Source: Candidatus Hermodarchaeota archaeon (lineage in GTDB: Archaea; Asgardarchaeota; Hermodarchaeia; Hermodarchaeales; Hermodarchaeaceae). From it: a stretch of DNA of 64,000 nucleotides. This document shows, one piece after another, positions 1 through 64,000 of the stretch. The stretch spans positions 1-64,000 of the forward strand of contig JAEOTO010000006.1 in assembly GCA_016839805.1 (NCBI GenBank), written 5' to 3'. The position numbers and the translations under genes are program-made. How positions within the stretch are numbered: the first letter of the stretch is position 1; every line of letters starts with the position of its first letter. A model generated the notes under the pieces. The model worked only from the letters and a program-made list of their open reading frames with translations, was not told the origin of the DNA and did not search any database.

Positions 1-2
1 AC

Positions 3-464
3 CTCATTCGAGGTCGAAGTATTGAAGCAATGATTGCTTCCTGCGTCTACGCAGCCTGTCGCCTCCGTAAGGTCCCACGGACACTAGATGAAATAGCTCA
101 CCACAGTCGAATCAGCCGCAAGGAACTCGGACGATGTTATCGGCTCCTCCTTCGCGAACTCGAGGTTCGAATCCCAATCGCCTCACCCACCGATTTCATT
201 CCACGCTTTGCTCAAGCGTTAGAACTAAGCGGAGACGTCCAACACACAGCAGCCGAAATCGTCGATTCAGCCCGTTCCAAAGGCATCACAGCCGGCAAAG
301 ATCCCACAGGTCTCGCCGCGGCTAGCCTATATATCGCCTCAATCCAAGAAGGCGAACGTCGTACCCAACGTGAAATTGCCGAAATAAGCCGAGTCACCGA
401 AGTTACGGTGCGAAATCGCTACAAAGAACTTGTTCGTGAACTCGGATTGAAAGTTGAGGTCTGA
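3..464 (+). CDS. tfb: Transcription initiation factor IIB, 5'-truncated at window edge
   Basis: Frame open from nt 3 (LIRGRSIEAM...); cyclin-repeat motifs YAACR..PRTLDEIA, GKDPTGLAAASLY, RTQREIAEISRVTEVTVRNRYKEL. Confidence 0.96.
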   Translation, partial: LIRGRSIEAMIASCVYAACRLRKVPRTLDEIAHHSRISRKELGRCYRLLLRELEVRIPIASPTDFIPRFAQALELSGDVQHTAAEIVDSARSKGITAGKDPTGLAAASLYIASIQEGERRTQREIAEISRVTEVTVRNRYKELVRELGLKVEV

Positions 465-482
465 GCAATCAGCTCAGATCCG

Positions 483-502
483 GCTTTTCTCTTTTTCATT
501 TG
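483..502 (+). terminator. Oligo-T terminator-like tract after tfb
   Basis: GCTTTTCTCTTTTTCATTT about 20 nt after the stop codon. Confidence 0.45.
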
Positions 503-738
503 AAAAAGGTTCTGAAAATGACCAAAATCATTAGGAAAATCCTAGTACAATGCCATTATCATGATTCAATTATTAGCCAGTTTAAAGCACATCCAGTCTT
601 TCAAATCGAAGAGACCTGTTCAATGATTTTTGTCGCCGTTTTTCACTCCGCCAAAAGGTAAATCAACAAGAACTACACCAATAACCGATACTCGGTTATC
701 TCCGACTGATAACAATAAAATGGAGCGTAAAATGACTC

Positions 739-2502
739 ATGAAAGAAATGCTCTGGCACAAGCATCACTGGCCTGAAAACGTTCGAAAAACCATTGACTA
801 TCCAAATGAACCCCTCTATAAAATTCTTGATAAAGCAGCTAAAGTAGCTGGTGATAAAACCTATACCATCTTCTATACCGAACGAACTTTTGCACACGTC
901 CACGAAAGCGCTAATCGTATAGCCAACTTTCTCCACAGTAAAGGTGTCAAAAAGGGTGACCGAGTGGCACTCTTTTTGCCCAATATGCCTCACTATCCAC
1001 CAATCTTCTTTGGCATCCTCAAGGCAGGAGCAACAGTTGTAACCTGTAACCCACGGTACAAAGCTCCTGAGCTTCAGCACCAGTTCAAGGATTCGGGTGC
1101 GAAAATGGTCTTTTGTGTAGACCATCCCGAACTCACACCAACCTGTTATGAGGCTGTCAAAGGAACAGATGTCAAACACGTCATCATTTGCAGTGTCAAA
1201 CCTTGGCTTCCCAAATTCAAAGCCATCATTGGCGGACTTCTTGGAAAAATACCCAAAAGCCCCTACTATGAAGAAGGAATTACATTCCACTACGATGACA
1301 TCATGGCGAACTACCCACCGAAGCCCCCCAAGGTCACAATCAAACCCAAGGACGACTTAGCTCTGATATTGTACACCGGTGGAACCACTGGTGTTCCTAA
1401 AGGTGCAATGTTAACCCATTATAACCTCTATACCAATGTCCTCCAATATAACGAATGGATTTGGCTTGAACCCGATGAGGGTGGACCCGCCGTTCCAGTT
1501 GACATTGGAAATGAGGTATACGTGGGGGCCTTGCCTTGGTATCACAGCTTTGGACTCACCTTGACATTGATTGCCTCCGCCCTTCATCAAAGTAAACTCA
1601 TCTGCATTGCTGATCCTCGGGCAGGAAAACCACCATTTTCAGATCTCCTTGACTCAATTCAAAAATACAAAGTAACATTGCTACATGCTGTTCCAGCGAT
1701 GTATGCTGCTCTCGCGTACCATTCCAATGTTGCCAAATATGATCTCACCAGTCTCAAAGCTTGCGGAGCAGGAGCTGCAGCTCTTGCCCCTGCAACAGCT
1801 AAAGCCTTTGAAGATGTCACAGGTGCTACACTCTTTGAAGGCTACGGACTTACTGAAACTTCACCTTTGGCATCAGCTGATCCTTCCAATAAACGCCAAC
1901 GCAAGGATGGTTCTGTCGGATTCCCAATGCCTGATACTGTCATCAAAATCGTCGACGTTGATACAGGCAAGAAGGAAATGAAGACTGGAGACGATGGAGA
2001 AGTTGCCATTCACGGACCACAAGTCATGAAAGGCTACTGGAACAAATCTAAAGAAACTGCTGCTGTCATGCAAACTATCGGTGGCAAACGTTACTTCCTC
2101 TCTGGGGACATCGGACACTTCGACAAGGAAGGCTATCTAGTCATCACCGACCGCAAGAAAGACATGATCAACGTCAGTGGAATGAAAGCTTGGCCTGCAG
2201 AAATCGAAGAAATCCTTACGGAGCATCCAAAGATTCAATTGGCTGCTGTCATTGGAATCCCACGAGAGGATGATCCTGGTAACGAAACGGTCAAAGCCTA
2301 CGTTGTTCTCACTCCTGGTCAAACAGCAACTGAAGAGGAAATCATGACCTGGGCAAAGACTAGGATGACGGCATATAAACGACCGAAAGCAGTGGAGTTC
2401 CGGGATTCACTACCGCAAAGTGCGGTAGGTAAGGTCCTCCGTCGAGTTCTTCGTGATGAGGAACTAGCCAAAATAGGTGAAAAATGGGAACCCTCAGGTT
2501 AA
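739..2502 (+). CDS. fadD: Long-chain-fatty-acid--CoA ligase (AMP-binding family)
   Basis: YTGGTTGVPKG, EGYGLTETSP, SGDIG, DRKKDMI, SAVGKVLRR adenylation motifs. Confidence 0.92.
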   Translation: MKEMLWHKHHWPENVRKTIDYPNEPLYKILDKAAKVAGDKTYTIFYTERTFAHVHESANRIANFLHSKGVKKGDRVALFLPNMPHYPPIFFGILKAGATVVTCNPRYKAPELQHQFKDSGAKMVFCVDHPELTPTCYEAVKGTDVKHVIICSVKPWLPKFKAIIGGLLGKIPKSPYYEEGITFHYDDIMANYPPKPPKVTIKPKDDLALILYTGGTTGVPKGAMLTHYNLYTNVLQYNEWIWLEPDEGGPAVPVDIGNEVYVGALPWYHSFGLTLTLIASALHQSKLICIADPRAGKPPFSDLLDSIQKYKVTLLHAVPAMYAALAYHSNVAKYDLTSLKACGAGAAALAPATAKAFEDVTGATLFEGYGLTETSPLASADPSNKRQRKDGSVGFPMPDTVIKIVDVDTGKKEMKTGDDGEVAIHGPQVMKGYWNKSKETAAVMQTIGGKRYFLSGDIGHFDKEGYLVITDRKKDMINVSGMKAWPAEIEEILTEHPKIQLAAVIGIPREDDPGNETVKAYVVLTPGQTATEEEIMTWAKTRMTAYKRPKAVEFRDSLPQSAVGKVLRRVLRDEELAKIGEKWEPSG

Positions 2503-2634
2503 CTAATCTCAGAGGGTTTCCTTCTCTTCTTTTTTACATTCTTGTTACTTTCGAGTGCGATTTTTATTAGTTTTTGCGAGAAGTTACATGATTTCTGCAG
2601 GAGTGCGTGATAATTTTACTCCAACGGTTTTTCA

Positions 2635-3723
2635 CTAATTGGAGCCACTGGCTCTGCGTTGAGAGCGTCTTTCACCAATTTTAGTGTAAAGTTCAAAGGC
2701 GTTTGCTGGTGGAACAGTAACCTCGGTTTCGTCTTTTCGTTCCAATGTCAAGGCTTCAGAAGGACAGGTACTGATGCAAAGTCCACATCCAATACAGTAA
2801 TCCAGATCAATTTGTGCTAGGTCGCCTTCGATAGTAATCGCATCCATTTGACAACGATCAATACATGTTTGACAACCCGTACAACTATCAGCGTCAACAA
2901 CTGCATAGTAGTTACTTGGAATGAGTGTTGCTGGTTTGGGCAGTTTTTTCAGGTTCGTTAAGATACCACAGTGGCAGCCACAGCAATTGCAAATCACAAA
3001 GCCTTTTTGATCGTTACTTGGGCTACAAACTAGGCCGGCATCGTGTGCTTGGTCAAGAATTTTGAGCGCTTCGTCTACTGTGATTTCACGACCATATCCA
3101 TTTTCAATATAATAGTAAGCTCCGGTCGAGAAGACCATGCAAACTTCTTCAGGCTTATCACAGTTGGCTCCTAGAACCTCTTTCTCACGCTTGCAGATAC
3201 AAGGTGCGACGGCGATTTTACTTTGCTTTTTGATAATTTCTCGAGCATCTTCATGGGGTAAAATGCCCATTGAAGGAGACAGGCTAGCAGCAACAGGAAT
3301 TACGCGAAGTTGAGGTGGGTCATTAGCAATAAGTTCTTCTCGCAGGGCTTCTTCCATATATTGCTCGAAATCCTCAGCTAACTCTTTGCTCATATGGTTG
3401 ACTTGATGTTCGTATATGCCAACAGCAAACCATTCTGCACGATACTGTGTAATCCCCCCTTTGTGTGAACGGAAAATTAACCCCTTATCGGCTAAACGTT
3501 CCAGTAGCGGTTTGATTTTTTCTGGATCTCGGTTAGCTCGTTGGGCAATTTCTTCGACTGTTTCTGGTATGTAAGTAAGGTGAATAGCCATCTCAGCCTC
3601 TTCTTTAGTGAACAGCCGTTTAAGGATTCGAATTTCTACACCTGATTCAGTTTTTGGATAACCAACTGGGAGATCATCAAGATGTTCTCTTAACTGCTCA
3701 TACACATCTTTAGGTTCCAACAT
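2635..3723 (-). CDS. Winged-helix + Cys-cluster + 2x[4Fe-4S] protein (paralog 1)
   Basis: N-terminal HTH-like region; CIC..C..C and ICNCCGCHC; two CxxCxxCxxxC motifs. Confidence 0.85.
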   Translation of the reverse strand: MLEPKDVYEQLREHLDDLPVGYPKTESGVEIRILKRLFTKEEAEMAIHLTYIPETVEEIAQRANRDPEKIKPLLERLADKGLIFRSHKGGITQYRAEWFAVGIYEHQVNHMSKELAEDFEQYMEEALREELIANDPPQLRVIPVAASLSPSMGILPHEDAREIIKKQSKIAVAPCICKREKEVLGANCDKPEEVCMVFSTGAYYYIENGYGREITVDEALKILDQAHDAGLVCSPSNDQKGFVICNCCGCHCGILTNLKKLPKPATLIPSNYYAVVDADSCTGCQTCIDRCQMDAITIEGDLAQIDLDYCIGCGLCISTCPSEALTLERKDETEVTVPPANAFELYTKIGERRSQRRASGSN

Positions 3724-3752
3724 TATGCACTCCGTGTTACTTGGGTTATGGT

Positions 3753-4838
3753 TTACTTTGATTTTTGTGCTAATCGCTCTAAACCTGCTTTTTCATAGAG
3801 CTTGTACATATTTTCTGGTGGGACACGAATGGCACTTTCATCTTTTTGTTTTAAAGTAACTGCTTCAGACGAGCAAGTACTCACGCAAAGACCACAGCCG
3901 ATACAGAAGTCTAGGTCAATATTTGCTTTGCCCTCGTCTATCTTAATGGCGTCCATTTGGCAACGGTCTAAACAGGTTTCACATCCAGTACATAATTCAG
4001 AGTCAACAACAACAAAATAGTTACTATGACACATCGAGCTTGGTTTCGGATATTTTTTATAACTTTTCAGAATGTCACAACAACAGCCGCAGCATAAACA
4101 GATAATGGCACCTTTTTGATCATTGCTGGGACTGCAAACCAAGCCTGCTGCCTCTGCCTCATCGAGAATCTCCAACGCTTCTTCTTGGGTGATTTCTCGG
4201 GCTAGCCCCGCTTCAAGAAATGTCCATGCACCGCTAGAAAAGATCATGCATACTTCACGAGGATTATCACACCCCTCTCCCAGCATGGCGCTTTTCTTTT
4301 TACAAATACATTCCATGACCGCGAGCTTGCTTTGCTGTTTCACAATTGCTCTAATATCTTCGTACGGTGCCACTCCCAGCTCTGGAGTTATACTTGATTC
4401 TACTGGCACAGTGCGAAATTGGACAGTTTTTGGCTTAATAAGTTCGTCTCTGAGGGCCTCGTCCAAATATTGATCGAAATCTCGGGCAAATTCTTTGGTA
4501 ATCGTTCCAAGTTGGCGTTCATAGATGCCGATGAGAAAAAATCCAGCTGAATAGGTGGTGACACCACCCTTTCGTGTGTGAAAAATCAATCCTTTTCGAA
4601 CCATTTCTTCTAAAATCGCTTCGGTCTCAGAGGGCTCTCTTCCGAGGCGATTTACGATTTGGTCAGTAGTTTCGGGCATAATGGTTAGCTGTGTGGCTAG
4701 TTCAGCTTCTTCTTGGGTGAAAAGTTGTTTGAGAATCCGTATTTCTACTCCCGATTTAGTTTTGGGAAAACCAACGGGTAAATTGTCCAGATGCTCACGT
4801 AGGCTTTCATACACGGTATCACTACTCATGATGCTCAC
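3753..4838 (-). CDS. Winged-helix + Cys-cluster + 2x[4Fe-4S] protein (paralog 2)
   Basis: Aligns end to end with 2635-3723 (LREHLD.LPVG.PKT.SGVEIRILK; AGLVCSPSNDQKG; DRCQMDAI). Confidence 0.85.
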   Translation of the reverse strand: MSIMSSDTVYESLREHLDNLPVGFPKTKSGVEIRILKQLFTQEEAELATQLTIMPETTDQIVNRLGREPSETEAILEEMVRKGLIFHTRKGGVTTYSAGFFLIGIYERQLGTITKEFARDFDQYLDEALRDELIKPKTVQFRTVPVESSITPELGVAPYEDIRAIVKQQSKLAVMECICKKKSAMLGEGCDNPREVCMIFSSGAWTFLEAGLAREITQEEALEILDEAEAAGLVCSPSNDQKGAIICLCCGCCCDILKSYKKYPKPSSMCHSNYFVVVDSELCTGCETCLDRCQMDAIKIDEGKANIDLDFCIGCGLCVSTCSSEAVTLKQKDESAIRVPPENMYKLYEKAGLERLAQKSK

Positions 4839-4913
4839 CCATGTTTTGCCTACATACGCGATTGTTCCTTGAATATCTTCTGTTAGTATTCAAAACTTGA
4901 TAACAAAACTGAG

Positions 4914-5501
4914 TTAGAGTTTATGACCGCAGTTGGAGCAGTGCTTTGAATCCGGTTCTACCACTGATCCGCAGTTTTCACAATGATGCATAGATGATTT
5001 ACCAGGAATATATCCGGTATCACGGGTTTTAGGCCTCGTTCTTTCTATGACTTCTTGTGTTTCTAGAATGGCAGGGAAATGCCAAAGGTATAATCCTGCA
5101 GCTAATGTAGCCCCGAGGAGTCCCATGATGATGTCACGGACACCATTCCACCAGAAGTTAGAATAGAAACCAAGCCACGGAAGGAAAACTGATAAAAATT
5201 CCTCAAGGATTTCCCAGGCAAACGCTACTGCAAGTGTATATAGAATCGCTGGGAGAATCACGAGAAGAAGAGGTGGAATAAGTGGAAACGCCTTCTTCCA
5301 GGATCTGCCGATATTAAAATTTAGAAGCAGTGCACATATAGCGGTCCCGTAGAGAAAGTGTGGAATCATATCAAGATAGGAGCCAGGACTGTATCCGCCG
5401 GTAAGTTGAATCCAGACGTGAGCACTGGTACCGAGAATAAAGAAAATTAGTGTGGTAATAAGCCAGACTTTGTCTGTTCGGAACCAAGAACCATTGGACA
5501 T
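4914..5501 (-). CDS. Membrane protein (4 TM) with C-terminal zinc ribbon
   Basis: D..PHF, WEILE, RDI motifs (VanZ/DUF2238-like) in TM segments; CENC..CSNC at the C-terminus. Confidence 0.75.
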   Translation of the reverse strand: MSNGSWFRTDKVWLITTLIFFILGTSAHVWIQLTGGYSPGSYLDMIPHFLYGTAICALLLNFNIGRSWKKAFPLIPPLLLVILPAILYTLAVAFAWEILEEFLSVFLPWLGFYSNFWWNGVRDIIMGLLGATLAAGLYLWHFPAILETQEVIERTRPKTRDTGYIPGKSSMHHCENCGSVVEPDSKHCSNCGHKL

Positions 5502-5564
5502 AGTTTCTTCTCTCCATTATAGTCCTCTGTCATAAGCACAAAAATTTGTGTATTTAGGGTCAAA

Positions 5565-7328
5565 TCACAGCGAGGGGATGGGGATTTCACCATCGAAGAA
5601 AAAGCTGTTCTTTCGTACATATTGAAGATAACTCTGAATTTCCTGTTGAATCGTCTTCTTTGACCATCCAAGTATTTGCCCCATTCGGTCTGCGGCTATG
5701 GCTGCAATGTGTCCCTGGTATTCTGGCCGTACTAACCAGCAAACCTCCATTCGCCGGCAGAGGACATCAACCAGATGGAGTGGAGCCTCATGTTGGACGA
5801 GGTATTCTAACTCACCGATTATCCATGGAGCTACTTCAACCGGATAGACTGGATCTTCGAGTAATCTTTCACCTAACTCAGGATTTCGCTGAATTTCACG
5901 GAGAATGGTTAATCCTCCCCGTCCGTATTGCTGATACAGATGTTGAAGAATATGCGGGTGGAGTGCCGAATTGACAACTTCTGGCAGTGATTGCCATTCC
6001 TTTTTTGAAAGGCTGATGGCGTATGCGATTTTTGTTAGATTCTTTTTTCCTGAAAACTTTGGTAACCCGTGACGGTGACTTCCTTTCTTGATATGGTTAA
6101 TGAGTAAATCTTCGGCCATTTTTCGAAAAGTTGTTAATTTTCCTCCAAGCAGACTGTACATGCCATCGTCTCGTTCTAACACGGTGTGTTTTCGGGATAC
6201 ATCACTTTCAGCTTTCCCAATTTCTGCCATTAATGGTCGAAGTCCTGCATAGGTTCCCTGAATAACCTCGTCGCTGATACTTGCTTCGGGAAAAAGAATT
6301 CTTATTGTATTCCGTAGGTATTCGGCATCCTCACGTGTGCAAACACACTCGGCCGGGTCGCCTGAATAATCCGTATCAGTCGTTCCAACAAGCACCCATT
6401 CATTCCGTCGAATGGCAAAGAAAAATCGCCTGTCATCAATGGAATTCATTGCGAATGTATCATTAATCGGGAAATCCTTCCGATGGAACGCTAAATGAAC
6501 GCCTTTCGTTGGTCGAAGTATTTTTTCAGCATTTTTAACGTTTAACACAAGGAGTTCATCTGCCCATGCTCCTGTAGTATTGACGACAACCTTTCCTCGA
6601 ATATGCATTTTTTTAGCGGTGGAATTATGAAGATCGATGGCTTCAAGGCCATTAATCCGGCCTTTGGCATCATGGGTAAAACCGATAACGCGAACATAAC
6701 TCATTGGGAGTGCTTCTCCCTTCCACATTGCTTCTTTGAGTGTTTCAATTACCATTCGTGCATCATCGATATTCGAATCATACCACATTACGGCGCCTTT
6801 TGTTCGGGAGTCATCGAATAAGGGTTCGAGTTCCTTAATTGCATTAACGTCTTTTATTCCCTTTCCGCGTTTGAAGTTTTTGAAGCCAGACAAAAGGTCA
6901 TAAAGAAACGCTCCGAGTCGCACTGTGCGATAACTCCAGCTTTTGGGCAAATCACGGGTTCCAAGCGTCCCCTCCTCTAAAATTGGATAAAGAAATCTTG
7001 TCGGTCGCGTAAGATGTGGTAAACCCCGGTCCCGCAACCAATTTCTCTCAGTGGTGGCTTCTCGAACTAATCCAAATTCCTTTTGTTCCAGATACCGAAA
7101 ACCTCCATGGGCCAGTTTCGTGGATCGACTCGACGTTCCAAAGGCGAAATCATATTGATCGAGAACCGCGACACTTAACCCACGATAAACTGCTTCTAAA
7201 GCGACCCCAGCTCCATTAATTCCTGCGCCAATAACTACAAGATCCCAGGTCGTATCCTGCAATTCTTGAAGTTTCTGCTGACGATTGATTTGGCTGAATG
7301 AGAGCGTTTCAATACACTCCTGAGACAT
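5565..7328 (-). CDS. glpD: FAD-dependent glycerol-3-phosphate dehydrogenase/oxidase
   Basis: IGAGING, GTSSRSTKLAHGG.RYL, DDAR, PTKGVH, GTTD, AGLRPL, GGKLTTFRKMAE. Confidence 0.92.
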   Translation of the reverse strand: MSQECIETLSFSQINRQQKLQELQDTTWDLVVIGAGINGAGVALEAVYRGLSVAVLDQYDFAFGTSSRSTKLAHGGFRYLEQKEFGLVREATTERNWLRDRGLPHLTRPTRFLYPILEEGTLGTRDLPKSWSYRTVRLGAFLYDLLSGFKNFKRGKGIKDVNAIKELEPLFDDSRTKGAVMWYDSNIDDARMVIETLKEAMWKGEALPMSYVRVIGFTHDAKGRINGLEAIDLHNSTAKKMHIRGKVVVNTTGAWADELLVLNVKNAEKILRPTKGVHLAFHRKDFPINDTFAMNSIDDRRFFFAIRRNEWVLVGTTDTDYSGDPAECVCTREDAEYLRNTIRILFPEASISDEVIQGTYAGLRPLMAEIGKAESDVSRKHTVLERDDGMYSLLGGKLTTFRKMAEDLLINHIKKGSHRHGLPKFSGKKNLTKIAYAISLSKKEWQSLPEVVNSALHPHILQHLYQQYGRGGLTILREIQRNPELGERLLEDPVYPVEVAPWIIGELEYLVQHEAPLHLVDVLCRRMEVCWLVRPEYQGHIAAIAADRMGQILGWSKKTIQQEIQSYLQYVRKNSFFFDGEIPIPSL

Positions 7329-7478
7329 AGCCTTGCACCTGTTCTGAATGAGTGATTTAATCTTCTTGAGCTTTACTCAGGCATCAAATCTGCTTAACAA
7401 GGAAAAGCAGCAAACTCAAGTTAAACAAAATACTTTAGTAACGTGGTGCACGGAGGAATCTTGTAACTGCTAAACTGG

Positions 7479-8327
7479 TTGGGAATTGCGAAGAGGTTTA
7501 GGGTATTGACAGTTCATAGCTTCTATGTCGTTGGATTAAGAGAAGGCTTCCCACTCTATAGCCGAAAATGGACCCATTCCGACGTAGATAGCGCACTTCT
7601 CTCAGGGTTCCTTGCAAGTATGGAACACATGGCTCAACAAGTCGCTGCACAACACGTCAATGTTGTGAACATGAAAGACCGTCGCTTTTTCTTTCAAATT
7701 GATGAAACTAATGGGTTGCTCCTCGTTTTTATCACAGACGTCAGTGAAAGTTCTGCCCGGTTCCGCAAATACCTCTCCCTTCTCAACAAAAAATTTGTCA
7801 AAATGTTCAAAAAACAACTCGAAGAACTCCACAAAGACGGCACTACTGATACTAACCTCTTCAAAAGCTTTGACGAATTCATCGACGACCTCGTCCTTAC
7901 CTGGTGGATGGGCGAAACCACCGTATCAGCCGCAAAGATAATGGACGTCTTCGAAGTCTTCACCATCTTCTTCAACACCATTCTACAAAACTTTCTGACC
8001 GACATCTCACGCCGAACCTACAACGACGACATTCAACACATCTTCAAAACCAACATGAAAAAAATCCCCGCCATTAAGGGCATACACATCGACCGCAGTG
8101 GTGTAGTCAACTACAAATCAATCGACCCCCAACAAATTAAATATCCACGTTTACGCCAAATTCTCTTCAAAATCTTCTCCCAACTTGTACAACTAACGCG
8201 CAAAACCATGCCCAAACAAACCTACCAATCACTGGTATTCGAACACATCAGTCCCCTCATCCGCGTTGAACAAGACCGCATGAAAACCTACTCACTAACT
8301 GAAAAAATCGTGATGGAACTACTATGA
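7479..8327 (+). CDS. Longin-like domain protein with helical C-terminal domain
   Basis: G.PLY..., D.ALLSGFLASM..MA, LLLVFITD, FKSFDEFIDDLV pattern typical of Asgard longin domains; start uncertain; ATGA overlap with the GTPase. Confidence 0.7.
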   Translation: MGIAKRFRVLTVHSFYVVGLREGFPLYSRKWTHSDVDSALLSGFLASMEHMAQQVAAQHVNVVNMKDRRFFFQIDETNGLLLVFITDVSESSARFRKYLSLLNKKFVKMFKKQLEELHKDGTTDTNLFKSFDEFIDDLVLTWWMGETTVSAAKIMDVFEVFTIFFNTILQNFLTDISRRTYNDDIQHIFKTNMKKIPAIKGIHIDRSGVVNYKSIDPQQIKYPRLRQILFKIFSQLVQLTRKTMPKQTYQSLVFEHISPLIRVEQDRMKTYSLTEKIVMELL

Positions 8328-8878
8328 ACAACCCCACAGAAAGTACAACCCAGCCCATCGAAACAAGGCGCCCCTATACTCATATCGCAAAAGCCGTTGT
8401 AATCGGCGATGCCGCCGTCGGCAAAACCAGTCTCCTAGTACGCTATGTCAAAGGCATCTTCAACCCCACTTACATCCTCACCATAGGCGTTGCATTTCAC
8501 GTCAAAGATATTTTATTAGGCGAGCATGTCTTGAGGCTCCAGTTATGGGATACTGGTGGTCAGGAGCGGTTTGGACCGATTCGACAGTTGTATTATCGGG
8601 GGACGAAGGGTGTCTTATTAGTGTATGACCGGGCAAATCGTGAAAGCTTTGATCGAGCAGCCTATTGGCTGAAAGAAGTACAGCGAGGCTGTGGAGATGT
8701 ACCAGTTGTATTGGTCGCAAATAAAGCAGACTTGAAGGCATTGGTAAAACCAAAGGAGGGAGAGGAGTTTGCTGGTGAACGTGGTATGGGCTTTGTGGAG
8801 ACGAGTGCAAAGACAGATATGAATACTGATCTCGCGTTCTCAATTCTAGCTTCGCGTATTATTGAAAATATGGGCTAG
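8324..8878 (+). CDS. Rab-like small GTPase
   Basis: G1 GDAAVGKTS, TIGVAF, G3 WDTGGQERF, YYRG, LVYD, G4 NKAD, G5 ETSAK; no C-terminal Cys. Confidence 0.93.
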   Translation: MNNPTESTTQPIETRRPYTHIAKAVVIGDAAVGKTSLLVRYVKGIFNPTYILTIGVAFHVKDILLGEHVLRLQLWDTGGQERFGPIRQLYYRGTKGVLLVYDRANRESFDRAAYWLKEVQRGCGDVPVVLVANKADLKALVKPKEGEEFAGERGMGFVETSAKTDMNTDLAFSILASRIIENMG

Positions 8879-9522
8879 GACTTCGTTAACTGGCTTCTTT
8901 TTTTGAAGACTGTGATGGTGGCTGCAAACGCTCCAAGCTTTGCTGAAATAAGTGTTGCTCCTGAGCCAATGATAATGATATCTCCCTCTTGTAAATCAAA
9001 AGTTTCGATAAGCTGGTACACATCCTGTTTTTTAACTTCATAAGATGTAGGCATAATGAGCTGATTGGGGTCAGAGGTTTGAATCAATGTTGTGGCACCC
9101 GTAGCGCCTGCTTGAATGGCGGCATCACGTTGTTCGACCCCATTTGTGATATGGTGTGCCATTTGGTGTAAATGGCACCCGAAATTAGAAGTGTCAATAG
9201 TGTAACTACTCTGTGGAAGCTCCATGAGTTTGATGAGCATTTGGTTGAGCTTCTCACAGTGACGTTTTCCTTCTGGAGAAAGCCGATGGCCTTGTCGACT
9301 TACAGGCTCAATGAGTCCACGATCTCGAAGAAAACGGATGAGGGATCGAATACTCCCACCTCCAAGTCCAAGATCAGAGCCTAGTTTGTATCGACCAATA
9401 GGAGAAGTGCTTTGACAAAAGGTATAGAATGCAGCAAGGAGGTGCCACGGGTGAAACTGAGTGGGTGGGCCTTGACGAGCATCAGTATTAAGAAGTTTGG
9501 TGAGCTCCATGAAGACCGTCAT
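8875..9522 (-). CDS. wHTH + DUF4443-like protein
   Basis: PIGRYKL..DLGLGGGSIRSL and GVEQRDAAIQAGATGATTL motifs. Confidence 0.75.
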   Translation of the reverse strand: MTVFMELTKLLNTDARQGPPTQFHPWHLLAAFYTFCQSTSPIGRYKLGSDLGLGGGSIRSLIRFLRDRGLIEPVSRQGHRLSPEGKRHCEKLNQMLIKLMELPQSSYTIDTSNFGCHLHQMAHHITNGVEQRDAAIQAGATGATTLIQTSDPNQLIMPTSYEVKKQDVYQLIETFDLQEGDIIIIGSGATLISAKLGAFAATITVFKKRSQLTKS

Positions 9523-9534
9523 CCTTCCTGCGTT

Positions 9535-10161
9535 TCATGCGAATGTATTTTCTTTTTTAGTTTTAATTGTATGTTGGCGTAGCGGGAATTGACTCCATTG
9601 AAGATGATGGGCTGCTCGGGTTACTGGTTGAGTGAGTAAACCGAAAAGGATTGCGTTGCTGACTATATGAACTATTGTGAAGGGCAGTCCTATAATGAGT
9701 ACCACGATGAATGGTATGCCAAAAGTAATGCTATATGCAAAATTGGTAACCAGATCAAAGAAGAGTGTTAGAAGTATGCCGAACAGGACTGGTAATAGAA
9801 ACCAACGGCTATCGGAATAATCTAGCCGTTGCAAGGCTTTTCCCAGGATGCCACCGATGACTCCAATAAAAATGGTGCATCCAATTACAGCTAATCCGAT
9901 TGGAGGAATGAATGCTCCCCAGGGATTCCAATACTGATAAATTATCATGGCGATTGAACCAACAAGGGCACCAATGACAGGTCCAAAAAGGAAACCGCTA
10001 AGAAATACCATAACGGAGGAGAGTTCGACATTCGGAAGTGCAGAAAGAGCATAGTTGCCACCGATAGCCAGGGCTGCAAGTACAGCAACTAATGCTACTC
10101 GGATTGTCACAGTTCTTTTCGGTTTTGAAGATCTCCCTCCATTATCCTTCAAGGTAATCAT
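9535..10161 (-). CDS. ECF transporter S component (CbrT-like, possibly cobalamin)
   Basis: ALVAVLAALA, LPNVEL, GLPFTIVHIVSNA; about 6 TM; start chosen at ATGA overlap with upstream gene. Confidence 0.8.
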   Translation of the reverse strand: MITLKDNGGRSSKPKRTVTIRVALVAVLAALAIGGNYALSALPNVELSSVMVFLSGFLFGPVIGALVGSIAMIIYQYWNPWGAFIPPIGLAVIGCTIFIGVIGGILGKALQRLDYSDSRWFLLPVLFGILLTLFFDLVTNFAYSITFGIPFIVVLIIGLPFTIVHIVSNAILFGLLTQPVTRAAHHLQWSQFPLRQHTIKTKKENTFA

Positions 10162-10880
10162 TCCCCTTTGAATTGCAGACGCGTTATTACAATACAAACG
10201 ATGGTAATAACGAGAACGACTACTAGAATTACTACAAAGAGCAATGTTGTAGTGCTAGTGGGATTATGCGTTAGAGCGATAAATTCGATTCCTAAATGAT
10301 AGTCATTAAGGAAGAAAAATTCGGTATAAGCAGAAAGTAGAATTCCTGCATTTAAATCGTAGACCAATGTAGTGTTTTGGTTGCCCCAGGGACCTTGATG
10401 GTAAACATAAGATTTTGTTGTTGAGGTGGTGAGAATATCCAAACTTCCATTCATGTAGAGGCCTGATGCCGCATCAGTTGCAGCTTGATCAACCGCATTC
10501 CAGTTGAGATGAGATATTAGTCCAGGAAACCAGGGCCATATGCTGAAAACTAGTTCAGCGGCGATTCGTGAATCGTTGGTTGAAAGAGTAAGATTGCCAA
10601 TCGTGAATAACCCTAATAATTCATTATTCGCAATTTTCTGGTTTTTAAAGGTTAGAGCTTGACCTGTTTGAGCTTGCCAGAATGTTCCTGTACCAAAACC
10701 GAATTCGACTGCTTCATTTGTAACATTGGTTATCCGCCAATGAAGGATTGGAGTACTAAAGGCGTTAGGGTAAAGTTCTGGTGTATATGAGAGATTTTGT
10801 GCTGAAGCTGGTTGAGTGCACAATAGGACGGTCGTTAAGATAAGAATTATACTAAATCCAATGATTGTTTTGGTTTTCAT
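10158..10880 (-). CDS. Secreted protein with C-terminal membrane anchor, unknown function
   Basis: Signal peptide MKTK..hydrophobic..ASA; beta-rich core; T-rich linker, TM, basic tail. Confidence 0.75.
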   Translation of the reverse strand: MKTKTIIGFSIILILTTVLLCTQPASAQNLSYTPELYPNAFSTPILHWRITNVTNEAVEFGFGTGTFWQAQTGQALTFKNQKIANNELLGLFTIGNLTLSTNDSRIAAELVFSIWPWFPGLISHLNWNAVDQAATDAASGLYMNGSLDILTTSTTKSYVYHQGPWGNQNTTLVYDLNAGILLSAYTEFFFLNDYHLGIEFIALTHNPTSTTTLLFVVILVVVLVITIVCIVITRLQFKGE

Positions 10881-10887
10881 AGACTGT

Positions 10888-11475
10888 TCACCGCATTTTA
10901 AGATAAACAACAGAAGCGGCAATGACCACGATTAAACCAACAGCGCCGATTATTCCAACACCCAATATGAGTTCGGGACCTGGAGTTGGAGATGTTGTTG
11001 GAGTCATCTCTGGCGCACAATATTTCCATAAAACCTGATCGCCATTAGAAAGTATGTAATTATCAGCAGCTACCGGGGCGAGTTCATCATTTACCCAATA
11101 TTGCCAATAGTATCCGTTATCGTTAGCGTTGTTTTCAATACCATTTATGGAATTAATGAATTTTCCATATGTGTAATGGGAAAAGGTGACGATGCTTGTC
11201 TGGTTTAGAATGTCAAAAACTGTGGTTCCTGAAAGGCTGGAAAACATATGCTGCGTTGTATTGCCATAATCAATGGTGAGCTCCACATTCGAGGCATGGT
11301 TTTCATGGATTCTTACCTTAGCAGAAGTTGTAAAGTGAACACTGGTTATGGCTAAGAAACAGAATAGTGAGAAGACGAGTAATCCAAGGTAGACCCGCTT
11401 TTTCAAATTCCATTGCCTCGTAGGATAAACTATCCTACCAATATTAAAGCCCTTCTCATAGCCAAGGTCACGCAT
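10888..11475 (-). CDS. DUF4430 (transcobalamin C-terminal-like) membrane-anchored protein
   Basis: TVFDIL, GKFINSINGIEN, YWQYWVND, AADNYILSNGDQVLWKY; N- and C-terminal TM; start uncertain. Confidence 0.82.
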   Translation of the reverse strand: MRDLGYEKGFNIGRIVYPTRQWNLKKRVYLGLLVFSLFCFLAITSVHFTTSAKVRIHENHASNVELTIDYGNTTQHMFSSLSGTTVFDILNQTSIVTFSHYTYGKFINSINGIENNANDNGYYWQYWVNDELAPVAADNYILSNGDQVLWKYCAPEMTPTTSPTPGPELILGVGIIGAVGLIVVIAASVVYLKMR

Positions 11476-11502
11476 CTTTGGGACAAACTGTTCTCGTTGA
11501 AT

Positions 11503-13002
11503 CTAGGCTTGCTGTTGTAGTGTCGTTTGAATAAACTCCGCTAGTTTGCTGATTTTGACCAGCTGCTCTTCCCCTGTCTTCATATTACGGACATTGACCG
11601 ACTTCTTTACAAGTTCTCGAGGTCCAACGATGACCGCAAATGGAATCTGTCGTTTACTAGCATCATCAAGATGTTTGGTTAGCGACCACGAAAAACCGTT
11701 GAAAATTGTTCGTATCCCCTCTGCTCGGAGTTGTGAGGCTATTTCACGGCAAACACTGAGTTGTTTCTTTGAAACTGGGGCTAAATAGAGGTCGGCAGGT
11801 GGATCTGGTGATGGAAGCAGCTTCATTTCCTCAGCAAGCTCTAAAATGACAGTCTCACCGAAACCAAATCCAGTTCCAGGCAACCGCTCTCCTTCAAAAA
11901 TACCGACGAGATCGTCGTAGCGTCCTCCACCTGCAATTGCTCGGGGTATTCCGCTCCTCCTGTCCCAAGCTTCAAAGACGATGCCCGTATAATAGTCAAG
12001 GCCACGAGCTATTCCTGCATCAAATTCACAAACATTCGTTATACCCAAATCATCCAATTGAGTGGCTAGCTGGCTTAGGGGTTTTAGAGCTTCTTGAGTT
12101 GCTTCATCTAATGCTAATTCTTCCATGGTTTGAAGAAACTCTTTTGGTGCCCCTCGAATCGCAGAGAAATTTGCAAGTTGTTCCGCTGCCTGCTGGGCTA
12201 TACCAATTTTTCTAAGGGTTTTGATGAGCGCCTCACGTTGGAGTTGTGGGAGGTTTGTTTTCAACTCATCAATTTGTTTTGAACGGGGAAGTTTGGGTTC
12301 TCCTTTTTGTTTTCCAATATAGAAATGACGGAGTTTGAGTGCAATTCCTTCCGCTTTCTTTACAGATGTACCTGCATTTCTTAGTTGATTAACGATGGAT
12401 TCTTGTAAGAGTTTTTCGCGGCGGTCTAATACACGGATAATATCAATATAATTAGTTAATCCCAGTGATTCGATGAAGCTTTGCATTAGGCGGCGGTCAT
12501 TGATACGTATTACGAAATCTTTGGGCGTGAAATTCAGCCTTTGAATAATTGCTGCAAGTACGTTAATGACCTCTGCATCAGCGGCAACATCTTCGGTACC
12601 CAATATGTCGACATTTAATTGCCAAAATTCCTTGACGCGTCCGCGCTGTTGGGTCTCATCTCGAAATACGCGTGAAATTGAAAACCACCGAATGGGACGT
12701 GGGTAATATTGCTGCTGAACCGCTAGCATCCGTGCAAGGGATGGAGTTGTTTCGGGACGTAGTACGAGTTTTCGGTCTTTACGATCTGTAACTTTGAAGG
12801 TCTCTTCAACGAGTGAGGGTCCTGATTTGAGCTGATACAATTTCAGTGGTTCCACGGTTGGGCACTCATACTCTATATAACCAAATAATTTTGGAATTTC
12901 ACGAAAGGCTCGGAGTATTCTGTCGATTTTACTATAGAGTTCAGGATAGAAATCTCGAAATCCACCCACTGCTAGCTCTTTTCCGCGTTTCATATTCGTC
13001 AA
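11503..13002 (-). CDS. hisS: Histidine--tRNA ligase with enlarged insertion domain
   Basis: GFRDF, LRPETT, motif 2 FRDETQQRGR..EFWQ, RGLDYYTG, GGGRYD, C-terminal anticodon-binding domain. Confidence 0.96.
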   Translation of the reverse strand: MTNMKRGKELAVGGFRDFYPELYSKIDRILRAFREIPKLFGYIEYECPTVEPLKLYQLKSGPSLVEETFKVTDRKDRKLVLRPETTPSLARMLAVQQQYYPRPIRWFSISRVFRDETQQRGRVKEFWQLNVDILGTEDVAADAEVINVLAAIIQRLNFTPKDFVIRINDRRLMQSFIESLGLTNYIDIIRVLDRREKLLQESIVNQLRNAGTSVKKAEGIALKLRHFYIGKQKGEPKLPRSKQIDELKTNLPQLQREALIKTLRKIGIAQQAAEQLANFSAIRGAPKEFLQTMEELALDEATQEALKPLSQLATQLDDLGITNVCEFDAGIARGLDYYTGIVFEAWDRRSGIPRAIAGGGRYDDLVGIFEGERLPGTGFGFGETVILELAEEMKLLPSPDPPADLYLAPVSKKQLSVCREIASQLRAEGIRTIFNGFSWSLTKHLDDASKRQIPFAVIVGPRELVKKSVNVRNMKTGEEQLVKISKLAEFIQTTLQQQA

Positions 13003-13047
13003 CTCATTTTCGTATTCTTCACTATTATCTATGTTGATAGTGAAAAA

Positions 13048-13204
13048 TGGTGCCGGGACAGGGATTCGAACCCCGACCTAAAGCTATCCGCATCCCATCT
13101 ATACTAATGGGATTCCACAGGCTTCAATGCTACCATTGCGCCTGGGTAATTACCAGTTTACACCTTCGGGAGCTAGTTATTATGATAACTAGCAATATCC
13201 CGGC
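13048..13204 (-). tRNA. tRNA-His(GUG) with three introns (8/9, 15/16, 37/38); CCA encoded
   Basis: Removing 13196-13165, 13157-13136 and 13114-13086 gives a 74-nt cloverleaf: GCCGGGA TG GTGT AATGGTA GCAT T GAAGC CTGTGGA GCTTT AGGT CGGGG TTCGAAT CCCTG TCCCGGC ACCA. Each junction has a 4-bp helix flanked by 3-nt bulges. Confidence 0.9.
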
Positions 13205-13378
13205 ACGGTGCCCCGGCACAAAGAATGGTTGAACAGAACTCTCCCAAAAAAACCTTTCCTCTCCTCCTCTTAAACCTATACAATATTACCATATCTACTA
13301 TACTGCCATGCCACTCTATCGGTGAATATAGAGCGGGAAAAATACGGATTTTAAGCGCGTTTGAAGGGAAGGATGGAG

Positions 13379-13687
13379 TTAGGCAATATCGATATTATCG
13401 AAAGGAAAGCCCAAATCGCCAAGAATTCCCTTGATATTATTACGGTGATCGCCTTGAAGAACGATGATACCTTCTTTGGCGCTACCACCACAGGCACATT
13501 TCATTTTTAGTTTCGTGACTAGTTCTGATAGCGATATATCTCGACTGTTTATTCCTTCGATAAGGGTGACTTCCCGTCCCCATTTTCGCCGCTCAACGCT
13601 CACTTTTATCCGCTGCTCTGTCTTCGCTAACTCTTGGCAGCGACAAATTTCTTTTGGTAAACTACAAATTGGACAAATTTCTGACAT
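13379..13687 (-). CDS. sui1: Translation initiation factor aIF1 (SUI1)
   Basis: CPICSLPKEICRC, RKWGREVT.IEG, LK.KCACGG, LQGDHR. Confidence 0.95.
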   Translation of the reverse strand: MSEICPICSLPKEICRCQELAKTEQRIKVSVERRKWGREVTLIEGINSRDISLSELVTKLKMKCACGGSAKEGIIVLQGDHRNNIKGILGDLGFPFDNIDIA

Positions 13688-13803
13688 TATTTACCTCGTT
13701 AAGCTATAATGGTTAGTGAGTTGCACCTTAACCCTAAAAAAAGCTTACGCTAAACCTTATCCGAGAATGGTTTTAGCCCACTTAATCGAATCCTATGGTT
13801 GGT

Positions 13804-14010
13804 TTAGCGAGCGGTAAGCTTCTTGATGATTTGTGGACGCTCTTTGTACATAATGCGTGCACCACAAAAGGGACACTTACTAGAAGGTAATGTAGTAGCA
13901 AAGGGTTTGCCACAGTGGGGGCAGCGGTTGCTTGGTGGCATTGAAGGGACAGGTGTTTGGCAATAGGGACAGGAGAGGGTTTTACCACATTTCGCGCAAC
14001 GAAAGGTCAT
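13804..14010 (-). CDS. rpoP: RNA polymerase subunit P (Rpo12) with an inserted second Zn ribbon
   Basis: FRCAKCG...KCPFCGARIMYKERP..IKKLTAR is the RpoP signature; extra CPYC..CPHC between the knuckles. Confidence 0.82.
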   Translation of the reverse strand: MTFRCAKCGKTLSCPYCQTPVPSMPPSNRCPHCGKPFATTLPSSKCPFCGARIMYKERPQIIKKLTAR

Positions 14011-14089
14011 TATGAGCACCAAAAATTTTAGTCCGCGTCTTTACGGCATCCTCCGTTACTTAATAAGTTTTGCTCAGTTCTATGCTCAT

Positions 14090-14194
14090 CTATGGTGGTG
14101 GAAGGCTGAGCAATAGTATTGCAACAATGGCACTACCAATAATCAATGACATGAAAAAAATAGCAAAAATAAGATTTCTATTCTTTCTCCTCAT
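14090..14194 (-). CDS. 34-aa single-TM microprotein (not in the ORF track)
   Basis: MRRKNRNLIFAIFFMSLIIGSAIVAILLLSLPPP*; ATG overlaps the ATPase stop (TGATG); basic N-terminus plus 24-residue hydrophobic stretch. Confidence 0.7.
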   Translation of the reverse strand: MRRKNRNLIFAIFFMSLIIGSAIVAILLLSLPPP

Positions 14195-15204
14195 CAGGAT
14201 TCACCATTTCTGGGGAGTATTCCCGTGCCCAATAGGCTGGAAAGCCGCTGTAAAGCAGGCAAACCTTGAATCTCGGTAGGAAATAAAGGAACTTCTGTGA
14301 TGATAAAGTCATCGTAAATATTGTGAATTTGAGCAATGTATTTTTCTTGCATAGCCTTACGTGACTTACAAAATTTGCAATCAGGCTTGTCAGGAAATAT
14401 CATATTAATGATTACATGGCTACTCGGTATTTCGAATTCATACAGAGTTTGTAACAGACGTTCTGTTTCCGAAACCGCCATGGCCTCAGGAATCATCACG
14501 ATAACAAAACTGGTGCGTGAAGGATCCCTCAACTCTCCACGCGATGCTGAAATGGTTTCTTTGAGTTTCTCCATTTGTTCAAGAGATTGATCTGGTTCCG
14601 AATCGCCACGTCCAAAAAGAGATTTCAAACGTCCAAACATATTACCGAAACGCATTCGAAGTTTGATAAGTTTACCAAAAAAACTATCCAACATTTCAGG
14701 GAGTCCTAAGAGTCGCAAAGTGTGACCAGTAGGGGCGGTATCAAACACAACCAAGTCGTATTCGCATTCTTGAATAAATTCAAGGACTTTAGAGAAAGCT
14801 AGCGCCTCATCCGCTCCGGGGGCAGTCATATCAGTGAAGTCCTCTAATCCCATCATTCCCCCTAAGGGCCCCATGTCTTCCGTTTCCTTTGATTGTGTCA
14901 TTTGCTGATATTGCTTAAAGGCTCTTCTAGGATCAATTTCCATGCCGTAGAGATTTTGCACTCCTTTAATGGGTATTACTTCTCCTCCACTTAGATCTTG
15001 AGCAAAACTATCACCTAGACTGTGTGCTGGGTCTGTACTAATGACAAGTGTTTCTCGGCCGTGTTCTGCAGCCCAAAGTGCTGATGCAGCAGCGTTACTT
15101 GTTTTGCCAACTCCTCCCTTGCCTCCAAAGAGAAGAAATCGGAGCGAATCCATTTCGAGTAATTTGATGAGGGTCATAAGAAGTGTAACTCCAATAGTAT
15201 GCAT
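14194..15204 (-). CDS. Get3/TRC40-type ArsA-family ATPase
   Basis: GKGGVGKT, STDPAH, PGADEA, DTAPTGHTLRLL, CKFC; single ATPase domain with Met/Phe-rich helical insert; probable start 15177. Confidence 0.9.
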   Translation of the reverse strand: MHTIGVTLLMTLIKLLEMDSLRFLLFGGKGGVGKTSNAAASALWAAEHGRETLVISTDPAHSLGDSFAQDLSGGEVIPIKGVQNLYGMEIDPRRAFKQYQQMTQSKETEDMGPLGGMMGLEDFTDMTAPGADEALAFSKVLEFIQECEYDLVVFDTAPTGHTLRLLGLPEMLDSFFGKLIKLRMRFGNMFGRLKSLFGRGDSEPDQSLEQMEKLKETISASRGELRDPSRTSFVIVMIPEAMAVSETERLLQTLYEFEIPSSHVIINMIFPDKPDCKFCKSRKAMQEKYIAQIHNIYDDFIITEVPLFPTEIQGLPALQRLSSLLGTGILPRNGES

Positions 15205-15243
15205 CGATGGGTAGATATCGCTTAAAGAGTTATCCCGTTAGAG

Positions 15244-15606
15244 TTAAGGTGGAAGGGGTATGATGAGTTGGCTAACTGCTAGCATCGTATAGAAAGTAAC
15301 TACAAATACAGCAATTAGGGTGACGATTCCGACTAATATTATTGAATATCGCATCCGAATTAAGCCCCCAATCAATCCCGTAAACATTATGATTAATATC
15401 GCGATAAAAGTGATTACCGCATCCCAGGATGGGAGAAGAGAGCTAATAGGTCCAACTACAACGAAAGGGTATATTCCATAACCTGATGCAATTAACAGAT
15501 AGCCTAAGGCTCCTCCAAAAACGATGAAAAGAATTGTTGCAAGCTTGTCTAACGGTTCATGCTCTCCTTCTTCTGAATCAAATTCTTCATGAATGTCTGT
15601 ATTCAT
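15244..15606 (-). CDS. Small 3-TM membrane protein with acidic N-terminus
   Basis: EEFDSEEGEHE followed by three hydrophobic helices. Confidence 0.8.
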   Translation of the reverse strand: MNTDIHEEFDSEEGEHEPLDKLATILFIVFGGALGYLLIASGYGIYPFVVVGPISSLLPSWDAVITFIAILIIMFTGLIGGLIRMRYSIILVGIVTLIAVFVVTFYTMLAVSQLIIPLPP

Positions 15607-15613
15607 ACTTTTC

Positions 15614-16327
15614 TTATTCTCCTGCTGGTTTATAGATTACGAGGCAGATGGGAACATTAGCTGTTGCCCAGTTTTGATATTTTCCCTCGTACTTTAAACC
15701 ATAATCCCGTTGTCCTTGATTGCCGAGAATAAGAAAGAGCGTGCGTGGACGAGCTTGTTTGTAGAAACCAAGAAGCCAGCGATCGGTTCGGTGAAGGAGC
15801 TTTTGTGCAAGTTCTAATGGTGGACGACTTGTATGTTCTTTATAGAGGGTGTCAAAATCGAGAAAATGGATGTAGAGGATATCTGATCGGTTTAGAAGTT
15901 TAGCGGTTTCGATGTAAGTTCGCATATCCGATTCAGCTGGACGAAAAGTCGCCTTTCCAGCGTTATTTTGTTGGTCTTCTCGGTCAACGACTACAGCTGT
16001 TTTTCCTTGTTGCACAAGATAGGAAAAAAGATGAAATCCATCATGAAGATTTCCGTGAGTCAGTTCATCGAAGACATTTGTGGCAAAACCATTGGGTGTA
16101 TCAAGAGTGAGAATAAGACGGGCTTCTTTGAGTAAGAATTGCGGTTTATGAAGTACCACTTCGAGTAATCCAAAATTGTCAAGATGAACGACGACTATGC
16201 GCTCTGTGGGGTCATAGGGGGATAGATCAATTCCTGTGACTAAACTTGTAGGTGTACCAACTCCTAATCGAGTTAGAATAGTAGCCGGCATTTGAGCCAA
16301 ATAACCTTCAATACTCTCGAATGTCAC
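15614..16327 (-). CDS. Degenerate alkaline-phosphatase-superfamily protein
   Basis: IVVVHLDNFG, LYIHFLDFDTL, DRWL, LFLILGNQG align with AlkP core motifs, but the His ligands are missing. Confidence 0.6.
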   Translation of the reverse strand: MTFESIEGYLAQMPATILTRLGVGTPTSLVTGIDLSPYDPTERIVVVHLDNFGLLEVVLHKPQFLLKEARLILTLDTPNGFATNVFDELTHGNLHDGFHLFSYLVQQGKTAVVVDREDQQNNAGKATFRPAESDMRTYIETAKLLNRSDILYIHFLDFDTLYKEHTSRPPLELAQKLLHRTDRWLLGFYKQARPRTLFLILGNQGQRDYGLKYEGKYQNWATANVPICLVIYKPAGE

Positions 16328-16433
16328 TTCATTCCCGCCAGAGTATGGGATGAGAACTAATCTTAGGACTTCTCTTAATTACCTAAAAGAGTTTGTTAGT
16401 GTAATTATCGATTGCGTATCAACTGCGGTTACC

Positions 16434-17621
16434 TTAAATGGGCGTCAACACGAGGATGAAGACAAAAGCCTGCATTAACAATATCATTGCGCCTTCGAAG
16501 ATATCGACTTTCTGATCATCGGTCATCGCGCGTTTTAAGAACCATAGTGATCCAGCGGCGGTAGCAAATTGGAGAAGCACTGCAGCATCCAAGGGAAGGG
16601 GGAGAAATATTGCAGCGCCACCCACAATAAGTAGCAGTACTTGGGTTGTGCCACCCAACGTGTTACCAATAGCAATGTTAGCTTTGCCTTTATTCGCGGC
16701 AATTAAAGCGATTCCATGCTCTGGAAGTGCTCCTGCCGCTCCAATCATTAGAGCCATAATTACAATACGTTGCGTTTCAATGATGCCTAATCCCGTCCAA
16801 GGAACAAAATTAAATGCGAGCTCAACTGCTTCTGAAAGAAGATATCCAGCAATAAAGATGCCCACAAATCCTAAAGTCGCTAATAATGCCGAGTTACGCT
16901 TTGAACGACGTGGCTTGGGGATTACCCTCTCAGTTGGTTTGGGTTTCTTAATAGCATAAACTGCATACAAAACATAAGAAAGAAGCATTAGGAATCCTAG
17001 AAGGGGTGGAAGGAAGATTAAGTCTGGTGTCAAACCATGAATGATATGATCAACATAAAAGAGGATACCAAATGCAAAGAGTAGGGTCATTGCGACAATA
17101 GTCCAACGAATGAGATCTGCATCATCTTCGACGACTTCACGAGGAACCTTTACCACACCAGTTTTTCGGGTAGAGATAACGACAACAATACCCAGGAGTA
17201 ATATGTTGAATCCGGCTGCCATTACGACGCTCAAAACAGCAATTTCAACTAGTTCCGGATTGCTAGTCACGACGCCCCGCCAAGCCGTGAGTCCACTGAT
17301 GACTGCTTCAGGGGTATTCGATGCTAAAGATGATAGAACTCCGATGACATAGGCACTAAGACCAGCAAAAGCTCCCAATGATTCAAGTCCATCAATGGCA
17401 AAGTGGGAGGCTCTAAACGTTAGCCAAAGTCCGAATGTCATTATAGCAATAATCAATATCAACACATTTTGAAACAGAAATAGTGCAAGAATCAAAAAAA
17501 CCAGAAGGATAAGTGCCACAAATCCCTCTCGTCGGGAAATATGGAAGGCTTTGTGAACTTCAACGGCACTCGAAATCATGTGTGCCTCTTCAGAGTGATT
17601 ATTGTCGGGCATGGATATCAA
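16434..17621 (-). CDS. Ca2+/cation antiporter (CaCA family)
   Basis: Two alpha-repeats SNTPE..FN and ALPE..GNTLG; about 11-12 TM. Confidence 0.85.
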   Translation of the reverse strand: MISMPDNNHSEEAHMISSAVEVHKAFHISRREGFVALILLVFLILALFLFQNVLILIIAIMTFGLWLTFRASHFAIDGLESLGAFAGLSAYVIGVLSSLASNTPEAVISGLTAWRGVVTSNPELVEIAVLSVVMAAGFNILLLGIVVVISTRKTGVVKVPREVVEDDADLIRWTIVAMTLLFAFGILFYVDHIIHGLTPDLIFLPPLLGFLMLLSYVLYAVYAIKKPKPTERVIPKPRRSKRNSALLATLGFVGIFIAGYLLSEAVELAFNFVPWTGLGIIETQRIVIMALMIGAAGALPEHGIALIAANKGKANIAIGNTLGGTTQVLLLIVGGAAIFLPLPLDAAVLLQFATAAGSLWFLKRAMTDDQKVDIFEGAMILLMQAFVFILVLTPI

Positions 17622-17631
17622 CTCGTTGTGT

Positions 17632-19191
17632 TTAAAATTGCTCAGTATCCGTCATGGTGTGGAGAAGCATTCCTTCGACAGTAAAAGGCATTAAGTTTTT
17701 GGCGACGTTAATGGCGTCGCTAAGTTTTCCTTCACTTTCTGAGTAAATAGTAAGTACTGATTCGCCTTCTTTTACGCGAGATCCAACCTTTGCATGTAGG
17801 TAGAGACCTGCTCCATGGACTTTCGGGGTTCCTGCTGCCCGTGCAATTCTGACTAATGCACGATTGCTCAGTGTTGCTACATAACCATCAGAGGGGGCCT
17901 GCAAATCATAGGTTTGCTCTCCTACTGGAAGTTCTTTCGGAGTGATTTTTGGATTGCCATTTTGTGCTTCAATGATTTCACGCATCTTCTCTAGCGCTTT
18001 TCCTGAGGCTAGGATATCCTTGGCTAATTTCCGTCCTCCGCCTCGAACGGCAAGACCTCCCATTTCAAGAAGGATTCCGGCTAATCCCGTTGATTTCTCA
18101 ATAAGGCTAGTGGGACCTCTTCCCATCAGAGCTTCCATGGCTTCTTTGGCTTCGAGAGCCGGACCAATGGCATGTCCCACTGGTTGACTCCCATACGTCA
18201 TGGCACAATGAACATTGATATCAAGCTCATTGCCGACAGTGATAAAATCGTGACTTAGTTTTCGTGCTTCTTCCATTGTGGTTACTTTACATCCTTGACC
18301 AGTAGGGATATCCAGAACTAAATGTTGAATGCCCGTTGACATTTTTTTCGCCATTATTGATGCAATCATTTGAGGTCGGGGGTCAATTTGTAGTGGATGT
18401 TCGACACGAATGAAGAGATCATCAGCTGGAGCGAGGTTAAGTGCGCCGCCCCAGACAATGGCGGCATTACTCTTGCTCACAATCTCTTGTAATTCATCCA
18501 CTGTGAATTCAACATTGGCAAGAACTTCCATAGTATCTGCAGTTCCACTGGGGCTAGTAATTGCACGACTACTAGTTTTTGGTATTAACAGTCCCGCTGC
18601 AGCAACAATGGGAACAATCAGTAACGAGACCTTATTGCCGGGCACTCCACCGATACTATGTTTATCAAATACATTAGTACCAAAATCTAGCTGTTCACCC
18701 CTTTCAGTAATAGCCCGTGTAAGGTGGACAGTTTCTTCAAGAGAAAGACCAAGAATCTGTTCTGAGACTAGGAAAGCTGCCACGTCAATATCTAAAAGTC
18801 GTCCAGTTACCAGGTCATCGACAATGGCCTTAATCTCTTCTTCTTTAAGGGGAAAACCATCCATTTTTTTTCTAATCGCAAGAATTGAAGTTGGCTTTAC
18901 ATCACTTGTAACCTCTACAAAGCCCCCCTCCGTAACTCCTAGTTCTTTCTTAACCTCATCAAGAATCCCAACATTCCCTTGTTCTACTAATGAAGTTGAT
19001 TCCGCTATGGCAACAGTTTCCAGTTTTTTATATTTTAGAAGAACTCGTTCGCCTGCGAACATTGCTAAGTGTGTTATGTCTACAGGATTCAAGAGAATTT
19101 TTTGAACTCCGCCTGTATCCATATCAACGATTTGAGTTTTTAATTTCAACCAGGAGACTCTCCTTGGTAATAGTGAGAATTTGAGTATCAA
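17632..19191 (-). CDS. deoA: AMP phosphorylase
   Basis: DKHSIGGVPGNK, PKTSSRAITSPSGTADTME; N-terminal double-psi barrel-like domain. Confidence 0.93.
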   Translation of the reverse strand: MILKFSLLPRRVSWLKLKTQIVDMDTGGVQKILLNPVDITHLAMFAGERVLLKYKKLETVAIAESTSLVEQGNVGILDEVKKELGVTEGGFVEVTSDVKPTSILAIRKKMDGFPLKEEEIKAIVDDLVTGRLLDIDVAAFLVSEQILGLSLEETVHLTRAITERGEQLDFGTNVFDKHSIGGVPGNKVSLLIVPIVAAAGLLIPKTSSRAITSPSGTADTMEVLANVEFTVDELQEIVSKSNAAIVWGGALNLAPADDLFIRVEHPLQIDPRPQMIASIMAKKMSTGIQHLVLDIPTGQGCKVTTMEEARKLSHDFITVGNELDINVHCAMTYGSQPVGHAIGPALEAKEAMEALMGRGPTSLIEKSTGLAGILLEMGGLAVRGGGRKLAKDILASGKALEKMREIIEAQNGNPKITPKELPVGEQTYDLQAPSDGYVATLSNRALVRIARAAGTPKVHGAGLYLHAKVGSRVKEGESVLTIYSESEGKLSDAINVAKNLMPFTVEGMLLHTMTDTEQF

Positions 19192-19235
19192 TAGTCGGAT
19201 ATGGATTTTGGGGAATACCTCTTATAATTATGGCG

Positions 19236-19733
19236 TTACTGTAATTTTATTGCCATAAGCTGGGCATCTTCTCCGTTACGATAATAGGATCTTAAGATGC
19301 GGATTTTATGGAATCCGAGTTTCTCATACAGTTGGATGGCAGGGATGTTGGTCATTCGAACTTCTAATATGATCTCTTTTGCGTTGTAATCCTTCTCCAT
19401 AGCCTTCATTGATTGTTTGATTAATTCTGTGGCTAATCCCTGTCGACGGAAATCAGGGAGAACAGCGACACTAACAATATGGCCTCGTCGCATCCACCGC
19501 AGTCCGAAATTAGATATACCACCCTCCATACGGCACATAATGTATCCAATCACTTTCCCTTGAGTTTCAACAACATAGAAAGCCTTGGCATATCGGTCAT
19601 AGATATCACGAAAGAAATATTCGGGATAGTTCTCTGGGAGCGTTTCAAGATTGATCCTCATGATTTGGGGAATATCCTTCGGATCTGCTTTTCGTACTAC
19701 GAAACCCTGAAGTTCTGTCACTGGAATCAGCAA
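19236..19733 (-). CDS. ard1: N-terminal protein acetyltransferase (Ard1/RimI)
   Basis: LPENYP, GHIVSVAV, RRQGLA, LEVR..N..AI.LY, YYRNGEDA. Confidence 0.92.
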   Translation of the reverse strand: MLIPVTELQGFVVRKADPKDIPQIMRINLETLPENYPEYFFRDIYDRYAKAFYVVETQGKVIGYIMCRMEGGISNFGLRWMRRGHIVSVAVLPDFRRQGLATELIKQSMKAMEKDYNAKEIILEVRMTNIPAIQLYEKLGFHKIRILRSYYRNGEDAQLMAIKLQ

Positions 19734-19830
19734 ATAGAGTTCTTTACATCAGAGAATTAAAAATTAACCGCATAACCATTTGGAAAACTTTATGTGGATT
19801 GGTTCTCAGGCGTGTTTAGTTTTCCGGTGA

Positions 19831-21069
19831 TTGCTGGTGTCTGACGATTTACCTCCACAGAATGATGATACTGACAAATCTGCTGGAGACACAACACCAG
19901 TAAATTCAGACTCATATATTCCGGATAATTATCTTCTCAAACTTCGAGATATCGTCAATGAAGAGTTCGTCGTTCAATACGCCTATATTGACGCCTATGA
20001 TAATTTGCCCATTTTCGTTATTCGAGAAGATCCTAGGATTAAAGAACGGTCCACCCGCCTTACAAAAAAACTAGAATCACACAATCTGCTTGCAGTTATT
20101 CGCCAAGTTGAGCTGTTCGAAGGGACAGGCGATAGAAGCACGGTTATTAAGCTTGTTCCTGCACCACCCACTAGGCGGGCTCGCAGTTATACGATGAACA
20201 TCATCCTTTTCGCCGCGACATTAAGTACGGTGTTATTTGCAGGATGGTTCTTCGCAACTAGTGCACCATTTGTGTTTATTTACATCAATATCTTCGGTGT
20301 TACATACAACCCCTATATTGTCATGATTCAATATTCCGTTGCCATTCTGGCGATAATCGGACTCCATGAGTTTGGCCACTACCTTACTAGTCGATTACAT
20401 CGTGTTGACGCTTCATTACCATACTTCATTCCAGGATTTTATTATGGTACTTTTGGTGCTCTAATCGTGCAGCGTACCCCCCCACCAAATCGCGATAGTC
20501 TCTTTGATTTGGGGGTTAGTGGGCCTGTCGTCGGTTTTGTTGTTGCGGTAATTGTTCTTGTATTTGGATTATGGTTGAGTCCTATTCTCAGTCCTTCAGA
20601 GCTAGCTCAGCTAACAACCTTCTTACAGACAATTAACGTGCCTTTGAGCACTCTTCCCACACCTATTTTGTTTGATTTAATTTGGTATGTTATGACGATT
20701 GGAATTCCCTCAGGATATACTGCGTATATTCACCCCGTCGCTTTCGCTGGATGGGTTGGGTTCCTTATTACGTCCCTCAATTACTTTCCAATTGGTCAGC
20801 TAGATGGAGGGCATGTTTCTCGATCACTAGTGGGAGGAAAATACCATAGAATCGTTTCCTATATCGGAATCTTCCTTCTCTTCATCTTTGGCTACTGGTT
20901 TATGGCAATGATTGCCTTCTTCCTCTTTGCAGGTCGTCATCCCGGACCAGTTGACGATGTTTCACCAGTAAGTACTTGGAGGAAAATTGTCGGACCAATA
21001 TCTTATCTGATGGTTATTTTGTTACTTCCCCCACTTACAATTCCATTCCTCTTCTTCCCCATTCCTTAG
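19831..21069 (+). CDS. Site-2 protease (peptidase M50)
   Basis: HEFGH, GP..GF, LNYFPIGQLDGGH; multiple TM. Confidence 0.92.
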   Translation: MLVSDDLPPQNDDTDKSAGDTTPVNSDSYIPDNYLLKLRDIVNEEFVVQYAYIDAYDNLPIFVIREDPRIKERSTRLTKKLESHNLLAVIRQVELFEGTGDRSTVIKLVPAPPTRRARSYTMNIILFAATLSTVLFAGWFFATSAPFVFIYINIFGVTYNPYIVMIQYSVAILAIIGLHEFGHYLTSRLHRVDASLPYFIPGFYYGTFGALIVQRTPPPNRDSLFDLGVSGPVVGFVVAVIVLVFGLWLSPILSPSELAQLTTFLQTINVPLSTLPTPILFDLIWYVMTIGIPSGYTAYIHPVAFAGWVGFLITSLNYFPIGQLDGGHVSRSLVGGKYHRIVSYIGIFLLFIFGYWFMAMIAFFLFAGRHPGPVDDVSPVSTWRKIVGPISYLMVILLLPPLTIPFLFFPIP

Positions 21070-21105
21070 TGGGTAATCTATTTTCTCTTCTCTATAATAG
21101 CGTCA

Positions 21106-22371
21106 TTAGGTGGTTGGAAGGACAGCTGTTCCATGCGGCATAGCCCACACTGTAGCATCATGACCTACTTGCTCAAAAGCTTCATCTAAGGCGGTCTTCA
21201 ACGATTTGAAGGGTGTCACATAATAATACTCCTTGAGTTCATCGGGATCTAACTTAGAAATTAGATATTGATGAACTCGGTTCGCTCCCTGAGCCATGTA
21301 AAAGATTTTGTGACCACCCATAATGAAGTTCGTTTGGATTTGATGACTGAGTTCATCATATGAACGATATTGATGAGCCCATTCCTCGAAGACCTTATGT
21401 CCGATACCCTCACGACATTCAAGGAGAGAGATTAAGACGCCTCCATCACGCACCGCTCCAAGGGCATGAACCATAGCCTTTGTCCCTTGGTAGAGGTTAA
21501 TATCCTTGGGATAACCTGCACTTGTTATTACTATATCAGCTCTTTCTTGGATTTTCACTCGCCCCATTTCATCAGTAATTTTCACCCCTTCAAGAAATGC
21601 TTGTTCAAGGTCACCAGCAAAAGCTGAGACTATTTCTTTGTGAGTGTTTCGTACAATATTGACAATAAAGTCAACACGCGCTAGTTTCGCAGCTTCGGTC
21701 ATATCAAGGTGAATGGGGTTCTCCTCAAGGTTTCCAGTGACAGCTTTGGGATGTGTTAACATGCCATGGTTTTTGTTAATAGCAGTGCGTCCAGCTACTG
21801 CGGGTAAAAGGCTTTTCCGACCGCCTCCAAACCCCGCATAATAATGATAACCAATATCACCCGTAAGAAGGTGCAGATCCGCTTCATGAAAAGTCCGGTT
21901 AATTTCCACTTCTGTTCCATAGGAAGTAGTACCGATGTGAACAAGGTCATTTGCATCACAGTTATGGACTTCAATCCGGTAACCCTGACAGGATACATCA
22001 CAAAGAAGTTGTTGCTGTTCTTCCTGTGTTGTAGGGCGGTGAGTTCCGGTTCCAAAGATAATTGTAATATCCTTTTCTTCCACACCTGCTCTTTGTAGCT
22101 GTTCAACAAGTGGGTTAATCAGAATGTGGCAGGGAAGACCGCGTGTATGATCGTCTACAACAATGGAAACCGTTTGTCTCGGTTTCGCAATTTCACTCAA
22201 AGACGGAGATCCAATCGGATTGCGAATAGCCTCTGAAACAACATTATTTGGATTAGTAACTCCGGCAATAGGTTTGGCGTCTAAGAGACCGAGAAAATTT
22301 TTATCCGGTATCTCAAGGTTTACTCGATCAGTTCCATACAAGAAATTCACTTTGGTCACACTATTCACCAA
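21106..22371 (-). CDS. larA: Nickel-pincer-dependent lactate racemase family protein
   Basis: DDHTR, GTHR, HYYAGFGGGRKS, NLYQGTK. Confidence 0.9.
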   Translation of the reverse strand: MVNSVTKVNFLYGTDRVNLEIPDKNFLGLLDAKPIAGVTNPNNVVSEAIRNPIGSPSLSEIAKPRQTVSIVVDDHTRGLPCHILINPLVEQLQRAGVEEKDITIIFGTGTHRPTTQEEQQQLLCDVSCQGYRIEVHNCDANDLVHIGTTSYGTEVEINRTFHEADLHLLTGDIGYHYYAGFGGGRKSLLPAVAGRTAINKNHGMLTHPKAVTGNLEENPIHLDMTEAAKLARVDFIVNIVRNTHKEIVSAFAGDLEQAFLEGVKITDEMGRVKIQERADIVITSAGYPKDINLYQGTKAMVHALGAVRDGGVLISLLECREGIGHKVFEEWAHQYRSYDELSHQIQTNFIMGGHKIFYMAQGANRVHQYLISKLDPDELKEYYYVTPFKSLKTALDEAFEQVGHDATVWAMPHGTAVLPTT

Positions 22372-22458
22372 ATTGACTTGGACAATAGAATGAGTTCGTC
22401 ACAGTACAAAAGAATTCTGTCTTAACATCATTACTGATGAAATACATGTCTTCCTTCC

Positions 22459-23790
22459 TTAGAGGACACCCTGTCGTTGGAGTTTAGCGATTTCATCAAA
22501 CTTCTTCGGAAGATATTCTTCAGTAACAAAACTTAGACCATAGCGGCTAAATGCCTGCTGTTCTGCTTTTCGTCCATTCTTTAGAAACAACTTCAACTCT
22601 TTTTGCCAGAACTTGGATTGATAACGCGGATCCTTAAGCAGGTCTTGCGTGCGTTTTTTGTCTGTATCTGTAAATGGGTCGCTTGGAAGATTATATTTCT
22701 GAATATCAGAAGCCCAAACTCCCATCCATATCGCATCAGGAGTCGCAAGGCCCCGTAGGTGCGCTGCGGAGGCACTCCCTGATATAATAACCATCGCGAT
22801 GTGCGCGCCCCATGGGTCTGCGTCAACGAATAGAAATGTGGGTAAGTTCAATTCATATCGAAGTCTTCTGATGATTCGTCGAACACTTCGTGGGGCTTGA
22901 CCAGCTGTGTGTATAAGGATTGCATTGTGCGTGTCATAGACTGCATCTTCGACAAAGCGAGTGAACATACCACCCGATTCAATAGCAATTACTTTGTCTG
23001 CCTTGCAATCAATGAATTTAGATGATGTGAGGTAGGGTCCTATCATCAGACCATCTGGATGATCAGTAAGGTTAACGCGCTTCCCTGCATATTTCTGTGG
23101 TGCTGTATATTCAATTGTGAGATTCCCGTACATAGCCGCTCGTTCTTCAGGAAAGACTCGAAATGATTCCCGTGGAGTCTTTAGTTTCGCTTCAACGTCT
23201 GTAATAGAAGTGTCACTTTCACTTTGTTGTCCAAATTTTACACCGTAACCGAAGGATTGATAATAAATATCTCGTAAGGTGCTTGATTTCTTTTCTGAAA
23301 GGAGCTCCTTAAGGAAACGCATCACCCACACAAACTGGCTAAAACTTCGAATTTGTCCAACATTGCGCGTTGAGCGGGTTACTGTTTTGTCTGCCAGAAC
23401 GTATTGCCCGAGTTCTTGGTCAAAACGAATATTACTAGTACTTCGGCTAGGTAGATCAATCTCAGGAAACTCTCCTTTTGTTAGGGTTCTATACATGCCT
23501 CTTCCGATGGTCTGCATGTCTGATTTTATCTCATCATCTGTCTTTTGTTCCTCTTTGAAAGCTTTGGGTTCTTTCTTAATTTGGCTAATTCGTTTCGCCT
23601 CAGCTTTTACTAAACGCCATTCGAGCTGACCACCCCTTTTTCGTGCCTCTGCTAACCCTTCCTTTTCTAGCCTCTTCAGTATTCGACGGAGTCGACCGGA
23701 ATCAGTTTTAAGAAGTTTAGCAATGCGTTTTGTAGGTTTCCATCGACGTGAGAGCTTTTCCATCACTTGATCTGGAGTTAATTCTGACAT
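22459..23790 (-). CDS. top6A: DNA topoisomerase VI subunit A with N-terminal wHTH extension
   Basis: TLRDIYY catalytic Tyr, IESGGMF, D.DPWG TOPRIM, KAEQQA. Confidence 0.95.
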   Translation of the reverse strand: MSELTPDQVMEKLSRRWKPTKRIAKLLKTDSGRLRRILKRLEKEGLAEARKRGGQLEWRLVKAEAKRISQIKKEPKAFKEEQKTDDEIKSDMQTIGRGMYRTLTKGEFPEIDLPSRSTSNIRFDQELGQYVLADKTVTRSTRNVGQIRSFSQFVWVMRFLKELLSEKKSSTLRDIYYQSFGYGVKFGQQSESDTSITDVEAKLKTPRESFRVFPEERAAMYGNLTIEYTAPQKYAGKRVNLTDHPDGLMIGPYLTSSKFIDCKADKVIAIESGGMFTRFVEDAVYDTHNAILIHTAGQAPRSVRRIIRRLRYELNLPTFLFVDADPWGAHIAMVIISGSASAAHLRGLATPDAIWMGVWASDIQKYNLPSDPFTDTDKKRTQDLLKDPRYQSKFWQKELKLFLKNGRKAEQQAFSRYGLSFVTEEYLPKKFDEIAKLQRQGVL

Positions 23791-23807
23791 TTTTCAATCC
23801 TCCCTGG

Positions 23808-25496
23808 TTATTCTTCCTCCACGGATTCGTCAGTGTCATCGATTTCAGGAGGGGTCGTTGTAAGGATTCCTTCTTCTACTGGTGTGGGTTCTTCTGCTTC
23901 TACATCTTCATCTAATTTTATCGTCAAGGCGCTTTGAGCAAGAGCTTTTGTATCAGGAATCTTTCGTCGCCCAGCTAGGGCTGATATATCGCGAGCGATG
24001 ATGGGGAGATACTTTTCATAGACACTAGCACGAACCTGTTCACGCTGCACCTTTTCTTTTTGTCTCAGGTGTCCTTTCAAATTACGAGCGCATTCCATCA
24101 GTCCCATCCGAATATCATATTCGAGCTCAGTAAGATCTGCGATGAATTCCTTTCCTGCAGTTTTGAATGGAATTTTAGTGCTGACTACAGCGACAAACGC
24201 GGCAATGGGCATTCCGGGGCGAATACGATATCGGGACCAAGGAATCGCACGAACAATCTTTGCGGAGACGTCTTTGTACTCGTCAAAGATGAGGGGAATC
24301 CGGTTGGCAAAGCGGTAGATGATAATCGATTCCTTCATGGGAACTCCGCCCCCATAGGCTAGACCACATTCGACAATGAAGGGATGTCCACCATAACTAT
24401 TGGGAGGTCGTTGGGTGACGTGAACAAATTCAGGGTTCAAGGTTGACCGAATGCCAAGTTCAAGTAGTTTTATACCCAGTGGAGATAAGACTCGTGCATC
24501 TGGTGGTAACCACTTATTAAACACCTCAAGCCCTCGGGCAATTTTCACCAAATCATTTGGTTTTAAGGCTCGCGGATCCTGGGAAAAGGGCATGTTAATG
24601 GTCTTAAGAAATGCTTTGGCTGTTTTCGGTCCAACGCGATGAAAATGTGTACGTAGGAAGGTTACCATGTCCCTCGTTTTCGTATCCTCAATTAATCGTG
24701 AGAGCTGCTCGATATCCATACCCTTGGGATGTGGATTTACGGGTGTAGGTGGTGGTGGTAGTTTTTTGACTGATCGTTTGAAATCATGAATTGTTCCATC
24801 AGGCTCGGTGAATTTCAAATGGGCATACGGTGTTATCAAGGCTGTCTGTTCAATGTAGTCGATAATAAACCTTTTAGCTGATCGCCAGTTTCCTTCAAGG
24901 GTAAATTCTAGGGTACAGCCATGTTTTTTATCTCGGTTCTTGCGGCGTTCCCATTTCACCAATTCAGGTTTGTTTTCTTCGATATCCTGGCGTAACAACA
25001 CTTCGAAGATATGATCTTCATCGACAGGGGCTGTAATAACATGTAATGGTTCACTAGTGGTAATCTGCCCAAAAAGAAACGCCATTTTTCCGCCAAGCCC
25101 AAACCGCCCTCGTGCTTGTTTATGCTCATACTTAGATCCATAAAGTATCTGGCCAAATGCAGGGAGGATGTGATCTCGGGGAACCCCAATACCATTATCC
25201 TTTACGCGTAATTTGTACCAATTAGAGGAGACTTCAGATAATTTTACATCAATGGTGGGTAAAAACCCTCCATCTTCACAAGCATCAAGTGAGTTTTCCA
25301 CTAGTTCACGCACTGCTGTGTACAATGCGCGCATGTTATTATCGAAGCCAGCTATTGACCGATTTCGGTAAAAGAAATCAGCAGGAGATATCGATTCAAA
25401 AGTTACACCTGTTGTTGCCATTTCAACCGCCATTATCTTCTCGTTCTGTGTCAACACTCCCAGGACCTGCCTTGGAGTAGGTGCCTTGAACAGCAT
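23808..25496 (-). CDS. top6B: DNA topoisomerase VI subunit B
   Basis: ELVENSLDA, DNGIG, QARGRFGLG, RFANRIPL, KIPFK; acidic tail. Confidence 0.95.
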   Translation of the reverse strand: MLFKAPTPRQVLGVLTQNEKIMAVEMATTGVTFESISPADFFYRNRSIAGFDNNMRALYTAVRELVENSLDACEDGGFLPTIDVKLSEVSSNWYKLRVKDNGIGVPRDHILPAFGQILYGSKYEHKQARGRFGLGGKMAFLFGQITTSEPLHVITAPVDEDHIFEVLLRQDIEENKPELVKWERRKNRDKKHGCTLEFTLEGNWRSAKRFIIDYIEQTALITPYAHLKFTEPDGTIHDFKRSVKKLPPPPTPVNPHPKGMDIEQLSRLIEDTKTRDMVTFLRTHFHRVGPKTAKAFLKTINMPFSQDPRALKPNDLVKIARGLEVFNKWLPPDARVLSPLGIKLLELGIRSTLNPEFVHVTQRPPNSYGGHPFIVECGLAYGGGVPMKESIIIYRFANRIPLIFDEYKDVSAKIVRAIPWSRYRIRPGMPIAAFVAVVSTKIPFKTAGKEFIADLTELEYDIRMGLMECARNLKGHLRQKEKVQREQVRASVYEKYLPIIARDISALAGRRKIPDTKALAQSALTIKLDEDVEAEEPTPVEEGILTTTPPEIDDTDESVEEE

Positions 25497-25534
25497 AGAC
25501 TTTCAGATAAACGGTTAAAAAGTATCTGGCTATA

Positions 25535-26134
25535 TCACGCTGGCGGTTCATTATTTTCGAGTTCTTCACCCTCTTCTCGGGGTGAAAAGCTGTCACAAAG
25601 CACCGAAGTTACCAGAAACACAACAATGAGCACGATTACAGAACTCCATCCAACGATGGGCTCTAAGAGAAGCAACGTCAGGAAACCAAGGTATCGGACG
25701 CTACCAATCACTTTAGCGATGATATCATCCGCAGTTCGATTTCCATAATCAGGTCCAGGATTATTGTCACCCTTTGTAAAAAAGTACAGCTGACCCGATA
25801 CATCTTGGATTTCAATGATTCGGTGAACTATGGGCACACTACCTGATGGAAATCCAAGAGACGTCGCGTCATAGATTATGATATCCCCAACTCGTAATGT
25901 GGTTGGATCAACAGCTCGTACTATAACGAAATCTCCCCGATACAGCGCTGGCTCCATTGACCCTGATTCTACAGCGAGTAATGGTGTAGGGGTTTGAAGA
26001 TAGATCTGGAGTCCAATTCCGGTACCCCATATGACAACTAATGCTAGGGCAATAACTGCAACATCTTCGATGAGTTCGCGCTTCCAGCTTTTATTTTGGG
26101 TCAATCTGAGTACCTCAGAGTATATTTTGTTCAA
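25535..26134 (-). CDS. sec11: Signal peptidase I (Sec11-type)
   Basis: VESGSMEP, GD, PIVHRI, TKGDNN..D. Confidence 0.92.
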   Translation of the reverse strand: MNKIYSEVLRLTQNKSWKRELIEDVAVIALALVVIWGTGIGLQIYLQTPTPLLAVESGSMEPALYRGDFVIVRAVDPTTLRVGDIIIYDATSLGFPSGSVPIVHRIIEIQDVSGQLYFFTKGDNNPGPDYGNRTADDIIAKVIGSVRYLGFLTLLLLEPIVGWSSVIVLIVVFLVTSVLCDSFSPREEGEELENNEPPA

Positions 26135-26214
26135 ATGAAGCGTTATTTTCCATTAAAAGGTATACGTAGCTGGTATTGTTGACCTAATGATTTTTAGCAA
26201 CCTACCCATTATCC

Positions 26215-26985
26215 ATGAACCGGTGTCTCTTAATGCACTTTATATCCAAAATTCTTCGAGATACGATAGATGACTCCGTTCATCGTGCCTTTCTCAGATA
26301 TGGGAAAGGTGAGTATGCGGGTCCAGCCGCTCAGGTGGCTATTACACGTACCGGGAAGGTCAAAGTTCGGTCAACCTACCTATATCAGGATTTAGTGGCA
26401 TCAGTTTTTCTCAAGCTTATGCCTATTGACACCATCTCAATTTCTGGTGTTGTCTTAGGCTATGCACTATTGGATGAAGAATTATCTGTCCTAGGTATTG
26501 ATGCAGAACCGTTCAAAAAGAAGCCACGAACCCAGCTCTATCAATCAAAAATTACTGGAGAATACTCAGTTAACAAAGTGGCTTTACTTTACGATGATAT
26601 TGGCGAAAACGCCTATATTTTTTGTAATTTAACTGCAAATCAGGGTTGGGTGCATAAATCGAAGACCAAAATTCCATCCGCACAAAAGGAAGCACTAATT
26701 GAAGAGCGAATAAAGTTTAGTTCCACAAACATTCCCGCTGGGACTGAATTTGTTACTCTCCTTTTACAAGAACTCACTCCTGATTTCTTAAACGACATTC
26801 CTTCGAAGTTTACCTCACTGCGGATCGAAAACACCTATCAAATTCAGGACCTAGTTTTCCCATCTAACAAAGACAAGCTTACCTCAAAAGAAATACGGCT
26901 GAAAACAAAACGCAGTGGAATCCTTCATCGAAAACTAATCGTCGATGACTCAGAATTCATAAATAAACATATTATGATGGTGTAG
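26215..26985 (+). CDS. Hypothetical protein
   Basis: 256-aa ORF between genes; no recognised motif. Confidence 0.75.
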   Translation: MNRCLLMHFISKILRDTIDDSVHRAFLRYGKGEYAGPAAQVAITRTGKVKVRSTYLYQDLVASVFLKLMPIDTISISGVVLGYALLDEELSVLGIDAEPFKKKPRTQLYQSKITGEYSVNKVALLYDDIGENAYIFCNLTANQGWVHKSKTKIPSAQKEALIEERIKFSSTNIPAGTEFVTLLLQELTPDFLNDIPSKFTSLRIENTYQIQDLVFPSNKDKLTSKEIRLKTKRSGILHRKLIVDDSEFINKHIMMV

Positions 26986-27068
26986 CAACACTACTTAGAG
27001 CCGACTAGCCCCCGAACCAAAAAATAATTAAAATGGTGAAGCTGTTGACTCACCCCTGTTATCACTAG

Positions 27069-27284
27069 GTGTCAAGTACAATGCAATTTTCACTCTTTCT
27101 TCCTTGGTATCCCGTCTATGGAGCCCTTCTCATCGCCTTAGCCATTCTCATTAGTATTTGGCTAATTTACATCGTCGAAAAGGCACGAGAGCCTCCTAAA
27201 GTGAAAATTATTATTGCCATAATTCTGATTGCGCTGGCATGCGGTTTTGGTGTGCAATTCATCCTTGTGGCATTAGCATTATAG
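27069..27284 (+). CDS. Small 2-TM membrane protein
   Basis: Two hydrophobic helices joined by EKAREPPKVK. Confidence 0.65.
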   Translation: MSSTMQFSLFLPWYPVYGALLIALAILISIWLIYIVEKAREPPKVKIIIAIILIALACGFGVQFILVALAL

Positions 27285-27325
27285 TAATTTAATGCAAATC
27301 ATAAATTTGTTGGGATATTACACAA

Positions 27326-28543
27326 TTAAAATAAGCGAACCTTCTTGTCTAATATGAGCTGTTGGACTGAACAAACGTCCGCTAATTCCGCATCGAGAAT
27401 TCCAATTACGCTCTTTTCTATGTCATTCCACGAACCTTGGTCCTCGACTACTAATTCAGCAGAAGCTATTAGTGGTTGATCAATTGGATATCCAATTCGT
27501 GTAAGGATTTTGACATAGATTTCCGAAACTCGCGATTCTTCCTTTATCACGTGGTCGGCAATGAGTTGGGCAAGAACGTTGTAGATTTTTCCAACATGAT
27601 TTTGCGGGTTCTTGCCTGCTGTTGCCTCAAGACTCATTGGTCGACAAGGTGTAATCAAACCATTTGCACGATTCCCTCGACCAACTCCTGCATCATCACC
27701 CATTTCGGCTGAAGTGCCTGTTATCGTTAGGTAATATGAACCACGTTTTGGATCGTCTGCTGAGTTGACTACAATATTGACTTCTCGGTTAGTGATTTTT
27801 TTAGATTGATCAAGAACGGCATCAGTAATGTCGTTCAACACGCCTTTATAATGATCAGCATCTGGGATAAGGGGGGCGAGTAAGGCTGCAGCAATAGTGA
27901 GTTGAATATCATCATTCGTACGCAAACCCATTATCTTAATATCTTCGCCTACTTCTGGATGTTTTTTCTTGAAAGCATCTGAATTTAGAAGTTGTTCGGT
28001 CTGAAAGACTAGTTCCTCGGTCTCAGAGAAAGGTGCAAAGGCTACACCAAAACTGGTATCATTTGCTCGAGGAATATCATCAACAGCTATCTCAAAGACA
28101 TGCGTCAAATCTGCGGAACCTGGTTTAACCTTATAATCCATTAAGACCTGTTCTGTGGGATCAAGAAACCGTAACGTGTTTTTTAACGTTTTATTAATTG
28201 AACTAAGTGTGAGGGTACCAAGTGGAACACGATGAAGTTCTCCTTCTTTGAAGACCTCAGTTGTTGCACGACCCACGACACAAATGTAGATTGGTTCAAG
28301 CAGCTCTCCACCACCAAAGGTGACCAGAGCGCGACCACCAGCAATTGATCCTTTGTCGACATTATGGTGAAGAATCCGACCAAAATTATCAATATAATAA
28401 TTACACAGATTTACTCCAACATCTTCGACAACTGCATCGAGAATCGTATCTGGATGGCCTTTTCCTTTTCTTTCAACAATTTCGAGGGATTGTTGTTCTA
28501 TAGGTAACGCTTGAGCTTTTCCCACAGCAATATTTCGTGACAT
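27326..28543 (-). CDS. mat: S-adenosylmethionine synthetase, archaeal type
   Basis: [47 protein letters not shown]. Confidence 0.95.
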
Positions 28544-28611
28544 TCTAAGTCATCTCAGGTAAGCCGGCATGGATGATATTGTTTTTTAAGAATTTCCTCC
28601 GTACATCTTGT

Positions 28612-28632
28612 AATATTCGCTAGACGAATATT
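28612..28632. promoter_or_regulatory. Inverted repeat in divergent intergenic region (candidate operator)
   Basis: AATATTCG-CTAGA-CGAATATT, perfect 8-bp arms. Confidence 0.4.
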
Positions 28633-28743
28633 CGAAGGAGGTTAGATGCCATAACACTTAAGCCAGTCTAATCCTACTTCCTAGTATCCTCGTGGCTACC
28701 TAGCGTTAGGGCTGATATCAAAGGTATCGAGGAGTGATAGGGT

Positions 28744-29952
28744 ATGAGCCATTTCATTGATGAAGATGAGATACGGCGTTTGAGTAGGCGTATTGCAGAA
28801 GAGTTCGAATCCACTTACGGCACTTTAGATGAAAAGGTTGCCCGTGTTCCAGATGATGCCGCAGCAGCGATTTCAGATGAATGTTGTGTTCACCTTGAAG
28901 TTGCTCGCGTAGCCTATCGTATCATGTTAGACGGTGTTATTCCTGAACCCAAATCGTCATGTAGAATATTAGTGCAGGAATTTGACCGTCGAGCTAAACA
29001 CGGAAGCCCTGTTCCCGAAATTAATACATATATGCGCGAAGTGGCTATTACTGAAGGGAAATGGATAGAATATCTATATGGTGAGTTAAACAAAGTTCTC
29101 CTAGCTGATCTTCGAAACTTAGCAAATCTTGAACGCACAATCGCTGATGAAATCGAACCCGCCAACGAGCGAGTGATTGCTGTGGTTGCTCAACGGCGGA
29201 AAATCGTGGAAGGTTATTTTACATCACTAATTCAGCGCTGGTTGCGGGATCATCGTGGCGCAAACATTGGGCACGCTGTACGTGCCATCACGGGGGGATT
29301 AACTAGTTCATTTGAATCCGACATTGACGATGCCATTAACGGAGCACGTGCATCTCTTCTCATTAAGCTTAGACGTTATGAAGAATTTCTCAGCCGAGAT
29401 GAAGAAGAGGAGGACGAATCTCGCCTAACAGAGAAAATTTTGGGCGATATTCGTGATTTAATCAAAGAAGTACAAGGATCCCTTGAAATTATATCACTGA
29501 ACACCGCAGGTGAAATATTAATAGAGGTTTCACCTCCTCCGCTAGAATCGATAGATGAAAAACCAAAATTTGGGTTTATCACTGCGCCATTTCCTGCACG
29601 ACCACAAATCGGACCGCCAATGCAGACACCTTTGGATTATCTTGAACGTGATATTTGGCTAGCCTCAATGAAACCTCCTGATGAAAGAACGCCATTTCTC
29701 CGGGCAAAAATAACAGCAGTAACCAATAACCTAATTGAACAAGGCACCCCATTGGACAAAATTGGTACCACGATCATATTCGATTTGGATAGCCGTTTTT
29801 CATGGACGCGATCGAAGAAAACCGGAGTACGAAGAGATTTAAGAGAAATCCGCGATTCGGCTGGCGAAGATTATCGAACACAAATAGAGACTTATGTATT
29901 AGAAAATATTCTTGCAAAAATCCCCGAACTACGCTCAAGTACCACTGATTAA
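28744..29952 (+). CDS. Hypothetical helical protein
   Basis: 402-aa ORF with GGAGTGA RBS-like sequence upstream; no recognised family. Confidence 0.8.
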   Translation: MSHFIDEDEIRRLSRRIAEEFESTYGTLDEKVARVPDDAAAAISDECCVHLEVARVAYRIMLDGVIPEPKSSCRILVQEFDRRAKHGSPVPEINTYMREVAITEGKWIEYLYGELNKVLLADLRNLANLERTIADEIEPANERVIAVVAQRRKIVEGYFTSLIQRWLRDHRGANIGHAVRAITGGLTSSFESDIDDAINGARASLLIKLRRYEEFLSRDEEEEDESRLTEKILGDIRDLIKEVQGSLEIISLNTAGEILIEVSPPPLESIDEKPKFGFITAPFPARPQIGPPMQTPLDYLERDIWLASMKPPDERTPFLRAKITAVTNNLIEQGTPLDKIGTTIIFDLDSRFSWTRSKKTGVRRDLREIRDSAGEDYRTQIETYVLENILAKIPELRSSTTD

Positions 29953-29970
29953 TAAAAAAGATGTGGCTTT

Positions 29971-30741
29971 ATGATTGAACAAAACCCGCCCCTCCTTTGG
30001 GTTTTAGATTATGTAATTCCAGACTTCAAAATACTTGGCGAAACTATCACAATGAAGGGTGAATTACTCATTGCTTCTCGCCAACTATTTAGTTTTCTCC
30101 AAGAAGAAATTGTGAGGTCAGCATTTATCGGTCCAGGCGTCATCAAAGGGCAGGTAATGCTTAAGGAAAAACCTGTTGATGTCGAATATCTTGTTGGCGC
30201 AGTAATCTTCGATCCTACTCAGATGCGCCCTCGTGAGCCGATTCCCGTTCTCGACATACTGAATCCAGAAATATTGGATCCATTAGAACAAGCCACGATT
30301 GAGCAAGTCCAAGAAATTTTCCGAACACTTGTTGTGAAGAAGGGGTCTGTTTCAGACTCAGGTCAGATTCTGACAATAACCACTGAAGGAGGGTTGCCTC
30401 GAACGTTAATTGCTGAAGAACACATGGCGGCTAAGAATATTACCCTCGTTTCAGGCATGAAGAAAGCCCGTTTTCTACTGGGCGGGCAGAAGAACCGTCT
30501 TTATTTACCTTTCAAAGAAGGATTACAACGAAATCGGTTTAGTGATGCAAGTAAAATCTGGACGTTTCGAATTGATACTAAAGAGTTTGAAGCATTTGAT
30601 CCAGCGAAATTCGGTGAGTGGATTATTATTGAAATGCAACCGGATCCTGCATCAGCTTCAAGTTCGAGTCAAGTTGTTGAATCGGAGTTCAACTCAATTC
30701 TTACCTATTTGATTGGCAATCAAAAGTATTTCATTTTTTGA
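29971..30741 (+). CDS. Hypothetical protein
   Basis: 256-aa ORF 18 nt downstream of the previous gene. Confidence 0.75.
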   Translation: MIEQNPPLLWVLDYVIPDFKILGETITMKGELLIASRQLFSFLQEEIVRSAFIGPGVIKGQVMLKEKPVDVEYLVGAVIFDPTQMRPREPIPVLDILNPEILDPLEQATIEQVQEIFRTLVVKKGSVSDSGQILTITTEGGLPRTLIAEEHMAAKNITLVSGMKKARFLLGGQKNRLYLPFKEGLQRNRFSDASKIWTFRIDTKEFEAFDPAKFGEWIIIEMQPDPASASSSSQVVESEFNSILTYLIGNQKYFIF

Positions 30742-30745
30742 GGAT

Positions 30746-33364
30746 CTAAGATCCTTGTAGCGGATGTTCTATGGCTTCAATTGCCTGAGTTGCGCTTTCT
30801 GCAAGTTCATAGCGGCCGATTACATCTGCAACTCGTTGAATCCCCTGGAGAATGTGAACTTGATTATCAAGAAAGCCAAAGATATCACCAGGGTAGATGA
30901 AGAGCTCATATTCTTTCAGAAATGTCGAGTTTATTTGCGAGGGTGTCATTCCTCGGTATCGCAAATCCAAGATAGCTTTGGAAAGATTCCAAATCCCACA
31001 ATCGCAAAATGGGCTTTCTTTGCAACGACAATTAAAGAAATTGACTGTCCATTTGCTGAATTGATTAAGGACCCATTGTGGTAGCCGTTTCAACCGGCGA
31101 CTACGCTTTGCGCTCATCAGATCAAGAACTGCACCTGCAAACAACCGGGTTGCAAATCGGGTTCGGAGTGCTCGTTCAATCTCGCTTTGAAGGCGTGGTG
31201 ATAGGTAGACGTTCCTAATGGGTTCAAGTTTGACTGAGAGGTCATCGGCACCATGATGGTAATACTCCTGAATCGCTGCGACGTTTGATGCAGAAAAATA
31301 TGAAATCGACGCAGCCCTCCCTAACTCAGTTGACATAATATTCTCACCATTTTGCGTTGCAAGATGATGGCGTTTTAGAAATTTCAATCCTTCATCGAAA
31401 GTTACCGTTCTTGAGAGAAGCCGTTGATACGAGTTGTCTAGACGTTTTCGTGAAATTTGGTTAAAACATGATAAAGTTGCAAGGAGTTGATCGACAGTTT
31501 GTTCAAATGTGGCTTCTGGTCGCACATCTTCAATTGGATTATTCAGTAAATCGAGGGCAACATCCTCTTCGGTTTTAGGTTCATCACCAAAATATCGTCG
31601 ACCAATCTCTGCCAATAACACCGCTTTTCCAGCGTCGTGTTTCCCGAGTCTTCCTGCCCTTCCAAGCATTTGCGTAAATTCGCCTACGCTTAGGGTTTTG
31701 GTTCCCATCATTAGGCTTTGGAAAATAACTGTACTGGCTGGAAAATCCACTCCTGCTGCTAAGGCTGCAGTAGTCACTACAACCGCAATTTTTCCATCCG
31801 CGAACGCTTCTTCGATTTTATGACGTTGGAGGTAAGTCATACCTGCATGGTATGCTCTGGCAGGAATTCTTTGCTTCTGAAGATCTGTGGCTATCGAATG
31901 AGTACTACGACGGGAATTCGTGAAACAAATTGTTTGCCCACGGAAACCATAGGAACTCTTCTGCCGATATTCAGCTTTGCTAATATCTGCAATCATCCGT
32001 AGTTTATCGGGTTCAGTAAGCACCATTATCAAATGGCGTTGTAAAGGTACGGGTCGACCTCGAAGGATAACAGGAACCAATTGTAGTTCCTGTGCTAACT
32101 CCTTAGGATTACCGACTGTGGCTGAAAGGGCTACAAGTTGAGCCTTGGGGAAAAGCGTTCGGATACGGGAAATCAATCCGTCAAGTTCCGGTCCTCGATC
32201 CTCATCTGCCACCATTTGAATCTCATCGATGACAACAACACCTACATCTCCGAACTGATCACCCTTACCTGATCGTAGTAAATAATCAAATCCTTCATAG
32301 CTTGCTACAATAATATCCGCATCGCTTACTTCGTCGTCAACAATTACTAGGGCTTCATCTCCCACATCAATCGAACTCATTCCTACACGAATCGCCACGC
32401 GTAATCCCAAAGCCTCGTATTTGTCGCGATATTCATGATATTTTTGATTCGCCAAGGCCACTAGCGGTGACAGGTAAATGTAGATTTTGCCCTGCATGGC
32501 TGCTTTCAGTCCAGCCAGCTCACCAACTAGCGATTTTCCACTAGTTGTATCCGAGACTGCGAGAATCGGTTTACTATCAAAAAGACCAGCTTTCACTGCT
32601 TTTGCCTGAATTGGTAGCAAAAACTCAATTCCATACCTAGCCAGGACTTGGGTGACTTTAGAGGGCAAAGGAAGTGATTTAATTGGAATCTTGGCTTCTG
32701 GCTCTTTCACTGCATGGACTTGGTCATATAGAGTCATTGCAGGATTTTGACTGGGTCGAAACTGGGAGGACAAAAAGGATGCTACTTTTTCAATAGAGCG
32801 TAATCTCCGAAGCATCGTATCGAGACTTCCGTAGGCTTTCTTGGATACCTGTACATCCATCGCCTGAAGCCGATTTGATAATTCGCCTGACGCACACTTG
32901 TAACATACTGGTTGCCCTTCCATTTGGAAGACCTGCTGACGACGTAACATCGTCAACCGTCCATCCGTAATACACGAAGTACACGCTCGTACAATGACTG
33001 GGTCCTTGACACCGAAATCCCGCAACATTCCCTTCAATTCTATAAGAAATGGAAACCGTGGGTACCGAGGAATCGTAATATATTCGGCACTTCGCAACCA
33101 ATTCACAAAGGTTCGTGGGTCAACCGGTCGAACTCCTCCCTTCTGCACAAACCACAATTTCTGTGGACGTAACCGTCCTTTTTTCATTTGAAATTGAACC
33201 CGAGCCCGTAAAATTGGGACTGACGACCGTTTTGGTCGAAATATCACAACAAATGCTGCCAGCTCTCGCTGCTTTTCAGGAAAAAGAGCCAACCCAAACG
33301 GAGGTTTCAACGGACGCATACCCAAACACAATATAATACGGCTTTCGCAAGGAACTCCTGACAA
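30746..33364 (-). CDS. Archaeal Ski2-like DEAD/DEAH helicase (DUF5814-type C-terminus)
   Basis: TTSGKS, PLVALANQKY, DEIQ, SAT, YHAG, QMLGRAGR, CRCKESPFCDCG; real start probably downstream of 33364. Confidence 0.9.
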   Translation of the reverse strand: MSGVPCESRIILCLGMRPLKPPFGLALFPEKQRELAAFVVIFRPKRSSVPILRARVQFQMKKGRLRPQKLWFVQKGGVRPVDPRTFVNWLRSAEYITIPRYPRFPFLIELKGMLRDFGVKDPVIVRACTSCITDGRLTMLRRQQVFQMEGQPVCYKCASGELSNRLQAMDVQVSKKAYGSLDTMLRRLRSIEKVASFLSSQFRPSQNPAMTLYDQVHAVKEPEAKIPIKSLPLPSKVTQVLARYGIEFLLPIQAKAVKAGLFDSKPILAVSDTTSGKSLVGELAGLKAAMQGKIYIYLSPLVALANQKYHEYRDKYEALGLRVAIRVGMSSIDVGDEALVIVDDEVSDADIIVASYEGFDYLLRSGKGDQFGDVGVVVIDEIQMVADEDRGPELDGLISRIRTLFPKAQLVALSATVGNPKELAQELQLVPVILRGRPVPLQRHLIMVLTEPDKLRMIADISKAEYRQKSSYGFRGQTICFTNSRRSTHSIATDLQKQRIPARAYHAGMTYLQRHKIEEAFADGKIAVVVTTAALAAGVDFPASTVIFQSLMMGTKTLSVGEFTQMLGRAGRLGKHDAGKAVLLAEIGRRYFGDEPKTEEDVALDLLNNPIEDVRPEATFEQTVDQLLATLSCFNQISRKRLDNSYQRLLSRTVTFDEGLKFLKRHHLATQNGENIMSTELGRAASISYFSASNVAAIQEYYHHGADDLSVKLEPIRNVYLSPRLQSEIERALRTRFATRLFAGAVLDLMSAKRSRRLKRLPQWVLNQFSKWTVNFFNCRCKESPFCDCGIWNLSKAILDLRYRGMTPSQINSTFLKEYELFIYPGDIFGFLDNQVHILQGIQRVADVIGRYELAESATQAIEAIEHPLQGS

Positions 33365-33410
33365 GGCTTATTAGTCTTATCTTACTCTAAGGAGGCAGGG
33401 GACTTAGTGA

Positions 33411-34106
33411 ATGCCATCAATTGAAATCTTCCCCGGAGTGCTATCCCTTATTCTCAGCAGGGCAGCCCGTGCAGGACGGACTGAAATTGGTGGCTTCCTC
33501 TTCGGAAAACTCCAACGTAATCGGCTCCTCATTACTGGTGCGACCTTCCCACAACAACACGGAACACGTACCCATGTAACCATAAACGATCTAGACATGG
33601 CTCTCCTTGCTGAAGAACTTGCCCAACGGGGTACTGGCGAAGTCATCATCGGCTGGTGGCATACCCACCCAGGATTGGGAGCGGGTTTTATGTCTAGCAC
33701 TGATATTTCGACGCAATTACGATACCAGGCGTTTTTCCCTGAAGCAGTTGCAGTAGTGATTGATCCTCTGAGATTTTCTGAATCTATGGATTTGGCAGAT
33801 TTGGATCTTCATGTGTATACTGTGGAGAAGCGGAAGGAGCGCGATTTAGAGTATATGTATGTGCAAGATCCAGAGGAAGTGATTCCCGATCTTTATGGTA
33901 TAATGATGACGCTAGAAGAGCCTGAGCACATGTTGTTTGAGGACACTTGGTTTGAGAAGATGTTGCGTGATGTGTTTGGGGAAGAGGTGACTACACCGGT
34001 GTTTACCTATCGATTAGGCGATTTTATGGAAGCAGCTGTGGTTATTGGAGCGATGATTTTTCTTGGTATCTTTGTCGCAATTGCACTGATGGGATTGGTT
34101 GTGTAG
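33411..34106 (+). CDS. JAMM/MPN+ metalloprotease (Rpn11/CSN5-like) with C-terminal TM helix
   Basis: EIGG, GWWHTHPG...S..D, AVAVVIDP; ends AAVVIGAMIFLGIFVAIALMGLVV. Confidence 0.88.
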   Translation: MPSIEIFPGVLSLILSRAARAGRTEIGGFLFGKLQRNRLLITGATFPQQHGTRTHVTINDLDMALLAEELAQRGTGEVIIGWWHTHPGLGAGFMSSTDISTQLRYQAFFPEAVAVVIDPLRFSESMDLADLDLHVYTVEKRKERDLEYMYVQDPEEVIPDLYGIMMTLEEPEHMLFEDTWFEKMLRDVFGEEVTTPVFTYRLGDFMEAAVVIGAMIFLGIFVAIALMGLVV

Positions 34107-34187
34107 AATCGCCTAATGTATCACTGGCTATTTTTTCATGATTAAGTGAATTTCATTTCGGATTTAGAAAATTAAAATAAATTGATA

Positions 34188-34889
34188 TTACTCGGGTTCA
34201 TCAAATCCGAGGGCTTTCAGAGCGGCAAGGATGGCTTCTTTATCGTCAACGGAAACGTCATCGACTTCAGAGCTAGCTTCGGAGACGCTCACCGTTTCAA
34301 GACCGGTTCCTTCTACAGGAGCAATAGTGGGCTCTGCTGCAACAGTTTCGGGTTCTGCGGTTTCTGCAGGTTCTGGGATTAGGTCTGGAGGTGTGGGTGT
34401 TTCTGCAGGTTCTGGTTCAGTGAATGCCTCGGCAGCTGCAATGGGTTCAGAGGCTGCTGCTGGCATTTTACGGAACCCAAGGAGTTGGTCGGGTTCTAAG
34501 GGATGGGATTCCATGATTTTGGTCACTTTGGTTGCATAAATTTTCATTAATCCGATATAGTAGCCCAGTCGAATTTGATCTCGGCTAGCGCCAACCAAGA
34601 GGGTTTCGGGGGTCCCTCGCATGATAATGGTGAAACCTTTGTTTCCTCTTAGTATCACCTCGGATAAAGTACCTTGACTTAATTGTCGAAGCGTTTCTTC
34701 GCCAACATTAACTAGCGTGGCTGTCGCTGCAGAAAAAATATCCGAGTCCACATCACCACTAACCGCACAAGCGAGCCGAATACCCTCACGAGTAACTACA
34801 GCAAGAGCTTCTAATCCAGTTGATTGCTCGATGCGTCGCATTAAATCCTGTAAATCTTTAAAGGGAGTCTCAGCCATCGTCCAACTCAC
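34188..34889 (-). CDS. Roadblock/LC7 protein with acidic Pro-rich tail
   Basis: AVVTREG..LA, SAATATL..G, L.QG.L.EVILRG.KG roadblock pattern; then E/P/A/T-rich linker and terminal helix. Confidence 0.85.
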   Translation of the reverse strand: MSWTMAETPFKDLQDLMRRIEQSTGLEALAVVTREGIRLACAVSGDVDSDIFSAATATLVNVGEETLRQLSQGTLSEVILRGNKGFTIIMRGTPETLLVGASRDQIRLGYYIGLMKIYATKVTKIMESHPLEPDQLLGFRKMPAAASEPIAAAEAFTEPEPAETPTPPDLIPEPAETAEPETVAAEPTIAPVEGTGLETVSVSEASSEVDDVSVDDKEAILAALKALGFDEPE

Positions 34890-35081
34890 TCTGTGAACCT
34901 GTCTTGATTGTTCTCTCCCCTGTTTCCTATATCAACCTTGCTGTACCCATAGCTAGAGTTTTCATCGGGTTGCGAGCGTCTAAAATTTAGTGATGCAAAA
35001 AGATTACTTTCAGTTTCCCCTACTAGTCAAGGGTTTGCTTGAACGTATTGGAGTTTAAATATCTTCTGCGAGAATCGCAAA

Positions 35082-36194
35082 GTGGGACAAGTAACCATGG
35101 CGTCCTCTGTTAATGCGCTCTTCAACGTGAACTATTTACCAACTCGGCTTCTGCATCGAAATCAGGAACTTATAACACTTACAAACCTCTTCAACTCTAA
35201 GGAAGGCACAACTGAACCGATCAATATTTTGGTGCATGGCAGCTTTGGCATAGGTCGTACCACTCTTCTCCGCTTCTTTGGGCAACACGAGTTAAGCATT
35301 TACCACCGCCCGTTCATTAATTTCCAACACAAAGAAACAGATGAAATCATAGACGATACACTTCATGCCCTACTCCCCACTGCTAACAATTCCATACCTT
35401 CTCTCGAACAATGGACTCTGATTAAACGGCTGATTAGGAAGGCTGAATCGCCCCTTGTTTTCACTTTTGATGACGTAAACTCTCAAACAATGAAGATCTA
35501 TAGTAAATTCATCAAGGTGTGCAAAGAAAACGGTGTCTCCTCAATGGCTACAGCACCTCTCTACTTTCCCCGCCAACTCGATGGCGAGATATCACGGTTT
35601 CTTGATGTTTCTCTCGAGTTAGAGCCTTTTTCCGATCATCAATTTCTGGACATCATTAAACAACGTGTGGCTGAAGTTTTTCCTCATCCAGTTCACTCAC
35701 AAGTTACCGAATTCATGGCCGATATTATTTGTATGTTAGATTTCCAACGTCCCGCTACTGTCGTTGAATTACTCCAAAATCTACATCCTCTGATTTCCCA
35801 TACACAAGTTATTACTGCGAACAAAATCCGTCAGGCTTGTCTAAATTCACGAACCTTACACTATGATTTTTGGAATGGTCATCTCTCGAGTCTCACTGAA
35901 TTAGATGCAACGACTATCCTTTTGCTCCAAGCTGTTGGGTTATACTTCACCAATAATCCTGGTCACATATACGTAAGACAATCTAGTTTATTCAATCAGT
36001 ATCAGCAAGTTGCAGAGGGAATAGGGTTTCGTTCAACATCCTCGCAGTTCTTTAGAGCATTGAATACGCTTCTATTTCAAGATCTCTTACTCCGATCTCG
36101 TTATGACTCTCAGAATTACTTTACCCTCCTTCCTGCTGAGGGTTACATCGAAATCGTTGAGTTGCTTCTTGGTGAATACCAACTAGAACAGTAG
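35082..36194 (+). CDS. Divergent Orc1/Cdc6-like AAA+ protein
   Basis: YLP.RLLHR..EL, Walker A GSFGIGRT (K to R), FTFDDV, PFS..QF.DII.QR, C-terminal wHTH; probable start 35097. Confidence 0.78.
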   Translation: MGQVTMASSVNALFNVNYLPTRLLHRNQELITLTNLFNSKEGTTEPINILVHGSFGIGRTTLLRFFGQHELSIYHRPFINFQHKETDEIIDDTLHALLPTANNSIPSLEQWTLIKRLIRKAESPLVFTFDDVNSQTMKIYSKFIKVCKENGVSSMATAPLYFPRQLDGEISRFLDVSLELEPFSDHQFLDIIKQRVAEVFPHPVHSQVTEFMADIICMLDFQRPATVVELLQNLHPLISHTQVITANKIRQACLNSRTLHYDFWNGHLSSLTELDATTILLLQAVGLYFTNNPGHIYVRQSSLFNQYQQVAEGIGFRSTSSQFFRALNTLLFQDLLLRSRYDSQNYFTLLPAEGYIEIVELLLGEYQLEQ

Positions 36195-36214
36195 ATTGTG
36201 AACAGAGAAGCGTT

Positions 36215-36799
36215 TTAATTACTGGATTGGTTTTTTACGAGTGCCCGTGCCAGAATGCGTGCTACTCGAATCGGTTCTGGAATTCCTCCAAAGCGGGTGA
36301 ATCTTTTTAACACTCCTTTTACAATCTGCTTTTTACAACCAATGAATTGTCCATAGACTATATGCTGATTACTGAGTGAAAAGGACTGGATCTCACCATT
36401 TCGACGATAAACTTTCAACCGCTCCTTCCAACCTGAAGGAAAGGTCGATTTCAAATGGGCTTCTAAATCCTCTTGGGGCTCTCCTGTAATACTAATCACA
36501 GGAAGATTTGTTGCTTCGTGCACTTCTGCTAAGTTAATAATATTGTACCCAGCAAGTATACAACCATGAATCATGATGCCATTCAAATCAGCTCTCGCCA
36601 GCCGTTGAACCATACCAATTATCGTATCTGTCGCATCCATTCCCCTAACCGTCACTTTCGACCATACTATTCCGTCAATAATCAAATCCGCACGTATCAC
36701 TATACCGCCAAGTACGGAGTGACTGGCTCCCATTAGTCCACTTTCTGCTATACCTAATAAACGAGCAGCTGGTTTCAATAATGAGGTTTCAGGAGTCAC
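36215..36799 (-). CDS. DUF99 (endonuclease V-like) protein
   Basis: LGIAES, G.DATD, AGYNII, PEPIRVA. Confidence 0.85.
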   Translation of the reverse strand: MTPETSLLKPAARLLGIAESGLMGASHSVLGGIVIRADLIIDGIVWSKVTVRGMDATDTIIGMVQRLARADLNGIMIHGCILAGYNIINLAEVHEATNLPVISITGEPQEDLEAHLKSTFPSGWKERLKVYRRNGEIQSFSLSNQHIVYGQFIGCKKQIVKGVLKRFTRFGGIPEPIRVARILARALVKNQSSN

Positions 36800-36862
36800 T
36801 GCAAAACGCCGTATAAGATTACGACGTCCGGGAAGAAAAAGGGAAGGGGTGGAAGAGAACAG

Positions 36863-38380
36863 CTAGGCAGGAGCATTGATTTTCTTCCCTGGATGCTCCG
36901 TCTGCCATTCTTCCACAGGAATTGCAAATTTTTCTTCGATTTTTGCTCGGTGAAGGCTGTTCATCGCACAGAACGGTACAATTCGACCATCAGGAACAGC
37001 ATAATGAATACCACAGCGTTCAAGGCGTTCTAGGTCGAAATTGTAGGGATCTTGGAAATGCATCGAACCAATCATAATAATGCGTTCCATGAATTCAGCT
37101 AATGAGTCGTAGTCTTTTTTCCGTAAGAAATTATTAGCAAGGTTGAAGAGAAGTCCCTTCTTCTTGAAGAAGCGCATAGCACCAATGATTCCTCGCAAGG
37201 TACCACGGGTTTTCCTGCCTTTTTCATAATCAGTTGCCATTTTCTCCAGTGTACCAAGGAATTGTTCCACTTTCACATAATCAGTAATTGGTTTGTAGGT
37301 TCCATCTTCTTCGATGAGGATGAAGGTGGCCATTCCACAGGCAGGATGGGTTGAAAATTCGACTGCTGGTGCTCCACCTCGTGCACCAAGGGCGCGGGCT
37401 AGGGGAACTACGAAGGGTACTGGATACCAGTCAGTACGCTTGATTACACCGTCCGTTTGCTCTTCAGCAAGTTGCATTAAATCTGGGATGGTGATGCGCA
37501 TTTCTTGGCGTTTATCATAGTCGATTCGCCCGGTAATAGAGACTGGTTGAAAGTTGATACAGCGTATAATATCGTGATTTTCAACACCAAACCGGATGAT
37601 ATCCCCAATTTGTTCGTGGTTTACGCCACGAACAAGGGTTGGGACAAGTACAATGCTTCGAAGGCCCTCCTCACGACAGCGTTCTAATGCTTTTTTCTTT
37701 TGAGAAAGAAGGTTAACACCACGGGCAGCAAGATATGGCTCTGGAGTCACCCCATCAAACTGCATATAAACTGTGCTTAGTCCAGCTTCTGCTAGCTTCT
37801 TAGGATACCCTTTCTTCGTCAGCATAAGGCCATTGGTGGCAATTTCAACATGTGGAAAACCGGCGTCTTTTGCGGCTTTGATGATTTCAGGAAGATCCGC
37901 ACGCATTGTAGGTTCGCCACCAGCGAATTGAACGGCTGGCGCTGGAACAGGTCGATTTGCCCTTAGATTTGCTAGCATTTCCTTAATTTCGTCCATGCTT
38001 GGTTCATAGACGTAACCTGCCTTCCCGGCGTGGGCAAAGCAGATCGGGCATTCAAGGTTGCACCGGTTTGTAACATCAATTAGTGCAAGGCAAGTGTGGG
38101 TCTTGTGATTAGGGCAGAGTCCACAGTCATTGGGACATTGATTTACGGTTTCGGTTCTGGGGTTTTCAAGGCCAAGTCCTTTGTATGCAAAATTAAAGGC
38201 TCGGTGGAAATCTTCTGCGTTAGACCAATAAACATCTTTGAACTCACCATGTTCTTTGCACTTTTTTTGAATCATGACTTTGCCATCTTCTTCATAGACT
38301 TCTGCTTCAAGCGTGCAGAAGCATTCGGGACAGATGGACTTGGTAGTATAGGGGAGTTCTTTGGGGGCCATTTTTTCCAT
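36863..38380 (-). CDS. tes: Tetraether lipid synthase (GDGT-MAS/MJ0619 family radical SAM)
   Basis: SICPEC..KKCKEHG metal site, CPNDCGLCPNH, CNLECPIC, HPACG, RCGIHY..DGRIVPFC. Confidence 0.85.
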   Translation of the reverse strand: MEKMAPKELPYTTKSICPECFCTLEAEVYEEDGKVMIQKKCKEHGEFKDVYWSNAEDFHRAFNFAYKGLGLENPRTETVNQCPNDCGLCPNHKTHTCLALIDVTNRCNLECPICFAHAGKAGYVYEPSMDEIKEMLANLRANRPVPAPAVQFAGGEPTMRADLPEIIKAAKDAGFPHVEIATNGLMLTKKGYPKKLAEAGLSTVYMQFDGVTPEPYLAARGVNLLSQKKKALERCREEGLRSIVLVPTLVRGVNHEQIGDIIRFGVENHDIIRCINFQPVSITGRIDYDKRQEMRITIPDLMQLAEEQTDGVIKRTDWYPVPFVVPLARALGARGGAPAVEFSTHPACGMATFILIEEDGTYKPITDYVKVEQFLGTLEKMATDYEKGRKTRGTLRGIIGAMRFFKKKGLLFNLANNFLRKKDYDSLAEFMERIIMIGSMHFQDPYNFDLERLERCGIHYAVPDGRIVPFCAMNSLHRAKIEEKFAIPVEEWQTEHPGKKINAPA

Positions 38381-38510
38381 TTTGTGTAATCGCTCCTATG
38401 TGGTTACCACTCAGTAGTGGTGATTTTCTAGTGAATCGCACATGAGTTTCTTAAAAGGCTTTTCCGAAAAATCCGAGTAGGAGAACGATAGTTTAAGTCG
38501 GGTGAAAGTG

Positions 38511-38555
38511 TTTTTATATTACCCAGGTATACCCCAGGGTATGTCCCGGGTAATA
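38511..38555 (+). promoter_or_regulatory. TATA box followed by tandem palindromic operator-like elements
   Basis: TTTTTATA, then TACCCAGGTA / TACCCCAGGGTA / TCCCGGGTA; outer inverted repeat TATTACCC...GGGTAATA. Confidence 0.5.
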
Positions 38556-38738
38556 CGCTTGCATTTGGTCTCCGTAAAGCTTCCCAAAGCCTATGTAAAG
38601 GGGCTCGATACACTCGTTGAAAGAGGAACATATCCTACACGCAGTGAAGCGATTCGTGTGGCAATCCGTGATCTGCTCAAGCGGGAACTATGGATATCAG
38701 GGTCTCCTCTCACAATGCCTAGAAAAGCTGAGGACTAA
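38541..38738 (+). CDS. Ribbon-helix-helix regulator (CdrS/CopG-like)
   Basis: VSVKLP..Y...LD.LV..G.YPTRSEAIRVAIRDLLKRELW. Confidence 0.88.
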   Translation: MSRVIRLHLVSVKLPKAYVKGLDTLVERGTYPTRSEAIRVAIRDLLKRELWISGSPLTMPRKAED

Positions 38739-38755
38739 TATCAATATTTTAGGCA

Positions 38756-39850
38756 TTACCGTTCGCGGTTCCCTTGGATAAATTCTTCAACGCGTTGTTT
38801 CGCAATACTATCCTCAATCTGCTCTGGAGGATGCTTAAAGGAATAACTCGAGATGCTCATCAGAGGACCACTGGTCCCTCGATCCAAAGCAATTTTCGTT
38901 GCACGAATGACGTCGGCAACGACCCCAGCACTATTCGGCGAATCTTCCACAGAGAGTTTCAACGCAATGTGAATCGGCATACCGCCCCATTTCTTTCCTT
39001 GCGCATGAATATAACACACCTTAGTATCATCCAGGAAAGGAACATAATCACTAGGACCAATACGCGTAGGCACAGGATAATCCAGAATGCTAGTCACAGC
39101 CTCAGTTTTGCTAATACGTTTACTCGCTAGGCGGTTTTCTGCAGTCATATTTTCAAAATCGGTATTCCCACCGATGTTGAGTTGGTAGGTTTCATCAATT
39201 TCTACTCCGCGATCAGAAAGAAGTTGGGCAATTACCCGGTGAAGAATTGTCGCGCCCACTTGGCTTTTGATATCGTCTCCTGCCATCGGAAGTCCTGCCT
39301 TACGGTATTTCTCTTGCCACCCGCTATCGGATACGATAAATTCAGGGATGCAATTAATAAAAGCGCAGCCTGCATTGAGGGCAGCTTGGGCGTAAAATCG
39401 AGACGCCTCAGCACTACCTACTGGAAGAAAGTTGACGAGAATCTCTGCGCTAGAATTACGAAGTTCTTCACTGATATCCACAGGCTTCATCTCTTTGGGA
39501 TCATAGACATTAAAAGAATCCTGCATGTGTTCAGCAACTCCATCTAATATTGGTGCTGGAAGAACTTTGACTCCTACTTTCGGAGTATCTGCAAATTTAA
39601 TTACGCAATTAGGGTGAACAAAGATTGCATCGCTGATATCTTTCCCGATCTTCCCAGAATTCACTTCAAAAGCAGCAACGAATTTAATATCCCCGGGTAG
39701 ATATCCGCCAAAGGAAGGGTGCATCAACCCTGTAACCCGCTCTTCTTTTCCCGTAACATCTTTGTAATAATTTATGCCTTGAACGAGGCTTGAGGCGCAA
39801 TTACCAAGACCTGCGATGGCGACTTTAATCGGTCCCATGTTAAACACCAT
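38756..39850 (-). CDS. ino1: myo-Inositol-1-phosphate synthase
   Basis: GLGNCASSLVQG, GDDIKSQVGATI, QLNIGGNTDF, SKRISKT, DSPNSAG. Confidence 0.95.
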   Translation of the reverse strand: MVFNMGPIKVAIAGLGNCASSLVQGINYYKDVTGKEERVTGLMHPSFGGYLPGDIKFVAAFEVNSGKIGKDISDAIFVHPNCVIKFADTPKVGVKVLPAPILDGVAEHMQDSFNVYDPKEMKPVDISEELRNSSAEILVNFLPVGSAEASRFYAQAALNAGCAFINCIPEFIVSDSGWQEKYRKAGLPMAGDDIKSQVGATILHRVIAQLLSDRGVEIDETYQLNIGGNTDFENMTAENRLASKRISKTEAVTSILDYPVPTRIGPSDYVPFLDDTKVCYIHAQGKKWGGMPIHIALKLSVEDSPNSAGVVADVIRATKIALDRGTSGPLMSISSYSFKHPPEQIEDSIAKQRVEEFIQGNRER

Positions 39851-39991
39851 GAGCTAATAGTTTATGATGATATAATATATGGGCGATTAAGCCACGAACA
39901 CCATTTAAGCATTTCTCCTTTTTTCCCAGACTACCCAATCAAAGACAGCAACTTAAAATCGGTGTATTCTCTTTATCGCTAGCGAGCAGCC

Positions 39992-41143
39992 ATGTCATTC
40001 CTCTACTCCCACACAAAGCGTTCAAGCATTCTACTTCCAATTCTCGTCGCTATCGGCATGATTGCCTACTTCATCGCTCTAATTTATGCCCTGAACTTTT
40101 ACTTTCCGTTACCAACATCAAGTGCAATTCGATACGCTGTTATGCCGGTTGCGTTTGCCTTTCCTTGGATTCTCTTTGTATACATCTTCCGCGAACGCAC
40201 AATCAATGCTTCAGATATCATGAACCGAAAGGGAAACCTCATTCCACTTCGATGGCGAATGTTGTACGGATTCAACACCCTCATCATCCTTGCCTTCTTC
40301 ATTTTTCCTTTCATCTCACCGCCCCTAGCCATTTTTGCAGCCCTTGTTCTAGCATACCGTATTGTCCATTACTCAGAAAAAATATGGGAAAAAACCCAAG
40401 GCACCCGATTAGGCTACACTCTTATTCTCTTCCTGCTCCTAGCTGCCATTCCCATCTACTTGACAATCATTTGGTTTCAATACTTCATCACATACGTCGC
40501 GTTCTTCATTCTCATGGTCTGGATTACAAATTTTGATTTAATGTATTTCACATCACTTTGTATTGTAAATGCTCTCTCAGTGGGTGCACTGCTCGCCCTC
40601 TCCTACGGCACCCTGGACGAACGAGGAAAACTCCAATACGCTGACAGCAAAAAAATGTGGCTAATTTACTTCGCGCAATTAATTTTAATCAGCGCTCAAT
40701 GGATTCTCTTTAACCCCTTCTACCAGTTTTACAGCATTTGGGGGTTCACCTTAGCCACACCTGACCCCATCGGCTTTGCTGGAACACTAGGTAATATTAC
40801 TTACATCAACTACCTTAGTCTGGCCATTATCGGTATTGTGTACATCGTCAAGTTTGCTGTCGGAATGGGCGGTGAATTGAAACTATCAATAATTGGTGTA
40901 TTATTTGCCGCAGCATTCCTCATCGTCGAAATTCTCTCAAGCCTCTTCATCTTCCCAGGCACCATCCTACGACCCGCACTAATCATCGGTTCAAGTCTCC
41001 TATTCGTTATCGCCTTTACCATCAGCTTCTTCGCCGCCCCCGACGAACTCATCGAAGGAGACGAACCCATCACAGAGGAAATCGATAGCCTAGAAGAACT
41101 AACCACAGACGAACCAGAAACTACGACTGAAGAAGAAGAATGA
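39992..41143 (+). CDS. Polytopic membrane protein with acidic tail
   Basis: About 10-11 hydrophobic helices; E/T-rich C-terminus. Confidence 0.8.
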   Translation: MSFLYSHTKRSSILLPILVAIGMIAYFIALIYALNFYFPLPTSSAIRYAVMPVAFAFPWILFVYIFRERTINASDIMNRKGNLIPLRWRMLYGFNTLIILAFFIFPFISPPLAIFAALVLAYRIVHYSEKIWEKTQGTRLGYTLILFLLLAAIPIYLTIIWFQYFITYVAFFILMVWITNFDLMYFTSLCIVNALSVGALLALSYGTLDERGKLQYADSKKMWLIYFAQLILISAQWILFNPFYQFYSIWGFTLATPDPIGFAGTLGNITYINYLSLAIIGIVYIVKFAVGMGGELKLSIIGVLFAAAFLIVEILSSLFIFPGTILRPALIIGSSLLFVIAFTISFFAAPDELIEGDEPITEEIDSLEELTTDEPETTTEEEE

Positions 41144-41160
41144 TAACCAGTTAGGATGTG

Positions 41161-41517
41161 CTAGACGTTGCGAAGGAACGCAGGTACCTCTGATAATTCA
41201 ATCAGAGGTATGTAAAGCCACTTACGATCAAAAGTACCTGAAGCATAATCCCACTGCTCCTCCGGATCCGACTTGTACTTAATGAATGGTCCTTTTGGTC
41301 CCTTATCAAGCTCTACATACAAAAACAGCGGAAGCCCTTCAAGGTTATAATATGCTGGAATTGTGGTAGTTGTCCCCATGATGTGTTTGTTTCCTTTTTT
41401 GAAGTGTAGAATTGTAGCGGTGCGTTCGCGAACGGCCCAGAAATGTACTAAGCGTACTAGGTTATTGAGGTCTTTGATTTTCATGCGGACAGCGGGTTTG
41501 ATGTCGATATCTGTCAA
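41161..41517 (-). CDS. Hypothetical archaeal protein
   Basis: 118-aa ORF with TTG start; family not confidently recognised. Confidence 0.7.
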   Translation of the reverse strand: MTDIDIKPAVRMKIKDLNNLVRLVHFWAVRERTATILHFKKGNKHIMGTTTTIPAYYNLEGLPLFLYVELDKGPKGPFIKYKSDPEEQWDYASGTFDRKWLYIPLIELSEVPAFLRNV

Positions 41518-41622
41518 GGTTATCAGCTCTGCGTCTTAATTGTATCCAGAAGATAAAGGCTTTGCTTGATTGAATCTTAGTACCAGCAGTTTTAAGGAAG
41601 CTCGTTTAGGTCCTAGTTTGCA

Positions 41623-42402
41623 ATGGAGTTTCGTGTTGCTTGTGCACAAATGGATATTGCCCTTGGAGATAAAGAGGTGAACTTTGAAACCGCAGTGCAA
41701 ATGGTTAAAGAAGCGGCAAGCCGGAAAGTAGACGTATTAGTACTGCCTGAATTATTCACAACTGGTTATTGTTTAGAAAAAGCTAACGAACTTGGTGAGT
41801 CACCAAACGGGCATTCTATTGAGCTCCTTCGTGACTTAGCTGGTCGATTTCGTATCTTCTTAGTTGCTGGAAGTATTTTAGAAAAACGAGGCCAAGAAAT
41901 CTTCAATACATGCCATTTGATTGGCAAGGATGGTAAACTACTTGGATTTTATGATAAAGTACAATTATTTCCACCATTTGACGAAAATCGGTATTTATCT
42001 GCTGGCTCTGAAACTCCCATTTTTAAAACGGGATTTGGGATTTTTGGTGTGATGATTTGTTTTGATCTCCGGTTTCCTGAACTAGCACGTACACTGGCTG
42101 TGAATGGTGCACAGGTGATTTTTTGTCCAGCTGAATTTCCAACAGAGCGTATTGCTGTATGGGCGACATTGTTACGAGCGAGAGCAATAGAAAATCAAGT
42201 TTTTGTGGTTGGCTGCAATCGGGTGGGAAGCGACGGTAAACATGTATTCGGTGGACGAAGCGCCATCATCAATCCAGAAGGGGTTACTTTAGCCCAAGCC
42301 TATGATAGACCTCAATTGATTGATGTTGAGATAAATCTCGATGAAATAGAAGATGTCCGGCAAAGCCTCCCTTTGATGAAGTATCGACATAAAGATTTCT
42401 AG
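41623..42402 (+). CDS. Carbon-nitrogen hydrolase (nitrilase/omega-amidase family)
   Basis: E-K-C triad: LPELF, YDK, ICFDLRFPE; RARAIENQ. Confidence 0.92.
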   Translation: MEFRVACAQMDIALGDKEVNFETAVQMVKEAASRKVDVLVLPELFTTGYCLEKANELGESPNGHSIELLRDLAGRFRIFLVAGSILEKRGQEIFNTCHLIGKDGKLLGFYDKVQLFPPFDENRYLSAGSETPIFKTGFGIFGVMICFDLRFPELARTLAVNGAQVIFCPAEFPTERIAVWATLLRARAIENQVFVVGCNRVGSDGKHVFGGRSAIINPEGVTLAQAYDRPQLIDVEINLDEIEDVRQSLPLMKYRHKDF

Positions 42403-42499
42403 TGTTAGGAATCCGCCAGGAATCAAATCGTTAAATCGGAAATTAACAACCGATGATACCAACTTCTTCCGAATTGGTTACAACTTTCTTTGAGATAGA

Positions 42500-43300
42500 T
42501 TATACTAGCTCGGAACGACGTTTCAAGTATTTTTCGCGGAGACGCCGATAAGTCTCTTCGTCGACTCCCCCACTCCCCTTGCGTTGTTCTAACCTATTAA
42601 GAAGCTCATCAATGGCCTGAAGTTCAGAAGAAGCATCCTCGCTGGATAAACTACTATTATTTGGAGTGGTGTTTGATACTTCAGCACTTGAGGGAGGAGA
42701 AGTGAGTTCTGGAGGGGATGCGGAATTTTGGTTAGACGAGGAATTGGTAATACCATTCTGCTCGAGTTGTTCCTCGAGTTTTGCCATTTCAAGTTCGAGG
42801 GCGTCCAGTTGTTCTTGAACTTGTTTATCCATTTCCTCTGCTTCCGCTGTACGGGTTCTTCGGGATCGAAGGAATCTAGCAGTTGACGAAGAACTTTCTT
42901 GGGCATTTGATGTAGTGCTTATTGAAGCATTGCTCTGAAGAGCAGAGTTGCTAGCTTCTCCAGGTTCTACAACGATTGTTTCTAATTGAGCAGCCCGTTT
43001 ACCTCGCTTAATCCGTGGCTGAGGACGAGTTCGAGCGACCGGTTCTCCCGAGGCAGATCGGGCTCCTGGAGGAGGTGTACGGGGTGGAGTTTCCGAAGTA
43101 GTTGGTTGGGCTCGACGATCTAATAAAATACTAGCAAAAATAATGGGTAAAAATGCAATAACCAAAATATTCAACAAACCACCTAGCCCTGAAAACAAAC
43201 TGTCAAGTAAGAGACCTTGAAAGAGAAAGAAATCACCTATTATCAAAATAGCTATGATTACCCAGATACCAATGATGGCCGATGAGCGCTTACTTGGCAT
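42500..43300 (-). CDS. 2-TM + coiled-coil + SHOCT-like protein (paralog A)
   Basis: N-terminal TM hairpin, S/P-rich linkers, heptad segment, LLNRLEQR..GGVDEETYRRLREKY. Confidence 0.8.
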   Translation of the reverse strand: MPSKRSSAIIGIWVIIAILIIGDFFLFQGLLLDSLFSGLGGLLNILVIAFLPIIFASILLDRRAQPTTSETPPRTPPPGARSASGEPVARTRPQPRIKRGKRAAQLETIVVEPGEASNSALQSNASISTTSNAQESSSSTARFLRSRRTRTAEAEEMDKQVQEQLDALELEMAKLEEQLEQNGITNSSSNQNSASPPELTSPPSSAEVSNTTPNNSSLSSEDASSELQAIDELLNRLEQRKGSGGVDEETYRRLREKYLKRRSELV

Positions 43301-43310
43301 ACTTCAATGG

Positions 43311-43994
43311 TCACCTGTTCTGGTCTTTTTTTGATCCCCGGTTAGAAGAGATTTCACTCCTCCTTCTTGCTTTCTCCATCCTTGCTAAATACTTGTCGCG
43401 TAACCGGTTATATAACTGGTCAGAAATTGCGCGTTTCGCAAACTTCTCATCAAGGGTTTCCAATAGATGTTGAATTGCAACTACTGTTAATTCCTCCTCA
43501 CACTCTAGTTCTGCCTTCGCTGGAGCTATAGAATCTGGGGTAGTTGGCTCAATTGAAGGTTCAGCAAAAGGCTCTTTGGCTAGTTGTTCCTTGAGTAATT
43601 TAATTCGTTTCTCCAATTGTATTATTTGTCTCTGAAGCTTTTCAACTTCAGTTTCTGATTGACCTTCTCCCTCTAGCTCTGGTTCAGAGGTCTTTGAATC
43701 AGCCATTAGAGTATCAGCATCAAGGACCCGAACACGAACTGATTCAGAGTGGTTAGCACCTGCATTTTCAACAAGGTCACTTGGTTCTGAATAAGGAGGG
43801 AAGAAATCACTGGGTTCCGGAATCACCTTTTGCTCTTTTTCATGACGGAGAATGAACATAATACCAATTGTTAGACATGCGATGATAGTTACAATTATTC
43901 CCAAAATTGGTGATATCAGGAGGGTAATGATTCCTATAACAATTGTGATGCCAACGCAACAACCAACCCAAGAATTACTTGTCTGGCTCATCAA
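43311..43994 (-). CDS. 2-TM + coiled-coil + SHOCT-like protein (paralog B)
   Basis: Same layout; LLETLDEKF...AISDQLYNRLRDKY. Confidence 0.8.
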   Translation of the reverse strand: MMSQTSNSWVGCCVGITIVIGIITLLISPILGIIVTIIACLTIGIMFILRHEKEQKVIPEPSDFFPPYSEPSDLVENAGANHSESVRVRVLDADTLMADSKTSEPELEGEGQSETEVEKLQRQIIQLEKRIKLLKEQLAKEPFAEPSIEPTTPDSIAPAKAELECEEELTVVAIQHLLETLDEKFAKRAISDQLYNRLRDKYLARMEKARRRSEISSNRGSKKDQNR

Positions 43995-44145
43995 CTGTCA
44001 ACCAAAATGCTGATCTTTATAAAGGATTTTCTTTGTATGCAACGTCCTATCACTTTCTGCAAATACTCAACATTATAATGTTGCGTATCTTTCACTGAAT
44101 ATTTTCTCCTGATAAACACACATTTAAACTAATTTTCCTGCAGGA

Positions 44146-45189
44146 TTGATGCGTGGTGTCTATAAAATGCCAATTTTTCGACCAGGAAAAGTTCCTCCCG
44201 AAATACTTGAGAAACATGTGTTTCCCTATCTCGGAGTACGGGATCAGGATGTTATTCACGGTCCAGGTGTAGGACGTGATGCGGCTTTAATTCGAGTTGG
44301 TCGGCAAGTTATTGCTGCAACTACAGATCCGATTACTGGGACCGTTAGCCGGATAGGATCGTATGTATTACATATCTGTGCCAACGATATTGCGACCTTT
44401 GGGATTGAACCACGCTGGTTTCTGGCGACAATCCTTCTTCCTGAAAATACTGACGAGTCACTGCTACAAGACATTATGACTTCTATGCATACAGCTGCAG
44501 AAGATCTTAATGTTTCAATTATTGGCGGACACACCGAAATCACAACAGGGTTACCCAGGCCTCTAGTGATTGGGTTTATGCTGGGAATTGCTGGACAAGG
44601 AGGGTATGTGACTTCAACAGCAGCTCAACCAGGAAATACCCTCATACTTACCAAGGGTGTGGGCATAGAAGGAACTGCGATTCTGGCTGCAGAACGCGCT
44701 GCTCAGCTTCGTGTTAAACTTGGAAGGAGTATAGTAGATCGTGCACAGCAGTTTATTGACAGATTAAGTGTTGTGCCCGAAGCTTTGAAAGCCATGGCGC
44801 TGAAGGCAGTAACGGCTATGCATGACCCTACTGAAGGCGGAGTCGCTAATGGGCTTCATGAAATCGCTGATGCCTCTGGAGTTGGTTTTGTTGTTCAACG
44901 TAAAGGGTTAGTTATTCATGAGGAAACGCAGCGAATTTGTCAAATATTTGATATCAATCCTCTCAATTTAATTGCCAGCGGAGCAATGATCATGGCTGTT
45001 AAATCCAACAAGGTAAAAGCGCTCATTCAGACTCTAGAACAAGATGGAATTTCTGTTTCAATTATTGGACACCTAGTAAAGGATGCCTCAACACGGAATA
45101 TTGTTGAACCAGACGGCTCAGAGACTCGACTTCAGCACACAAGTGAAGATGCTTTGTGGACCGCTCTAGAAAAACCCTTAGACGACTAA
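44146..45189 (+). CDS. AIR synthase (PurM/HypE-like) family protein
   Basis: GKVPPE, GPGVG.DAA, TTDPITG, NDIA, GGHTE, MHDPTEGG. Confidence 0.88.
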   Translation: MMRGVYKMPIFRPGKVPPEILEKHVFPYLGVRDQDVIHGPGVGRDAALIRVGRQVIAATTDPITGTVSRIGSYVLHICANDIATFGIEPRWFLATILLPENTDESLLQDIMTSMHTAAEDLNVSIIGGHTEITTGLPRPLVIGFMLGIAGQGGYVTSTAAQPGNTLILTKGVGIEGTAILAAERAAQLRVKLGRSIVDRAQQFIDRLSVVPEALKAMALKAVTAMHDPTEGGVANGLHEIADASGVGFVVQRKGLVIHEETQRICQIFDINPLNLIASGAMIMAVKSNKVKALIQTLEQDGISVSIIGHLVKDASTRNIVEPDGSETRLQHTSEDALWTALEKPLDD

Positions 45190-45194
45190 AATTT

Positions 45195-46508
45195 TCATCT
45201 CTTAGCTATTCGTTTCCTTATAATATCTAGAATTTTGTGTGAGGCTTTGAGTTTTAGGGTCTTTGAAATATGAACTGCTTTTTTCTCTGTATCAATTACG
45301 AATAGCTCATTGGTCTCTGTACCAAATCCGACTCCTGGTCGACCCACATCATTAGCCACTATCAAATCCGCTTTTGCTTTTTTTAATCGTCGGTGTGCTC
45401 TCGCAATCAATTCTTCGTTTGAAACAGAGTGTTCTGCTTTGAAAAGTACAAGATAGGTTGTTTTTTGCCATTTTTTTATTGCGTCAACGATTTTTGGAGT
45501 TGGTTGAAATGTTACTGAAAGCGTGGCAGCTTTTTCTGTGGGCACTTTTATTTTCCGTGGTTTTTTAGGCGTCCAATCCGCAACTGCTGCAGCAGCAATT
45601 ACTACATCAAAAGATTCAGCCTTTAGCTCAGATGCGACGGCATCATACATCTCTTGAGTTGTATCAACCTGTACAATCTTCACCCCTTCTGGTGGAGAAA
45701 GCGATCCACAGCCATAAACAAGGGTAACATCAGCGCCTCGTTCATAAGATGCTCTCGCTAATTCTATCCCCATTCGTCCTGAACTTTTACTAGTTACAAT
45801 CCGTACAGGATCAATATATTCGACCGTTGGTCCTGCAGTGATTAAGATTCGTTTGTGTGTGAAATCATGTTTCGTTCCAAGTTTTTTGATAATGGTGGAA
45901 ACCACTTCAGTTGGCGTAGCAATCTTTGCTTTGTCTTCCTCTAAGCGTGGACCCACAAATACAACTCCTACTCCCTCCAGCTTTTCGATGTTCTCTTGAA
46001 GAATTGGGTGTTTATACATGGACGCATGCATTGCAGGAACAATCATTATCGGAATTCCTGCCCCAAATGCAGTAGTAACCGTTGATGTTACAGGAGTATC
46101 ATCAATACCCATCGCTATCTTGGATATCGTATTAGCCGTTGCAGGTGCAACCAGAATCAAATCCGCTTTTTCTGAATGATCACCAGCTAGGGCGATATGT
46201 TCGATCTTACCAGTTAATTCAGTAACCACAGGATTGCCTGTCGCCCATTCCATGAGATACGGATGGATGATGAGATGAGCTGCCTCAGAAAACACAACCA
46301 CAACCTCTGCGCCATGTCGCATCAACAGACGTGCTATCTCTGGGCTCTGAACCGCAGCGACACTTCCTGTAATTCCTAATACTATCTTTTTTCCACGAAG
46401 TTCCGTACCCAGGGACTCAACGATGTCCATTGAGGGATGTTTGCTGCTTCTCATTATCACCACATCTAGTTTTGTTTCATTTCTCCTTCTTAATGGTAAG
46501 TATGACAT
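45195..46508 (-). CDS. coaBC: Bifunctional PPC decarboxylase/PPC synthetase
   Basis: GITGSVAA, APATANT, PAMH..M, TAGPT.E.IDPVR, SSG.MG, AAVAD, FKAE; true start likely downstream. Confidence 0.95.
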   Translation of the reverse strand: MSYLPLRRRNETKLDVVIMRSSKHPSMDIVESLGTELRGKKIVLGITGSVAAVQSPEIARLLMRHGAEVVVVFSEAAHLIIHPYLMEWATGNPVVTELTGKIEHIALAGDHSEKADLILVAPATANTISKIAMGIDDTPVTSTVTTAFGAGIPIMIVPAMHASMYKHPILQENIEKLEGVGVVFVGPRLEEDKAKIATPTEVVSTIIKKLGTKHDFTHKRILITAGPTVEYIDPVRIVTSKSSGRMGIELARASYERGADVTLVYGCGSLSPPEGVKIVQVDTTQEMYDAVASELKAESFDVVIAAAAVADWTPKKPRKIKVPTEKAATLSVTFQPTPKIVDAIKKWQKTTYLVLFKAEHSVSNEELIARAHRRLKKAKADLIVANDVGRPGVGFGTETNELFVIDTEKKAVHISKTLKLKASHKILDIIRKRIAKR

Positions 46509-47302
46509 TTTTCGGGGTACTTACCACTTTGTACTTCATTTACGAACTCGGTAACAGCTTTATCAATTACTTCGTGCAAATTGGCATATTTTTTTACAAA
46601 TTTTGGTAGGGGCTCCTTTCCAACTAATCCAAGCAGTTCAGTGATCACCAACACTTGTCCATCACAATATTTTCCTGCGCCAATACCAATAGTTGGTGTT
46701 CTAACATCATGAGTAATTTTTCGCGCCAGCCATTTCGGAATACATTCGAGAACTATCGAAAAGACGCCGAGTTTATCTAACTGTAAGGCATCTCGCCATA
46801 TCTGGTCCGCTTCTTGGGGGGTTTTTCCTTGCACGCGATATTTTTCAGCAGTTTGTGGCAATAGGCCAACATGTCCCATAACGGGGATGTTATTTTCCAA
46901 AAGCACTTTAATTACCGTAGATTGATTTCCCTCAATTTTCACTGCCTGCGCACCCGCCTCAAGTAAATGTTTAGCGTTTGATAATGCTTCTTCAGGAGTA
47001 TCATAACTGTGAATTGGCATATCAGAGACAATTAGGGTTCTCTTTACTCCCTGGGTCACTGCACGTGTATGATATAACATTGCAGACATTGTGACTTTTT
47101 TCGTGTCAGGGTTCCCTTGGAAGACCATTCCCAAACTATCTCCTACTAAAATCATGTCAACTTCATTTTCATCAAGAATTCTCGCTATCTGAAAATCGTA
47201 GGCCGTGAGCATAGTGATCTTTCGTTTTTCTTTCAAATTACGAATTTCGTCGACGTTCAATCCTGGACACTCTCCTTGAACTGGACTAACTGAGTCAAAC
47301 AC
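46490..47302 (-). CDS. panB: Ketopantoate hydroxymethyltransferase
   Basis: MLTAYD, LVGDSLG, VKIEG, GHVGLLPQ, TIGIGAG..CDGQVLV; start uncertain. Confidence 0.95.
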   Translation of the reverse strand: MFDSVSPVQGECPGLNVDEIRNLKEKRKITMLTAYDFQIARILDENEVDMILVGDSLGMVFQGNPDTKKVTMSAMLYHTRAVTQGVKRTLIVSDMPIHSYDTPEEALSNAKHLLEAGAQAVKIEGNQSTVIKVLLENNIPVMGHVGLLPQTAEKYRVQGKTPQEADQIWRDALQLDKLGVFSIVLECIPKWLARKITHDVRTPTIGIGAGKYCDGQVLVITELLGLVGKEPLPKFVKKYANLHEVIDKAVTEFVNEVQSGKYPEKCHTYH

Positions 47303-48156
47303 TCATTCACAGGGGTGGGGATATTGTGTTTTTTTCCAAGTTCCACAATCTTCCCGTTTAAGAACTCGATCTCTGTTTTTCTCCCATGTTGAATATCTTG
47401 CAGCATAGAAGTTCGATTCTGATATTTGGGCAGAGCTTGCTCCATAATTTGAAGTAGACTCAAATTGAGCTTCACCCCCTCCGCCGCTCCTACGGTCTTA
47501 CACTCATTTATGATATTGTATCGGAGTTCTGCTAAATGTGGAGAAAGTAGCTGGTATGTATAAATCCCCAAAATAGCACTTAATGAATTGGTAACACAAT
47601 TGATTGCAACTTTCCGCCACAAATCAACTAAGAAAGAATCCGAAATTACTACTTCCAATCCACTTGATTGAAAAACTTGAGTAACCCGTTTAGAAGCTTC
47701 ATCTGAATCAAAGATTGTAATGTTCAATGAAACATTGATGCGACCCGGTTCAAGGACCTCAGATCCCGCACGCACTATTCCACGAACAATAATTCCCCGT
47801 CCTTTGACTGCTTTCCGAGCGATTTCTTTGATTCCTAATCCATTCTGTAACAATAACAGTACGGTATCATCGCGAATTAATGATTGGATTGCAGAAAGCG
47901 AATCGTGTAAATCATGGGCCTTCACGCAGACAATAAGGAGTGTTTCAGCCGGGATTTCCGTTATCTCAGTTGCTGTTTGGATGTTGTTAGTATAAGTGCC
48001 AGCTCCATCACCGAGCAACGTTAGGCCGTTGTTGGCTATTGCACTCATGTGCGCTTGTCGTCCAACGAGTGTCACATGCTTGACACGCGACAGGAAAGCT
48101 CCATAAGCAGACCCAATTGCACCGGCACCTAGGATAATTATCTTGCTGAACGTCAT
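47257..48156 (-). CDS. panE: Ketopantoate reductase
   Basis: GAGAIG, LQNG, W.K..IN, SMLQD, TEIEFLNG. Confidence 0.93.
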   Translation of the reverse strand: MTFSKIIILGAGAIGSAYGAFLSRVKHVTLVGRQAHMSAIANNGLTLLGDGAGTYTNNIQTATEITEIPAETLLIVCVKAHDLHDSLSAIQSLIRDDTVLLLLQNGLGIKEIARKAVKGRGIIVRGIVRAGSEVLEPGRINVSLNITIFDSDEASKRVTQVFQSSGLEVVISDSFLVDLWRKVAINCVTNSLSAILGIYTYQLLSPHLAELRYNIINECKTVGAAEGVKLNLSLLQIMEQALPKYQNRTSMLQDIQHGRKTEIEFLNGKIVELGKKHNIPTPVNECLTQLVQFKESVQD

Positions 48157-48160
48157 TGCA

Positions 48161-48952
48161 TTATTCCCCCGTTGATTGGATGCTCTTAGTGTTTGCCAGG
48201 ATTCTTAGTCGCTCATTTATCAATCGAATAGCTTCAGAGAGATTTTCTCGATTATCAAAGTTATTTGCGATTTTTCGAAGGTGGTCATCAGAATCTTTTC
48301 GCAACTCTTTACAAAACTCAATCATCAATGGTAACGCGCGCACAACATTATCTACAATTGTAATTGTTGCCATTTGCGCTGTACGTGATAAAGGATTCAA
48401 ATCAACGGTAATCACTTGTTTACCAAGTTTTACTAGACCTTCTGTTCGGTCACCATCCTCGAGCGGAACAAAAACAGAATCAGCAATAAACAATCCCCGA
48501 TGGTCAACCACCCTTCGATCACTGAATATTTCAGGAATCGTCTCATGAAACTTCGAATCAGTCCCATAGATCTCTTTAGCACCCGCACTTCGGAGCACCA
48601 TGGCAATGGCTTTTGCCCGTTTTATAGAGGGATGATACAAGTTAATTTCTAATTTTGCATCTGAAAATTTCGCCAGTTTTACTAACTCCTTTGGAACAAG
48701 TGCAGCAACATTCCCATTCACCGACAGAACTGGATTTTGAGCTAACAACAAACAGGCTGCAGCCACACGAATTGCCCTTCGGGCATTCTCTGTGGTTATT
48801 TCACCAATGAGGTAATCGAAAGCTTCGCCTCGTCCATGGGCAAATAATCCAAACAGCGAAGTTACGCCAGTTTCAAAGCCTTGAACCAGCTGCACTCGAA
48901 TCCGCAATGAAGTAGCCCGTGGGTGCTTAGGTGAAACTTCATGATTATTCAT
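48161..48952 (-). CDS. pps: Phosphopantothenate synthetase (archaeal PPS)
   Basis: HPR..SL, AHGRGEAFDYL, SVNGN, VPLEDGDR, DLNPLSRT. Confidence 0.94.
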   Translation of the reverse strand: MNNHEVSPKHPRATSLRIRVQLVQGFETGVTSLFGLFAHGRGEAFDYLIGEITTENARRAIRVAAACLLLAQNPVLSVNGNVAALVPKELVKLAKFSDAKLEINLYHPSIKRAKAIAMVLRSAGAKEIYGTDSKFHETIPEIFSDRRVVDHRGLFIADSVFVPLEDGDRTEGLVKLGKQVITVDLNPLSRTAQMATITIVDNVVRALPLMIEFCKELRKDSDDHLRKIANNFDNRENLSEAIRLINERLRILANTKSIQSTGE

Positions 48953-49859
48953 CTAGTAATTTCGCTCCATCACAATCAACATTCATGACTAAAACGTCAT
49001 GGTCTGGTGTTTTATGCCGATCAAAAATCGCGTTAATTTCTTGAACTTGATCCGGGAACACAAGTGAAAAGACATTTTCACCAAAAATCGCTGTGCTACA
49101 GGTAAATCCTGCTTTATCCGTTTCCTCAAGAACGGAATGAACGCGGTTAGTGATAATTCCAACGTGTTCTGCAAAGTCACGTGAATATTGTAAAAAATTC
49201 GCTACTGTAGGATGGCTTCGTAAGGCTTCTGTTAATAGTTCTCCGCGTTCATTTATGCGCTGCCTTACCTTTCGGTCTTTTAGGTTTTGAGCAGTTGATA
49301 TCGGACCAAAGGGAAGACATACGACCACATAATCTCTACTTGCAGGTAAGATTTCAACCCGCCCAACATCTGGTCCTCCGGCAGCAACTCGGATTTCAAT
49401 ACCACCCACATTTTCTGCAATGACTGTCCCTAAGCCGGTTTTCAACTCGACTTCAACAGTATGTGCTATCTGTGCAACCTCTGTACGCGGTAAATCTAGA
49501 TCTAATGTCTTATTCAAAGCCAAAGCTAAACTCAGGGCTGCTGCGCCACTGGTTCCAAATCCATATCCAATAGGTAATGCGACGTCATGGATAACTTGAA
49601 TATCAAAACCTTGCGAAGGTGTCAACTTTAAAAACCGTGAAATCACGGCCTCCGATACGGAAGCTGATTGGGTTATGTAACCATTAATTCTAACTGAAAC
49701 TCTCGTCTTCTGTGTTCGTGACACCTCGACGTTAGTAGTAACTCCTCGACTCACTGATACACCTGCTCCTCGGGATCCTTTCATTAATGGGTTTTCTGGC
49801 TCGTCACAGATTTGGAAGAATCCAGTAATGTGTCCCGGAGAGAATGCTTTAGCTTTCAT
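48945..49859 (-). CDS. pok: Pantoate kinase (GHMP family)
   Basis: FSPGHITGFF, GSRGAG, PIGYGFGTSGA, AH..E...TGLGTV; start trimmed to MKAKAF. Confidence 0.92.
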   Translation of the reverse strand: MKAKAFSPGHITGFFQICDEPENPLMKGSRGAGVSVSRGVTTNVEVSRTQKTRVSVRINGYITQSASVSEAVISRFLKLTPSQGFDIQVIHDVALPIGYGFGTSGAAALSLALALNKTLDLDLPRTEVAQIAHTVEVELKTGLGTVIAENVGGIEIRVAAGGPDVGRVEILPASRDYVVVCLPFGPISTAQNLKDRKVRQRINERGELLTEALRSHPTVANFLQYSRDFAEHVGIITNRVHSVLEETDKAGFTCSTAIFGENVFSLVFPDQVQEINAIFDRHKTPDHDVLVMNVDCDGAKLLDE

Positions 49860-49882
49860 CACGATGCCTGCCGTAAAACACA

Positions 49883-49905
49883 GTCTAACTCTATTAGAGT
49901 AAGAC
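49883..49905. promoter_or_regulatory. 23-bp palindrome upstream of the pok-pps-panE-panB-coaBC operon
   Basis: GTCTAACTCTA-T-TAGAGTAAGAC, 11-bp arms with 1 mismatch. Confidence 0.55.
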
Positions 49906-50040
49906 GTGTAGTGTATAATGGGAAAATAAATATTTTGTACACGATATTTAAAGAATTTAAATTTCATAAGTAAATGGAGAAAAAGGTCTACATGGTGAGG
50001 TATTTAGTTAATAGATAATTGGAAAAGGAGTCTACACAGC

Positions 50041-50965
50041 ATGGAGTCAGCAAATGCCTTTTGCCCCGGAGGAATTTCAAGTTTTTTTCAAGCTGTCACC
50101 ACTAGTCCAATACCTCGAAGCTTTGATGAGGTATGTCGTATCGGAGCCAGAGGTGGAGGCTTTATCATTGACAAAGGAGTAACTACAAAAATTTCAGTAA
50201 GTCCCGCTTCGGAATCGCAAGTCGAGGTCAGGATAAATAATCAAAATGCACCGGGAGCTAAAGTTACACACGAAGTATGTTCACTCCTATTGGAGAAAGT
50301 GATGTGAAATGGCATATTTCTGTTGATCACGCTGTTGAAGTTCCTATTGGTGCCGGGTATGGAGCCAGTGCAGTGGGTGCTGTAAGCACTGCTATGGCCC
50401 TCTCTAAAGCATTGGGTATTCATTTTACGCTGAATCAAATTGGACAACTCGCTCATACTGCTGAAATACGAAGTGCTACTGGATTGGGTACTGTTAGTGG
50501 TGTAATTCGTGGCGGTGCAATCCTAATCTTAGAGCCTGGGGCTCCAGGTTATGACCGAGTAGATTGGTTACCACTAAATCCATCACATCGAATTGTAACG
50601 GCTAGTTTCGACCCATTTCCAAAGAAAACATCATTTTCTCTAAGAAAGCCTTACGAGTAGTGAATCGTGAAGCTCAACGTGTTTTGGATCAAATTTTGAA
50701 AAATCCTAATCCCGTGTTTTTTATGGACTTATGTCGGGATTTTGCCAAGAAAGCTGGCTTTCTTTCCCAACGGCTTGCTAAGGTCTTGGACAGAGTTATT
50801 GATGCCGAAGCCTTAGGAGCGACCCAGAATATGATTGGAGATGCTTTTCATGCCCTTGTGGATGTTAATTCCATAACTTCTGTTGTGAACTCATTGACTG
50901 ATACTTTTCCCTCCAACGTCGTTCAAGTAATGTTGCCTTCGCGTAGTGGACCAAGATACGTATAA
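50041..50965 (+). pseudogene. Second pantoate kinase paralog with two single-base deletions
   Basis: Three ORF pieces (FCPGGISSFF / PIGAGYGASA..GLGTV / QNMIG); adding A at about 50297 and G at about 50610 restores a 308-aa frame. Confidence 0.8.
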
Positions 50966-50977
50966 GGCTAGACTGTC

Positions 50978-51760
50978 TTGTACAATACAGAAGTGAAGCA
51001 TATGAAGGGGTCTTCAATTTTCCTTCCTCAAATGCCCAAATCTCTTCTCATCTCAATTACTGCAATCATGGCTGCTTTAATTGCTGTACTGACAATTTCT
51101 TTTCAAATTGCTGTCCCCGCTACTCAAGGCTACTTTAACCTCGGCGAGGTCGGTGTCTATATTTCAGCTCTCTTGTTTGGTCCTGTAATCGGTGGATTAG
51201 CTGGGGGAATTGGGTCGATGACAGCTGATCTCGCCACTGGATATGTGATATATGCTCCTGGCACGTTAGTTATCAAAGGAATGGAAGGATTTCTTGTTGG
51301 CTATTTGAGCTTTGCTTTTCGCGACCGATTGGCACCAAAACCATTGAGATATCTTGGAATGGGTCTAGGTATAGGATTGGCAATTTGTCTAGCGGTTATT
51401 GGTGTGTTACGATTTAGTGGAGAAATAGAGTTTATTGGTGGCCCCGAAGTCCCCTGGTGGTTAATTCCTTTCTTTCTTCCATCTTGGGTGTGGTTTATTC
51501 TAGCGGGAGTTCTTGGGTCAATGACCGTTTTCATAACAGTCAGATATGAGCCTAAAGCTGCTTGGAATGTATTTGCAATGCTGCTAGGTGGGATAGTGAT
51601 GATTAGTGGATACTTCCTTTATGAATTGATGATTTTTGGCACAGCGGCAATAGCTGAATTGCCTGTGAATTTCATGCAAGTCATAATTGGGATAATGGTT
51701 GCGTTACCAATCACAGAGCGGTTATTACCAACCCTGAAGAATTTAGGCTGGATAAGCTAA
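50978..51760 (+). CDS. ECF transporter S component
   Basis: AIMAAL, P.T.GYFNLG, GGIGS..ADL, PGTLVIKG.EG, N..Q; extra internal TM hairpin. Confidence 0.85.
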   Translation: MYNTEVKHMKGSSIFLPQMPKSLLISITAIMAALIAVLTISFQIAVPATQGYFNLGEVGVYISALLFGPVIGGLAGGIGSMTADLATGYVIYAPGTLVIKGMEGFLVGYLSFAFRDRLAPKPLRYLGMGLGIGLAICLAVIGVLRFSGEIEFIGGPEVPWWLIPFFLPSWVWFILAGVLGSMTVFITVRYEPKAAWNVFAMLLGGIVMISGYFLYELMIFGTAAIAELPVNFMQVIIGIMVALPITERLLPTLKNLGWIS

Positions 51761-51828
51761 ACCTGAATGTAGGCGCAGGTTTTTAGCGGTGTGAATCAAG
51801 TTTTAATTCCAATATAGCGCTGTTATCC

Positions 51829-52233
51829 GTGTTGCCGATGACCGAACCGGACCTCCCTGAAGACCCAATGGAAGCTATTATGCAGATCCTTAGAGAGGCT
51901 GAACAAGGTGTTGATGGAATTCGGGGAGTGGCGGTCGTTTCTACAGATGGTCTTCCAATGGCTAGTGCGGTTGATGCGAAGATCGGGGAAGCTGAGTTAG
52001 CAGCTTTAGCTTCCTCCATGTTATCAATTGGATCAACAGCCATAGACAATCTCAAGAAAGGTGAACTGGATAGCATTTATGTGAAATGTGATAAGGGCTA
52101 TATTCTTCTCAGATACAGCGGACCGCTTGCCGTTGTCCTTTTTATCACAGAGGAGAATGCAAGGCTAGGACCCCTCTTACTTGAATTAAAGCGCACTGCT
52201 CAACGTCTTGAAAAAATGCTAGGGTTTGGTTAA
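51829..52233 (+). CDS. Roadblock/LC7 protein
   Basis: AVVSTDGLPMAS, LAAL, LKKGELD.I.V....GY, ARLG. Confidence 0.92.
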   Translation: MLPMTEPDLPEDPMEAIMQILREAEQGVDGIRGVAVVSTDGLPMASAVDAKIGEAELAALASSMLSIGSTAIDNLKKGELDSIYVKCDKGYILLRYSGPLAVVLFITEENARLGPLLLELKRTAQRLEKMLGFG

Positions 52234-52256
52234 TCCATCTAGTTTCGGTTGGGTTC

Positions 52257-53048
52257 CTAAAACCCTAAATGCTCAATAACAGCTTCAACGCCGATGTCCT
52301 TTCTAATGCTTGTACGGAACACCACAAGCTTGGGGTTAATCTGTTTTGCATCCCGTTCGAGCTGATCAACATCAACTTCCATGACTTCAGCCAAATCGAT
52401 TTTATTAATTACAAGAATATCTGCTTCATGAAACATCACAGGGTGTTTTTGAATCATCCATGGGCCCTCTGTAACACTGACAACTACAAGTCGAAGATGA
52501 CTGCCTAAGGGGAAATCTGCAGGGCATATCAGGTTCCCAACATTTTCAATAATCAGTATCTTCGTCGAAGCCAAATCAATCGATTGCAAGGCTTTTTGAA
52601 TCAACTTTGCGTCAAGATGACACTCAACTCCAGTATTAACTTGAATTGTTCGAACTCCCTGTTGGGCAATGCGATCTGCATCAATGGTAGTTGTGACATC
52701 ACCTGCAATCACAAGAATCTCATCTCGGCGATGGGCCAGTTTTCGGGAAATTGCCTCAACTAACGAAGTTTTTCCTGATCCAACACTCCCCAAAATGTTG
52801 ATAGTGCGGATTCCATGTTTTTCAAAAAATTGTAAATTATTGCGAGCGAGTTTTTTATTGCGTTCCATGAAATTTTCTTCTAACGTAATATCCACAGTTT
52901 CACTGCTAGGAGGATGTGAATGTCCATGATGATGACCATGTGCATGGTCATGATGGTGTTCTCCCTCATCTGGTGTGATTACAATTGGCTTTTCTTTCTT
53001 ATCTTCTGGCACTAGTGCGTTACCTCCATACAAGAGATACTCATCCAA
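52257..53048 (-). CDS. hypB: Hydrogenase nickel-incorporation GTPase
   Basis: His-rich N-terminus, GSVGSGKT, CHLDA, ENVGNLICP, SVTEG, NKIDL. Confidence 0.94.
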   Translation of the reverse strand: MDEYLLYGGNALVPEDKKEKPIVITPDEGEHHHDHAHGHHHGHSHPPSSETVDITLEENFMERNKKLARNNLQFFEKHGIRTINILGSVGSGKTSLVEAISRKLAHRRDEILVIAGDVTTTIDADRIAQQGVRTIQVNTGVECHLDAKLIQKALQSIDLASTKILIIENVGNLICPADFPLGSHLRLVVVSVTEGPWMIQKHPVMFHEADILVINKIDLAEVMEVDVDQLERDAKQINPKLVVFRTSIRKDIGVEAVIEHLGF

Positions 53049-53164
53049 CTGTTCTTTTTCAATTATTCCATCATTCTAGGAGTCGGATAATAACCCGACT
53101 CAAATCAGTTCTGTTTTAAATATATAGAAGGTGCACCATAAGAGATGGGGTTGGAGGTCTTTCG

Positions 53165-53965
53165 GTGCAGGCACTTCATATTACTGAAACTCGAGCCATT
53201 GTACCAGTTACTCGAAAACTTTCGCAACTTCGATTTACATTAGAAGATTTGATTGGACCAGCTGCTGCCTCTGCTGAGGAAGAACCAGAAGCACCAGGAG
53301 GTCTACGAGGACGTTTAAGTAGCCGGCGAATAGGGCAATTACTTCCGAATGCCGTCTTACAATGTCAGAAAGCCTCTTCAGAGTTTATTGAATTGAATCT
53401 AACATACGATCGAACGGTGCGAATTCCTGAATATGTCACTCGAGAAAGACGCTATAGGACCTTCACATACACCGCCAGTTCTGAGATTCTTTGGCGTCCT
53501 GAAACTGGTTTTTGTTTTGTCATGGATATACCCAAGCGGGCAATCAAAGCAGTAACTTGGATATTATCGTCAGCAGTTCTGGGCTATCCCGGTCGGTTAT
53601 CTAGCTACGATTTAAGTCAAGCTAAAATGCGTAAAGTAATTCAGTTTCTAACAAAATCATCACCAGGTGGACCGGGTGAACTTGTTCGTGCCGTCTTTCG
53701 AGATATTGAAATGAACGGAAACTTTTTCGAGGAAGTGAATATTCGCGCGCGGGATTTGAATAAATTAGATCTGTATAAAGAAGTCGTAAAAAGCGCTGGG
53801 CATATTCACGCAATTAGTTTTGTCACACCTATCATTATGGATATTGGGCGCGCTCTTGTATGTCGAATGGATTCAAGTGGTGCAATGCAGATTTACTCTC
53901 AAAGACTAGCCTCTGATTCGCTACGCGCCCTCCTTCTCTGGCTTGAGGAAATGTTTGCGAAGTAA
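53165..53965 (+). CDS. Hypothetical protein
   Basis: 266-aa ORF, GTG start with GGAGG upstream. Confidence 0.75.
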   Translation: MQALHITETRAIVPVTRKLSQLRFTLEDLIGPAAASAEEEPEAPGGLRGRLSSRRIGQLLPNAVLQCQKASSEFIELNLTYDRTVRIPEYVTRERRYRTFTYTASSEILWRPETGFCFVMDIPKRAIKAVTWILSSAVLGYPGRLSSYDLSQAKMRKVIQFLTKSSPGGPGELVRAVFRDIEMNGNFFEEVNIRARDLNKLDLYKEVVKSAGHIHAISFVTPIIMDIGRALVCRMDSSGAMQIYSQRLASDSLRALLLWLEEMFAK

Positions 53966-54057
53966 TCTAAAGACACTATACGGATAACCTGGCATCCACT
54001 AAGCTTATTTGTATCTGGTTAAAGGTAAGGAACACTGCTACGTGAGGAAAGCTGCTT

Positions 54058-54948
54058 ATGGTTATTATCACAAGTGGAAGCCCGTCCAAAACACTTGCAT
54101 GGAAAGTTGCTCAAAAACTTAATGCCACATATCTCGACACCGAAGTGAAGCGATTTCCAGATGGAGAAACATATCTTCGATTTTTGGGTAAAGTTGAAAA
54201 AGAAGACGTTATTGTCGTCCAATCACTTGGGCACCAACCCAACCATTATCTTGTAGAACTATTCCTTATGCTCGATGCTCTCAAGGATCTTCAAGCAAAA
54301 CAAGTTACTGCCGTTCTTCCCTATTTCGCCTACGCTCGCCAGGACGAACGTTTCAAATCCGGCGAAGCTGTGAGCCTCAAAACGGTAAGTCGCCTTGTTG
54401 AGGCTGCGGGTGCAGATAATATTTTCACAATAGACTCTCATCGTCACCGAGTCGTCGATCAGGATGACTTGACCACTGTACCTCTACAAGATTTGACCGC
54501 TATGGCTGAATTAGCAAAGTACATGAACTCAAAGTATGATCTGCACAATCCGGCAGTAATTGGACCTGATGCTGAAGCAGGAGCATGGGCAAAAATCGCG
54601 GCTGACGCCATTTCAGTAGAATATGATGCGTTGGAAAAGAAGCGATTCGATGCTGAAACAGTTGAAATCAAGCCTCGACGCCTTGATATTGAAGGTCGGG
54701 ATATCCTTATTGTTGATGATATAATCAGTACGGGTAATACAATCATTAAAGCCATAGATGTCTTGAAGAAAAATGGCGCTAAAGACATCTACGTTGCCTG
54801 TACACACCCTCTCTTAGTTCTCAATGCTCTCGTTCGCATATATCAGGCTGGCGCTATTGAGGTTGTTGGAACCGATACGGTGCAATCAGCTATTAGTAAT
54901 GTCTCCGTAGCTCCTGTCATTGCAAATGCCATTAAGAAGATGAAATGA
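54058..54948 (+). CDS. prs: Ribose-phosphate pyrophosphokinase
   Basis: FPDGE, PY.AYARQD, VDDIISTG.T, ACTH. Confidence 0.95.
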   Translation: MVIITSGSPSKTLAWKVAQKLNATYLDTEVKRFPDGETYLRFLGKVEKEDVIVVQSLGHQPNHYLVELFLMLDALKDLQAKQVTAVLPYFAYARQDERFKSGEAVSLKTVSRLVEAAGADNIFTIDSHRHRVVDQDDLTTVPLQDLTAMAELAKYMNSKYDLHNPAVIGPDAEAGAWAKIAADAISVEYDALEKKRFDAETVEIKPRRLDIEGRDILIVDDIISTGNTIIKAIDVLKKNGAKDIYVACTHPLLVLNALVRIYQAGAIEVVGTDTVQSAISNVSVAPVIANAIKKMK

Positions 54949-54951
54949 CTG

Positions 54952-55227
54952 GTGAACCCAAGAATGGCCTCTCAAACACGAAAATATTGGAAAGCACTCA
55001 AATGTCCTGTATGTGGTCAACGTGCTGTCTTTTACGTAACAATGGCAGCAGTGAAGGATGCTACCCAGTATCCAGTACCATTTGAAGTGATCCACGAAGA
55101 CCATAAGTTCCTCATTTACCTTGATTCCGGTCTTTTGATTAGCCGAATTGAAGAACCTCAACCACCACTATCCTCCCCATCACAATCAACGAAAAAGAAG
55201 AAAACAAAAAGGAAAAAGACTAAATAA
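54952..55227 (+). CDS. Small putative Zn-binding protein with Lys-rich tail
   Basis: CPVC...H.DH; KKKKTKRKKTK. Confidence 0.65.
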   Translation: MNPRMASQTRKYWKALKCPVCGQRAVFYVTMAAVKDATQYPVPFEVIHEDHKFLIYLDSGLLISRIEEPQPPLSSPSQSTKKKKTKRKKTK

Positions 55228-55251
55228 TGCACCATAATCTTTCAGCGTTAA

Positions 55252-55353
55252 AGCCCGGTAGTGTAGTGGTCAATCATCCGAGGCTCTGGGTCCGTCACTA
55301 TAATACGGTGGAGACACCTTGGGACCGCGGTTCGAATCCGCGCCGGGCTACCA
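55252..55353 (+). tRNA. tRNA-Gln(CUG) with a 26-nt canonical 37/38 intron (55290-55315)
   Basis: AGCCCGG/CCGGGCT acceptor (A1-U72), CGAGG CT CTG G|A CCTTG, TTCGAAT, ACCA; BHB helix CTCT/GGAG. Confidence 0.95.
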
Positions 55354-55367
55354 CTTTTCTGTTGATA

Positions 55368-55916
55368 TTATCGATCAAAGAAAGGACTTTTTCCACTTGC
55401 CGCTAATGGGATGCCAATTACGATTGTACAATCAGGCATAAGCTTGAGCTGATATGCCCCTACCCCTGCACGAAAGAATATGCGATTATCCACATTATGA
55501 ATTTGTGCAGTTTTAACCGCGCTACCGATAGCGATGCCTAAATCGAGAGCTTTGATAATACAAGTAGGGCCTGCAAAGAAGGTTCCTTCTTTTCGTCCTG
55601 CTTTGAGCATCTGTCCGCAATTTTCGTATCCACATGCGCCGCACTGAGTACCTAATGCCTTAGGACCTTTTAACCCAATCAACACCAAGGCATTACATAG
55701 TTCAACATTTTTTGCATCCCGCGTCCAGTGGTCGTCTGGATTTTTTGCTATCTTATGCATTTCCTTGGCGACGGCATCTTTTTCCTTTCCTGTGAGAATC
55801 ATGGTTTCGATATCATCGGCCCCTTTTCCCTTGGGAGCTGTTCGTGCGGCAAGTAACATAAGCCGTGCAACATCGATTACGGATTTCTCTTCTTCTTCCA
55901 GACCTTGGATTCGCAT
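55368..55916 (-). CDS. DUF2148 ferredoxin-domain (nitroreductase-like) protein
   Basis: AARTAPK..G.D, CGACG..C, DLGIAIGSAVK, VDNRI, KSPFFDR. Confidence 0.85.
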   Translation of the reverse strand: MRIQGLEEEEKSVIDVARLMLLAARTAPKGKGADDIETMILTGKEKDAVAKEMHKIAKNPDDHWTRDAKNVELCNALVLIGLKGPKALGTQCGACGYENCGQMLKAGRKEGTFFAGPTCIIKALDLGIAIGSAVKTAQIHNVDNRIFFRAGVGAYQLKLMPDCTIVIGIPLAASGKSPFFDR

Positions 55917-56106
55917 AATAACACCGATGACAACAACAAGGGTCTGAGCCTTTAGTGTTTACCATCAACTGAATCAATTATACTAGCAACAAACCAATCC
56001 TCTTTAAAGAATGGTTGAAACAACCTTCACGTGATCAATGCTGAACTAACAAAAATCTAAAAACCGAATTTTTATTGTAACTGCTGGCTAGTTATTAACC
56101 CAATCA

Positions 56107-57135
56107 GTGGGTAACAATTTCCAGTATGAGGTAAGCTTCTTGTCAAGATTAATTCGGGTCTCTGTGGGTACAGCAGCAGTACTGAAGTTAGTTCATTGTA
56201 AACTCGACGCCCAACCCACAACTGCATACACGATGACTTTCTCAAAAAACCGGTGTATTGCTAATTGTGCTTTTTGTGCACAGGCTAGCGGAAGTGAAAC
56301 AAAGGCAAATCGTCTCTCACGGGTAACTTGGCCCAAGTTTGCTCTCACCCAATTTATTAACAACCTTTCACTAAGAAAATTCCAGGCACAATTTCAACGG
56401 CTTTGTGTTCAAACAATCTGTTATCCAAATCTAATCGATGATCTAAGGTACGTTACTGAAACATTTTCCCAGAAACTTCCAAATATTCCCCTTTCTTTAG
56501 CTCTACCTCCTATCGGAAAAAAAACACTACAGGACTTTTTCGATATGGGTATCGATCGGATCGCTATCTCACTCGATGCCATAACACCTACCATTTTTGA
56601 TAGAATTAAGGGGACAGGTGTTAACGGTCCCTTTACTTGGAATCAACACTTCCAAGCCCTCAAGTCGGTTTTATCGGTTTTTGGTCCGGGTCGAACTACC
56701 ACTCATCTCATTATTGGACTGGGTGAAACAGAAAAACAAGCAGTAAAATTAATCCAAAAACTAACAGACAAAGGTATAACTATCGGTCTTTTTCCATTCA
56801 CACCAATAGCTGGAACTCGGTTAGAAAACCATAATCGCCCTGATATCGACCATTATAGACGCATCCAATTAGCTCACTATCTCATCCAAAATCACAAAAT
56901 CGAAGCTGCACAAATGCAATACAATACTCAGAATCAGCTTAGCAACTTTGGACTCTCAAATAAGGTATTAACTACAATTATCACTCGGGGAGAAGCATTT
57001 CAAACTGCCGGCTGCCCCTCCTGCAATCGTCCCTTCTTTACTGAAAAACCTGGAGGACCTCTTTATAACCATCCAACACCACCAGACGCACAAGGACTCG
57101 ACGCAATTCAGAAACAATTAGGAGGATTACTCTAA
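56107..57135 (+). CDS. lipS2: Archaeal lipoyl synthase subunit LipS2
   Basis: CIANCAFC radical SAM motif, LSRVTWP, TAGCPSCNRP signature. Confidence 0.85.
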   Translation: MGNNFQYEVSFLSRLIRVSVGTAAVLKLVHCKLDAQPTTAYTMTFSKNRCIANCAFCAQASGSETKANRLSRVTWPKFALTQFINNLSLRKFQAQFQRLCVQTICYPNLIDDLRYVTETFSQKLPNIPLSLALPPIGKKTLQDFFDMGIDRIAISLDAITPTIFDRIKGTGVNGPFTWNQHFQALKSVLSVFGPGRTTTHLIIGLGETEKQAVKLIQKLTDKGITIGLFPFTPIAGTRLENHNRPDIDHYRRIQLAHYLIQNHKIEAAQMQYNTQNQLSNFGLSNKVLTTIITRGEAFQTAGCPSCNRPFFTEKPGGPLYNHPTPPDAQGLDAIQKQLGGLL

Positions 57136-57138
57136 ACC

Positions 57139-57936
57139 ATGGTCCAATTATGGCGACTAATACGCACCGGAATCTTCAACGCATTCGAAAACATGGCCAT
57201 TGACCACATTTTACTCGATGCTCTTCATAAGGATACAGCTGCAAACACCATTCGATTTTACCGTTGGAATCCCTCCGCAGTGTCCATTGGACGATTTCAA
57301 CATCTAGAAGATGAGGTAGATGTGAACGCTTGCCAAGTACTCAATATTGACGTTGTCCGTCGCATCTCGAGCGGTGGCGCTGTATATCACGACTTTGAAG
57401 GTGAGCTCACCTATAGCATTCTTTGCCGCATTGATAATGCCCAACTACCAACTGATATCATCGAAACCTACCAACACTTATGCAATGGACTGTTGAAGGG
57501 ACTCAACCGGCTCGGTATTCGAGCAAAATTTTCTTCAGGATCTGAAACCTTCTGTCCCAATCTATTTGTAAAAAAACGAAAAATTTCTGGGAACGCTCAA
57601 TCACGCCGTGGTAATACCCTCTTACAACATGGCACAATTTTACGCCAACTTGACCTCACTAGAATGTTTGCAGCACTTAAAGTAAACAAAAGCAAAGCTG
57701 ATGCTGAAGTAATGAAAAAAGCAGCAACTCGTATAACATCACTTCAACATGAACTCGGGAAGCCTCCTACATTTGGACAAATTGAAGAGGCTCTAATCGA
57801 AGGTTTAGCCGGTGCCTTACCCGCCAGGTTTTATGAGGAAGGATTAACCGAAGCTGAACTCCAATCTGCTCGCAAAATTGCTGCCTCCTGGTACGCGAAG
57901 CCCGAATGGACTTTTCGGCGGGGGTTTCAACAATGA
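57139..57936 (+). CDS. Lipoate/octanoate-protein ligase (LplA/LipM catalytic domain)
   Basis: NMAID, SIG.FQ, RRISSGGAVYHD, KISGNAQ, LQHGT. Confidence 0.9.
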   Translation: MVQLWRLIRTGIFNAFENMAIDHILLDALHKDTAANTIRFYRWNPSAVSIGRFQHLEDEVDVNACQVLNIDVVRRISSGGAVYHDFEGELTYSILCRIDNAQLPTDIIETYQHLCNGLLKGLNRLGIRAKFSSGSETFCPNLFVKKRKISGNAQSRRGNTLLQHGTILRQLDLTRMFAALKVNKSKADAEVMKKAATRITSLQHELGKPPTFGQIEEALIEGLAGALPARFYEEGLTEAELQSARKIAASWYAKPEWTFRRGFQQ

Positions 57937-58892
57937 TCCCTTTTTCCAAACCTGAAACAATCTTGAAATCCTGGTTCACTACTCCTCGTTCCGAACTCGC
58001 CGAATTGTTTAGTCAAGCTCAACACATCACTGAACGGGTGTTCAATCGCCAAATCACAATCTATAACCCTGGATCACAATTTCCTGCAATTTCAATTACT
58101 GGAAAACACTGCCAATTAAACTGTAAACATTGTGAAGGACACTTTCTCCACCAAATGACCCCTCTAATACGTCCAAATGATCTACTGGCCTTTTGCCGAG
58201 AATTAGCTCAAAAAAATGGTGTAGGCTGCCTAATTAGTGGTGGCTGTGATTCAGAGGGCACTGTCCCGCTCACACCCTTTATCTCAACCCTCAAAAAGAT
58301 TAAACAAACAACGAAGCTTTTTCTCAACGTACATACCGGTTTCCTTGATTATTCAGATGCAAAACTTCTGGCTGAAACAGGGATTGATTGCACCTCAGTG
58401 GACATTGTTGGTGATATCTCAACCCTCCATGAAATATACGGGCTTTCCCGGCGCTCAATTGACGACTACATTACGACCCTGAAAGTACTTGAACAAAACC
58501 AAATACCAGTTACTCCACACATTTGTGTTGGTCTCCACCAAGGTCAACTAAAGGGTGAACTTGCAGCTCTTGAACTAATCAAATCCGTTCTACAACCACG
58601 AGTCCTCGTCATAATCGCCTTGATGCCAACTCAGGGAACGTCTATGGCTACCAGCCCAGCCGCAAATCCTCTGGACGTTGCTAAAGTGTGTGCACTTACA
58701 CGGCTTCTTTTTCCAAGAAGTGAGATTGCTCTTGGGTGTATGAGACCTCGTGGGAGTATCCGACGAGAAACCGAACAGCTAGCAATACGAGCAGGTGTAA
58801 CGCGATTGGTACAACCTACCAAGATGACTATACAATATCTTCGGGAGAACGATTACAAAATTCAAACTAAGAATGCATGTTGTGTTATGTAA
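57933..58892 (+). CDS. lipS1: Archaeal lipoyl synthase subunit LipS1
   Basis: SITG..CQLNCKHC, LISGG, LGCMRP, C-terminal CC; start at ATGA overlap. Confidence 0.85.
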   Translation: MIPFSKPETILKSWFTTPRSELAELFSQAQHITERVFNRQITIYNPGSQFPAISITGKHCQLNCKHCEGHFLHQMTPLIRPNDLLAFCRELAQKNGVGCLISGGCDSEGTVPLTPFISTLKKIKQTTKLFLNVHTGFLDYSDAKLLAETGIDCTSVDIVGDISTLHEIYGLSRRSIDDYITTLKVLEQNQIPVTPHICVGLHQGQLKGELAALELIKSVLQPRVLVIIALMPTQGTSMATSPAANPLDVAKVCALTRLLFPRSEIALGCMRPRGSIRRETEQLAIRAGVTRLVQPTKMTIQYLRENDYKIQTKNACCVM

Positions 58893-58923
58893 TTTCTGAA
58901 CTTCTGAGCGAGTTTAGAAAATA

Positions 58924-59541
58924 CTATATGCTTTCGCGGGAGATTTCAACGCCCTTGGAATCAGCAACAGCGATTTGAATCGAACCACCTGACGCAATAT
59001 CTCGTTTTCGAGCGGCATTCACAGACCGCATCACGAGCTGTTTTCCCTCGTCAATGGACATATCTTTGCGATACTCATCTTCAAGAACACCATAAGCCAC
59101 AACAGATCCACTTCCTGTTGCCGTGAACTCCTCTTCTTCCAACATACTCCCCAACGGATCTAACATGTAGATGTGTCCGCCTTCATCATCAACACCCCCC
59201 ACAATGAGCATCGCTATCAAGGGAAACATACGGTTTCGAAATAGAATAGAGGAGGTTAATCGTGAAATGGCTTTAACAGAAAGTTCGCGTCCCTTTTCAA
59301 GAGCCTCTAATTGTGCAATAGCTCGTACGCTATTGACAAGCTGCTGAGCGTCCGCGACTGAACCAGAAATGGTCATCGCTGTGTGGTCCGTAATTTGGAG
59401 AATTTTTGGGGCTGTATCACTGGCAACCAAGTATCCCATTGTAGCCTGCGATTCTGTACCAAGAATAATGCCACCATTTACCCTTACAGCAACGGTTGTA
59501 GTATGAGACATTAATCGATGTTTGTCACTTTGTTCCATCAT
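58924..59541 (-). CDS. psmB: 20S proteasome beta subunit
   Basis: Propeptide then TTTV, KI, GSVADAQ, ATGSG, RDIASG. Confidence 0.93.
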   Translation of the reverse strand: MMEQSDKHRLMSHTTTVAVRVNGGIILGTESQATMGYLVASDTAPKILQITDHTAMTISGSVADAQQLVNSVRAIAQLEALEKGRELSVKAISRLTSSILFRNRMFPLIAMLIVGGVDDEGGHIYMLDPLGSMLEEEEFTATGSGSVVAYGVLEDEYRKDMSIDEGKQLVMRSVNAARKRDIASGGSIQIAVADSKGVEISRESI

Positions 59542-59723
59542 AACGGATTCACTCTCTAACGCATTGAATCTTTGCCCACGAATATGCGTATCAATTTAAG
59601 TCTTCTTCTCTTTTTGGTTTCAAAGGCTCGCAATCCTTAAGAACTTCTGGGATATGGCACGTCAAAACATTTTTAGCTGGAACTCTTCTCGTCTCCTGCG
59701 TTTAACTGTAAGGTGAACTTTCC

Positions 59724-60410
59724 ATGGCTTTCCGACCTGAAATTCATGCTCCCCAATCAGGAGATTCTCGTCGCGGACGAGGATTTAGTTTTCAAGAATT
59801 AAAAGATGCTGGGCTTAGTCTTGCTGACGCCCGTTGGATGGCTATCCCAATTGATAATAGACGTAAGACTCATCATCCTGAGAATGTCGAGATGCTTAAA
59901 GACTATATCAAACGGATTAAGAAGCTTGGAAAGGGTGCAAAGGCTGCTAAACCCAAGGCTAAGGTCGAGAAAGTTGCTCCTACCAAAACTACACCTATTG
60001 ATACAGACTTGACTGAACTTTCTGGTGTTACGAAGAAACTAGCTGAAACACTAGCCGTTGCTGGAGTAACTGATATTCATGACTTAGCAACTATCTCACC
60101 CCGACGACTTGCTAGAAAAACTGACCTTAAACGAAACCGAGCAGAGAAGCTTGTAGAAACTGCCAGACAATATCAACGAGAAAGGGCCAAAGTCGCTCGG
60201 GAAGAAAAGGCTAAGATTCCTAAAATCACTGAGATGAAACATCTCCCAGAAATTACTGGTGATGATATGAAGAAATTAAGGGAACTTGGAGTTGAAACAC
60301 TCGAAGATCTCAAAAATGAAAATCCGCGAGACCTTTCGTTAATCACCGGTATATCTGAAACCCGAATCAAGGAATGGCGAAAAATTATCCGAGCGCTGGA
60401 TAAACAATAA
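59724..60410 (+). CDS. rpl13e: Ribosomal protein L13e fused to tandem HhH modules
   Basis: RRGRGFS..EL..AGL, IPID.RRKT...NVE.L; then LTELSGV..LA..L..AGV and HLPEI..L.ELGV HhH repeats. Confidence 0.85.
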   Translation: MAFRPEIHAPQSGDSRRGRGFSFQELKDAGLSLADARWMAIPIDNRRKTHHPENVEMLKDYIKRIKKLGKGAKAAKPKAKVEKVAPTKTTPIDTDLTELSGVTKKLAETLAVAGVTDIHDLATISPRRLARKTDLKRNRAEKLVETARQYQRERAKVAREEKAKIPKITEMKHLPEITGDDMKKLRELGVETLEDLKNENPRDLSLITGISETRIKEWRKIIRALDKQ

Positions 60411-60433
60411 AACCAAATATCTTCAGTGCTGGA

Positions 60434-61429
60434 CTAGCTCCTTTTTTCTAGATACTCTTCCCAGGGTAGGACCTGTTCTGTTGAATACCATCCAAAGGCT
60501 CGATAAAGGATTGCAATTGCACCTTGTGGTGGAATTACACCTTGTTCAGTGATAATTGCGTCAATGAATTCTGGAGGAGTCACATCAAATGCTGGATTTC
60601 TTACACTAACATGCTTCCACCTCGCAAGTTTGTCTTGTGATATGACTTCTGCTGTATCCCTCTCCTCGATTTCGATAAGCTCTCCTGCCATTGTTGCCGG
60701 ACTGAACTTGTAACTTTCAGCTGCGACATAAAAATCAACACGCGCCTCATTTGCCGTAAGCGCTACCAAACTTGTCCCAATCTTGTTAACCACAGCACCA
60801 TTAGCTGTAATCGCATCAGCACCAACAAAAACCTTGTCTGCACGACTCATAAGATACCGAATAGAATTATCTGTGATTAGTATAGCCGGGATCCCTGCCT
60901 TATCTAGCCATGTAGCCGTAATGTGTCCTTGGTATTTCGGTCGAGTTTCAGGTACATAAACAGTGAATTTTTTACCCAGCGAAAATGCAGCTTTCAGCAC
61001 ACCAAAAGCAGTAGCACTGTTACAATAGGTAAAAATGATATCTCCATCCACAATTAAACGTGCACCGATTTCCCCGATCGTTTTCACCGCGTTATTAGAC
61101 ATATCAATGAAACCGGTTCCGATTTTGTTTGCCTCTTTCTTTAATTCCCCGATCTTTATGATCTGTTCAGCTTTAGCAATTAAGCGTGTATAAAAATAAC
61201 GTAACCCGTTTGGTAAAGAAACTGCTGTTGGTCTAGTCTCATGAAGTATCTGAGCCGCAAGAGCCACATCTTGAAGGAGTTTGTTAACCTGCCTTGCCTT
61301 TGACTTTTCTGTAGCAATCATTAGGCCTTTAACAGCAGCCCGTGCGATACGACCTGCACCTCTGGTCCGCATTGAGCGAATATCATCAGCAATTGCTTGG
61401 GTTTCAGCAGGAACTTTAGCCATGACCAT
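60434..61429 (-). CDS. e2b2: Ribose-1,5-bisphosphate isomerase (eIF2B-like family)
   Basis: M..RGAG.IA, RPTAVSL, TYCNS, ETRP..QG, GADAI, NKIGT, NPAFDVTP. Confidence 0.9.
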   Translation of the reverse strand: MVMAKVPAETQAIADDIRSMRTRGAGRIARAAVKGLMIATEKSKARQVNKLLQDVALAAQILHETRPTAVSLPNGLRYFYTRLIAKAEQIIKIGELKKEANKIGTGFIDMSNNAVKTIGEIGARLIVDGDIIFTYCNSATAFGVLKAAFSLGKKFTVYVPETRPKYQGHITATWLDKAGIPAILITDNSIRYLMSRADKVFVGADAITANGAVVNKIGTSLVALTANEARVDFYVAAESYKFSPATMAGELIEIEERDTAEVISQDKLARWKHVSVRNPAFDVTPPEFIDAIITEQGVIPPQGAIAILYRAFGWYSTEQVLPWEEYLEKRS

Positions 61430-61440
61430 CGCCGAGCCAT

Positions 61441-61463
61441 TTAATACATCATCAGGGTATTAA
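61441..61463. promoter_or_regulatory. Inverted repeat in a very short bidirectional promoter
   Basis: TTAATAC-N9-GTATTAA between the divergent eIF2B-like genes. Confidence 0.45.
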
Positions 61464-62410
61464 TGCTGCCATGGAGGAACGATTTCATGAACCTTGACTG
61501 GCTGATTAAAAAATTTACGACCTATGAAATTGCCAGTGCAGATGGAACAGCCATTGCCGCCGCCTCTGCGCTCAAGGATATTGCGATGAAAATACAAGCG
61601 AAATCTACAAAGGACCTCTATGAAAAAATCAAGGTCAACGCTTACGGACTTAGGGAGGCACGACAGAGCTCAGCGGCGTTGCTTAATTGTCTTGATTTCA
61701 TCGAAGATGCGGCTCTCTCCGCCTACCAGGTAAAAACACCCCTGAAAAAAATGCGAGAAGTAATTAGTGAAGCATGCACAAACTTCGTGGAACGGATTGC
61801 CGCAGCAAAGGACAAAATTGGAGAAATTGGATCAAAACGCATACGTTCCGGTGATCGGATTCTCACACTCTGCCGAAGTACGACTGTCTTATCGATTCTA
61901 AAGAAAGTGGCTGAGCAAGGGAAGGATATTGAAGTCTTTGTCGCGGAGAGTCGTCCCGATCTAGAGGGTCGTCTATTAGCAAATGAAGTGGCTGCGTTAG
62001 GCATACCTGTTACATTTTTCACAGATTTTGCCGCACGGATTTTTCTTCCTGATATGCATGTGATGCTAGCAGGAGGCGAAGCTATTGCTGCAAGCGGGGC
62101 CATTGTTTCCAAGGTTGGAACCGCAACACTTGCAGAGCTGTGTCATGATGCGCGAGTCCGTGTTCTCATCGCCGTAGGAAGCTACAAGTTTTCCCATGAA
62201 ACCATTTTGGGACGTCTAGTGGTTCTAGAAGAAGGAAATCCAGAACAAGTAGTACATAGTGACAAAATTGACTCTAAAGTAACGGTTCGTAATCCCCTCT
62301 TTGATGTTACCGGGCCTGAACACATAGACGCCTTCATAACTGAACGTGGCATCATTCCTCCCCAAGGAGCCTATCTACTTTTTACAACGAACCAAGAAAA
62401 CAAGCATTAG
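61463..62410 (+). CDS. Divergent eIF2B alpha/beta/delta-like paralog
   Basis: TLCRSTTV, ESRP..EG, GGEAI..SG..SKVGT, NPLFDVTG, ITERG; lacks RGA and RPT; probable start 61487. Confidence 0.85.
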   Translation: MLPWRNDFMNLDWLIKKFTTYEIASADGTAIAAASALKDIAMKIQAKSTKDLYEKIKVNAYGLREARQSSAALLNCLDFIEDAALSAYQVKTPLKKMREVISEACTNFVERIAAAKDKIGEIGSKRIRSGDRILTLCRSTTVLSILKKVAEQGKDIEVFVAESRPDLEGRLLANEVAALGIPVTFFTDFAARIFLPDMHVMLAGGEAIAASGAIVSKVGTATLAELCHDARVRVLIAVGSYKFSHETILGRLVVLEEGNPEQVVHSDKIDSKVTVRNPLFDVTGPEHIDAFITERGIIPPQGAYLLFTTNQENKH

Positions 62411-62435
62411 AAAGGCTCAAAAACCTTAAACTACC

Positions 62436-62687
62436 GTGTTCTTCGAGAGTAACACGCTGGAAGTAAAACCCATGCCTCCTACAACTACCACTAAAAAAAG
62501 TACAAAGAAATTAGCTGACATTGACGGCGAACTCTGTGGTGTTTGTCAAGCATGTGCCACAGTCTGTCCAGTCAACGCAATCGAGGTTACTGAAAGTTAC
62601 CTTATTGTTATTCCCGAAAAATGTACTGGCTGTGGAGTTTGCGTTACAGTGTGTCCTGTGGGAGCCATTACCCTAATAGAACGCTAA
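62436..62687 (+). CDS. 2x[4Fe-4S] ferredoxin
   Basis: CGVCQACATVCP and CTGCGVCVTVCP. Confidence 0.9.
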   Translation: MFFESNTLEVKPMPPTTTTKKSTKKLADIDGELCGVCQACATVCPVNAIEVTESYLIVIPEKCTGCGVCVTVCPVGAITLIER

Positions 62688-62718
62688 AATTGGTTAGAAC
62701 TTCTCAGAAGGTGTTAAT

Positions 62719-63936
62719 GTGTCAAATGAAAACCGTGTTATCGTTGTTGGTGCGGGACCAGCGGGTTCATCCACAGCAATGGGCGCCTTACGGGCTGGAG
62801 CGGCTGTAACGATTATTGATAGAAAAACCAATGTTGGGATTCCAGTCCAATGTGGAGAAGCCATTGGAAAAACGGGACCCGGGCTAGCAGAAATTAATGT
62901 TCCAGACGAATCAATTCGAGCTTCTGTTCGAGGGTTCCGTGTGTATAGCCCAGGTCAAATTACAGTAGATTACGCAGAAAAAGAACCAAGCGGGTACATT
63001 GTTGATCGACGCGTTTTCGACAAGGAACTCTTCGCCCGTGCTACCGAAGCTGGCGCTGATAGCCTCCTCGGAGCCCGAGTTCTGGACATCACACGATCTA
63101 ACGGAGTTGTTACTGGGGTAATTGTTCGCCACGACGGCCGACGCAACACCCTGAAAGCAAAAGTGGTCATAGGTGCAGATGGCGTAAACAGTCAGATTGC
63201 TCGCCTTACTGGACTTCGAAAATCTTACAAACCCGCAGATATTGATTCTTGTTTCGCCTATGAAATGGCAAATAGTGAACTTGAAGTCACAGATCTTATG
63301 GAATTCCTTCTAGGAAATGAAGTCTCACCACGAGGATACATTTGGATCTTCCCCAAGGGAAATGGTCGTGCAAATGTAGGTATTGGAATCGGCGGAACAG
63401 TCAAAACGAAGACAGCAAAAGAATACCTCGATCATTTCCTCAAGCATCATGATGTCGCTAAACGACAGCTAAGCCAGGCAAAAGTCATTGAAACTCGAGT
63501 GGGAGCTCTTCCTGTCTGTGGACCGAACAAAAAAAATGTGGTTGATGGCGCGCTTTTAGTCGGTGATTCCGCAGGTCATGTGCATCCCATTACAGGTGGT
63601 GGAATGGGGTATGCGATGGTTTGTGGTAACATCGCAGGAAGAGTTGCAGCTGAGTGCATCATGAAGGAGCAAGTAAGTGCTAAACATCTTCAAAAATACG
63701 AAGATGAATGGCGTAAGATCTATGGATCTGAGTTCGAGCAATCTCTCAAACTCCGCGAACTCATACTAAAAACTGATGATGCAACTTTGGATAAACTTGC
63801 AGGTATTGTTACCGGAGAATCGATTGTGCGCATGACGGCTGGAAAAAAGGTAAAAATCTTCATGAAAGCCATGGCGACTGGTGATAAACACCTTATTGCA
63901 TTAATGAACGAATTACGAAAACTTCGTATGGTATAA
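62719..63936 (+). CDS. Digeranylgeranylglycerophospholipid reductase (GGR family)
   Basis: GAGPAG, PVQCGE, GADG, PRGYIWIFPK, GDSAG...P.TGGG. Confidence 0.92.
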   Translation: MSNENRVIVVGAGPAGSSTAMGALRAGAAVTIIDRKTNVGIPVQCGEAIGKTGPGLAEINVPDESIRASVRGFRVYSPGQITVDYAEKEPSGYIVDRRVFDKELFARATEAGADSLLGARVLDITRSNGVVTGVIVRHDGRRNTLKAKVVIGADGVNSQIARLTGLRKSYKPADIDSCFAYEMANSELEVTDLMEFLLGNEVSPRGYIWIFPKGNGRANVGIGIGGTVKTKTAKEYLDHFLKHHDVAKRQLSQAKVIETRVGALPVCGPNKKNVVDGALLVGDSAGHVHPITGGGMGYAMVCGNIAGRVAAECIMKEQVSAKHLQKYEDEWRKIYGSEFEQSLKLRELILKTDDATLDKLAGIVTGESIVRMTAGKKVKIFMKAMATGDKHLIALMNELRKLRMV

Positions 63937-64000
63937 CGTGGATAATTTAGGGTAAACAACTTTAAATCATCATTCTCCTCTCATAATCAGGATAATCGAG

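Follow-up and report, generated by a model that had tools for sequence, protein, structure and literature searches.

The G-1 residue of tRNA-His is among the most conserved identity marks in translation, and to our knowledge exceptions to it are documented only in one clade of alphaproteobacteria and in a few protists. Histidyl-tRNA synthetases (HisRS) that work independently of G-1 have been demonstrated by experiment in Caulobacter (PMC3064791) and in T. brucei and A. castellanii (PMC4338351). In the Caulobacter crescentus pair (RCS clade) the tRNA has A73, no encoded G-1, a G1:U72 pair and an extra U20a, there is no Thg1, and a divergent lineage-specific HisRS carries Gly118 in an altered motif-2 loop (PMC3064791, PMC4338351). 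In T. brucei and A. castellanii the tRNA has A73, G1:C72 and no G-1, and Thg1 is absent (PMC4338351, PMC3561963). Eukaryotic cytosolic tRNA-His also has A73, G1:C72 and no encoded G-1, which is added by Thg1, and the corresponding HisRS has a longer motif-2 loop in which Ala-Met-Thr replaces Q118 (PMC10100707). In the HisRS of T. thermophilus, Arg7, Arg115 and Arg122 hold the G-1 phosphates, with Arg7 contacting the 5' phosphates of tRNA-His (PMC4357726); the roles of the motif-2 residues R116 and R123 of E. coli are treated in PMC4357726 and PMC10100707.

In the genome of a Candidatus Hermodarchaeota archaeon (GCA_016839805.1) we have found a tRNA-His gene with A73 and no encoded G-1 upstream of a divergent hisS gene. 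All coordinates refer to the window, that is, the whole stretch of 64,000 nucleotides that was analysed. This pair resembles that of Caulobacter in A73, in the lack of an encoded G-1 and of Thg1, and in a lineage-specific divergent HisRS that co-varies with the tRNA and has an altered motif-2 loop. However, the spliced archaeal tRNA has G1:C72 and a D-loop of 7 nt, its HisRS keeps Q118, and the changes in the enzyme are others (D/N114, T116, V122 and a longer insertion domain), the two systems belonging to different domains and having different, independent origins. With the protists it shares A73, G1:C72, and the absence of both an encoded G-1 and Thg1; in the T. brucei HisRS, too, the motif-2 loop is as long as in prokaryotes and the equivalents of T. 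thermophilus Arg7 and Arg115 are not basic, but Thr stands in place of Q118, and R is retained at 122/123 (RRR). The pair had been called eukaryote-type in a first, sequence-only reading of this DNA. That holds for A73 (together with G1:C72 and the missing encoded G-1) and fails for the rest, since Thg1 is absent, the motif-2 loop has prokaryotic length, with Q118 kept and no Ala-Met-Thr insert, and the match to human HisRS reaches only 105-111 bits versus 226 bits for a canonical C73-type Asgard HisRS. From the canonical archaeal and bacterial pairs, with which it has in common the fold, HisA (RGLDYY), HisB (GGRYD), motifs 2 and 3, the GUG anticodon, G37 and the RNase P RNA, it departs by A73 in place of C73 and by T or A at position -1 in place of G-1.

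A tRNA-His gene with three introns

The gene was delimited by reading of the sequence and by a comparative parse. Its parts and flanking elements are as follows.

13048-13204, minus strand: tRNA-His(GUG) gene, 157 nt with three introns (G1 at 13204, anticodon GTG at 13118-13116, A73 at 13051, encoded CCA at 13050-13048)
13197-13204, minus strand: exon 1, tRNA positions 1-8, GCCGGGAU, unchanged in 16 genomes
13165-13196, minus strand: intron 1, 32 nt, between positions 8 and 9, relaxed bulge-helix-bulge
13158-13164, minus strand: exon 2, GGUGUAA, positions 9-15, identical in every homolog
13136-13157, minus strand: intron 2, 22 nt, in the D-loop after A15
13115-13135, minus strand: exon 3, with the 3' part of the D-loop, the 3' strand of the D-stem, the 5' strand of the anticodon stem and the loop C-U-GUG-G
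13086-13114, minus strand: intron 3, 29 nt, at the canonical position 37/38, textbook hBHBh'
13048-13085, minus strand: exon 4, with A38, the 3' strand of the anticodon stem, variable loop, T-arm, acceptor 3' strand UCCCGGC, A73 and CCA
13043-13047, minus strand: T5 run directly 3' of CCA (T5 in genus g1, T4 in genus g2)
13205-13206, minus strand: T at -1 and G at -2 of the leader, which could pair with A73 and C74
13211-13217, minus strand: degenerate copy of the 5' acceptor strand, GCCGGGG, upstream of the gene
13246-13257, minus strand: AAAGGTTTTTTT, a putative BRE/TATA element for the tRNA gene, located 28 nt 5' of the GCCGGGG copy

The exon boundaries were set by intron-less orthologs. 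Exons 1 and 2 are joined directly in L013, L015 and L044, intron 1 being missing from three of the four genus-g2 genomes, and intron 3 is missing from L013, L014 and L015. Intron 2 was found in all 16 homologs with a length of 21-25 nt, and shifting its junction by as much as 2 nt leaves the spliced product unaltered. By the archaeal standard of a 4-bp helix between two 3-nt bulges, intron 3 is canonical (its minimum free energy fold has a 5-bp stem followed by a 4-bp helix, a 3-nt bulge, an 8-bp helix and another 3-nt bulge) and introns 1 and 2 are relaxed versions. Intron 1 folds into a CGGG(A)/(U)CCCG helix and a 9-bp hairpin (z = -4.67) that covaries across homologs, and intron 2 into a GUGU/GCGC helix, an AAA bulge and a CUGG/CCAG hairpin. 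None of the three introns figured in the sequence-only reading.

Because of these introns the gene is overlooked by ARAGORN and Rfam. In the unspliced locus no tRNA was detected by ARAGORN without introns, by ARAGORN -i or by Rfam at its gathering score, the Rfam match being partial (19 bits). Once spliced in silico, the 74-nt product was identified by ARAGORN as tRNA-His(gtg) with the anticodon loop C-U-G-U-G-G-A. The match to tRNA-His is not due to chance, judging from the comparison of homologs: the spliced sequence is near-invariant in 16 related genomes while its introns change in a compensatory way from genome to genome, and two of them, 1 and 3, are missing in members of the sister genus. 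The T-stem in exon 4 also shows compensatory changes between the genera. Three other multi-intron tRNA genes labelled "His" by ARAGORN -i turned out by hand to be Leu(GAG), Gln(UUG) and Phe(GAA). The three-intron A73 gene is the sole tRNA-His of the 2.31-Mb assembly, in which no C73 gene was found, and by BLAST 16 of 18 genomes of the Hermodarchaeaceae have one type of tRNA-His. We propose that it is the only tRNA-His of the cell.

Multi-intron tRNA genes with non-canonical bulge-helix-bulge introns occur in Thermoproteales and other archaea, as reportedly described by Marck and Grosjean in 2003. The 8/9, D-loop and 37/38 introns found here all have a strict or relaxed bulge-helix-bulge and are not unusual in kind. 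The gene does differ from those in the degenerate acceptor-strand copy that accompanies intron 1. This GCCGGGG copy is confined to homologs carrying intron 1 and occupies the point at which the tRNA starts in the relatives without it. As a true exon 1 it seems an unlikely candidate, since position 8 would be C (the next base is mostly C) and its positions 3 and 7 vary, while the downstream copy is invariant.

The putative BRE/TATA element is kept in both genera at an equal distance from the first acceptor-like sequence and might be the promoter element of the tRNA gene; the T5 run is likely to act as an archaeal terminator. As stated in the sequence-only reading, the tRNA lies 45 nt before the co-oriented hisS ORF (from A76 at 13048 to a TTG at 13002), the distance being 54 nt to the conserved ATG at 12993. 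The co-transcription also suggested there appears doubtful, because of the T5 run directly after CCA and of a conserved TATA-like box ahead of hisS.

A divergent histidyl-tRNA synthetase

The following features of the enzyme gene are relevant here.

11503-12993, minus strand: hisS, 496 aa from the conserved ATG (the ORF extends back to the TTG at 13002), Pfam PF13393 and PF03129
12625-12663, minus strand: motif-2 loop, RDETQQRGRVKEF, from the translation and an alignment to 4RDX, 1WU7 and 3HRI
12964-12966, minus strand: Gly codon in 'AVGGFRD', aligned to Arg7 of T. thermophilus (alignment and translation)

The catalytic core (PF13393, 174 bits) and the C-terminal HGTP anticodon-binding domain (PF03129, 67 bits) are both present, and the translation carries ARGLDYYTG (HisA) and GGGRYDD (HisB), as corresponds to a class IIa HisRS. 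It is the genome's only HisRS-family gene (sole PF13393 match) and has orthologs with 65-93% identity in 17 genomes of the family. Some of the orthologs are named HisZ (ATP-PRT regulatory subunit) by NCBI. This identity was rejected: HisZ has neither an anticodon-binding domain nor the catalytic residues and accompanies a distinct HisRS, whereas here the anticodon-binding domain is present and the genome has no other HisRS-family gene. The closest solved structures are the HisRS of T. acidophilum, T. brucei and T. cruzi. The match to the T. brucei structure (204 bits) is among the best of all, but canonical Asgard HisRS score alike (201-204 bits) and the idea of a special kinship was dropped.

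Motif 2 reads R-D-E-T-Q-Q-R-G-R-V-K-E-F versus R-A-E-R-P-Q-K-G-R-Y-R-Q-F in T. thermophilus. The alignment bears out the substitutions that had been pointed out at the equivalents of E. coli R116 (Thr) and R123 (Lys); Y122 is replaced by Val and Q118 is kept, as are the equivalents of T. thermophilus E114 and R120. Arg7, Arg115 and Arg122, which bind the G-1 phosphates in the T. thermophilus enzyme, correspond here to Gly, Thr and Lys, so only the third is basic, which is not the canonical G-1-dependent arrangement. Throughout the HisRS clade described below the equivalent of Arg115 is always Thr and that of Arg7 is Gly, Ser, His, Pro or Gln in most members, while the equivalent of R123 stays basic (K or R) and Q118 is retained. 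As signs of a lost G-1 recognition these changes are of unequal value. Position 116 is also non-basic in several Asgard HisRS that go with G-1:C73 tRNAs and in T. acidophilum, so Thr there is suggestive rather than diagnostic, and the change of R123 to K carries little weight, since R is found there in clade members whose tRNA is of the same type. In 4RDX the acceptor stem is clamped by the insertion domain. Here this domain fails to align with its counterparts in other HisRS, and the HMMER match is split into two stretches.

Distribution among Asgard archaea

The pair is conserved in 16-17 Hermodarchaeaceae genomes. A73 is invariant in 17 of them, and position -1 is T in 15 and A in one (L012), never G. 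In Asgard archaea as a whole, A73 with T or A at -1 was found in 40 genomes from six families, and G-1:C73 in 34 genomes from eleven other families. Among these 74 genomes there was no mixture of both types, with the exception of one bacterial-looking gene in G080. The HisRS of five A73 families, f1, f4, f15, f16 and f19 (~500 aa), form one common clade (SH-aLRT 97 in a quick IQ-TREE run), which takes in MAGs labelled Heimdallarchaeota and has the motif 2 R(D/N)ETxQ(R/K)GRV(K/R)EF. Across the Asgard genomes surveyed, then, A73 without G-1 goes with one altered HisRS clade and G-1:C73 with canonical HisRS, which agrees with the co-evolved pair that had been postulated from this one locus.

All the genomes are MAGs, with a completeness of 72-91% in the Hermodarchaeaceae. 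Family f9 yielded a G-1:C73 tRNA-His in two genomes and none in three others, and with the 37/38-intron pattern and covariance model R1 tRNA-His was not located in three to five genomes of this family (genus g10). A candidate in G179 is in fact a tRNA-Leu within a bacterial-looking tRNA cluster. Outside the family, BLAST with the Hermodarchaeaceae tRNA gave only T-arm matches to other tRNAs. We found no paper describing an A73, G-1-less tRNA-His in Asgard archaea.

How the tRNA may be recognized

The most likely reading, to which we assign a probability of roughly 60%, is that histidylation is independent of G-1, as in Caulobacter or Trypanosoma, and among the three mechanisms considered in the sequence-only reading (this one, a U-1:A73 pair, or eukaryote-like addition of G-1) it is also the best fit. 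A promoter of its own would drive the tRNA gene, the three introns would be excised by the archaeal splicing endonuclease and ligase, and RNase P, whose RNA is present in the genome (173 bits), would cut the 5' leader at the normal +1 site, so that the mature tRNA would begin at G1, with a 7-bp acceptor stem, A73, the encoded CCA and no -1 nucleotide. The HisRS of the neighbouring gene, the cell's only one, would then charge this G-1-less tRNA by means of different determinants, presumably its GUG anticodon, its acceptor stem and A73, probably read by the remodelled motif-2 loop, the N-terminal strand and the insertion domain. We infer both the mature 5' end and G-1-independent charging from the gene and protein sequences. 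Against them counts the survival of part of the canonical pocket, since the K or R at the R123 equivalent and Q118 are kept.

These same residues would suit a HisRS that still uses the 5' phosphate of a G-1 added post-transcriptionally opposite A73, either by an enzyme unlike the Pfam Thg1 or by a Thg1 or TLP encoded in unassembled DNA. Every genome is an incomplete MAG and G-1 is nearly universal (PMC3245924), which also speaks for such an addition. However, the Pfam Thg1 N-domain was found in none of 19 Hermodarchaeaceae genomes and in none of the 91 genomes of all A73 families, and the C-domain in none of the 19, while the same search was positive in a control genome and in 16 other Asgard genomes. 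Furthermore, archaeal TLPs place U, not G, opposite A73 (PMC3245924), and the HisRS has lost two of the three contacts with the G-1 phosphate. We consider this explanation, the eukaryote-like one of the earlier proposals, unlikely, though it is the best of the alternatives.

Somewhat less probable still is that RNase P cuts one nucleotide early, guided by U-1:A73 (and G-2:C74), leaving a U-1 and an 8-bp acceptor stem, with the HisRS reading the 5' phosphate of U-1 instead, which could be held by the K or R at the R123 equivalent. T-1 and G-2 are indeed complementary to A73 and C74 in 13 of 16 Hermodarchaeaceae genes, and in bacteria a -1:73 pair does shift RNase P cleavage (PMC3245924, PMC4338351). 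The U-1:A73 pair, read correctly from the sequence (T at 13205, A at 13051), loses its special character when the whole genome is considered. Of its 26 tRNA genes, 18 carry T and the other 8 carry A at -1, and 'GT' is a frequent leader, so T-1 is the default of the genome and no adaptation of tRNA-His. In ten other tRNA genes T-1 also faces A73, and pairing by itself therefore cannot redirect the cleavage. Neither is the pair conserved, since A is found at -1 in L012 and in several A73 relatives of families f4, f15, f16 and f19.

Finally, the completeness of the assembly is 86.7%, and assemblies often lack tRNA genes, but that the A73 gene is a minor or decaying copy, with a working G-1:C73 tRNA-His hidden in the missing ~13% of the genome, is highly improbable for a near-invariant spliced sequence with compensatory T-stem changes over two genera, the only type (A73) in sixteen genomes, accompanied by a single HisRS from the clade that co-varies with A73, and with the G080 gene as the one exception to unmixed genomes.

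Implications

The Hermodarchaeaceae pair breaks a nearly universal recognition rule, without copying the eukaryotic system. With G-1-independent charging it would represent a third, archaeal solution, present in at least six Asgard families (some of their members labelled Heimdallarchaeota), with its own HisRS clade and motif-2 changes, and it is a candidate for a natural orthogonal HisRS/tRNA-His pair. Since standard tRNA finders miss the three-intron gene, annotations of Asgard MAGs may wrongly give tRNA-His as absent. The distribution bears also on the date at which the 'eukaryotic' A73 originated. Heimdallarchaeota are usually placed closest to eukaryotes. It is conceivable, if rather unlikely, that the A73, G-1-less tRNA-His predates the split of Hermodarchaeota and Heimdallarchaeota and that eukaryotes inherited A73 from such an Asgard ancestor. 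In that case, the addition of G-1 opposite A73 by Thg1 would be a later eukaryotic fix, established once a canonical G-1-dependent HisRS took over.

An intron-rich tRNA-His gene upstream of hisS

Upstream of hisS and on the same strand, a tRNA 3' end could be read as ...GGTTCGAATCCCTG-TCCCGGC-A-CCA-TTTTT, with the matching 5' strand GCCGGGA 157 nt apart. No tRNA is reported in the window by ARAGORN or by Rfam at gathering score, and Rfam in E-value mode gives a partial match of 19 bits in which the anticodon loop is broken by a 32-nt gap. The same gene was found immediately upstream of hisS at the orthologous loci in 16 genomes of the window genome's own family (Hermod), and the exon boundaries could be fixed because two insertions are absent from three sister-genus genomes.

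Features of the locus (tRNA boundaries and introns from ortholog comparison)
13204-13197, 13164-13158, 13135-13115, 13085-13048, minus strand: tRNA-His exons
Between positions 8 and 9, minus strand: tRNA-His intron 1, 32 nt
D-loop, minus strand: tRNA-His intron 2, 22 nt
Canonical position 37/38, minus strand: tRNA-His intron 3, 29 nt
11503-13002, minus strand: hisS ORF, histidyl-tRNA synthetase (PF13393 and the PF03129 anticodon-binding domain)

The spliced tRNA (74 nt) is near-identical across 16/16 genomes, its variation being limited to a single D-loop base and to compensatory changes in the T-stem, and the intron hairpins diverge freely in sequence with their pairing preserved. On folding, intron 3 forms a textbook helix-bulge-helix-bulge-helix and introns 1 and 2 relaxed versions of it. 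This conservation, the maintained intron pairing, the folds and the ARAGORN call of the spliced sequence as tRNA-His(gtg) confirm that the gene is real. Position 73 is A (13051) and position -1 is T (13205), as the sequence-only reading had stated, and the gene encodes CCA. A degenerate copy of the 5' acceptor strand with a 'CGT' leader, tgtGCCGGGGcaccgt, is located at 13211-13223 (minus strand), preceding the real 5' end by 13 nt. Confined to homologs carrying intron 1, the copy is as far from the promoter as the tRNA start is in intron-less relatives; it could be a trace left by intron gain, or a structured leader.

Tight linkage of the two genes was found only in Hermod; they are 4-9 kb apart in families f19 and f25 and on different contigs in f4. 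Since a T5 run lies immediately 3' of the CCA and a GATAATAG box, conserved within the genus, ~30 nt upstream of the hisS ATG, separate transcription units appear likelier than the co-transcript considered before. Just upstream of the tRNA, a 102-aa ORF (13379-13687, minus strand) with a Cys-rich N-terminus and a conserved C-terminal half looks by eye like a putative translation factor SUI1/aIF1; if it is one, hisS and tRNA-His would have a further translation gene as their neighbour.

Distribution in Asgard archaea

Pattern scanning of 400 Asgard genomes, together with targeted fetches and a covariance model from 17 intron-less genes, revealed a strict dichotomy. A73 was found in 40 genomes (families f1, f4, f15, f16, f19 and f25); in the 38 of these whose 5' end was readable, the -1 base is T or A. 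C73 with G at -1 was found in 34 (families f5, f6, f8, f9, f12, f17, f18, f21, f23, f24 and f29), f9 contributing two genomes. No surveyed genome had a mixed state, the one oddity being a bacterial-looking tRNA-His with G-1:C73 and without the CCA context typical of Asgard genes (locus L146, G080:C162, family f16). At another locus, L168 (G179:C14, family f9), five tRNA genes are tightly clustered in bacterial style; both loci probably lie on contigs that contaminate these MAGs.

In a quick tree the HisRS of f1, f19, f4, f15 and f16 formed one clade (SH-aLRT 97) of ~500-aa enzymes. Outside Hermod, the database entries closest to them carry the label Heimdallarchaeota or Heimdallarchaeaceae. 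So divergent is this clade that some orthologs (P0049, P0050, P0099) bear the public names 'ATP phosphoribosyltransferase regulatory subunit', 'HisS family protein' and 'hypothetical protein'. Family f25 combines an A73 tRNA-His with a HisRS of another type, in which Thr occupies the Q118 position; this suggests either that the state originated twice or that the enzyme was replaced. In its genome G144 (L164 / L177) the tRNA has T-1, no Thg1 was found, and the HisRS (476 aa, outside the Hermod/Heimdall clade, motif 2 FRYDEPTRGRYRQF) shares this Thr with that of T. brucei; its A73 state is possibly an independent switch.

The HisRS enzyme

Translation from the conserved ATG at 12993 gives 496 aa. 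The motif-2 loop, R-D-E-T-Q-Q-R-G-R-V-K-E-F, was aligned to the T. thermophilus (Tth) HisRS-tRNA complex.

Hermod motif-2 residues, Tth equivalents and roles in the complex (PMC4357726)
Glu, Tth Glu114: contacts A76
Thr, Tth Arg115: two salt bridges to the G-1 phosphate
Gln, Tth Gln117 (E. coli Q118, reported C73 reader): motif-2 contact, acceptor 3' strand backbone
Arg, Tth Arg120: contacts C74
Lys, Tth Arg122: one salt bridge to the G-1 phosphate

Tth Arg7 also contacts the 5' phosphates (PMC4357726); its aligned equivalent in Hermod is Gly, and is non-basic across the A73 clade except in f4. The clade signature is R(D/N)ETxQ(R/K)GRV(K/R)EF, versus RY(E/D)xPQxGR(Y/R)REF in canonical Asgard HisRS, which have R or K at the Arg7 equivalent in nearly all cases. 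The substitutions previously highlighted at E. coli positions 116 and 123 (T and K) are present; they are suggestive and not diagnostic, since R123 persists in two A73 lineages and position 116 varies among G-1:C73 Asgards too. The insertion domain, the acceptor-stem clamp in structure 4RDX, is longer in Hermod and does not align to other HisRS.

The loop had been described as altered in a eukaryote-type manner. Actually, it is of prokaryotic length and lacks the Ala-Met-Thr that replaces Q118 in eukaryotes (PMC10100707), and human HisRS matches Hermod and Heimdall-type enzymes at 105-111 bits versus 226 bits, full length, for a canonical C73-type Asgard HisRS. Judged by sequence, the Hermod enzyme is not eukaryote-like. 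The G-1-independent T. brucei HisRS (PMC4338351) scores about 200 bits against both Hermod-type and canonical Asgard enzymes, indicating a functional analogue and not a special relative.

Routes to G-1

G at -1 is never encoded in the 16 Hermod tRNA-His genes (T in 15, A in one). Thg1/TLP is the only enzyme family known to add G-1. With either Pfam domain it was not found in 19 Hermod genomes. It was likewise not found in the 72 surveyed genomes of the other A73 families, and the same search detected it in the control and in 16 Asgard genomes from elsewhere. G-1 is probably absent from this tRNA, and its supply by an unrecognised G-1-adding activity is unlikely.

Retention of U-1 on the mature tRNA-His, which would fit the U-1:A73 pair proposed earlier, seems quite improbable. 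U at -1 is a generic preference of RNase P, whose archaeal RNA is present (173 bits). Over the 26 tRNA genes examined in the window genome the -1 base is T in 18 and A in 8 ('GT' being frequent), with T-1 opposite A73 in ten other tRNAs; T at -1 is not a tRNA-His signal. With this genome-wide background, and A at -1 also occurring in A73 relatives, the proposal loses force.

A canonical tRNA-His gene in unassembled DNA is very hard to credit. All 2.31 Mb of the assembly (86.7% complete) were scanned with a custom search for a T-arm preceded by a GUG anticodon arm, whether or not the latter is interrupted by a 37/38 intron; the sole credible tRNA it gave was the tRNA-His of the window. BLAST found one tRNA-His type per Hermod genome. 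The hisS ORF is likewise the only PF13393 match in the genome.

Many tRNA genes of this genome (G000) are interrupted one to three times by introns at non-canonical positions, and nearly all have an encoded CCA; examples are window 55252-55353 (plus strand) and G000 C22:150034-150170, C13:18754-18894 and C22:165381-165496. Three 'His' calls of ARAGORN -i were mis-parsed multi-intron tRNA-Leu(GAG), tRNA-Gln(UUG) and tRNA-Phe(GAA), and its tRNA-SeC, with an 'intron' of 1193 nt, is plainly spurious. It also gave a candidate tRNA-Pyl(cta) at C22:264781-264858 (Rfam tRNA 23.7 bits, below cut-off). An intron-containing tRNA-Gln(CUG) is present in the window, yet default ARAGORN finds no tRNA there.

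The A73 tRNA-His lacking an encoded G-1 beside hisS was correctly observed, and the pair is genuinely unusual. Full-text literature searches yielded no publication dealing with the identity of tRNA-His in Asgard archaea. The best explanation, to which we give a probability of about 0.6, is a G-1-independent tRNA-His/HisRS pair, which would make it an archaeal parallel to the Caulobacter and trypanosome pairs, with the state reached via different residues (PMC3064791, PMC4338351).

Follow-up and report, generated by a model that had tools for sequence, protein, structure and literature searches.

Multiple-intron tRNA genes are reportedly known from the Thermoproteales through the work of Sugahara et al. 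(2007, 2008) and Fujishima et al. (2010). Genes of this order contain up to three BHB or relaxed introns, at sites that include the D-arm and position 3/4 of the acceptor stem, and an (alpha-beta)2 EndA of broad specificity cuts them (PMC4090602, PMC4033280)--an enzyme type that cuts relaxed motifs and non-canonical sites (PMC5829648, PMC4033280). The intron positions named in reviews are 20/21, 22/23, 25/26, 29/30, 30/31, 45/46, 53/54, 56/57, 59/60 and 3/4, an open-ended list (it closes with 'etc.') from which 8/9 is missing (PMC4090602, PMC4033280). In the split and permuted tRNAs of Nanoarchaeum equitans, Caldivirga maquilingensis and Thermofilum pendens, leaders or trailers pair with one another to build the BHB (PMC4090602, PMC3218864).

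The closest described genes are those of other Asgard archaea, which have up to four or five introns each (PMC11291895; bioRxiv 10.64898/2026.10.13.758758). Within three complete Asgard genomes, 92-95% of the tRNA genes are interrupted and more than half of all tRNA genes contain several introns, and part of the accompanying table includes a three-intron tRNA-His, from Atabeyarchaeia-1, as well as four-intron genes (PMC11291895). The preprint of Goswami et al. (2026; 10.64898/2026.10.13.758758) reports up to five introns per gene and points out that annotators miss introns of the D-arm. Because a three-intron Asgard tRNA-His has thus already been published, the gene described here is not of a new kind, and the statement in a first-pass annotation of this DNA that triple-intron tRNAs are found mainly in Thermoproteales is outdated. 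With it, the heavily interrupted tRNA genes recently recognised in Asgard archaea gain an example from the Hermodarchaeota.

The gene lies within a 64,000-nt stretch of Hermodarchaeota DNA, the whole of which was analysed and is termed here the window. The best explanation of the locus, held with high confidence, is a functional three-intron tRNA-His(GUG), the sole copy found, served by an EndA, RtcB and RNase P pathway and accompanied by a decoy in its leader--that is, by an extra copy of the 5' acceptor strand upstream of the gene. Like the Asgard systems of PMC11291895 and 10.64898/2026.10.13.758758, it combines several BHB introns, non-canonical D-arm sites and two EndA paralogues in its host. 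In that part of the PMC11291895 table, no intron stands at 8/9 (offsets begin at 15-24 nt), whereas the present gene has one there; it also comes from the Hermodarchaeota, which are named in neither text. Neither text mentions leaders or a duplicated acceptor strand (the word 'leader' occurs 0 times in the preprint), and full-text literature searches turned up no account of a tRNA leader that repeats the acceptor strand. The Thermoproteales belong to another phylum, and a leader decoy is not described there. In contrast to the split and permuted tRNAs, the gene is contiguous and colinear, and its leader, instead of forming the motif that is cut, is predicted to cover the 3' acceptor strand and exon 2 and thereby to let an internal motif form.

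The gene occupies 157 nt of the minus strand, from window position 13204 down to 13048 (Table 1), and consists of GCCGGGAT, a 32-nt insert, GGTGTAA, a 22-nt insert, 22 nt that include CTGTGGA, a 29-nt insert and 37 nt ending in TCCCGGCACCA. In other words, colinear exons of 8, 7, 22 and 37 nt, all four inside the 157 nt, are separated by introns of 32, 22 and 29 nt at sites 8/9, 15/16 and 37/38. This segmentation is exactly the one that the first-pass annotation had proposed; it leaves a 74-nt spliced product that ARAGORN classifies as tRNA-His(gtg) with a full cloverleaf, and separate cloverleaf scoring of the gene picked the same three introns. Because the 74 nt count the genome-encoded CCA, the tRNA body is 71 nt long, with a D-loop of 7 nt and a variable loop of 4 nt. 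The anticodon is GUG, within a spliced 7-nt loop, CUGUGGA, that has U33 and a purine at position 37. The RNA junctions predicted from the gene are GCCGGGAU^GGUGUAAU^GGUAGC and CUGUGG^AGCUUU (here and below, ^ marks a junction).

Table 1. Features of the tRNA-His locus, with the intron content of its sister-genus alleles.
Feature	Window position	Strand	Observation or source
Exon 1, GCCGGGAT, tRNA positions 1-8	13197..13204	-	Invariant, 16/16 orthologs
Intron 1, 32 nt, site 8/9	13165..13196	-	Absent in sister-genus L014, L016, L017
Exon 2, GGTGTAA, positions 9-15	13158..13164	-	Invariant, 16 orthologs
Intron 2, 22 nt, site 15/16, D-loop	13136..13157	-	Present in 16/16 orthologs
Exon 3, positions 16-37, anticodon GTG	13115..13135	-	Spliced cloverleaf and ortholog alignment
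Intron 3, 29 nt, canonical site 37/38	13086..13114	-	Absent in L015, L016, L017
Exon 4, positions 38-73, discriminator A73, plus encoded CCA	13048..13085	-	Sequence
T5 run after CCA of tRNA-His	13043-13047	-	Sequence
Leader decoy, GTGCCGGGG	13211..13219	-	Near-exact extra copy of tRNA -2 to +7 (real GTGCCGGGA)
Leader segment GCACC	13207..13211	-	Predicted pairing with exon 2 (G9-U13), as outer helix beside the intron-1 3' splice site
Promoter-like element, AAAGG plus T7	13246..13257	-	Sequence; conserved in all orthologs
Histidyl-tRNA synthetase (HisRS) gene	11503..13002	-	Pfam tRNA-synt_His 4.6e-51, HGTP_anticodon 1.2e-18
Sister-genus allele, G015			Intron 1 absent, intron 2 present, intron 3 present
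Sister-genus allele, G017			Intron 1 present, intron 2 present, intron 3 absent
Sister-genus alleles, G016 and G018			Intron 1 absent, intron 2 present, intron 3 absent

The geometry of all three introns is that of archaeal BHB tRNA introns, and every helix and bulge quoted for them in the first-pass annotation is present, an agreement well past what chance would give. The intron-1 motif (termed here BHB1, those of introns 2 and 3 being BHB2 and BHB3) has a central helix, CGGG/CCCG, formed with acceptor bases C3-G6, bulges AT^A and AA^G, a 9-bp inner hairpin with the stem GCTAGTTAT/ATAACTAGC, and an outer helix of 4 bp, three of which are G-U; it is relaxed, in that 1-2 additional unpaired bases separate the 5' bulge from the inner hairpin. 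The helix of an alternative register (GGGA/TCCC; bulges TAT(T) and GAA) is neater, but splicing there would leave the wrong spacing between acceptor and D stems, and its A7-T pair is also unconserved (A in G013 and G017); this register was rejected. BHB2 has a central helix GTGT/GCGC, formed with G10-U13, bulges AA^A and AA^T and an inner stem CTGG/CCAG; because a central helix and inner stem occur without an outer helix, it is a relaxed HBh' motif, and its helices have near-zero probability under the nearest-neighbour model in every context tried. BHB3 is an hBHBh' motif, whose outer helix is the anticodon stem, with a central helix CTGT/GCGG and an inner stem ATCCCAT/ATGGGAT of 7-8 bp; its boundary has a 1-nt A/A ambiguity, for which the bulges GG^A and AT^A indicate the canonical site 37/38.

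Genes for the corresponding processing enzymes are found in the host genome, a MAG of 2.31 Mb that is 86.7% complete. Two of its genes belong to the EndA family (PF01974). The product of the first (186 aa) is most similar to 3P1Z_B (1.7e-45), the catalytic alpha subunit of the (alpha-beta)2 enzyme from Aeropyrum pernix, and, on reading its sequence, retains the Tyr/His/Lys residues; that of the second (198 aa) is divergent, matches the beta subunits 3P1Z_A and NEQ261 weakly and, on the same kind of reading, is missing the catalytic His. The host EndA is likely, in its predicted assembly and specificity, a two-paralogue, (alpha-beta)2-like enzyme, and the two paralogues, encoded in the regions C26:78271-78525 and C22:24271-24531, agree with the pattern reported for most Asgard genomes. 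RtcB (571 bits) and the RNase P RNA are encoded as well; at the gene level, the genome possesses both the EndA type suited to relaxed motifs and the RtcB ligase.

Comparison with related genomes provides natural alleles in which individual introns are absent. Sixteen orthologous tRNA-His genes from two genera were compiled, 13 with and three without intron 1. Full-length orthologs in 12 further genomes of the same genus are 82-95% identical and carry all three introns at the same places; there is one full-length copy per genome, so that the gene is single-copy in the relatives. Alleles without intron 1 read exactly GCCGGGAT^GGTGTAA and those without intron 3 exactly CTGTGG^AGCTTT--in each case the junction predicted from the BHB bulges. 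These naturally intron-less alleles, with their exact junctions, are the best evidence that the inserts are introns, and suggest that they would be spliced out. A scan of species-representative genomes with an exon-3 pattern located the gene on 17 contigs of Hermodarchaeota/Promethearchaeota MAGs, some of which bear Odin- or Thorarchaeota labels; the scan also caught two intron-less tRNA-His genes of DPANN archaea.

The exons are invariant in all 16 genes, whereas the intron interiors diverge (mean pairwise identity: intron-1 hairpin 0.53, intron-3 hairpin 0.65) yet keep their pairing, and each ortholog preserves the BHB geometry of every intron that it carries. On an alignment of 13 sequences, 97.9% of cells are paired, as against 37-51% when the partners are slid. 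The inner hairpin of intron 1 always has 6-10 bp, built from differing sequences (the variants include GCTAGTTAT, GCTGGTA, GCCAGTG, TCAATGAT, GGCCGATCAA and GCTGGCTCC), and the CGGG/CCCG central helix is intact in 11 of 13 genes, with one G-U pair and one mismatch in the others. Helices 3 and 4 of intron 2 are 100% paired in the alignment, and two pairs of the intron-3 inner stem have undergone compensatory double changes.

The unspliced gene eludes standard tools, as the first-pass annotation had warned that it might: ARAGORN finds nothing in the window, its intron mode does not recover the gene either, and Rfam gives no match at the gathering score, only a partial match to RF00005 of 19 bits. 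A second tRNA-His, for which that annotation had advised a search, was not found in the 86.7%-complete MAG by a T-arm and anticodon-loop scan. Three calls made by ARAGORN in intron mode were rejected on inspection by eye: two 'tRNA-His' (gtg) calls, at C22:150034 and C22:165381, are tRNA-Gln(UUG) and tRNA-Leu(GAG), and one (atg), at C13:18754, is tRNA-Phe(GAA), all with non-canonical introns. Such introns, and multiple introns, are the rule among the tRNA genes of the host according to a rough census, in which 26 genes were solved by cloverleaf scoring, a few of the models being wrong (e.g., that at C13:18757, which is tRNA-Phe). Ranking ARAGORN-accepted models by fewest introns was discarded, since it yielded wrong models, including a tRNA-His that starts at the decoy.

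As for genomic context, the HisRS gene lies on the strand of the tRNA-His gene and starts about 46 nt downstream of it, and genes for eIF1/SUI1 and an ArsA/Get3-like ATPase lie upstream. A search of sequencing runs for the locus listed 22, of which none is on record as RNA. The element at 13246..13257, which reads GGAAAG(C/G)TTTTTG in relatives and is 26 nt from the decoy, is a putative promoter, judging from archaeal TATA/BRE spacing.

A tRNA-His usually either has an encoded G-1:C73 pair, as in most archaea and bacteria, or receives G-1 opposite A73 from Thg1, as in eukaryotes. Here the tRNA has A73 as discriminator and no encoded G-1; of the 16 orthologs, 15 have T at position -1 and one has A. 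Thg1 (PF04446) was found neither in the host genome nor in 18 further family members with genome completeness of 72-91%. The two DPANN tRNA-His genes have the usual G-1 and C73.

This departure from the usual identity pair, together with the failure of tRNA finders on the locus, is what one might expect of a decaying tRNA pseudogene whose 'introns' are insertions that are never removed. Such a reading is hardly credible, however, given that the exons do not vary among 16 genomes of two genera while the intron interiors change without loss of BHB geometry, that intron-less alleles have identical exons, that this is the sole tRNA-His found in a genome whose relatives also have a single copy, and that the HisRS gene follows immediately downstream. 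A functional gene accounts for these observations, and it raises the question of how intron 1 becomes accessible to EndA.

Because acceptor bases 3-6 are used in BHB1, the intron-1 motif competes with the cloverleaf, a conflict that the first-pass annotation had pointed out and that folding bears out: for the 157-nt gene without its leader, the acceptor stem has a probability of 0.96 and the BHB1 helix of 0.04. The decoy, which that annotation had overlooked, would resolve this competition in silico. It is located thirteen bases before exon 1, and its sequence complements the 3' acceptor strand, A73 and C74. When the leader is included, the MFE structure pairs the decoy with the 3' acceptor strand, A73 and C74, the leader segment GCACC with G9-U13 of exon 2, and C3-A7 with UCCCG of the intron; the decoy is paired with TCCCGGCAC in both the MFE structure and the ensemble (probability 0.99). 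The predicted leader helix places the 3' splice site of intron 1 within a 4x2 internal loop, not in a bulge of exactly 3 nt.

In 10 of 13 orthologs the BHB1 helix has a probability of 0.72-0.99 with the leader, as compared with 0.00-0.23 without it. In the other three (G006, G002 and G017) the helix is outside the MFE structure despite the leader; for the two of these that were examined, G006 and G017, it is 1-2.3 kcal/mol above the MFE. Shuffled leaders give intermediate BHB1 probabilities (0.00-0.70), the same G-rich composition being still able to pair with the C-rich 3' strand. Even with all of the introns removed, the model still favours the decoy over the real acceptor strand, so that release of the decoy must need factors outside the model, such as the tertiary fold or proteins.

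The decoy is present in all 13 tRNA-His orthologs with intron 1 and absent from all three without it. Its pairing is maintained in 98.3% of alignment cells, nearly all changes being ones that keep it (three C-to-U changes giving U-G and four G-to-A changes giving A-U), and its conservation, 0.89, is moderately above that of the flanks (0.78-0.79). The five pairs between GCACC and exon 2 are kept in 97-100% of cells, and here too nearly all of the leader-side changes preserve pairing. Covariation cannot prove the decoy pairing, because the tRNA strand is invariant and changes can arise on one side only.

Further cases come from other genes of the same genome. The first-pass annotation had raised 8/9 as a possibly uncatalogued position, but the site is not peculiar to tRNA-His: two tRNA-Leu genes of this genome, Leu(UAA) and the four-intron Leu(CAA), also have 8/9 introns, and the 8/9 motif of Leu(UAA) is a strict hBHBh'. 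Among the 26 genes of the census, a 7/7 match between the leader and the gene's own 3' acceptor strand occurs in two, namely, the 8/9-intron genes tRNA-His and tRNA-Leu(UAA); the leaders of the other 24 match at most 6/7. The Leu(CAA) gene, which is outside the census, likewise has a leader copy with its 8/9 intron. When relatives are included, a 7/7 decoy at -40 to -43 accompanies the 8/9 intron in 11 of 12 tRNA-Leu genes, the twelfth reaching a 6/7 match, whereas none of nine tRNA-Leu genes without that intron has a 7/7 decoy (they reach 2-5 of 7). The tRNA-Leu decoys precede a structured spacer, and in Leu(UAA) an extended stretch of the leader is paired with exon 2 as well. Hence a full leader 7-mer is found only where the central helix of the first intron uses acceptor bases, an association from which the role of the decoy is predicted; because the orthologs are closely related, the independent cases are few, namely, tRNA-His and the tRNA-Leu pair.

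The presence of two copies of the 5' acceptor strand raises the question of which is exon 1. Since the intronic CCCG can pair with either, the upstream copy might be a real or alternative exon 1, whose GCCGGG.. would be spliced to exon 2 by removing an intron of about 45 nt that contains the downstream copy; in G009, moreover, the upstream copy is GCCGGGAT, identical to exon 1. This is very unlikely, however, inasmuch as the upstream copy varies among orthologs (GCCGGGGC, GCTGGGAC, GCCGGGTC; G012 has lost 1 nt) and in most cases carries C, not U, at position 8, while the downstream GCCGGGAT is invariant (16/16). Likewise, the inner hairpin abuts the bulge of the downstream copy, not that of the upstream one, and in the tRNA-Leu genes C or A, instead of U8-A9, comes after the upstream copy. 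The downstream copy as exon 1, with the upstream copy as part of the leader, is therefore the reading adopted here.

A more serious alternative is that the decoy is functionless: the original exon 1, left behind when a partial duplication or insertion created a new exon 1 together with the intron, and persisting only because the event is recent. Sister-genus genes that have no intron 1 carry the real exon 1 at the same spacing from the promoter-like element, so that the decoy holds, relative to the promoter, the place that exon 1 has in intron-less alleles. In addition, intron 1 and the decoy are always either both present or both absent, as a single indel would bring about; intron 1 ends with GAT in three orthologs, like the ancestral ..GGGAT^GG junction; and the decoy is conserved just moderately above its flanks. 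(Intron 1 is not a classical target-site duplication, an explanation that was rejected since the two copies flank the spacer, not the intron.) On the other hand, the same arrangement recurs in the unrelated tRNA-Leu genes, at another distance (-40 to -43) and with a structured spacer; in the same genomes in which intron hairpins have drifted to as little as 0.53 identity, the decoy remains at 0.89 with pairing-preserving changes; and the BHB1 helix is predicted not to form without the leader. A leftover copy is thus possible but rather doubtful. Somewhat favoured over the contrary is that the leaders of 8/9 genes contain a functional stand-in for the 5' acceptor strand and a segment that pairs with exon 2, which together would impose a non-cloverleaf fold and free bases 3-6 for EndA.

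With a functional decoy, maturation might proceed as follows. The precursor would start a few bases upstream of the leader copy (GUGCCGGGG). The decoy would most likely pair with the 3' acceptor strand, and the leader GCACC with exon 2, so as to prevent the cloverleaf from forming until intron 1 is excised; acceptor bases 3-6 would meanwhile pair with the intronic CCCG as the central helix of the intron-1 BHB. An (alpha-beta)2-type EndA would cut every intron within its two 3-nt bulges, RtcB would join the exons, and RNase P would take off the leader; the CCA is encoded. Splicing of the three introns, as judged from the gene and its alleles, would thus generate the mature tRNA. Bases G10-U13 of exon 2 are required both for the outer helix of BHB1 and for the central one of BHB2, so that the two motifs are mutually exclusive. 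The sharing of exon-2 bases that the first-pass annotation had claimed is thereby confirmed, while the ordered splicing that it derived from this becomes plausible, at the strength of an argument from mutual exclusion: needing the same bases, intron 2 would probably be cut after intron 1, and the order of the steps is proposed on this ground.

Essential tRNAs are dropped by standard finders in these genomes, the sole tRNA-His found here evading both ARAGORN and Rfam, and the decoy, if functional, would matter for intron-finding software, which ignores leaders. The series of alleles (all three introns; 2 and 3; 1 and 2; 2 only) constitutes a clean comparative system for the gain and loss of archaeal tRNA introns. 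If the decoy is functional, it would answer how a BHB can arise although the acceptor stem holds half of it. It would then represent an undescribed cis-acting RNA device, through which EndA reaches an intron otherwise hidden by a very stable acceptor stem, and which would order splicing and 5' end maturation and explain how introns can colonise archaeal tRNA genes next to or inside the acceptor stem.

The intron content of the tRNA-His gene varies between close relatives: when the loci of the sister genus (L014-L017) are compared with those of the same genus (L001-L013), the sets found are introns 1, 2 and 3 together, 2 and 3, 1 and 2, and 2 only. Intron 2, whose upstream exon is 7 nt long, is present in every ortholog (L001-L017). 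Within the sister genus, the sequences of the T-arm and of the intron-2 loop split the genomes into two pairs, G015 with G018 and G016 with G017; this grouping requires at least two losses (or gains) of intron 1, and likewise of intron 3. In three orthologs (from G013, G007 and G011) intron 1 ends in ..CCCGAT, which resembles the ancestral ..CCGGGAT|GG junction.

Introns at 8/9 also occur in two tRNA-Leu genes of the source genome. In tRNA-Leu(UAA) the intron forms a strict hBHBh' motif (GGGG/CCCC, with inner helix TCTAC/GTAGA) and a perfect GCGGGGG copy lies 42 nt upstream; the leader stretch that separates this copy from the tRNA's own is conserved, and it appears to contain a hairpin with compensatory changes among relatives (GGGCG/CGCCC versus GGGAC/GTCCC). 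The same upstream copy accompanies tRNA-Leu(CAA), which appears to contain four introns, located at 8/9, in the anticodon stem, in the 37/38 region and in the T-arm. RNase P RNA, RtcB and both EndA paralogues are all encoded outside the window.

Locations of the features described (C22, C26 and C46 are contigs of the source genome, G000)
Feature	Location	Strand	Remarks
tRNA-His	window 13048-13206	-	
Intron-1 3' end	window 13165-13170	-	and orthologs
Histidyl-tRNA synthetase	window 11503-13002	-	Pfam tRNA-synt_His, 4.6e-51
tRNA-Gln(CUG)	window 55252-55350	+	26-nt canonical intron
tRNA-Leu(UAA)	C22:29030-29137	+	loci L052/L053; 23-nt intron at 8/9
tRNA-Leu(CAA)	C46: about 45215-45445	+	
Archaeal RNase P RNA	C22:267787-268163	-	173 bits
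RtcB	C22:7173-8483		
EndA paralogue	C26:78271-78525		
EndA paralogue	C22:24271-24531		

The default tRNA tool made no calls across the window, missing tRNA-Gln(CUG), which was detected both by ARAGORN in intron mode and by RF00005 (44 bits).

The histidyl-tRNA synthetase gene starts about 46 nt downstream of tRNA-His on the same strand, and the sequence between tRNA-His and the synthetase ATG is kept in same-genus relatives; the tRNA and its cognate synthetase form a pair that is possibly co-transcribed. The tRNA has discriminator A73 and, because position -1 is T, lacks an encoded G-1; in contrast, two DPANN tRNA-His genes (L039 and L046) have G-1/C73. No Thg1 (PF04446) turned up in the source genome or among 18 further members of the family, whose genomes are 72-91% complete. 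Mature tRNA-His may be without G-1, or may gain it via some other route.

Follow-up and report, generated by a model that had tools for sequence, protein, structure and literature searches.

Two small membrane protein genes beside get3 in Asgard archaea: candidate membrane-side partners of the Get3 ATPase

Introduction

The locus described here raises the question whether the Get3-type ATPase of an Asgard archaeon is encoded together with partners of its own at the membrane. Get3 carries tail-anchored proteins to the membrane with their hydrophobic tail shielded, and we know of no identified membrane docking site for archaeal Get3. Archaeal Get3 binds tail-anchored proteins, and of four archaeal homologues examined, one brought them to membranes; archaeal Get3 groups lack Get1/2/4-binding residues (PMC6593721). 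A Get2-like protein was found in none of nine archaeal proteomes, and an archaeal genome is expected to hold a single EMC6-like gene (Lewis and Hegde 2021; PMC8675477). The neighbourhood of Asgard Get3 is not covered by Castillo and Saier (2010; PMC2963123), and no published description of it as a module was found in the literature.

Organization of the locus

In the window, i.e. the whole 64,000-nucleotide stretch of DNA analysed, a first-pass annotation had picked out three co-oriented open reading frames as a possible module. All three were confirmed on the minus strand and are real genes: one for a 120-aa protein with three transmembrane helices (3-TM protein; 15606-15244, from the ORF list), one for a single-domain Get3-type ATPase (15177-14194, in an ORF opening at 15204) and one for a 34-aa microprotein with a single transmembrane (TM) segment (14194-14090), which has one base in common with the get3 stop codon. 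The TGATG overlap proposed for the latter two is present, with the stop codon TGA at 14196-14194 and the ATG of the peptide at 14194-14192, and a GGTGA motif lies 8 nt upstream of this ATG. The gap of 39 nt reported between the 3-TM gene and get3 holds for the longest ORF (ATG 15204) but not for the conserved start, as family similarity of the ATPase begins only at ATG 15177 (MTLIKLLE...), from which the gap amounts to 66 nt, compared with 65 nt in relatives. On the other side of the 3-TM gene, and likewise on the minus strand, follow a gene for a 237-aa protein (15614..16327), with 7 nt between its end and the 3-TM gene, and a gene for a membrane protein of the Na+/Ca2+ exchanger family (16434..17621; PF01699, E 3.6e-12).

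Both small membrane proteins do end in proline runs, as had been remarked, but these are not specific to the pair. At least two prolines among the last four residues are found in 18 of 234 TM-ending ORFs of the genome and in 32 of 1810 others; being a common habit of this genome, proline-rich C-ends do not tie the 3-TM protein to the microprotein in particular, and such a link was rejected.

The ATPase belongs to Get3

Counted from the conserved start, the ATPase comprises 327 aa. It carries the P-loop GKGGVGKT (deviant Walker A), DPAHS and DTAPTGH, all three invariant in the Asgard alignment (A4), as well as CKFC, a putative dimer-zinc CxxC whose two cysteines are invariant in the 14 Asgard sequences aligned. 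Together with the Met/Phe-rich helices containing GGMMGL and FFGKLIKLRMRFGNMFGRLKSLF, the features named in the first-pass annotation for this single-domain protein were thus all recovered. The Met/Phe-rich segments align with the helical subdomain of 3zq6, where they would form the predicted groove for tail-anchored cargo. In its single deviant-Walker-A domain, its CxxC and its Met/Phe-rich subdomain, the protein is like archaeal Get3 (3ZQ6, 3UG6) and eukaryotic Get3/TRC40.

Its assignment to Get3/TRC40 rather than to arsenite-stimulated ArsA also withstood scrutiny. The protein matches PF02374 with an E value of 4.5e-96 and scores 312.8 bits against TIGR00345 (cut-off 135), covering profile positions 1-297 of 299, whereas it stays far below the cut-off of the ArsA equivalog TIGR04291 (146.6 bits against 650) and of NF041417 (173 bits against 800). 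Its top sequence matches in the PDB are 5zme, 3zq6 and 3ug6, the latter two being Get3 of M. thermautotrophicus and M. jannaschii, respectively, with E. coli ArsA (1f48) ranking behind all of them; the alignment with 3zq6 runs end to end (E 3e-82). In the tree, the ATPase falls inside an Asgard clade of 21 rows (97% support), which is separate from the tandem ArsA-type rows and, by comparison with archaeal Get3 (3ZQ6, 3UG6), forms a clade of its own. On profile cut-offs, PDB ranking and tree position, an identity as arsenite ArsA was rejected. The tandem A1-A2 architecture of ArsA (about 580 aa) is absent, as is its metalloid-binding cysteine triad, the ATPase having three cysteines in all, i.e. 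the CxxC pair and one in IQECEY. The reported lack of ars genes nearby was likewise borne out among the eight neighbours scanned. The ATPase is the sole full-length member of its family in the genome and, as judged from its sequence, is a vertical Asgard orthologue of Get3.

The three-helix protein and its relation to Get2 and EMC6

The AF2 model of the 120-aa protein (pLDDT 65) places helices at residues 21-43, 61-83 and 89-115. Between helices, basic residues occur only in the loop joining TM2 and TM3 (RMRYS), from which an N-in/C-out topology is predicted by the positive-inside rule, with the 17-residue TM1-TM2 loop of the AF2 helices predicted to lie outside. The protein has 42 homologues (53-100% identity, aligned as A1). 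It carries a GxYPF motif after TM1 and a GLIGGLIRMRYS motif where TM2 meets the cytosol, and its C-terminus reads PLPP. The N-tail, predicted to be cytosolic, was correctly described as acidic, as opposed to the basic segment of Get2: net charges, with a median of -8.5, range from -5 to -13 in 42 sequences from Hermodarchaeia and from -3 to -6 in distant members. The protein gave no match in Pfam, even at E <= 10, and none in NCBIfam, its best matches in the ESM Atlas (0.88) were unnamed clusters, and only six matches came from searching 1.8 billion representatives with its profile. In view of these searches, the protein is best classed as a new membrane protein family without a Pfam entry.

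A homologous relationship of this protein to Get2 or EMC6, which the first-pass annotation had considered, or to Oxa1-superfamily partners found no support. Neither the Pfam models for EMC6 (PF07019), EMC6_arch (PF19094) and GET2 nor Foldseek against the PDB nor profile comparison with Asgard EMC6-like proteins revealed any similarity; the best Foldseek match of the AF2 model in the PDB had an E value of only 3.8, although this carries little weight as the pLDDT of the model is only 65. In the whole genome, the models for Get2/CAML (PF08690) and Get1/WRB (PF04420) found no match, while both were silent in control genomes as well. The match to PF01956 (Oxa1 superfamily) is not the 3-TM protein but a Ylp1/EMC3-like gene on another contig (contig 9). 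Moreover, the genome has a distinct EMC6-like gene, encoding a 108-aa protein on contig 22 (G000:C22:107725-107985), and this gene is present in 17 of 18 genomes of the organism's family. Homology of the 3-TM protein to Get1, Get2 or EMC6 was therefore rejected on the basis of Pfam, NCBIfam, Foldseek, ESM Atlas and profile alignment alike.

That the 3-TM protein is a far-diverged paralogue of the EMC6-like protein of archaea, and so a true proto-Get2 specialised for Get3, is highly improbable on these data. Archaeal EMC6-like proteins (PF19094; Lokiarch_50810, MJ0606) likewise have about 100 aa and three hydrophobic segments, the inferred N-in/C-out topology is shared, both are proposed insertase partners, and in a global alignment both families show a GG-basic motif in the TM2-TM3 loop. 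An EMC6-like ancestor has been proposed for GET2 (PMC8675477), and in one Aenigmarchaeota record get3 directly adjoins an EMC6-like ORF. Since the EMC6_arch model finds almost nothing in Asgard archaea, an Asgard EMC6-like member was used as query instead, and by this comparison the two are different families: hhalign of the 3-TM family against 13 Asgard EMC6-like proteins gave P values of 0.024-0.87 and probabilities of at most 2%, with a reversed control at P 0.1, and hmmsearch with the EMC6-like profile reached E 0.02 or worse against the 3-TM family (19-sequence set). The acidic N-tail, too, stands against such a descent, as the basic N-terminal Get3-binding motif of Get2 (RERR-type) is absent.

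What is left is a likeness of layout. The 3-TM protein matches Get2 in having three helices, predicted to run N-in/C-out, and its proposed role would resemble that of Get1/Get2 (WRB/CAML), small membrane proteins receiving Get3 at the membrane, while likeness in sequence or fold is undetectable. Nor is there, as in Get1, a coiled coil in the cytosol linking TM1 to TM2, its place being taken by the short loop predicted outside. The 3-TM protein may still act as an analogous receptor.

A tail-anchor-like microprotein coupled to get3

The 34-aa membrane peptide proposed to be coupled to get3 proved to be a tail-anchor-like microprotein gene. The peptide consists of MRRKNRN, a 22-residue TM segment and LPPP. 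An orthologous ORF follows get3 in 18 of 18 Hermodarchaeia and 30 of 30 Thor loci, encoding 32-39 aa with the same layout in all 48, whereas among about 75 other Get3/ArsA loci a comparable downstream peptide was found only in one Thor-like record (L044). The ORF is missing from the get3 loci of Jordarchaeia, Freyarchaeia, the Odin lineage and an unnamed family (f20). In Thor, 26 different nucleotide sequences all have exactly 32 codons, with variable sites distributed over the three codon positions as 26, 18 and 31 of 31, i.e. in a coding-type pattern. With the Thor profile as query, the microprotein ORF ranked first among the 51,769 six-frame segments of the genome (E 0.0017, the next one 0.45), and the Hermod and Thor profiles align over all 32 columns (hhalign P 6.5e-6). 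No paralogue was found in the genome, and no sequence relation to named families was detected in Pfam, including matches up to E <= 10.

The start of the microprotein lies between -8 and +15 nt from the get3 stop codon, preceded by its own upstream motif (GGTGA/GGAG). As these offsets span all three frames and vary by locus, a fusion of Get3 to a TM peptide by frameshifting or readthrough was rejected, and reinitiation is indicated. An origin of the peptide by duplication of TM3 of the 3-TM protein, suggested by MRYS and a proline end in both, was rejected as well (hhalign P 0.2 for Hermod; a match over only four residues for Thor).

By its predicted topology the microprotein resembles a tail-anchored protein with its N-terminus in the cytosol: a single TM segment lies no more than about 30 residues from the C-terminus, followed by 3-5 residues, and there is no signal peptide. 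TM hydrophobicity (KD19) is 2.7-3.0, and the N-tail has a net charge of +3 to +4, opposite in sign to that of the 3-TM protein. Because of the ribosome exit tunnel, a peptide this short cannot be targeted co-translationally; with translation of the 34 aa ending before the TM segment leaves the ribosome, insertion must be post-translational. Small proteins such as Sec61-beta, a minimal tail-anchored protein and small subunit, and KdpF and CydX, small membrane subunits of bacteria, likewise have one near-C-terminal TM segment and very little soluble sequence and are inserted post-translationally, whereas typical tail-anchored proteins are longer. Like the microprotein, subunits of the KdpF and CydX type are encoded beside and made with a larger partner, but theirs is a membrane complex, while here the partner gene encodes a soluble targeting ATPase.

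It is rather unlikely that the microprotein is only a dedicated client of Get3, i.e. a minimal tail-anchored protein captured once made and functioning elsewhere in the membrane. Such a role would suit its layout with basic N-end, hydrophobic segment and short tail, its being too short for co-translational targeting, and its translational coupling to get3 in 48 of 48 loci. However, the microprotein has nearly no extramembrane part for a separate function, and as the clients of a chaperone are many and dispersed, it would be unusual for a single one to be tightly coupled in both Hermod and Thor. Furthermore, where a small membrane protein is coupled to a larger gene, it usually serves the product of that gene as a subunit or regulator.

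Conservation of gene order around get3

In the phylum survey, the 3-TM family was found in four Asgard families (Hermod, Jord/Frey and one unnamed), namely in 18 of 18 (f1), four of five (f7), five of six (f18) and three of three genomes (f20), counts which overstate independence since synteny is shared through descent among kin. The survey detected it neither in Thor, Odin, Heimdall and f9 genomes nor in G024, a Jord genome of 95% completeness. Given this patchy distribution of both small proteins, neither is universally required by Asgard Get3. Compared with other archaeal Get3, a 3-TM gene flanking get3 is limited to the four Asgard families, and a coupled microprotein occurs only here and in Thor.

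Wherever it was mapped, the 3-TM gene adjoins get3, in four arrangements with differing flanks. The two genes are co-directional with a gap of 65-66 nt in Hermodarchaeia, co-directional in Jordarchaeia, where the 237-aa gene is divergent and the flanks are ThiC and an oxidase, convergent with a gap of 35 nt in Freyarchaeia, and again co-directional in f20, with the 3-TM gene 70 nt upstream of get3. As background, a small multi-TM ORF lies upstream in one of 77 other Get3/ArsA loci. Both small proteins are under purifying selection and keep their place by get3 despite rearrangements. The first-pass annotation had named a non-conserved neighbourhood as grounds for dropping the module; synteny across Asgard genomes, with conservation in several lineages, removes these grounds. 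Small membrane proteins are neighbours of get3 in other archaea as well, namely a TRAP-beta homologue in records of the Heimdall group and the EMC6-like ORF in the Aenigmarchaeota record.

The 237-aa gene is also part of the get3 neighbourhood: it adjoins get3 in Hermod, Thor (divergently), Jord and Frey, and its pairing with the exchanger gene recurs in four loci (L005, L007, L012, L039). Its product has no match in Pfam. Based on an AF2 model (pLDDT 84), for which the top matches with Foldseek and VIA-align all belong to the alkaline-phosphatase superfamily (Z 13.6 to 1ei6 and 3m7v), it is predicted to be a cytosolic protein of this fold, with a partly degenerate metal site (G-N-Q-G as against G-T-H-G in relatives).

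These neighbours give rise to a further explanation, namely that gene order is inherited without common function and the 3-TM protein works with the 237-aa protein and the exchanger, e.g. as a membrane anchor. Hermod, Jord and Frey all have the 3-TM gene flanked by the 237-aa gene on one side and by get3 on the other, with only 7 nt separating it from the former here; the 237-aa gene stands beside get3 in Thor, where the 3-TM gene is absent; and EptA/EptC, LtaS and YejM/PbgA, which are among the fold matches of the 237-aa protein, are membrane-anchored. On the other hand, f20 keeps the 3-TM gene beside get3 with the 237-aa and exchanger genes 6-7 kb distant, in what is a single event of separation, and in 195 of 301 Asgard genomes a member of the 237-aa family is present, in most cases with no 3-TM homologue. 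The microprotein, in addition, is bound to the stop codon of get3 itself. Inherited order without common function seems unlikely.

Candidate partners of Get3 at the membrane

The preferred reading, to which we assign a probability of roughly 0.45, takes both small proteins for membrane-side partners of Get3 that are specific to their lineages. The 3-TM protein would present its acidic N-tail and the conserved R-x-R-Y loop to the cytosol and the microprotein its basic tail of 8-10 residues, and together they would form, or tune, a docking site for cargo-loaded Get3. This site might pass cargo to the separately encoded insertase of Ylp1 (EMC3/Get1-like) and the EMC6-like protein, and the microprotein may itself ride on Get3 before insertion. 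Such a partnership would be analogous, not homologous, to that of Get1/Get2. Against it, neither small protein resembles a known insertase or receptor subunit, the occurrence of both is patchy, and a single event, that in f20, shows the 3-TM gene staying with get3 and not with the 237-aa gene. The fully specified version, in which 3-TM protein and microprotein are the archaeal Get3 receptor or adaptor in Hermod, Thor, Jord and Frey, independent of Get1/Get2 and feeding the Ylp1/EMC6-like insertase, is unlikely as a whole.

With a gene of 32-39 codons, overlooked by annotation in dozens of genomes, and its three-helix neighbour, concrete and cheaply testable candidates are at hand for the docking step of archaeal Get3. 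If nothing but inherited gene order joins them to get3, they still constitute two new Asgard-restricted membrane protein families, neither Get2 nor EMC6. If, instead, the receptor or adaptor reading is true, they would be the first identified membrane end of the archaeal tail-anchored protein pathway.

Gene arrangement and identity of the ATPase

In G000, the Hermod-group Asgard MAG holding the window (87% complete), a close-set run of minus-strand genes leads from a Na/Ca-exchanger family protein (17621-16434) via a 237-aa protein without Pfam match (16327-15614) and a 120-aa three-helix membrane protein (3-TM protein, 15606-15244) to an ArsA/Get3-family ATPase, a 34-aa ORF (14194-14090), an rpoP-like zinc-ribbon gene and SUI1. 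The ATPase ORF opens at 15204 and has its stop at 14194, where the A of the TGA is also the A of the ATG of the 34-aa ORF. Hence, the TGATG overlap described in the first-pass annotation stands. The 39-nt gap given there between the 3-TM and ATPase genes does not: similarity to family members begins at ATG 15177 (MTLIKLLE...), so the true gap is 66 nt, as in relatives.

The same annotation preferred Get3 over ArsA for the ATPase, which was borne out. The protein passes TIGR00345 with 312.8 bits (cut-off 135), while it remains far below the ArsA equivalogs (146.6 versus 650 bits). It is single-domain and carries GKGGVGKT, DTAPTGH and a CKFC pair, whose cysteines are invariant in an alignment of 14 Asgard sequences, plus one further cysteine. 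The closest solved structures by sequence are Chlamydomonas ARSA1 and two archaeal Get3 proteins (3zq6, E 3e-82; 3ug6), followed by fungal and human Get3, with E. coli ArsA behind all of them. A FastTree phylogeny of 94 Get3/ArsA-like proteins, which took in no eukaryotic sequences, unites all Asgard sequences in a single clade (97% local support), distinct from the tandem ArsA-type rows and close to the methanogen Get3 group. Archaeal single-domain proteins with CxxC and groove have been classed as Get3-like in a review, which describes them as being without the Get1/2/4-binding residues (PMC6593721). Judged by its sequence, the ATPase is a Get3 orthologue and not an ArsA.

For the 237-aa neighbour, a confident AF2 model was obtained (pLDDT 84). 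Its top structural matches all belong to the alkaline-phosphatase superfamily, with phosphonoacetate hydrolase and phosphopentomutase (Z 13.6) ahead of iPGM, NPPs, sulfatases, LtaS and EptA, and in the Atlas it lies next to short archaeal clusters named 'alkaline phosphatase family'. As Hermod has G-N-Q-G for the late metal motif versus G-T-H-G in Frey/Jord, the metal site of the Hermod protein may be degenerate, possibly making it a degenerate enzyme. The family is present in 195 of 301 Asgard genomes, usually beside get3 and/or the Na/Ca exchanger gene, with which it travels; in at least 20 of 23 Thor genomes, compared by coordinates, it adjoins get3 divergently. The 237-aa protein is counted in the neighbourhood and left out of the proposed mechanism.

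The 3-TM family and its position beside get3

Sequence searches indicate that the 3-TM protein belongs to a family that is real but narrow. A word-indexed search returned 42 homologues (116-123 aa, 53-100% identity), all from Asgard MAGs, with Hermodarchaeota or Hermodarchaeia as names at NCBI. Among 1.8 billion cluster representatives searched with a profile, just two further, distant members of 112-113 aa emerged. With these included in the profile, the 301-genome survey of the phylum gave matches in the GTDB families f1 (18/18), f7 (4/5), f18 (5/6) and f20 (3/3), and elsewhere only weak matches within long ORFs. According to NCBI naming of the Get3 proteins, f1 corresponds to Hermod, and f7 and f18 to Jordarchaeia/Freyarchaeia, a grouping that takes in the closed Ca. 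Freyarchaeum deiterrae genome. Common features are an acidic N-tail, G-x-[YF]-P-[FW] after helix 1 and [GA]G-x-x-[RK]-x-[RQK]-Y after helix 2. Since inter-helix basic residues are confined to the helix 2-3 loop, we infer an N-in/C-out topology.

In every mapped locus the 3-TM gene directly adjoins get3, in four layouts. In Hermod it lies co-directionally 65-66 nt upstream of get3, with the 237-aa gene immediately upstream; in Jord it is co-directional at 92 nt or about 600 nt, with a divergent 237-aa gene and differing outer flanks; in Frey it is convergent, 35 nt downstream of get3, and the divergent 237-aa gene is on the far side; in f20 it is co-directional at 70 nt, and the 237-aa and exchanger genes are 6-7 kb off, past five unrelated genes. 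Among 77 other Get3/ArsA loci, taken from Asgard lacking the module, from other archaea and from bacteria, a small multi-TM ORF ending at most 250 nt upstream was seen in one. Gene order is inherited among related genomes, which limits the independence of these adjacency counts, and f20 is the only event telling whether the 3-TM gene follows get3 or the 237-aa gene. An inherited arrangement with another function is the foremost alternative to a role with Get3, though we regard it as rather unlikely. The 3-TM gene was not found anywhere in one 95%-complete Jord genome (G024), where 216 nt separate a divergent 237-aa/get3 pair (L036, G024:C2:152500-169500); this looks like a single-lineage loss.

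Other genes were also observed near get3. In Thor genome G166, a 136-aa four-TM ORF without Pfam match (L026:9225-9635, plus strand) lies between the 237-aa gene and get3, which are 660 nt apart versus 110-210 nt in other Thor genomes. In Freyarchaeia, a cluster of ubiquitin, E1 (ThiF), E2 (UQ_con), JAB and RING genes (L012:1-2710, L016:1-4138) is found 1-5 kb from the get3 module. Directly upstream of get3 in Odinarchaeum (L022:12546-12905, minus strand), and of the 3-TM/get3 pair in f20 (L039:11899-12306, minus strand), lies a divergent profilin gene.

Relationship to Get2 and EMC6

One EMC6-like protein has been reported per archaeal proteome examined, as predicted partner of archaeal YidC/Ylp1, and GET2 plausibly descended from an EMC6-like protein (PMC8675477). 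Neither the 120-aa protein, with the threshold relaxed to E ≤ 10, nor G000 as a whole gave a match to PF19094 (archaeal EMC6, EMC6_arch); this profile is nearly blind in Asgard, matching in 4 of 301 genomes and never above cut-off. Hence, an f20 ORF almost reaching the PF19094 cut-off was taken as alternative query; of 41 relatives, 36 yielded one gene each. In G000, this is a 108-aa gene at G000:C22:107725-107985 (= L138:3199-3525) on the minus strand (E 1.2e-8), by sequence a different gene on a different contig from the 3-TM gene; contig 9 carries the Ylp1/EMC3-like gene. As EMC6_arch misses the G000 gene and detects almost nothing in the 301 genomes, Asgard EMC6-like proteins are probably under-annotated.

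Comparison of the 3-TM family with 13 Asgard EMC6-like proteins by hhalign yielded P 0.024-0.87 and probabilities of at most 2% (reversed-sequence control, P 0.1). With AF2, the 3-TM protein gave a weak model (pLDDT 65), for which Foldseek returned nothing below E 3.8; the ESM Atlas gave unnamed clusters only (0.88). Together with the separate EMC6-like gene, these results leave the Get2/EMC6 homology considered at first pass unsupported, and true EMC6/Get2 paralogy of the 3-TM protein is very improbable; the tests do not bear on an analogous role.

One Aenigmarchaeota-type record has a 3-TM ORF of 117 aa (L047:2620-2973, plus strand) that stops 1 nt short of get3. Both the Asgard EMC6-like profile (hhalign P 2.9e-4 across 91 columns) and Pfam EMC6_arch (E 0.0034) match this ORF. 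Three related records did not show this arrangement.

A microprotein at the get3 stop codon

The 34-aa ORF recurs in all 18 Hermod-family get3 3' ends with sequence as a microprotein of 34-39 aa, composed of M[KR][KR]K..N, a TM helix with central LIIGS, and LP..P. It starts with ATG, GTG, TTG or CTG (the latter in L186), 5-10 nt after GGTGA. A 32-38-aa counterpart (MR[YR][AS]L[KR][RK]K...LFLAS...[KR]P) was present in 30 of 30 loci fetched from f6, which is Thor by the NCBI names of its Get3 proteins, with starts ranging from 8 nt upstream to 8 nt downstream of the first base in the get3 stop codon. Exactly 32 codons are kept in 26 distinct Thor nucleotide sequences, where 26, 18 and 31 of 31 sites vary at the first, second and third codon position, respectively, and 40% of pairwise codon differences are synonymous. 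Against 51,769 six-frame segments of G000, the Thor profile ranked the get3-downstream ORF best (E 0.0017; next 0.45), and the Hermod and Thor profiles align gaplessly over all 32 columns (P 6.5e-6). No second copy was found in G000, and among about 75 other Get3/ArsA loci only the Thor-like record L044 has a comparable downstream peptide. By these sequence criteria, the microprotein is a real gene.

Across Hermod and Thor loci, its start uses each of the three frames relative to get3, so that a conserved fusion with Get3 by frameshift or readthrough is excluded. Derivation as a copy of the last 3-TM helix failed on profile comparison. The Pro-run ends common to both membrane proteins, also pointed out at first pass, are present, yet they reflect a genome-wide habit rather than a specific link: among G000 ORFs of 120 aa or more, at least two Pro in the last four residues occur in 18 of 234 (7.7%) ending in a TM helix (for example ...IPLPP, ...PMVPP, ...PPPPP) versus 32 of 1810 (1.8%) others, and the EMC6-like protein ends in ...ALPP.

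Proposed role

The results show that the gene of a Get3 orthologue is accompanied by genes for two small conserved membrane proteins, one of which, the microprotein, has start-at-stop coupling to it. Our leading, still tentative reading, with a probability of roughly 0.45, is that both small proteins are membrane-side partners of Get3, acting at the membrane end of its cycle. On this reading, the 3-TM protein would turn its acidic tail and R-x-R-Y loop, and the microprotein its basic tail, towards the cytosol, the side on which Get3 would dock (N-tail net charge +3 to +4 versus a 3-TM median of -8.5). The microprotein, very hydrophobic and at 34 aa presumably beyond co-translational targeting, may itself be loaded onto Get3; that it is purely a client appears unlikely, somewhat more so than mere inheritance of gene order.

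The partner idea in general is supported by other membrane neighbours of get3, namely the Aenigmarchaeota EMC6-like ORF and TRAP-beta (PF05753) homologues directly beside get3 in two Heimdall-group records, a Heimdallarchaeota MAG (L042:2356-2958, plus strand) and Ca. Hodarchaeum mangrovi (L051:2222-2833, minus strand). With TRAP-beta, Asgard Get3 has a further lineage-specific membrane neighbour. A literature search found no paper describing this Asgard get3 neighbourhood. The ATPase is of a known kind; the 3-TM protein and the microprotein are new families.

What the first reader, a model, noticed from the sequence alone, without database searches (positions are those of the whole stretch)
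33411..34106. Tail-anchored Rpn11/CSN5-like JAMM isopeptidase
Seen: intact E..HxH..SxxD with Rpn11-like context (GWWHTHPGLG, AVAVVIDP) and a 24-residue hydrophobic helix at the extreme C-terminus, with no signal peptide. Known: characterised JAMM enzymes (Rpn11, CSN5, AMSH, HvJAMM1) are soluble. Inference: a membrane-tethered deubiquitinase/desampylase, possibly an AMSH-like role in Asgard ubiquitin-ESCRT sorting, and a plausible Get3 client.
Basis: partly seen in the sequence, partly recalled or inferred. Interest (0 to 1): 0.7.

Follow-up and report, generated by a model that had tools for sequence, protein, structure and literature searches.

The report
Tail-anchored Rpn11-like deubiquitinase, Asgard archaeon
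This Asgard (Hermod-group) archaeon's only Rpn11-type ubiquitin-removing zinc protease ends in a conserved membrane anchor. Most Asgard classes share this layout and no paper I could search describes it, which suggests that ubiquitin is taken off proteins at the inner face of the membrane, although no activity has been measured.

Summary
Window 33411-34106 (+) encodes a 231-aa protein with an intact JAMM/MPN+ domain (Pfam JAB E 1.8e-12). Its best solved relative is the Caldiarchaeum Rpn11 homologue, a proven ubiquitin protease (E 2e-26; Z 22, rmsd 1.8 A). E25, H84, H86, S95 and D98 are invariant.

After a low-confidence linker the protein ends in an uncharged hydrophobic helix (residues about 202-231, Kyte-Doolittle 2.84). 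All 55 close homologues keep this tail. So do distant orthologues labelled Jord, Frey, Baldr, Odin, Hel, Kari and some Heimdall, although the tail sequence itself is not conserved.

On a tree of the catalytic core alone, the anchored forms group together. They stand apart from the soluble Aigarchaeota type and from the soluble Loki/Hod paralogues.

The genome has ubiquitin (ending in GG), E1, E2, a RING protein, ESCRT-I/II/III, Vps4 and Get3, but only this one Rpn11-type JAMM.

The most likely reading is a cytosol-facing, tail-anchored ubiquitin isopeptidase. A specific AMSH-like ESCRT role and Get3 insertion remain inference. I found no paper on the layout. This scan has already found the same family on other Asgard genomes. 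New here are the old gene neighbourhood (two unknown genes) and the co-occurrence with ubiquitin and E2.

The parts
33411..34106 (+). Gene for the 231-aa tail-anchored Rpn11-like JAMM protein (P0001), stop codon included
   Evidence: ORF. 57 homologues at E <= 0.001, of which 55 are close (52-95% identity). Present in 18/18 other genomes of the same GTDB family.
33411..33860 (+). MPN/JAMM catalytic core, residues 1-150
   Evidence: Pfam JAB residues 4-110. phmmer against CsRpn11 6fjv gives E 2.1e-26 over residues 4-141. AF2 pLDDT is mostly 87-96. VIA-align against 6fnn_A: Z 22.1, rmsd 1.8 A, 145 aligned.
33483..33485 (+). Codon of E25, the catalytic glutamate of the JAMM motif
   Evidence: Invariant in the 35-sequence alignment of close and distant anchored homologues.
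33660..33704 (+). Zinc-binding and catalytic motif H84-T-H86-PGLGAGFM-S95-ST-D98
   Evidence: H84, H86, S95 and D98 are invariant in alignments A1 and A2. They align with the HSHPGLDVFLSPTD motif of CsRpn11.
33870..33911 (+). Helix 154-167, equivalent to helix H4 of CsRpn11
   Evidence: AF2 secondary structure. The model aligns to full-length CsRpn11 6fju_B up to residue 176. H4 is described in PMC6043591.
33912..34013 (+). Flexible linker (pLDDT < 50 at 171-178) and juxtamembrane helix carrying the family-specific motif EDTWFEKMLR (residues 177-186; helix at 180-189)
   Evidence: AF2. W180, F181 and E182 are nearly invariant in the close family only and are not conserved in distant orthologues.
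34014..34103 (+). C-terminal transmembrane tail anchor, residues about 202-231, ending at the stop codon
   Evidence: Kyte-Doolittle 2.84. No charged residues in the last 22 aa in 54/55 close homologues. Hydrophobicity is kept but sequence is not (12% identity to distant tails). Predicted as a helix at pLDDT 79-92.
28744..30741 (+). Context, not shown to be functional partners: two unknown genes (402 aa, P0207; 256 aa, P0208). In Odin and Jord/Frey they sit directly upstream of the anchored JAMM on the same strand.
   Evidence: Synteny. No Pfam match, no Atlas hit and no fold match. The 256-aa family also occurs in genomes that lack E2 and the JAMM.
14194..15204 (-). Context: Get3/ArsA-type ATPase, a candidate insertion factor for tail-anchored proteins (inference only)
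   Evidence: Pfam ArsA_ATPase E 4.5e-96. Earlier scan finding e1-5503352.

Best explanation
The gene encodes a zinc-dependent JAMM/MPN+ isopeptidase of the archaeal Rpn11-like type. It is held in the cytoplasmic membrane by a single C-terminal transmembrane helix (a tail anchor), so its catalytic domain faces the cytoplasm on a flexible linker of about 50 residues. It is the only Rpn11-type enzyme in a genome that has a complete eukaryote-like ubiquitin set (ubiquitin, E1, E2, RING) and whose ubiquitin is made ready to use (it ends in Gly-Gly). Its main job is therefore most likely to cut ubiquitin off conjugated proteins at or near the inner face of the membrane, which recycles ubiquitin and reverses tagging.

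Shown here: the fold, the intact catalytic residues, the conserved hydrophobic tail, the phyletic spread, and the presence of the ubiquitin system. Inferred: zinc binding and activity, ubiquitin as the substrate, membrane insertion and topology, the insertion route (Get3), and which conjugates are targeted.
For: Catalytic domain:
- Pfam JAB E 1.8e-12.
- The nearest solved relative is CsRpn11, at E 2e-26 and 36% identity over the core, ahead of AMSH, Rpn11 and CSN5 at about 1e-13. CsRpn11 cleaves ubiquitin precursor and conjugates in vitro (PMC6043591).
- Foldseek E 1e-15 and VIA Z 22.1 at rmsd 1.8 A.
- E25, H84, H86, S95 and D98 are invariant across 35 close and distant homologues.

Anchor:
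- Kyte-Doolittle 2.84 over residues 209-227, ending at the stop codon.
- In the AF2 secondary structure it is a separate long helix after a linker with pLDDT < 50.
- Structural matches cover residues 1-176 only.
- The tail is present in all 55 close homologues, in 14 of 21 sampled loci across the phylum, and in MAGs labelled Hermod, Jord, Frey, Baldr, Odin, Hel, Kari and Heimdall.
- Tails share about 12% identity yet stay uncharged.
- On a tree built from the core alone, all 23 anchored rows fall into one group of 25, needing 2 changes against about 20 for shuffled labels.

Link to ubiquitin:
- The genome has Ub (78 aa, ending ...TEGG-stop), E2, RING, UEV-Vps23, Vps28, EAP30, Vps25 and Vps4 on contig C47, E1 on C47/C49, and two Snf7 genes on C29.
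- There is only one PF01398 hit in the genome.
- Ub and E2 are present in all 6 anchored-JAMM genomes checked.
- Five 97-99% complete genomes of a family that lacks the JAMM also lack E2.
Against: - No activity, zinc binding, localisation or topology has been measured for any member.
- The gene is not in the ubiquitin-ESCRT cluster. Its conserved neighbours are two unknown genes, a helicase and a Roadblock protein.
- The genome is 86.7% complete, so 'only Rpn11-type JAMM' could be an assembly gap.
- Two Prok-JAB proteins elsewhere might also act on ubiquitin.
- The co-occurrence test covers few genomes, and they are related to one another.
- The tree is a quick one, and the key branch has SH-aLRT 83, which is not strong.
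Confidence: 0.68

Rival explanations
1. Narrower version: the enzyme is the functional counterpart of AMSH/Doa4. It removes ubiquitin from membrane cargo just before ESCRT-III/Vps4 sorting or scission, and being fixed in the membrane replaces recruitment through a MIT domain.
For: The genome has a full ubiquitin plus ESCRT-I/II/III plus Vps4 set. The enzyme is membrane-fixed and is the only Rpn11-type JAMM. AMSH catalytic domains are among the best structural matches (Z 16.6-17.6).
Against: There is no genomic linkage to the ESCRT cluster, which lies on another contig. Pfam finds no MIT or other ESCRT-binding domain. The core is closer to CsRpn11, Rpn11 and CSN5 than to AMSH. Loki and Hod genomes, which also have ubiquitin-ESCRT genes according to the literature, have no anchored form.
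Confidence: 0.25
2. The substrate is not ubiquitin. The enzyme cleaves another small modifier (SAMP/Urm1/MoaD-like) or a peptide, possibly together with the two unknown neighbouring genes.
For: The gene is not in the ubiquitin operon. The order orf402-orf256-JAMM is kept in Hermod, Baldr, Odin and Jord/Frey, with overlapping or abutting genes in Odin and Jord. A genome of the Jord/Frey family (G116) has a second, soluble JAMM beside its ubiquitin and E2 genes.
Against: The closest characterised enzyme is a ubiquitin protease. Odin genomes and this genome have no other Rpn11-type JAMM to serve their ubiquitin systems. The orf256 family is present in 83 of 89 genomes of families that lack the JAMM, and five near-complete ones also lack E2, so that pair does not depend on the JAMM. 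The JAMM co-occurs with Ub and E2 in 6 of 6 genomes checked.
Confidence: 0.12
3. The hydrophobic C-terminus is not a membrane span. It is a helix buried in a protein assembly, as the C-terminal helices of eukaryotic Rpn11 are buried in the helical bundle of the proteasome lid.
For: Eukaryotic Rpn11 and CSN5 use C-terminal helices for complex assembly (stated in PMC6043591). Loose alignments of the whole model to proteasome-bound Rpn11 do span residues 1-231.
Against: Those alignments have rmsd 14-17 A, so they are not meaningful. 22-30 residues with no charge and Kyte-Doolittle 2.6-3.2 are far more hydrophobic than bundle helices. The sequence is not conserved between lineages while the hydrophobicity and the position at the very end are. 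No Rpn8-like partner or second PF01398 gene exists in the genome.
Confidence: 0.05
4. The protein is a catalytically dead scaffold (an MPN-minus-like pseudoenzyme) that binds ubiquitin at the membrane.
For: The H-to-S spacer is one residue longer than the canonical H-x-H-x7-S-x2-D.
Against: All five catalytic and zinc-binding residues are invariant over large distances. Both spacer lengths occur within the same close family. The modelled core superposes on active CsRpn11 at 1.8 A.
Confidence: 0.03

Closest known systems
CsRpn11, the Rpn11 homologue of Candidatus Caldiarchaeum subterraneum (PDB 6FJU, 6FJV, 6FNN, 6FNO; PMC6043591)
   Same: Same JAMM core (36% identity, E 2e-26, Z 22 at rmsd 1.8 A). 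Same catalytic residues, an alignable Ins-1 region, and a C-terminal helix H4 after the core.
   Different: CsRpn11 is a 202-aa soluble protein encoded inside a ubiquitin/E1/E2/RING operon, and it matures a ubiquitin precursor. This protein has a transmembrane tail, lies outside the ubiquitin cluster, and its ubiquitin needs no trimming. On the core tree the two types are separate groups.
Eukaryotic Rpn11 (PSMD14) and CSN5
   Same: MPN+ fold and JAMM motif in a GW(W/Y)H(T/S)HPG context. phmmer E about 5e-13. Z 19-21.
   Different: The eukaryotic enzymes are soluble subunits of PCI complexes, are paired with an inactive MPN partner (Rpn8, CSN6), and have an Ins-2 insertion and C-terminal bundle helices. 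Here there is a single PF01398 gene in the genome and a membrane anchor.
AMSH / AMSH-LP / Sst2 (ESCRT-associated JAMM deubiquitinases)
   Same: A JAMM isopeptidase that acts at a membrane. E about 3e-13, Z 16.6-17.6.
   Different: AMSH is soluble and is recruited through MIT and STAM-binding regions. No such domain is detected here. Membrane attachment would be permanent and built in.
Membrane-anchored deubiquitinases of the USP class (USP19 at the ER, USP30 and yeast Ubp16 at the mitochondrial outer membrane); from my own knowledge, not tested here
   Same: The same idea: a deubiquitinase fixed to a membrane by one helix, with the catalytic domain in the cytosol.
   Different: An unrelated fold and mechanism (cysteine proteases), and eukaryotic organelle membranes. 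I know of no JAMM-class example.
Archaeal JAMM1 desampylases (Haloferax HvJAMM1; Pyrococcus PfJAMM1, PDB 5LD9/5LDA)
   Same: A minimal JAMM core (Z 16.7-16.8).
   Different: Much weaker sequence match (NCBIfam desampylase E 0.07). They are small soluble proteins that act on SAMPs. A separate 148-aa protein of that type exists in this genome.

Membership tests
JAMM/MPN+ metalloproteases (Pfam JAB, PF01398) | MPN fold | tested here: met
   Pfam 47.6 bits against a cut-off of 22.5. Foldseek E 1e-15. VIA Z 22.1, rmsd 1.8 A.
JAMM/MPN+ metalloproteases (Pfam JAB, PF01398) | Catalytic motif E ... H-x-H ... S-x-x-D | tested here: met
   E25, H84, H86, S95 and D98 are present and invariant. The spacer is 8 residues rather than 7.
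JAMM/MPN+ metalloproteases (Pfam JAB, PF01398) | Zinc-dependent isopeptidase activity | not testable with these tools
   Needs an enzyme assay.
Archaeal Rpn11-like group (CsRpn11 type, PMC6043591) | Closest sequence relatives are CsRpn11 and the Asgard JAMMs rather than JAMM1/JAMM2 | tested here: met
   6fjv E 2e-26 against NCBIfam desampylase E 0.07.
Archaeal Rpn11-like group (CsRpn11 type, PMC6043591) | Encoded in an operon with ubiquitin, E1, E2 and RING | tested here: not met
   The ubiquitin cluster is on contigs C47/C49; the gene is on C26 among unrelated genes.
Archaeal Rpn11-like group (CsRpn11 type, PMC6043591) | Same clade as CsRpn11 on a tree of the core | tested here: not met
   Anchored forms and the Aigarchaeota forms fall on opposite sides of the quick tree; support is weak (SH-aLRT 75-83).
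Tail-anchored membrane proteins | A single hydrophobic span within about 30 residues of the C-terminus | tested here: met
   Residues 202-231 of 231; Kyte-Doolittle 2.84; it is the only such segment.
Tail-anchored membrane proteins | No N-terminal signal or anchor sequence | tested here: met
   The N-terminus scores Kyte-Doolittle 1.23 and is the first strand and helix of the fold at pLDDT about 90. No dedicated signal-peptide predictor was run.
Tail-anchored membrane proteins | Post-translational insertion, for example by Get3 | not testable with these tools
   A Get3-type ATPase is encoded at window 14194-15204. Its presence is not evidence that this protein is a client.
AMSH family | N-terminal MIT domain or ESCRT-binding region | tested here: not met
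   Pfam finds only JAB families in the protein. The protein starts directly with the MPN core.
AMSH family | Ins-2 zinc site and Lys63-chain specificity | not tested
   The residues were not mapped, and specificity needs an assay.
Proteasome-lid Rpn11 proper | Paired inactive MPN partner (Rpn8) and PCI lid subunits | tested here: not met
   Only one PF01398 hit in the genome, which is 86.7% complete. PCI subunits were not searched.

The most novel reading that the evidence does not exclude
Membrane attachment is the original state of the Asgard, and perhaps the whole archaeal, Rpn11-like deubiquitinase. A single tail-anchored enzyme served the early ubiquitin system at the membrane. The soluble, multi-paralogue Rpn11/CSN5/AMSH-type enzymes of Loki, Hod and eukaryotes arose later by loss of the anchor. 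The soluble Aigarchaeota forms may still bind membranes peripherally through a cationic amphipathic C-terminal helix. On this reading, ubiquitin removal at membranes, as in ESCRT cargo sorting, would predate eukaryotes.
Probability: 0.2. Interest if true: 0.75.

Novelty: new variant of a known kind. Interest (0 to 1): 0.55.

Why it matters
Asgard archaea are the closest known relatives of eukaryotes, and their ubiquitin and ESCRT genes are used to reconstruct how eukaryotic membrane trafficking began.

The published surveys I could read list the deubiquitinase only as a gene family, and the one study of its structure trimmed the ends before comparing sequences. A conserved membrane anchor would therefore have gone unnoticed.

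If the only Rpn11-type enzyme of many Asgard lineages sits in the membrane, ubiquitin signalling in these cells is at least partly a membrane process. That gives a concrete, cheap experiment: localisation, plus cleavage of the organism's own ubiquitin. It also gives a defined candidate client for archaeal Get3.

Tried and rejected
I obtained genomic context through the genome search, the fetch from genomes and the search for related loci instead.
- Four literature searches found no paper that describes a membrane-anchored JAMM. The terms were Asgard+JAMM+transmembrane; Asgard+ubiquitin+ESCRT+deubiquitin; JAMM+tail-anchored; and archaea+JAMM+membrane-bound+desampylase. Subscription journals are not covered.
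- I considered the two conserved upstream genes as functional partners and examined them. They have no Pfam match even at E 10 and no usable Atlas hit. The 256-aa protein was modelled at pLDDT 73, and that model has no Foldseek match below E 0.1 and no VIA match above Z 3. Their family occurs widely in genomes that lack the JAMM, so I do not count them as part of the system.
- I considered whether the 169-aa and 217-aa homologues lack the tail. They do not. They are shortened at the N-terminus (later start or contig end) and keep the tail.
- I looked for an anchored paralogue in Loki, Hod and Heimdall-type complete genomes. None of 26 JAMM genes in 5 genomes has a tail.
Full report
**The observation**

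Window 33411..34106 (+) is an open frame of 231 codons with an ATG start. An AGGAGG lies 16-21 nt upstream of the start.

Pfam assigns residues 4-110 to JAB/MPN (PF01398, E 1.8e-12, 47.6 bits against a cut-off of 22.5), with a weaker Prok-JAB match. NCBIfam gives only marginal matches, and its desampylase model scores E 0.07.

A hydropathy scan shows one outstanding segment. The best 19-residue Kyte-Doolittle window scores 2.84 at residues 209-227. Windows of 1.9 or more cover residues 202-231, so the segment runs to the last residue. Nothing else in the protein exceeds about 1.2.

**The catalytic domain**

Among solved structures the best sequence match by a wide margin is the Rpn11 homologue of Candidatus Caldiarchaeum subterraneum (6fjv/6fju, E about 2e-26, residues 4-141). 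AMSH, yeast and human Rpn11, and CSN5 follow at about 1e-13.

An AlphaFold2 model built on 31 homologues has mean pLDDT 84. It has a confident MPN core (residues 1-150) and a helix at 154-167. A segment at 171-178 falls below pLDDT 50. A short helix at 180-189 follows, and then one long helix at 195-230.

Foldseek and VIA-align again put the Caldiarchaeum enzyme first (E 1e-15; Z 22.1, rmsd 1.8 A, 145 residues). Rpn11 follows at Z 19-21, CSN5 at Z about 18-20, BRCC36 at Z about 18-19, and AMSH at Z 16.6-17.6. Meaningful alignments stop at residue about 176. The few that span residues 1-231 have rmsd 14-17 A.

E25, H84, H86, S95 and D98 are invariant in an alignment of 35 close and distant homologues. 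The spacer between H86 and S95 is 8 residues here and 7 in CsRpn11, and both lengths occur inside the close family.

CsRpn11 has been shown to cleave ubiquitin precursor and conjugates. It is a 202-aa soluble protein whose C-terminal helices are dispensable for catalysis (PMC6043591).

**The tail**

All 55 close homologues (52-95% identity) end in the same kind of segment, 0-5 residues from the C-terminus. They carry names such as 'Mov34/MPN/PAD-1 family protein' or 'proteasome lid subunit RPN8/RPN11'. The shorter entries of 169 and 217 aa are cut at the N-terminus, not at the tail.

Fifty-four of the 55 have no charged residue in the last 22 positions, while 24% of the remaining residues are charged.

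An exhaustive HMMER search of 1.8 billion representative proteins found many relatives of 219-314 aa at 30-42% identity, and most of them again end in a hydrophobic tail. That holds for 40 of the 148 listed representatives examined and for most of the top 50. Their tails share only about 12% identity with this one when aligned from the end, yet 20 of 30 have no charge and 9 have a single charge.

The conservation pattern is what a lipid-embedded anchor shows and a specific protein interface does not. Hydrophobicity, length and terminal position are kept while the sequence is free to change.

With no N-terminal signal, since residues 1-21 belong to the fold, the protein fits the tail-anchored class with its catalytic domain in the cytoplasm. 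I could not run a dedicated TM predictor or inspect the model's coordinates.

**Spread and descent**

The close family is present in 18 of 18 other genomes of the same GTDB family. There the gene order is fixed: helicase (-), JAMM (+), Roadblock (-), Orc/Cdc6-like AAA (+).

Record titles from the species-representative genomes label the close family Hermodarchaeota, with some entries labelled Thor- or Promethearchaeota. They show tail-anchored orthologues in MAGs labelled Jordarchaeia, Freyarchaeota, Baldrarchaeota, Odinarchaeota, Helarchaeota, Kariarchaeota and several Heimdallarchaeota. One is labelled Bathyarchaeia and one carries a bacterial label; these two may be mis-binned.

The Aigarchaeota/Nitrososphaerota homologues (the CsRpn11 type) have no such tail. 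In five complete or nearly complete genomes of the large-genome families, none of 26 JAMM genes has one. Going by the record labels of the matching soluble forms, these families are of the Loki, Hod and Heimdall type.

I built a quick maximum-likelihood tree from the catalytic core only (90 residues before to 75 after the H-x-H motif, so the tail plays no part). All 23 anchored sequences fall into one group of 25. The label needs 2 changes on the tree, against about 20 for shuffled labels. The branch has SH-aLRT 83, which is moderate.

A third architecture forms the neighbouring group, in Thermoplasmata and Bathyarchaeia: an MPN core, a TM helix at about 170-220, and then a 200-400-residue C-terminal region.

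**The ubiquitin system of this genome**

The assembly has 2.31 Mb in 50 contigs and is 86.7% complete. It has a single PF01398 hit, which is this gene.

Contig C47 (6.7 kb) carries these genes:
- the start of an E1;
- an E2 (UQ_con, E 1e-34);
- a 78-aa ubiquitin (PF00240, E 7e-12) that ends ...TRTEGG-stop;
- a small RING protein;
- a UEV-Vps23 protein, Vps28, an EAP30/Vps22-36 protein and Vps25;
- a MIT-AAA Vps4.

The rest of the E1 is at the start of C49, and two Snf7 genes are on C29. Because the ubiquitin already ends in Gly-Gly, precursor trimming, which is the best documented job of CsRpn11, is not needed here. Deconjugation is the expected role.

Two other JAB-domain proteins exist:
- a 148-aa Prok-JAB protein that weakly resembles desampylases;
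- a Prok-JAB gene that overlaps a ThiF-type E1.

They are of the prokaryotic type, but I cannot exclude that they act on ubiquitin.

As a small phyletic test, ubiquitin and E2 are present in all six anchored-JAMM genomes I checked: this one, one genome of the Jord/Frey family, two Odin genomes and two from other families. In the two Odin genomes the anchored form is the only hit to this protein.

Conversely, in the three related families f31-f33 only 4 of 89 genomes match this protein. In one of them, f31, five genomes that are 97-99% complete have no E2 hit and only borderline JAB hits. The sample is small and the genomes are related, so this is supporting evidence, not proof.

**The neighbourhood**

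The immediate neighbours are a DEAD-box helicase with DUF5814, a Roadblock/LC7 protein, an Orc/Cdc6-like AAA protein, endonuclease dU and a radical-SAM enzyme. None points to ubiquitin.

Just beyond the helicase lie two genes with no family assignment, of 402 and 256 aa. In Odin and Jord/Frey genomes their orthologues overlap each other and are followed directly by the anchored JAMM on the same strand. In Baldr one gene intervenes. In the Hermod family the helicase is inserted on the other strand.

The arrangement looked like a three-gene module, so I examined the pair. They have no Pfam match at E 10 and no Atlas lead. A model of the 256-aa protein (pLDDT 73) has no structural match above Z 3.

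The 256-aa family is, however, present in 125 of 400 genomes of the phylum. That count includes 83 of 89 genomes of the families f31-f33, which almost entirely lack the JAMM, and f31, which lacks E2 in the five genomes checked. I therefore treat the adjacency as old conserved gene order, not as evidence of a shared function.

**How it most likely works**

Shown:
- an intact Rpn11-like JAMM core;
- a conserved terminal hydrophobic helix behind a flexible linker;
- inheritance of this design across many Asgard lineages;
- a complete ubiquitin system in the same genome.

Inferred:
- The protein is inserted after translation with its tail through the cytoplasmic membrane. A Get3-type ATPase is encoded at 14194-15204 of the same window (Pfam ArsA_ATPase, E 4.5e-96), but nothing shows this protein is a client.
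- The catalytic domain reaches about 50 residues from the membrane surface.
- It removes ubiquitin from conjugates it can reach there.

I cannot tell whether the targets are ESCRT cargo (the AMSH-like idea), membrane proteins headed for degradation, or all conjugates.

**Comparison with what is known**

The protein is a member of the JAMM/MPN+ superfamily and is nearest to the archaeal Rpn11-like enzymes. It differs from the characterised member, CsRpn11, in being membrane-anchored, in lying outside the ubiquitin operon, and in forming a separate group on the core tree.

It is not an AMSH, because it has no MIT region. It is not a lid-type Rpn11, because no Rpn8-like partner was found.

Membrane-fixed deubiquitinases are known in eukaryotes only in the unrelated USP class (my own knowledge). 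The surveys of Asgard ubiquitin-ESCRT genes that I read mention the deubiquitinase only as a searched family (PMC9192718, PMC10936438). The CsRpn11 study trimmed the termini before clustering. I found no paper on the anchor.

**Earlier work in this scan**

The same family has been reported and followed up on other Asgard genomes of Hermod, Odin, Hel and Heimdall groups, with the same conclusion. My results agree with those notes; I tested the claims again on this genome.

This report adds three things:
- the old gene neighbourhood and its dissociation from the JAMM;
- the small co-occurrence test with ubiquitin and E2;
- a lead that the 'soluble' Aigarchaeota forms end in a cationic amphipathic helix.

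**Verdict**

This is a real and conserved feature, and a new variant of a known enzyme kind. It is of moderate to good interest for people who study the origin of eukaryotic ubiquitin and membrane trafficking. Activity, localisation and substrates are all untested.

Noticed in passing
window 28744-29952 (+) and 29971-30741 (+): Two adjacent genes of unknown function (402 aa and 256 aa). They have no Pfam or Atlas match, and the modelled 256-aa protein (pLDDT 73) has no structural match above Z 3. The pair lies next to SAM synthetase in Hermod, Baldr, Odin and Jord/Frey. The 256-aa family is single-copy in nearly all of the 125 of 400 Asgard genomes that have it, and it is absent from the Loki/Heimdall-type families.
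   Followed up: partly
loci L107-L131 and L120 (C-termini of the JAMM ORFs listed): The 'soluble' CsRpn11-type JAMMs of Aigarchaeota/Nitrososphaerota, and one from Sif, end in a short cationic amphipathic helix (for example ...VKFFSKAKKFFSK). In 10 of 16 it is the window with the highest hydrophobic moment in the whole protein, with net charge +2 to +5. It resembles MinD/FtsA-type membrane-targeting sequences, so these enzymes may bind membranes peripherally.
   Followed up: partly
L171 (= genome contig C47, 1-6686) and the start of contig C49: A compact ubiquitin-ESCRT cluster: E1 fragment, E2, ubiquitin ending in GG, RING, a coiled-coil protein, UEV-Vps23, Vps28, a 97-aa ORF, EAP30, Vps25 and Vps4. 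The E1 gene is split across the ends of contigs C47 and C49, which share the sequence ERLAKSTVIVAGIGALG..., so the two contigs probably join.
   Followed up: partly
L135, L138, L141, L144, L165 (Thermoplasmata and Bathyarchaeia MAGs): A third architecture: an N-terminal JAMM core, one TM helix at about residues 170-220, then a C-terminal region of 200-400 residues. These group next to the tail-anchored clade on the core tree.
   Followed up: no
genomes G312, G314, G320, G335, G387 (GTDB family f31 of the same phylum): Five genomes that are 97-99% complete have no UQ_con (E2) hit and only borderline JAB hits. This Asgard family appears to lack the eukaryote-like ubiquitin system altogether.
   Followed up: partly
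L173:1410-2904 (= genome contig C10, about 87.9-89.4 kb): A Prok-JAB gene (211 aa) overlaps a ThiF-type E1 gene (317 aa). This is a prokaryote-type JAB-E1 pair, separate from the eukaryote-like ubiquitin cluster, with weak similarity to an anti-phage Cap2/Cap3-like model.
   Followed up: no
window 30746-33364 (-): An 872-aa DEAD-box helicase with a C-terminal DUF5814 domain sits, on the opposite strand, between the unknown gene pair and the JAMM gene. This is seen only in the Hermod family, so it looks like an insertion into an older gene order.
   Followed up: no
L102 and L104: Asgard-like tail-anchored JAMM genes occur on contigs labelled 'Candidatus Deferrimicrobium' (a bacterium) and 'Bathyarchaeia'. 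This is probably mis-binning, or possibly gene transfer.
   Followed up: no
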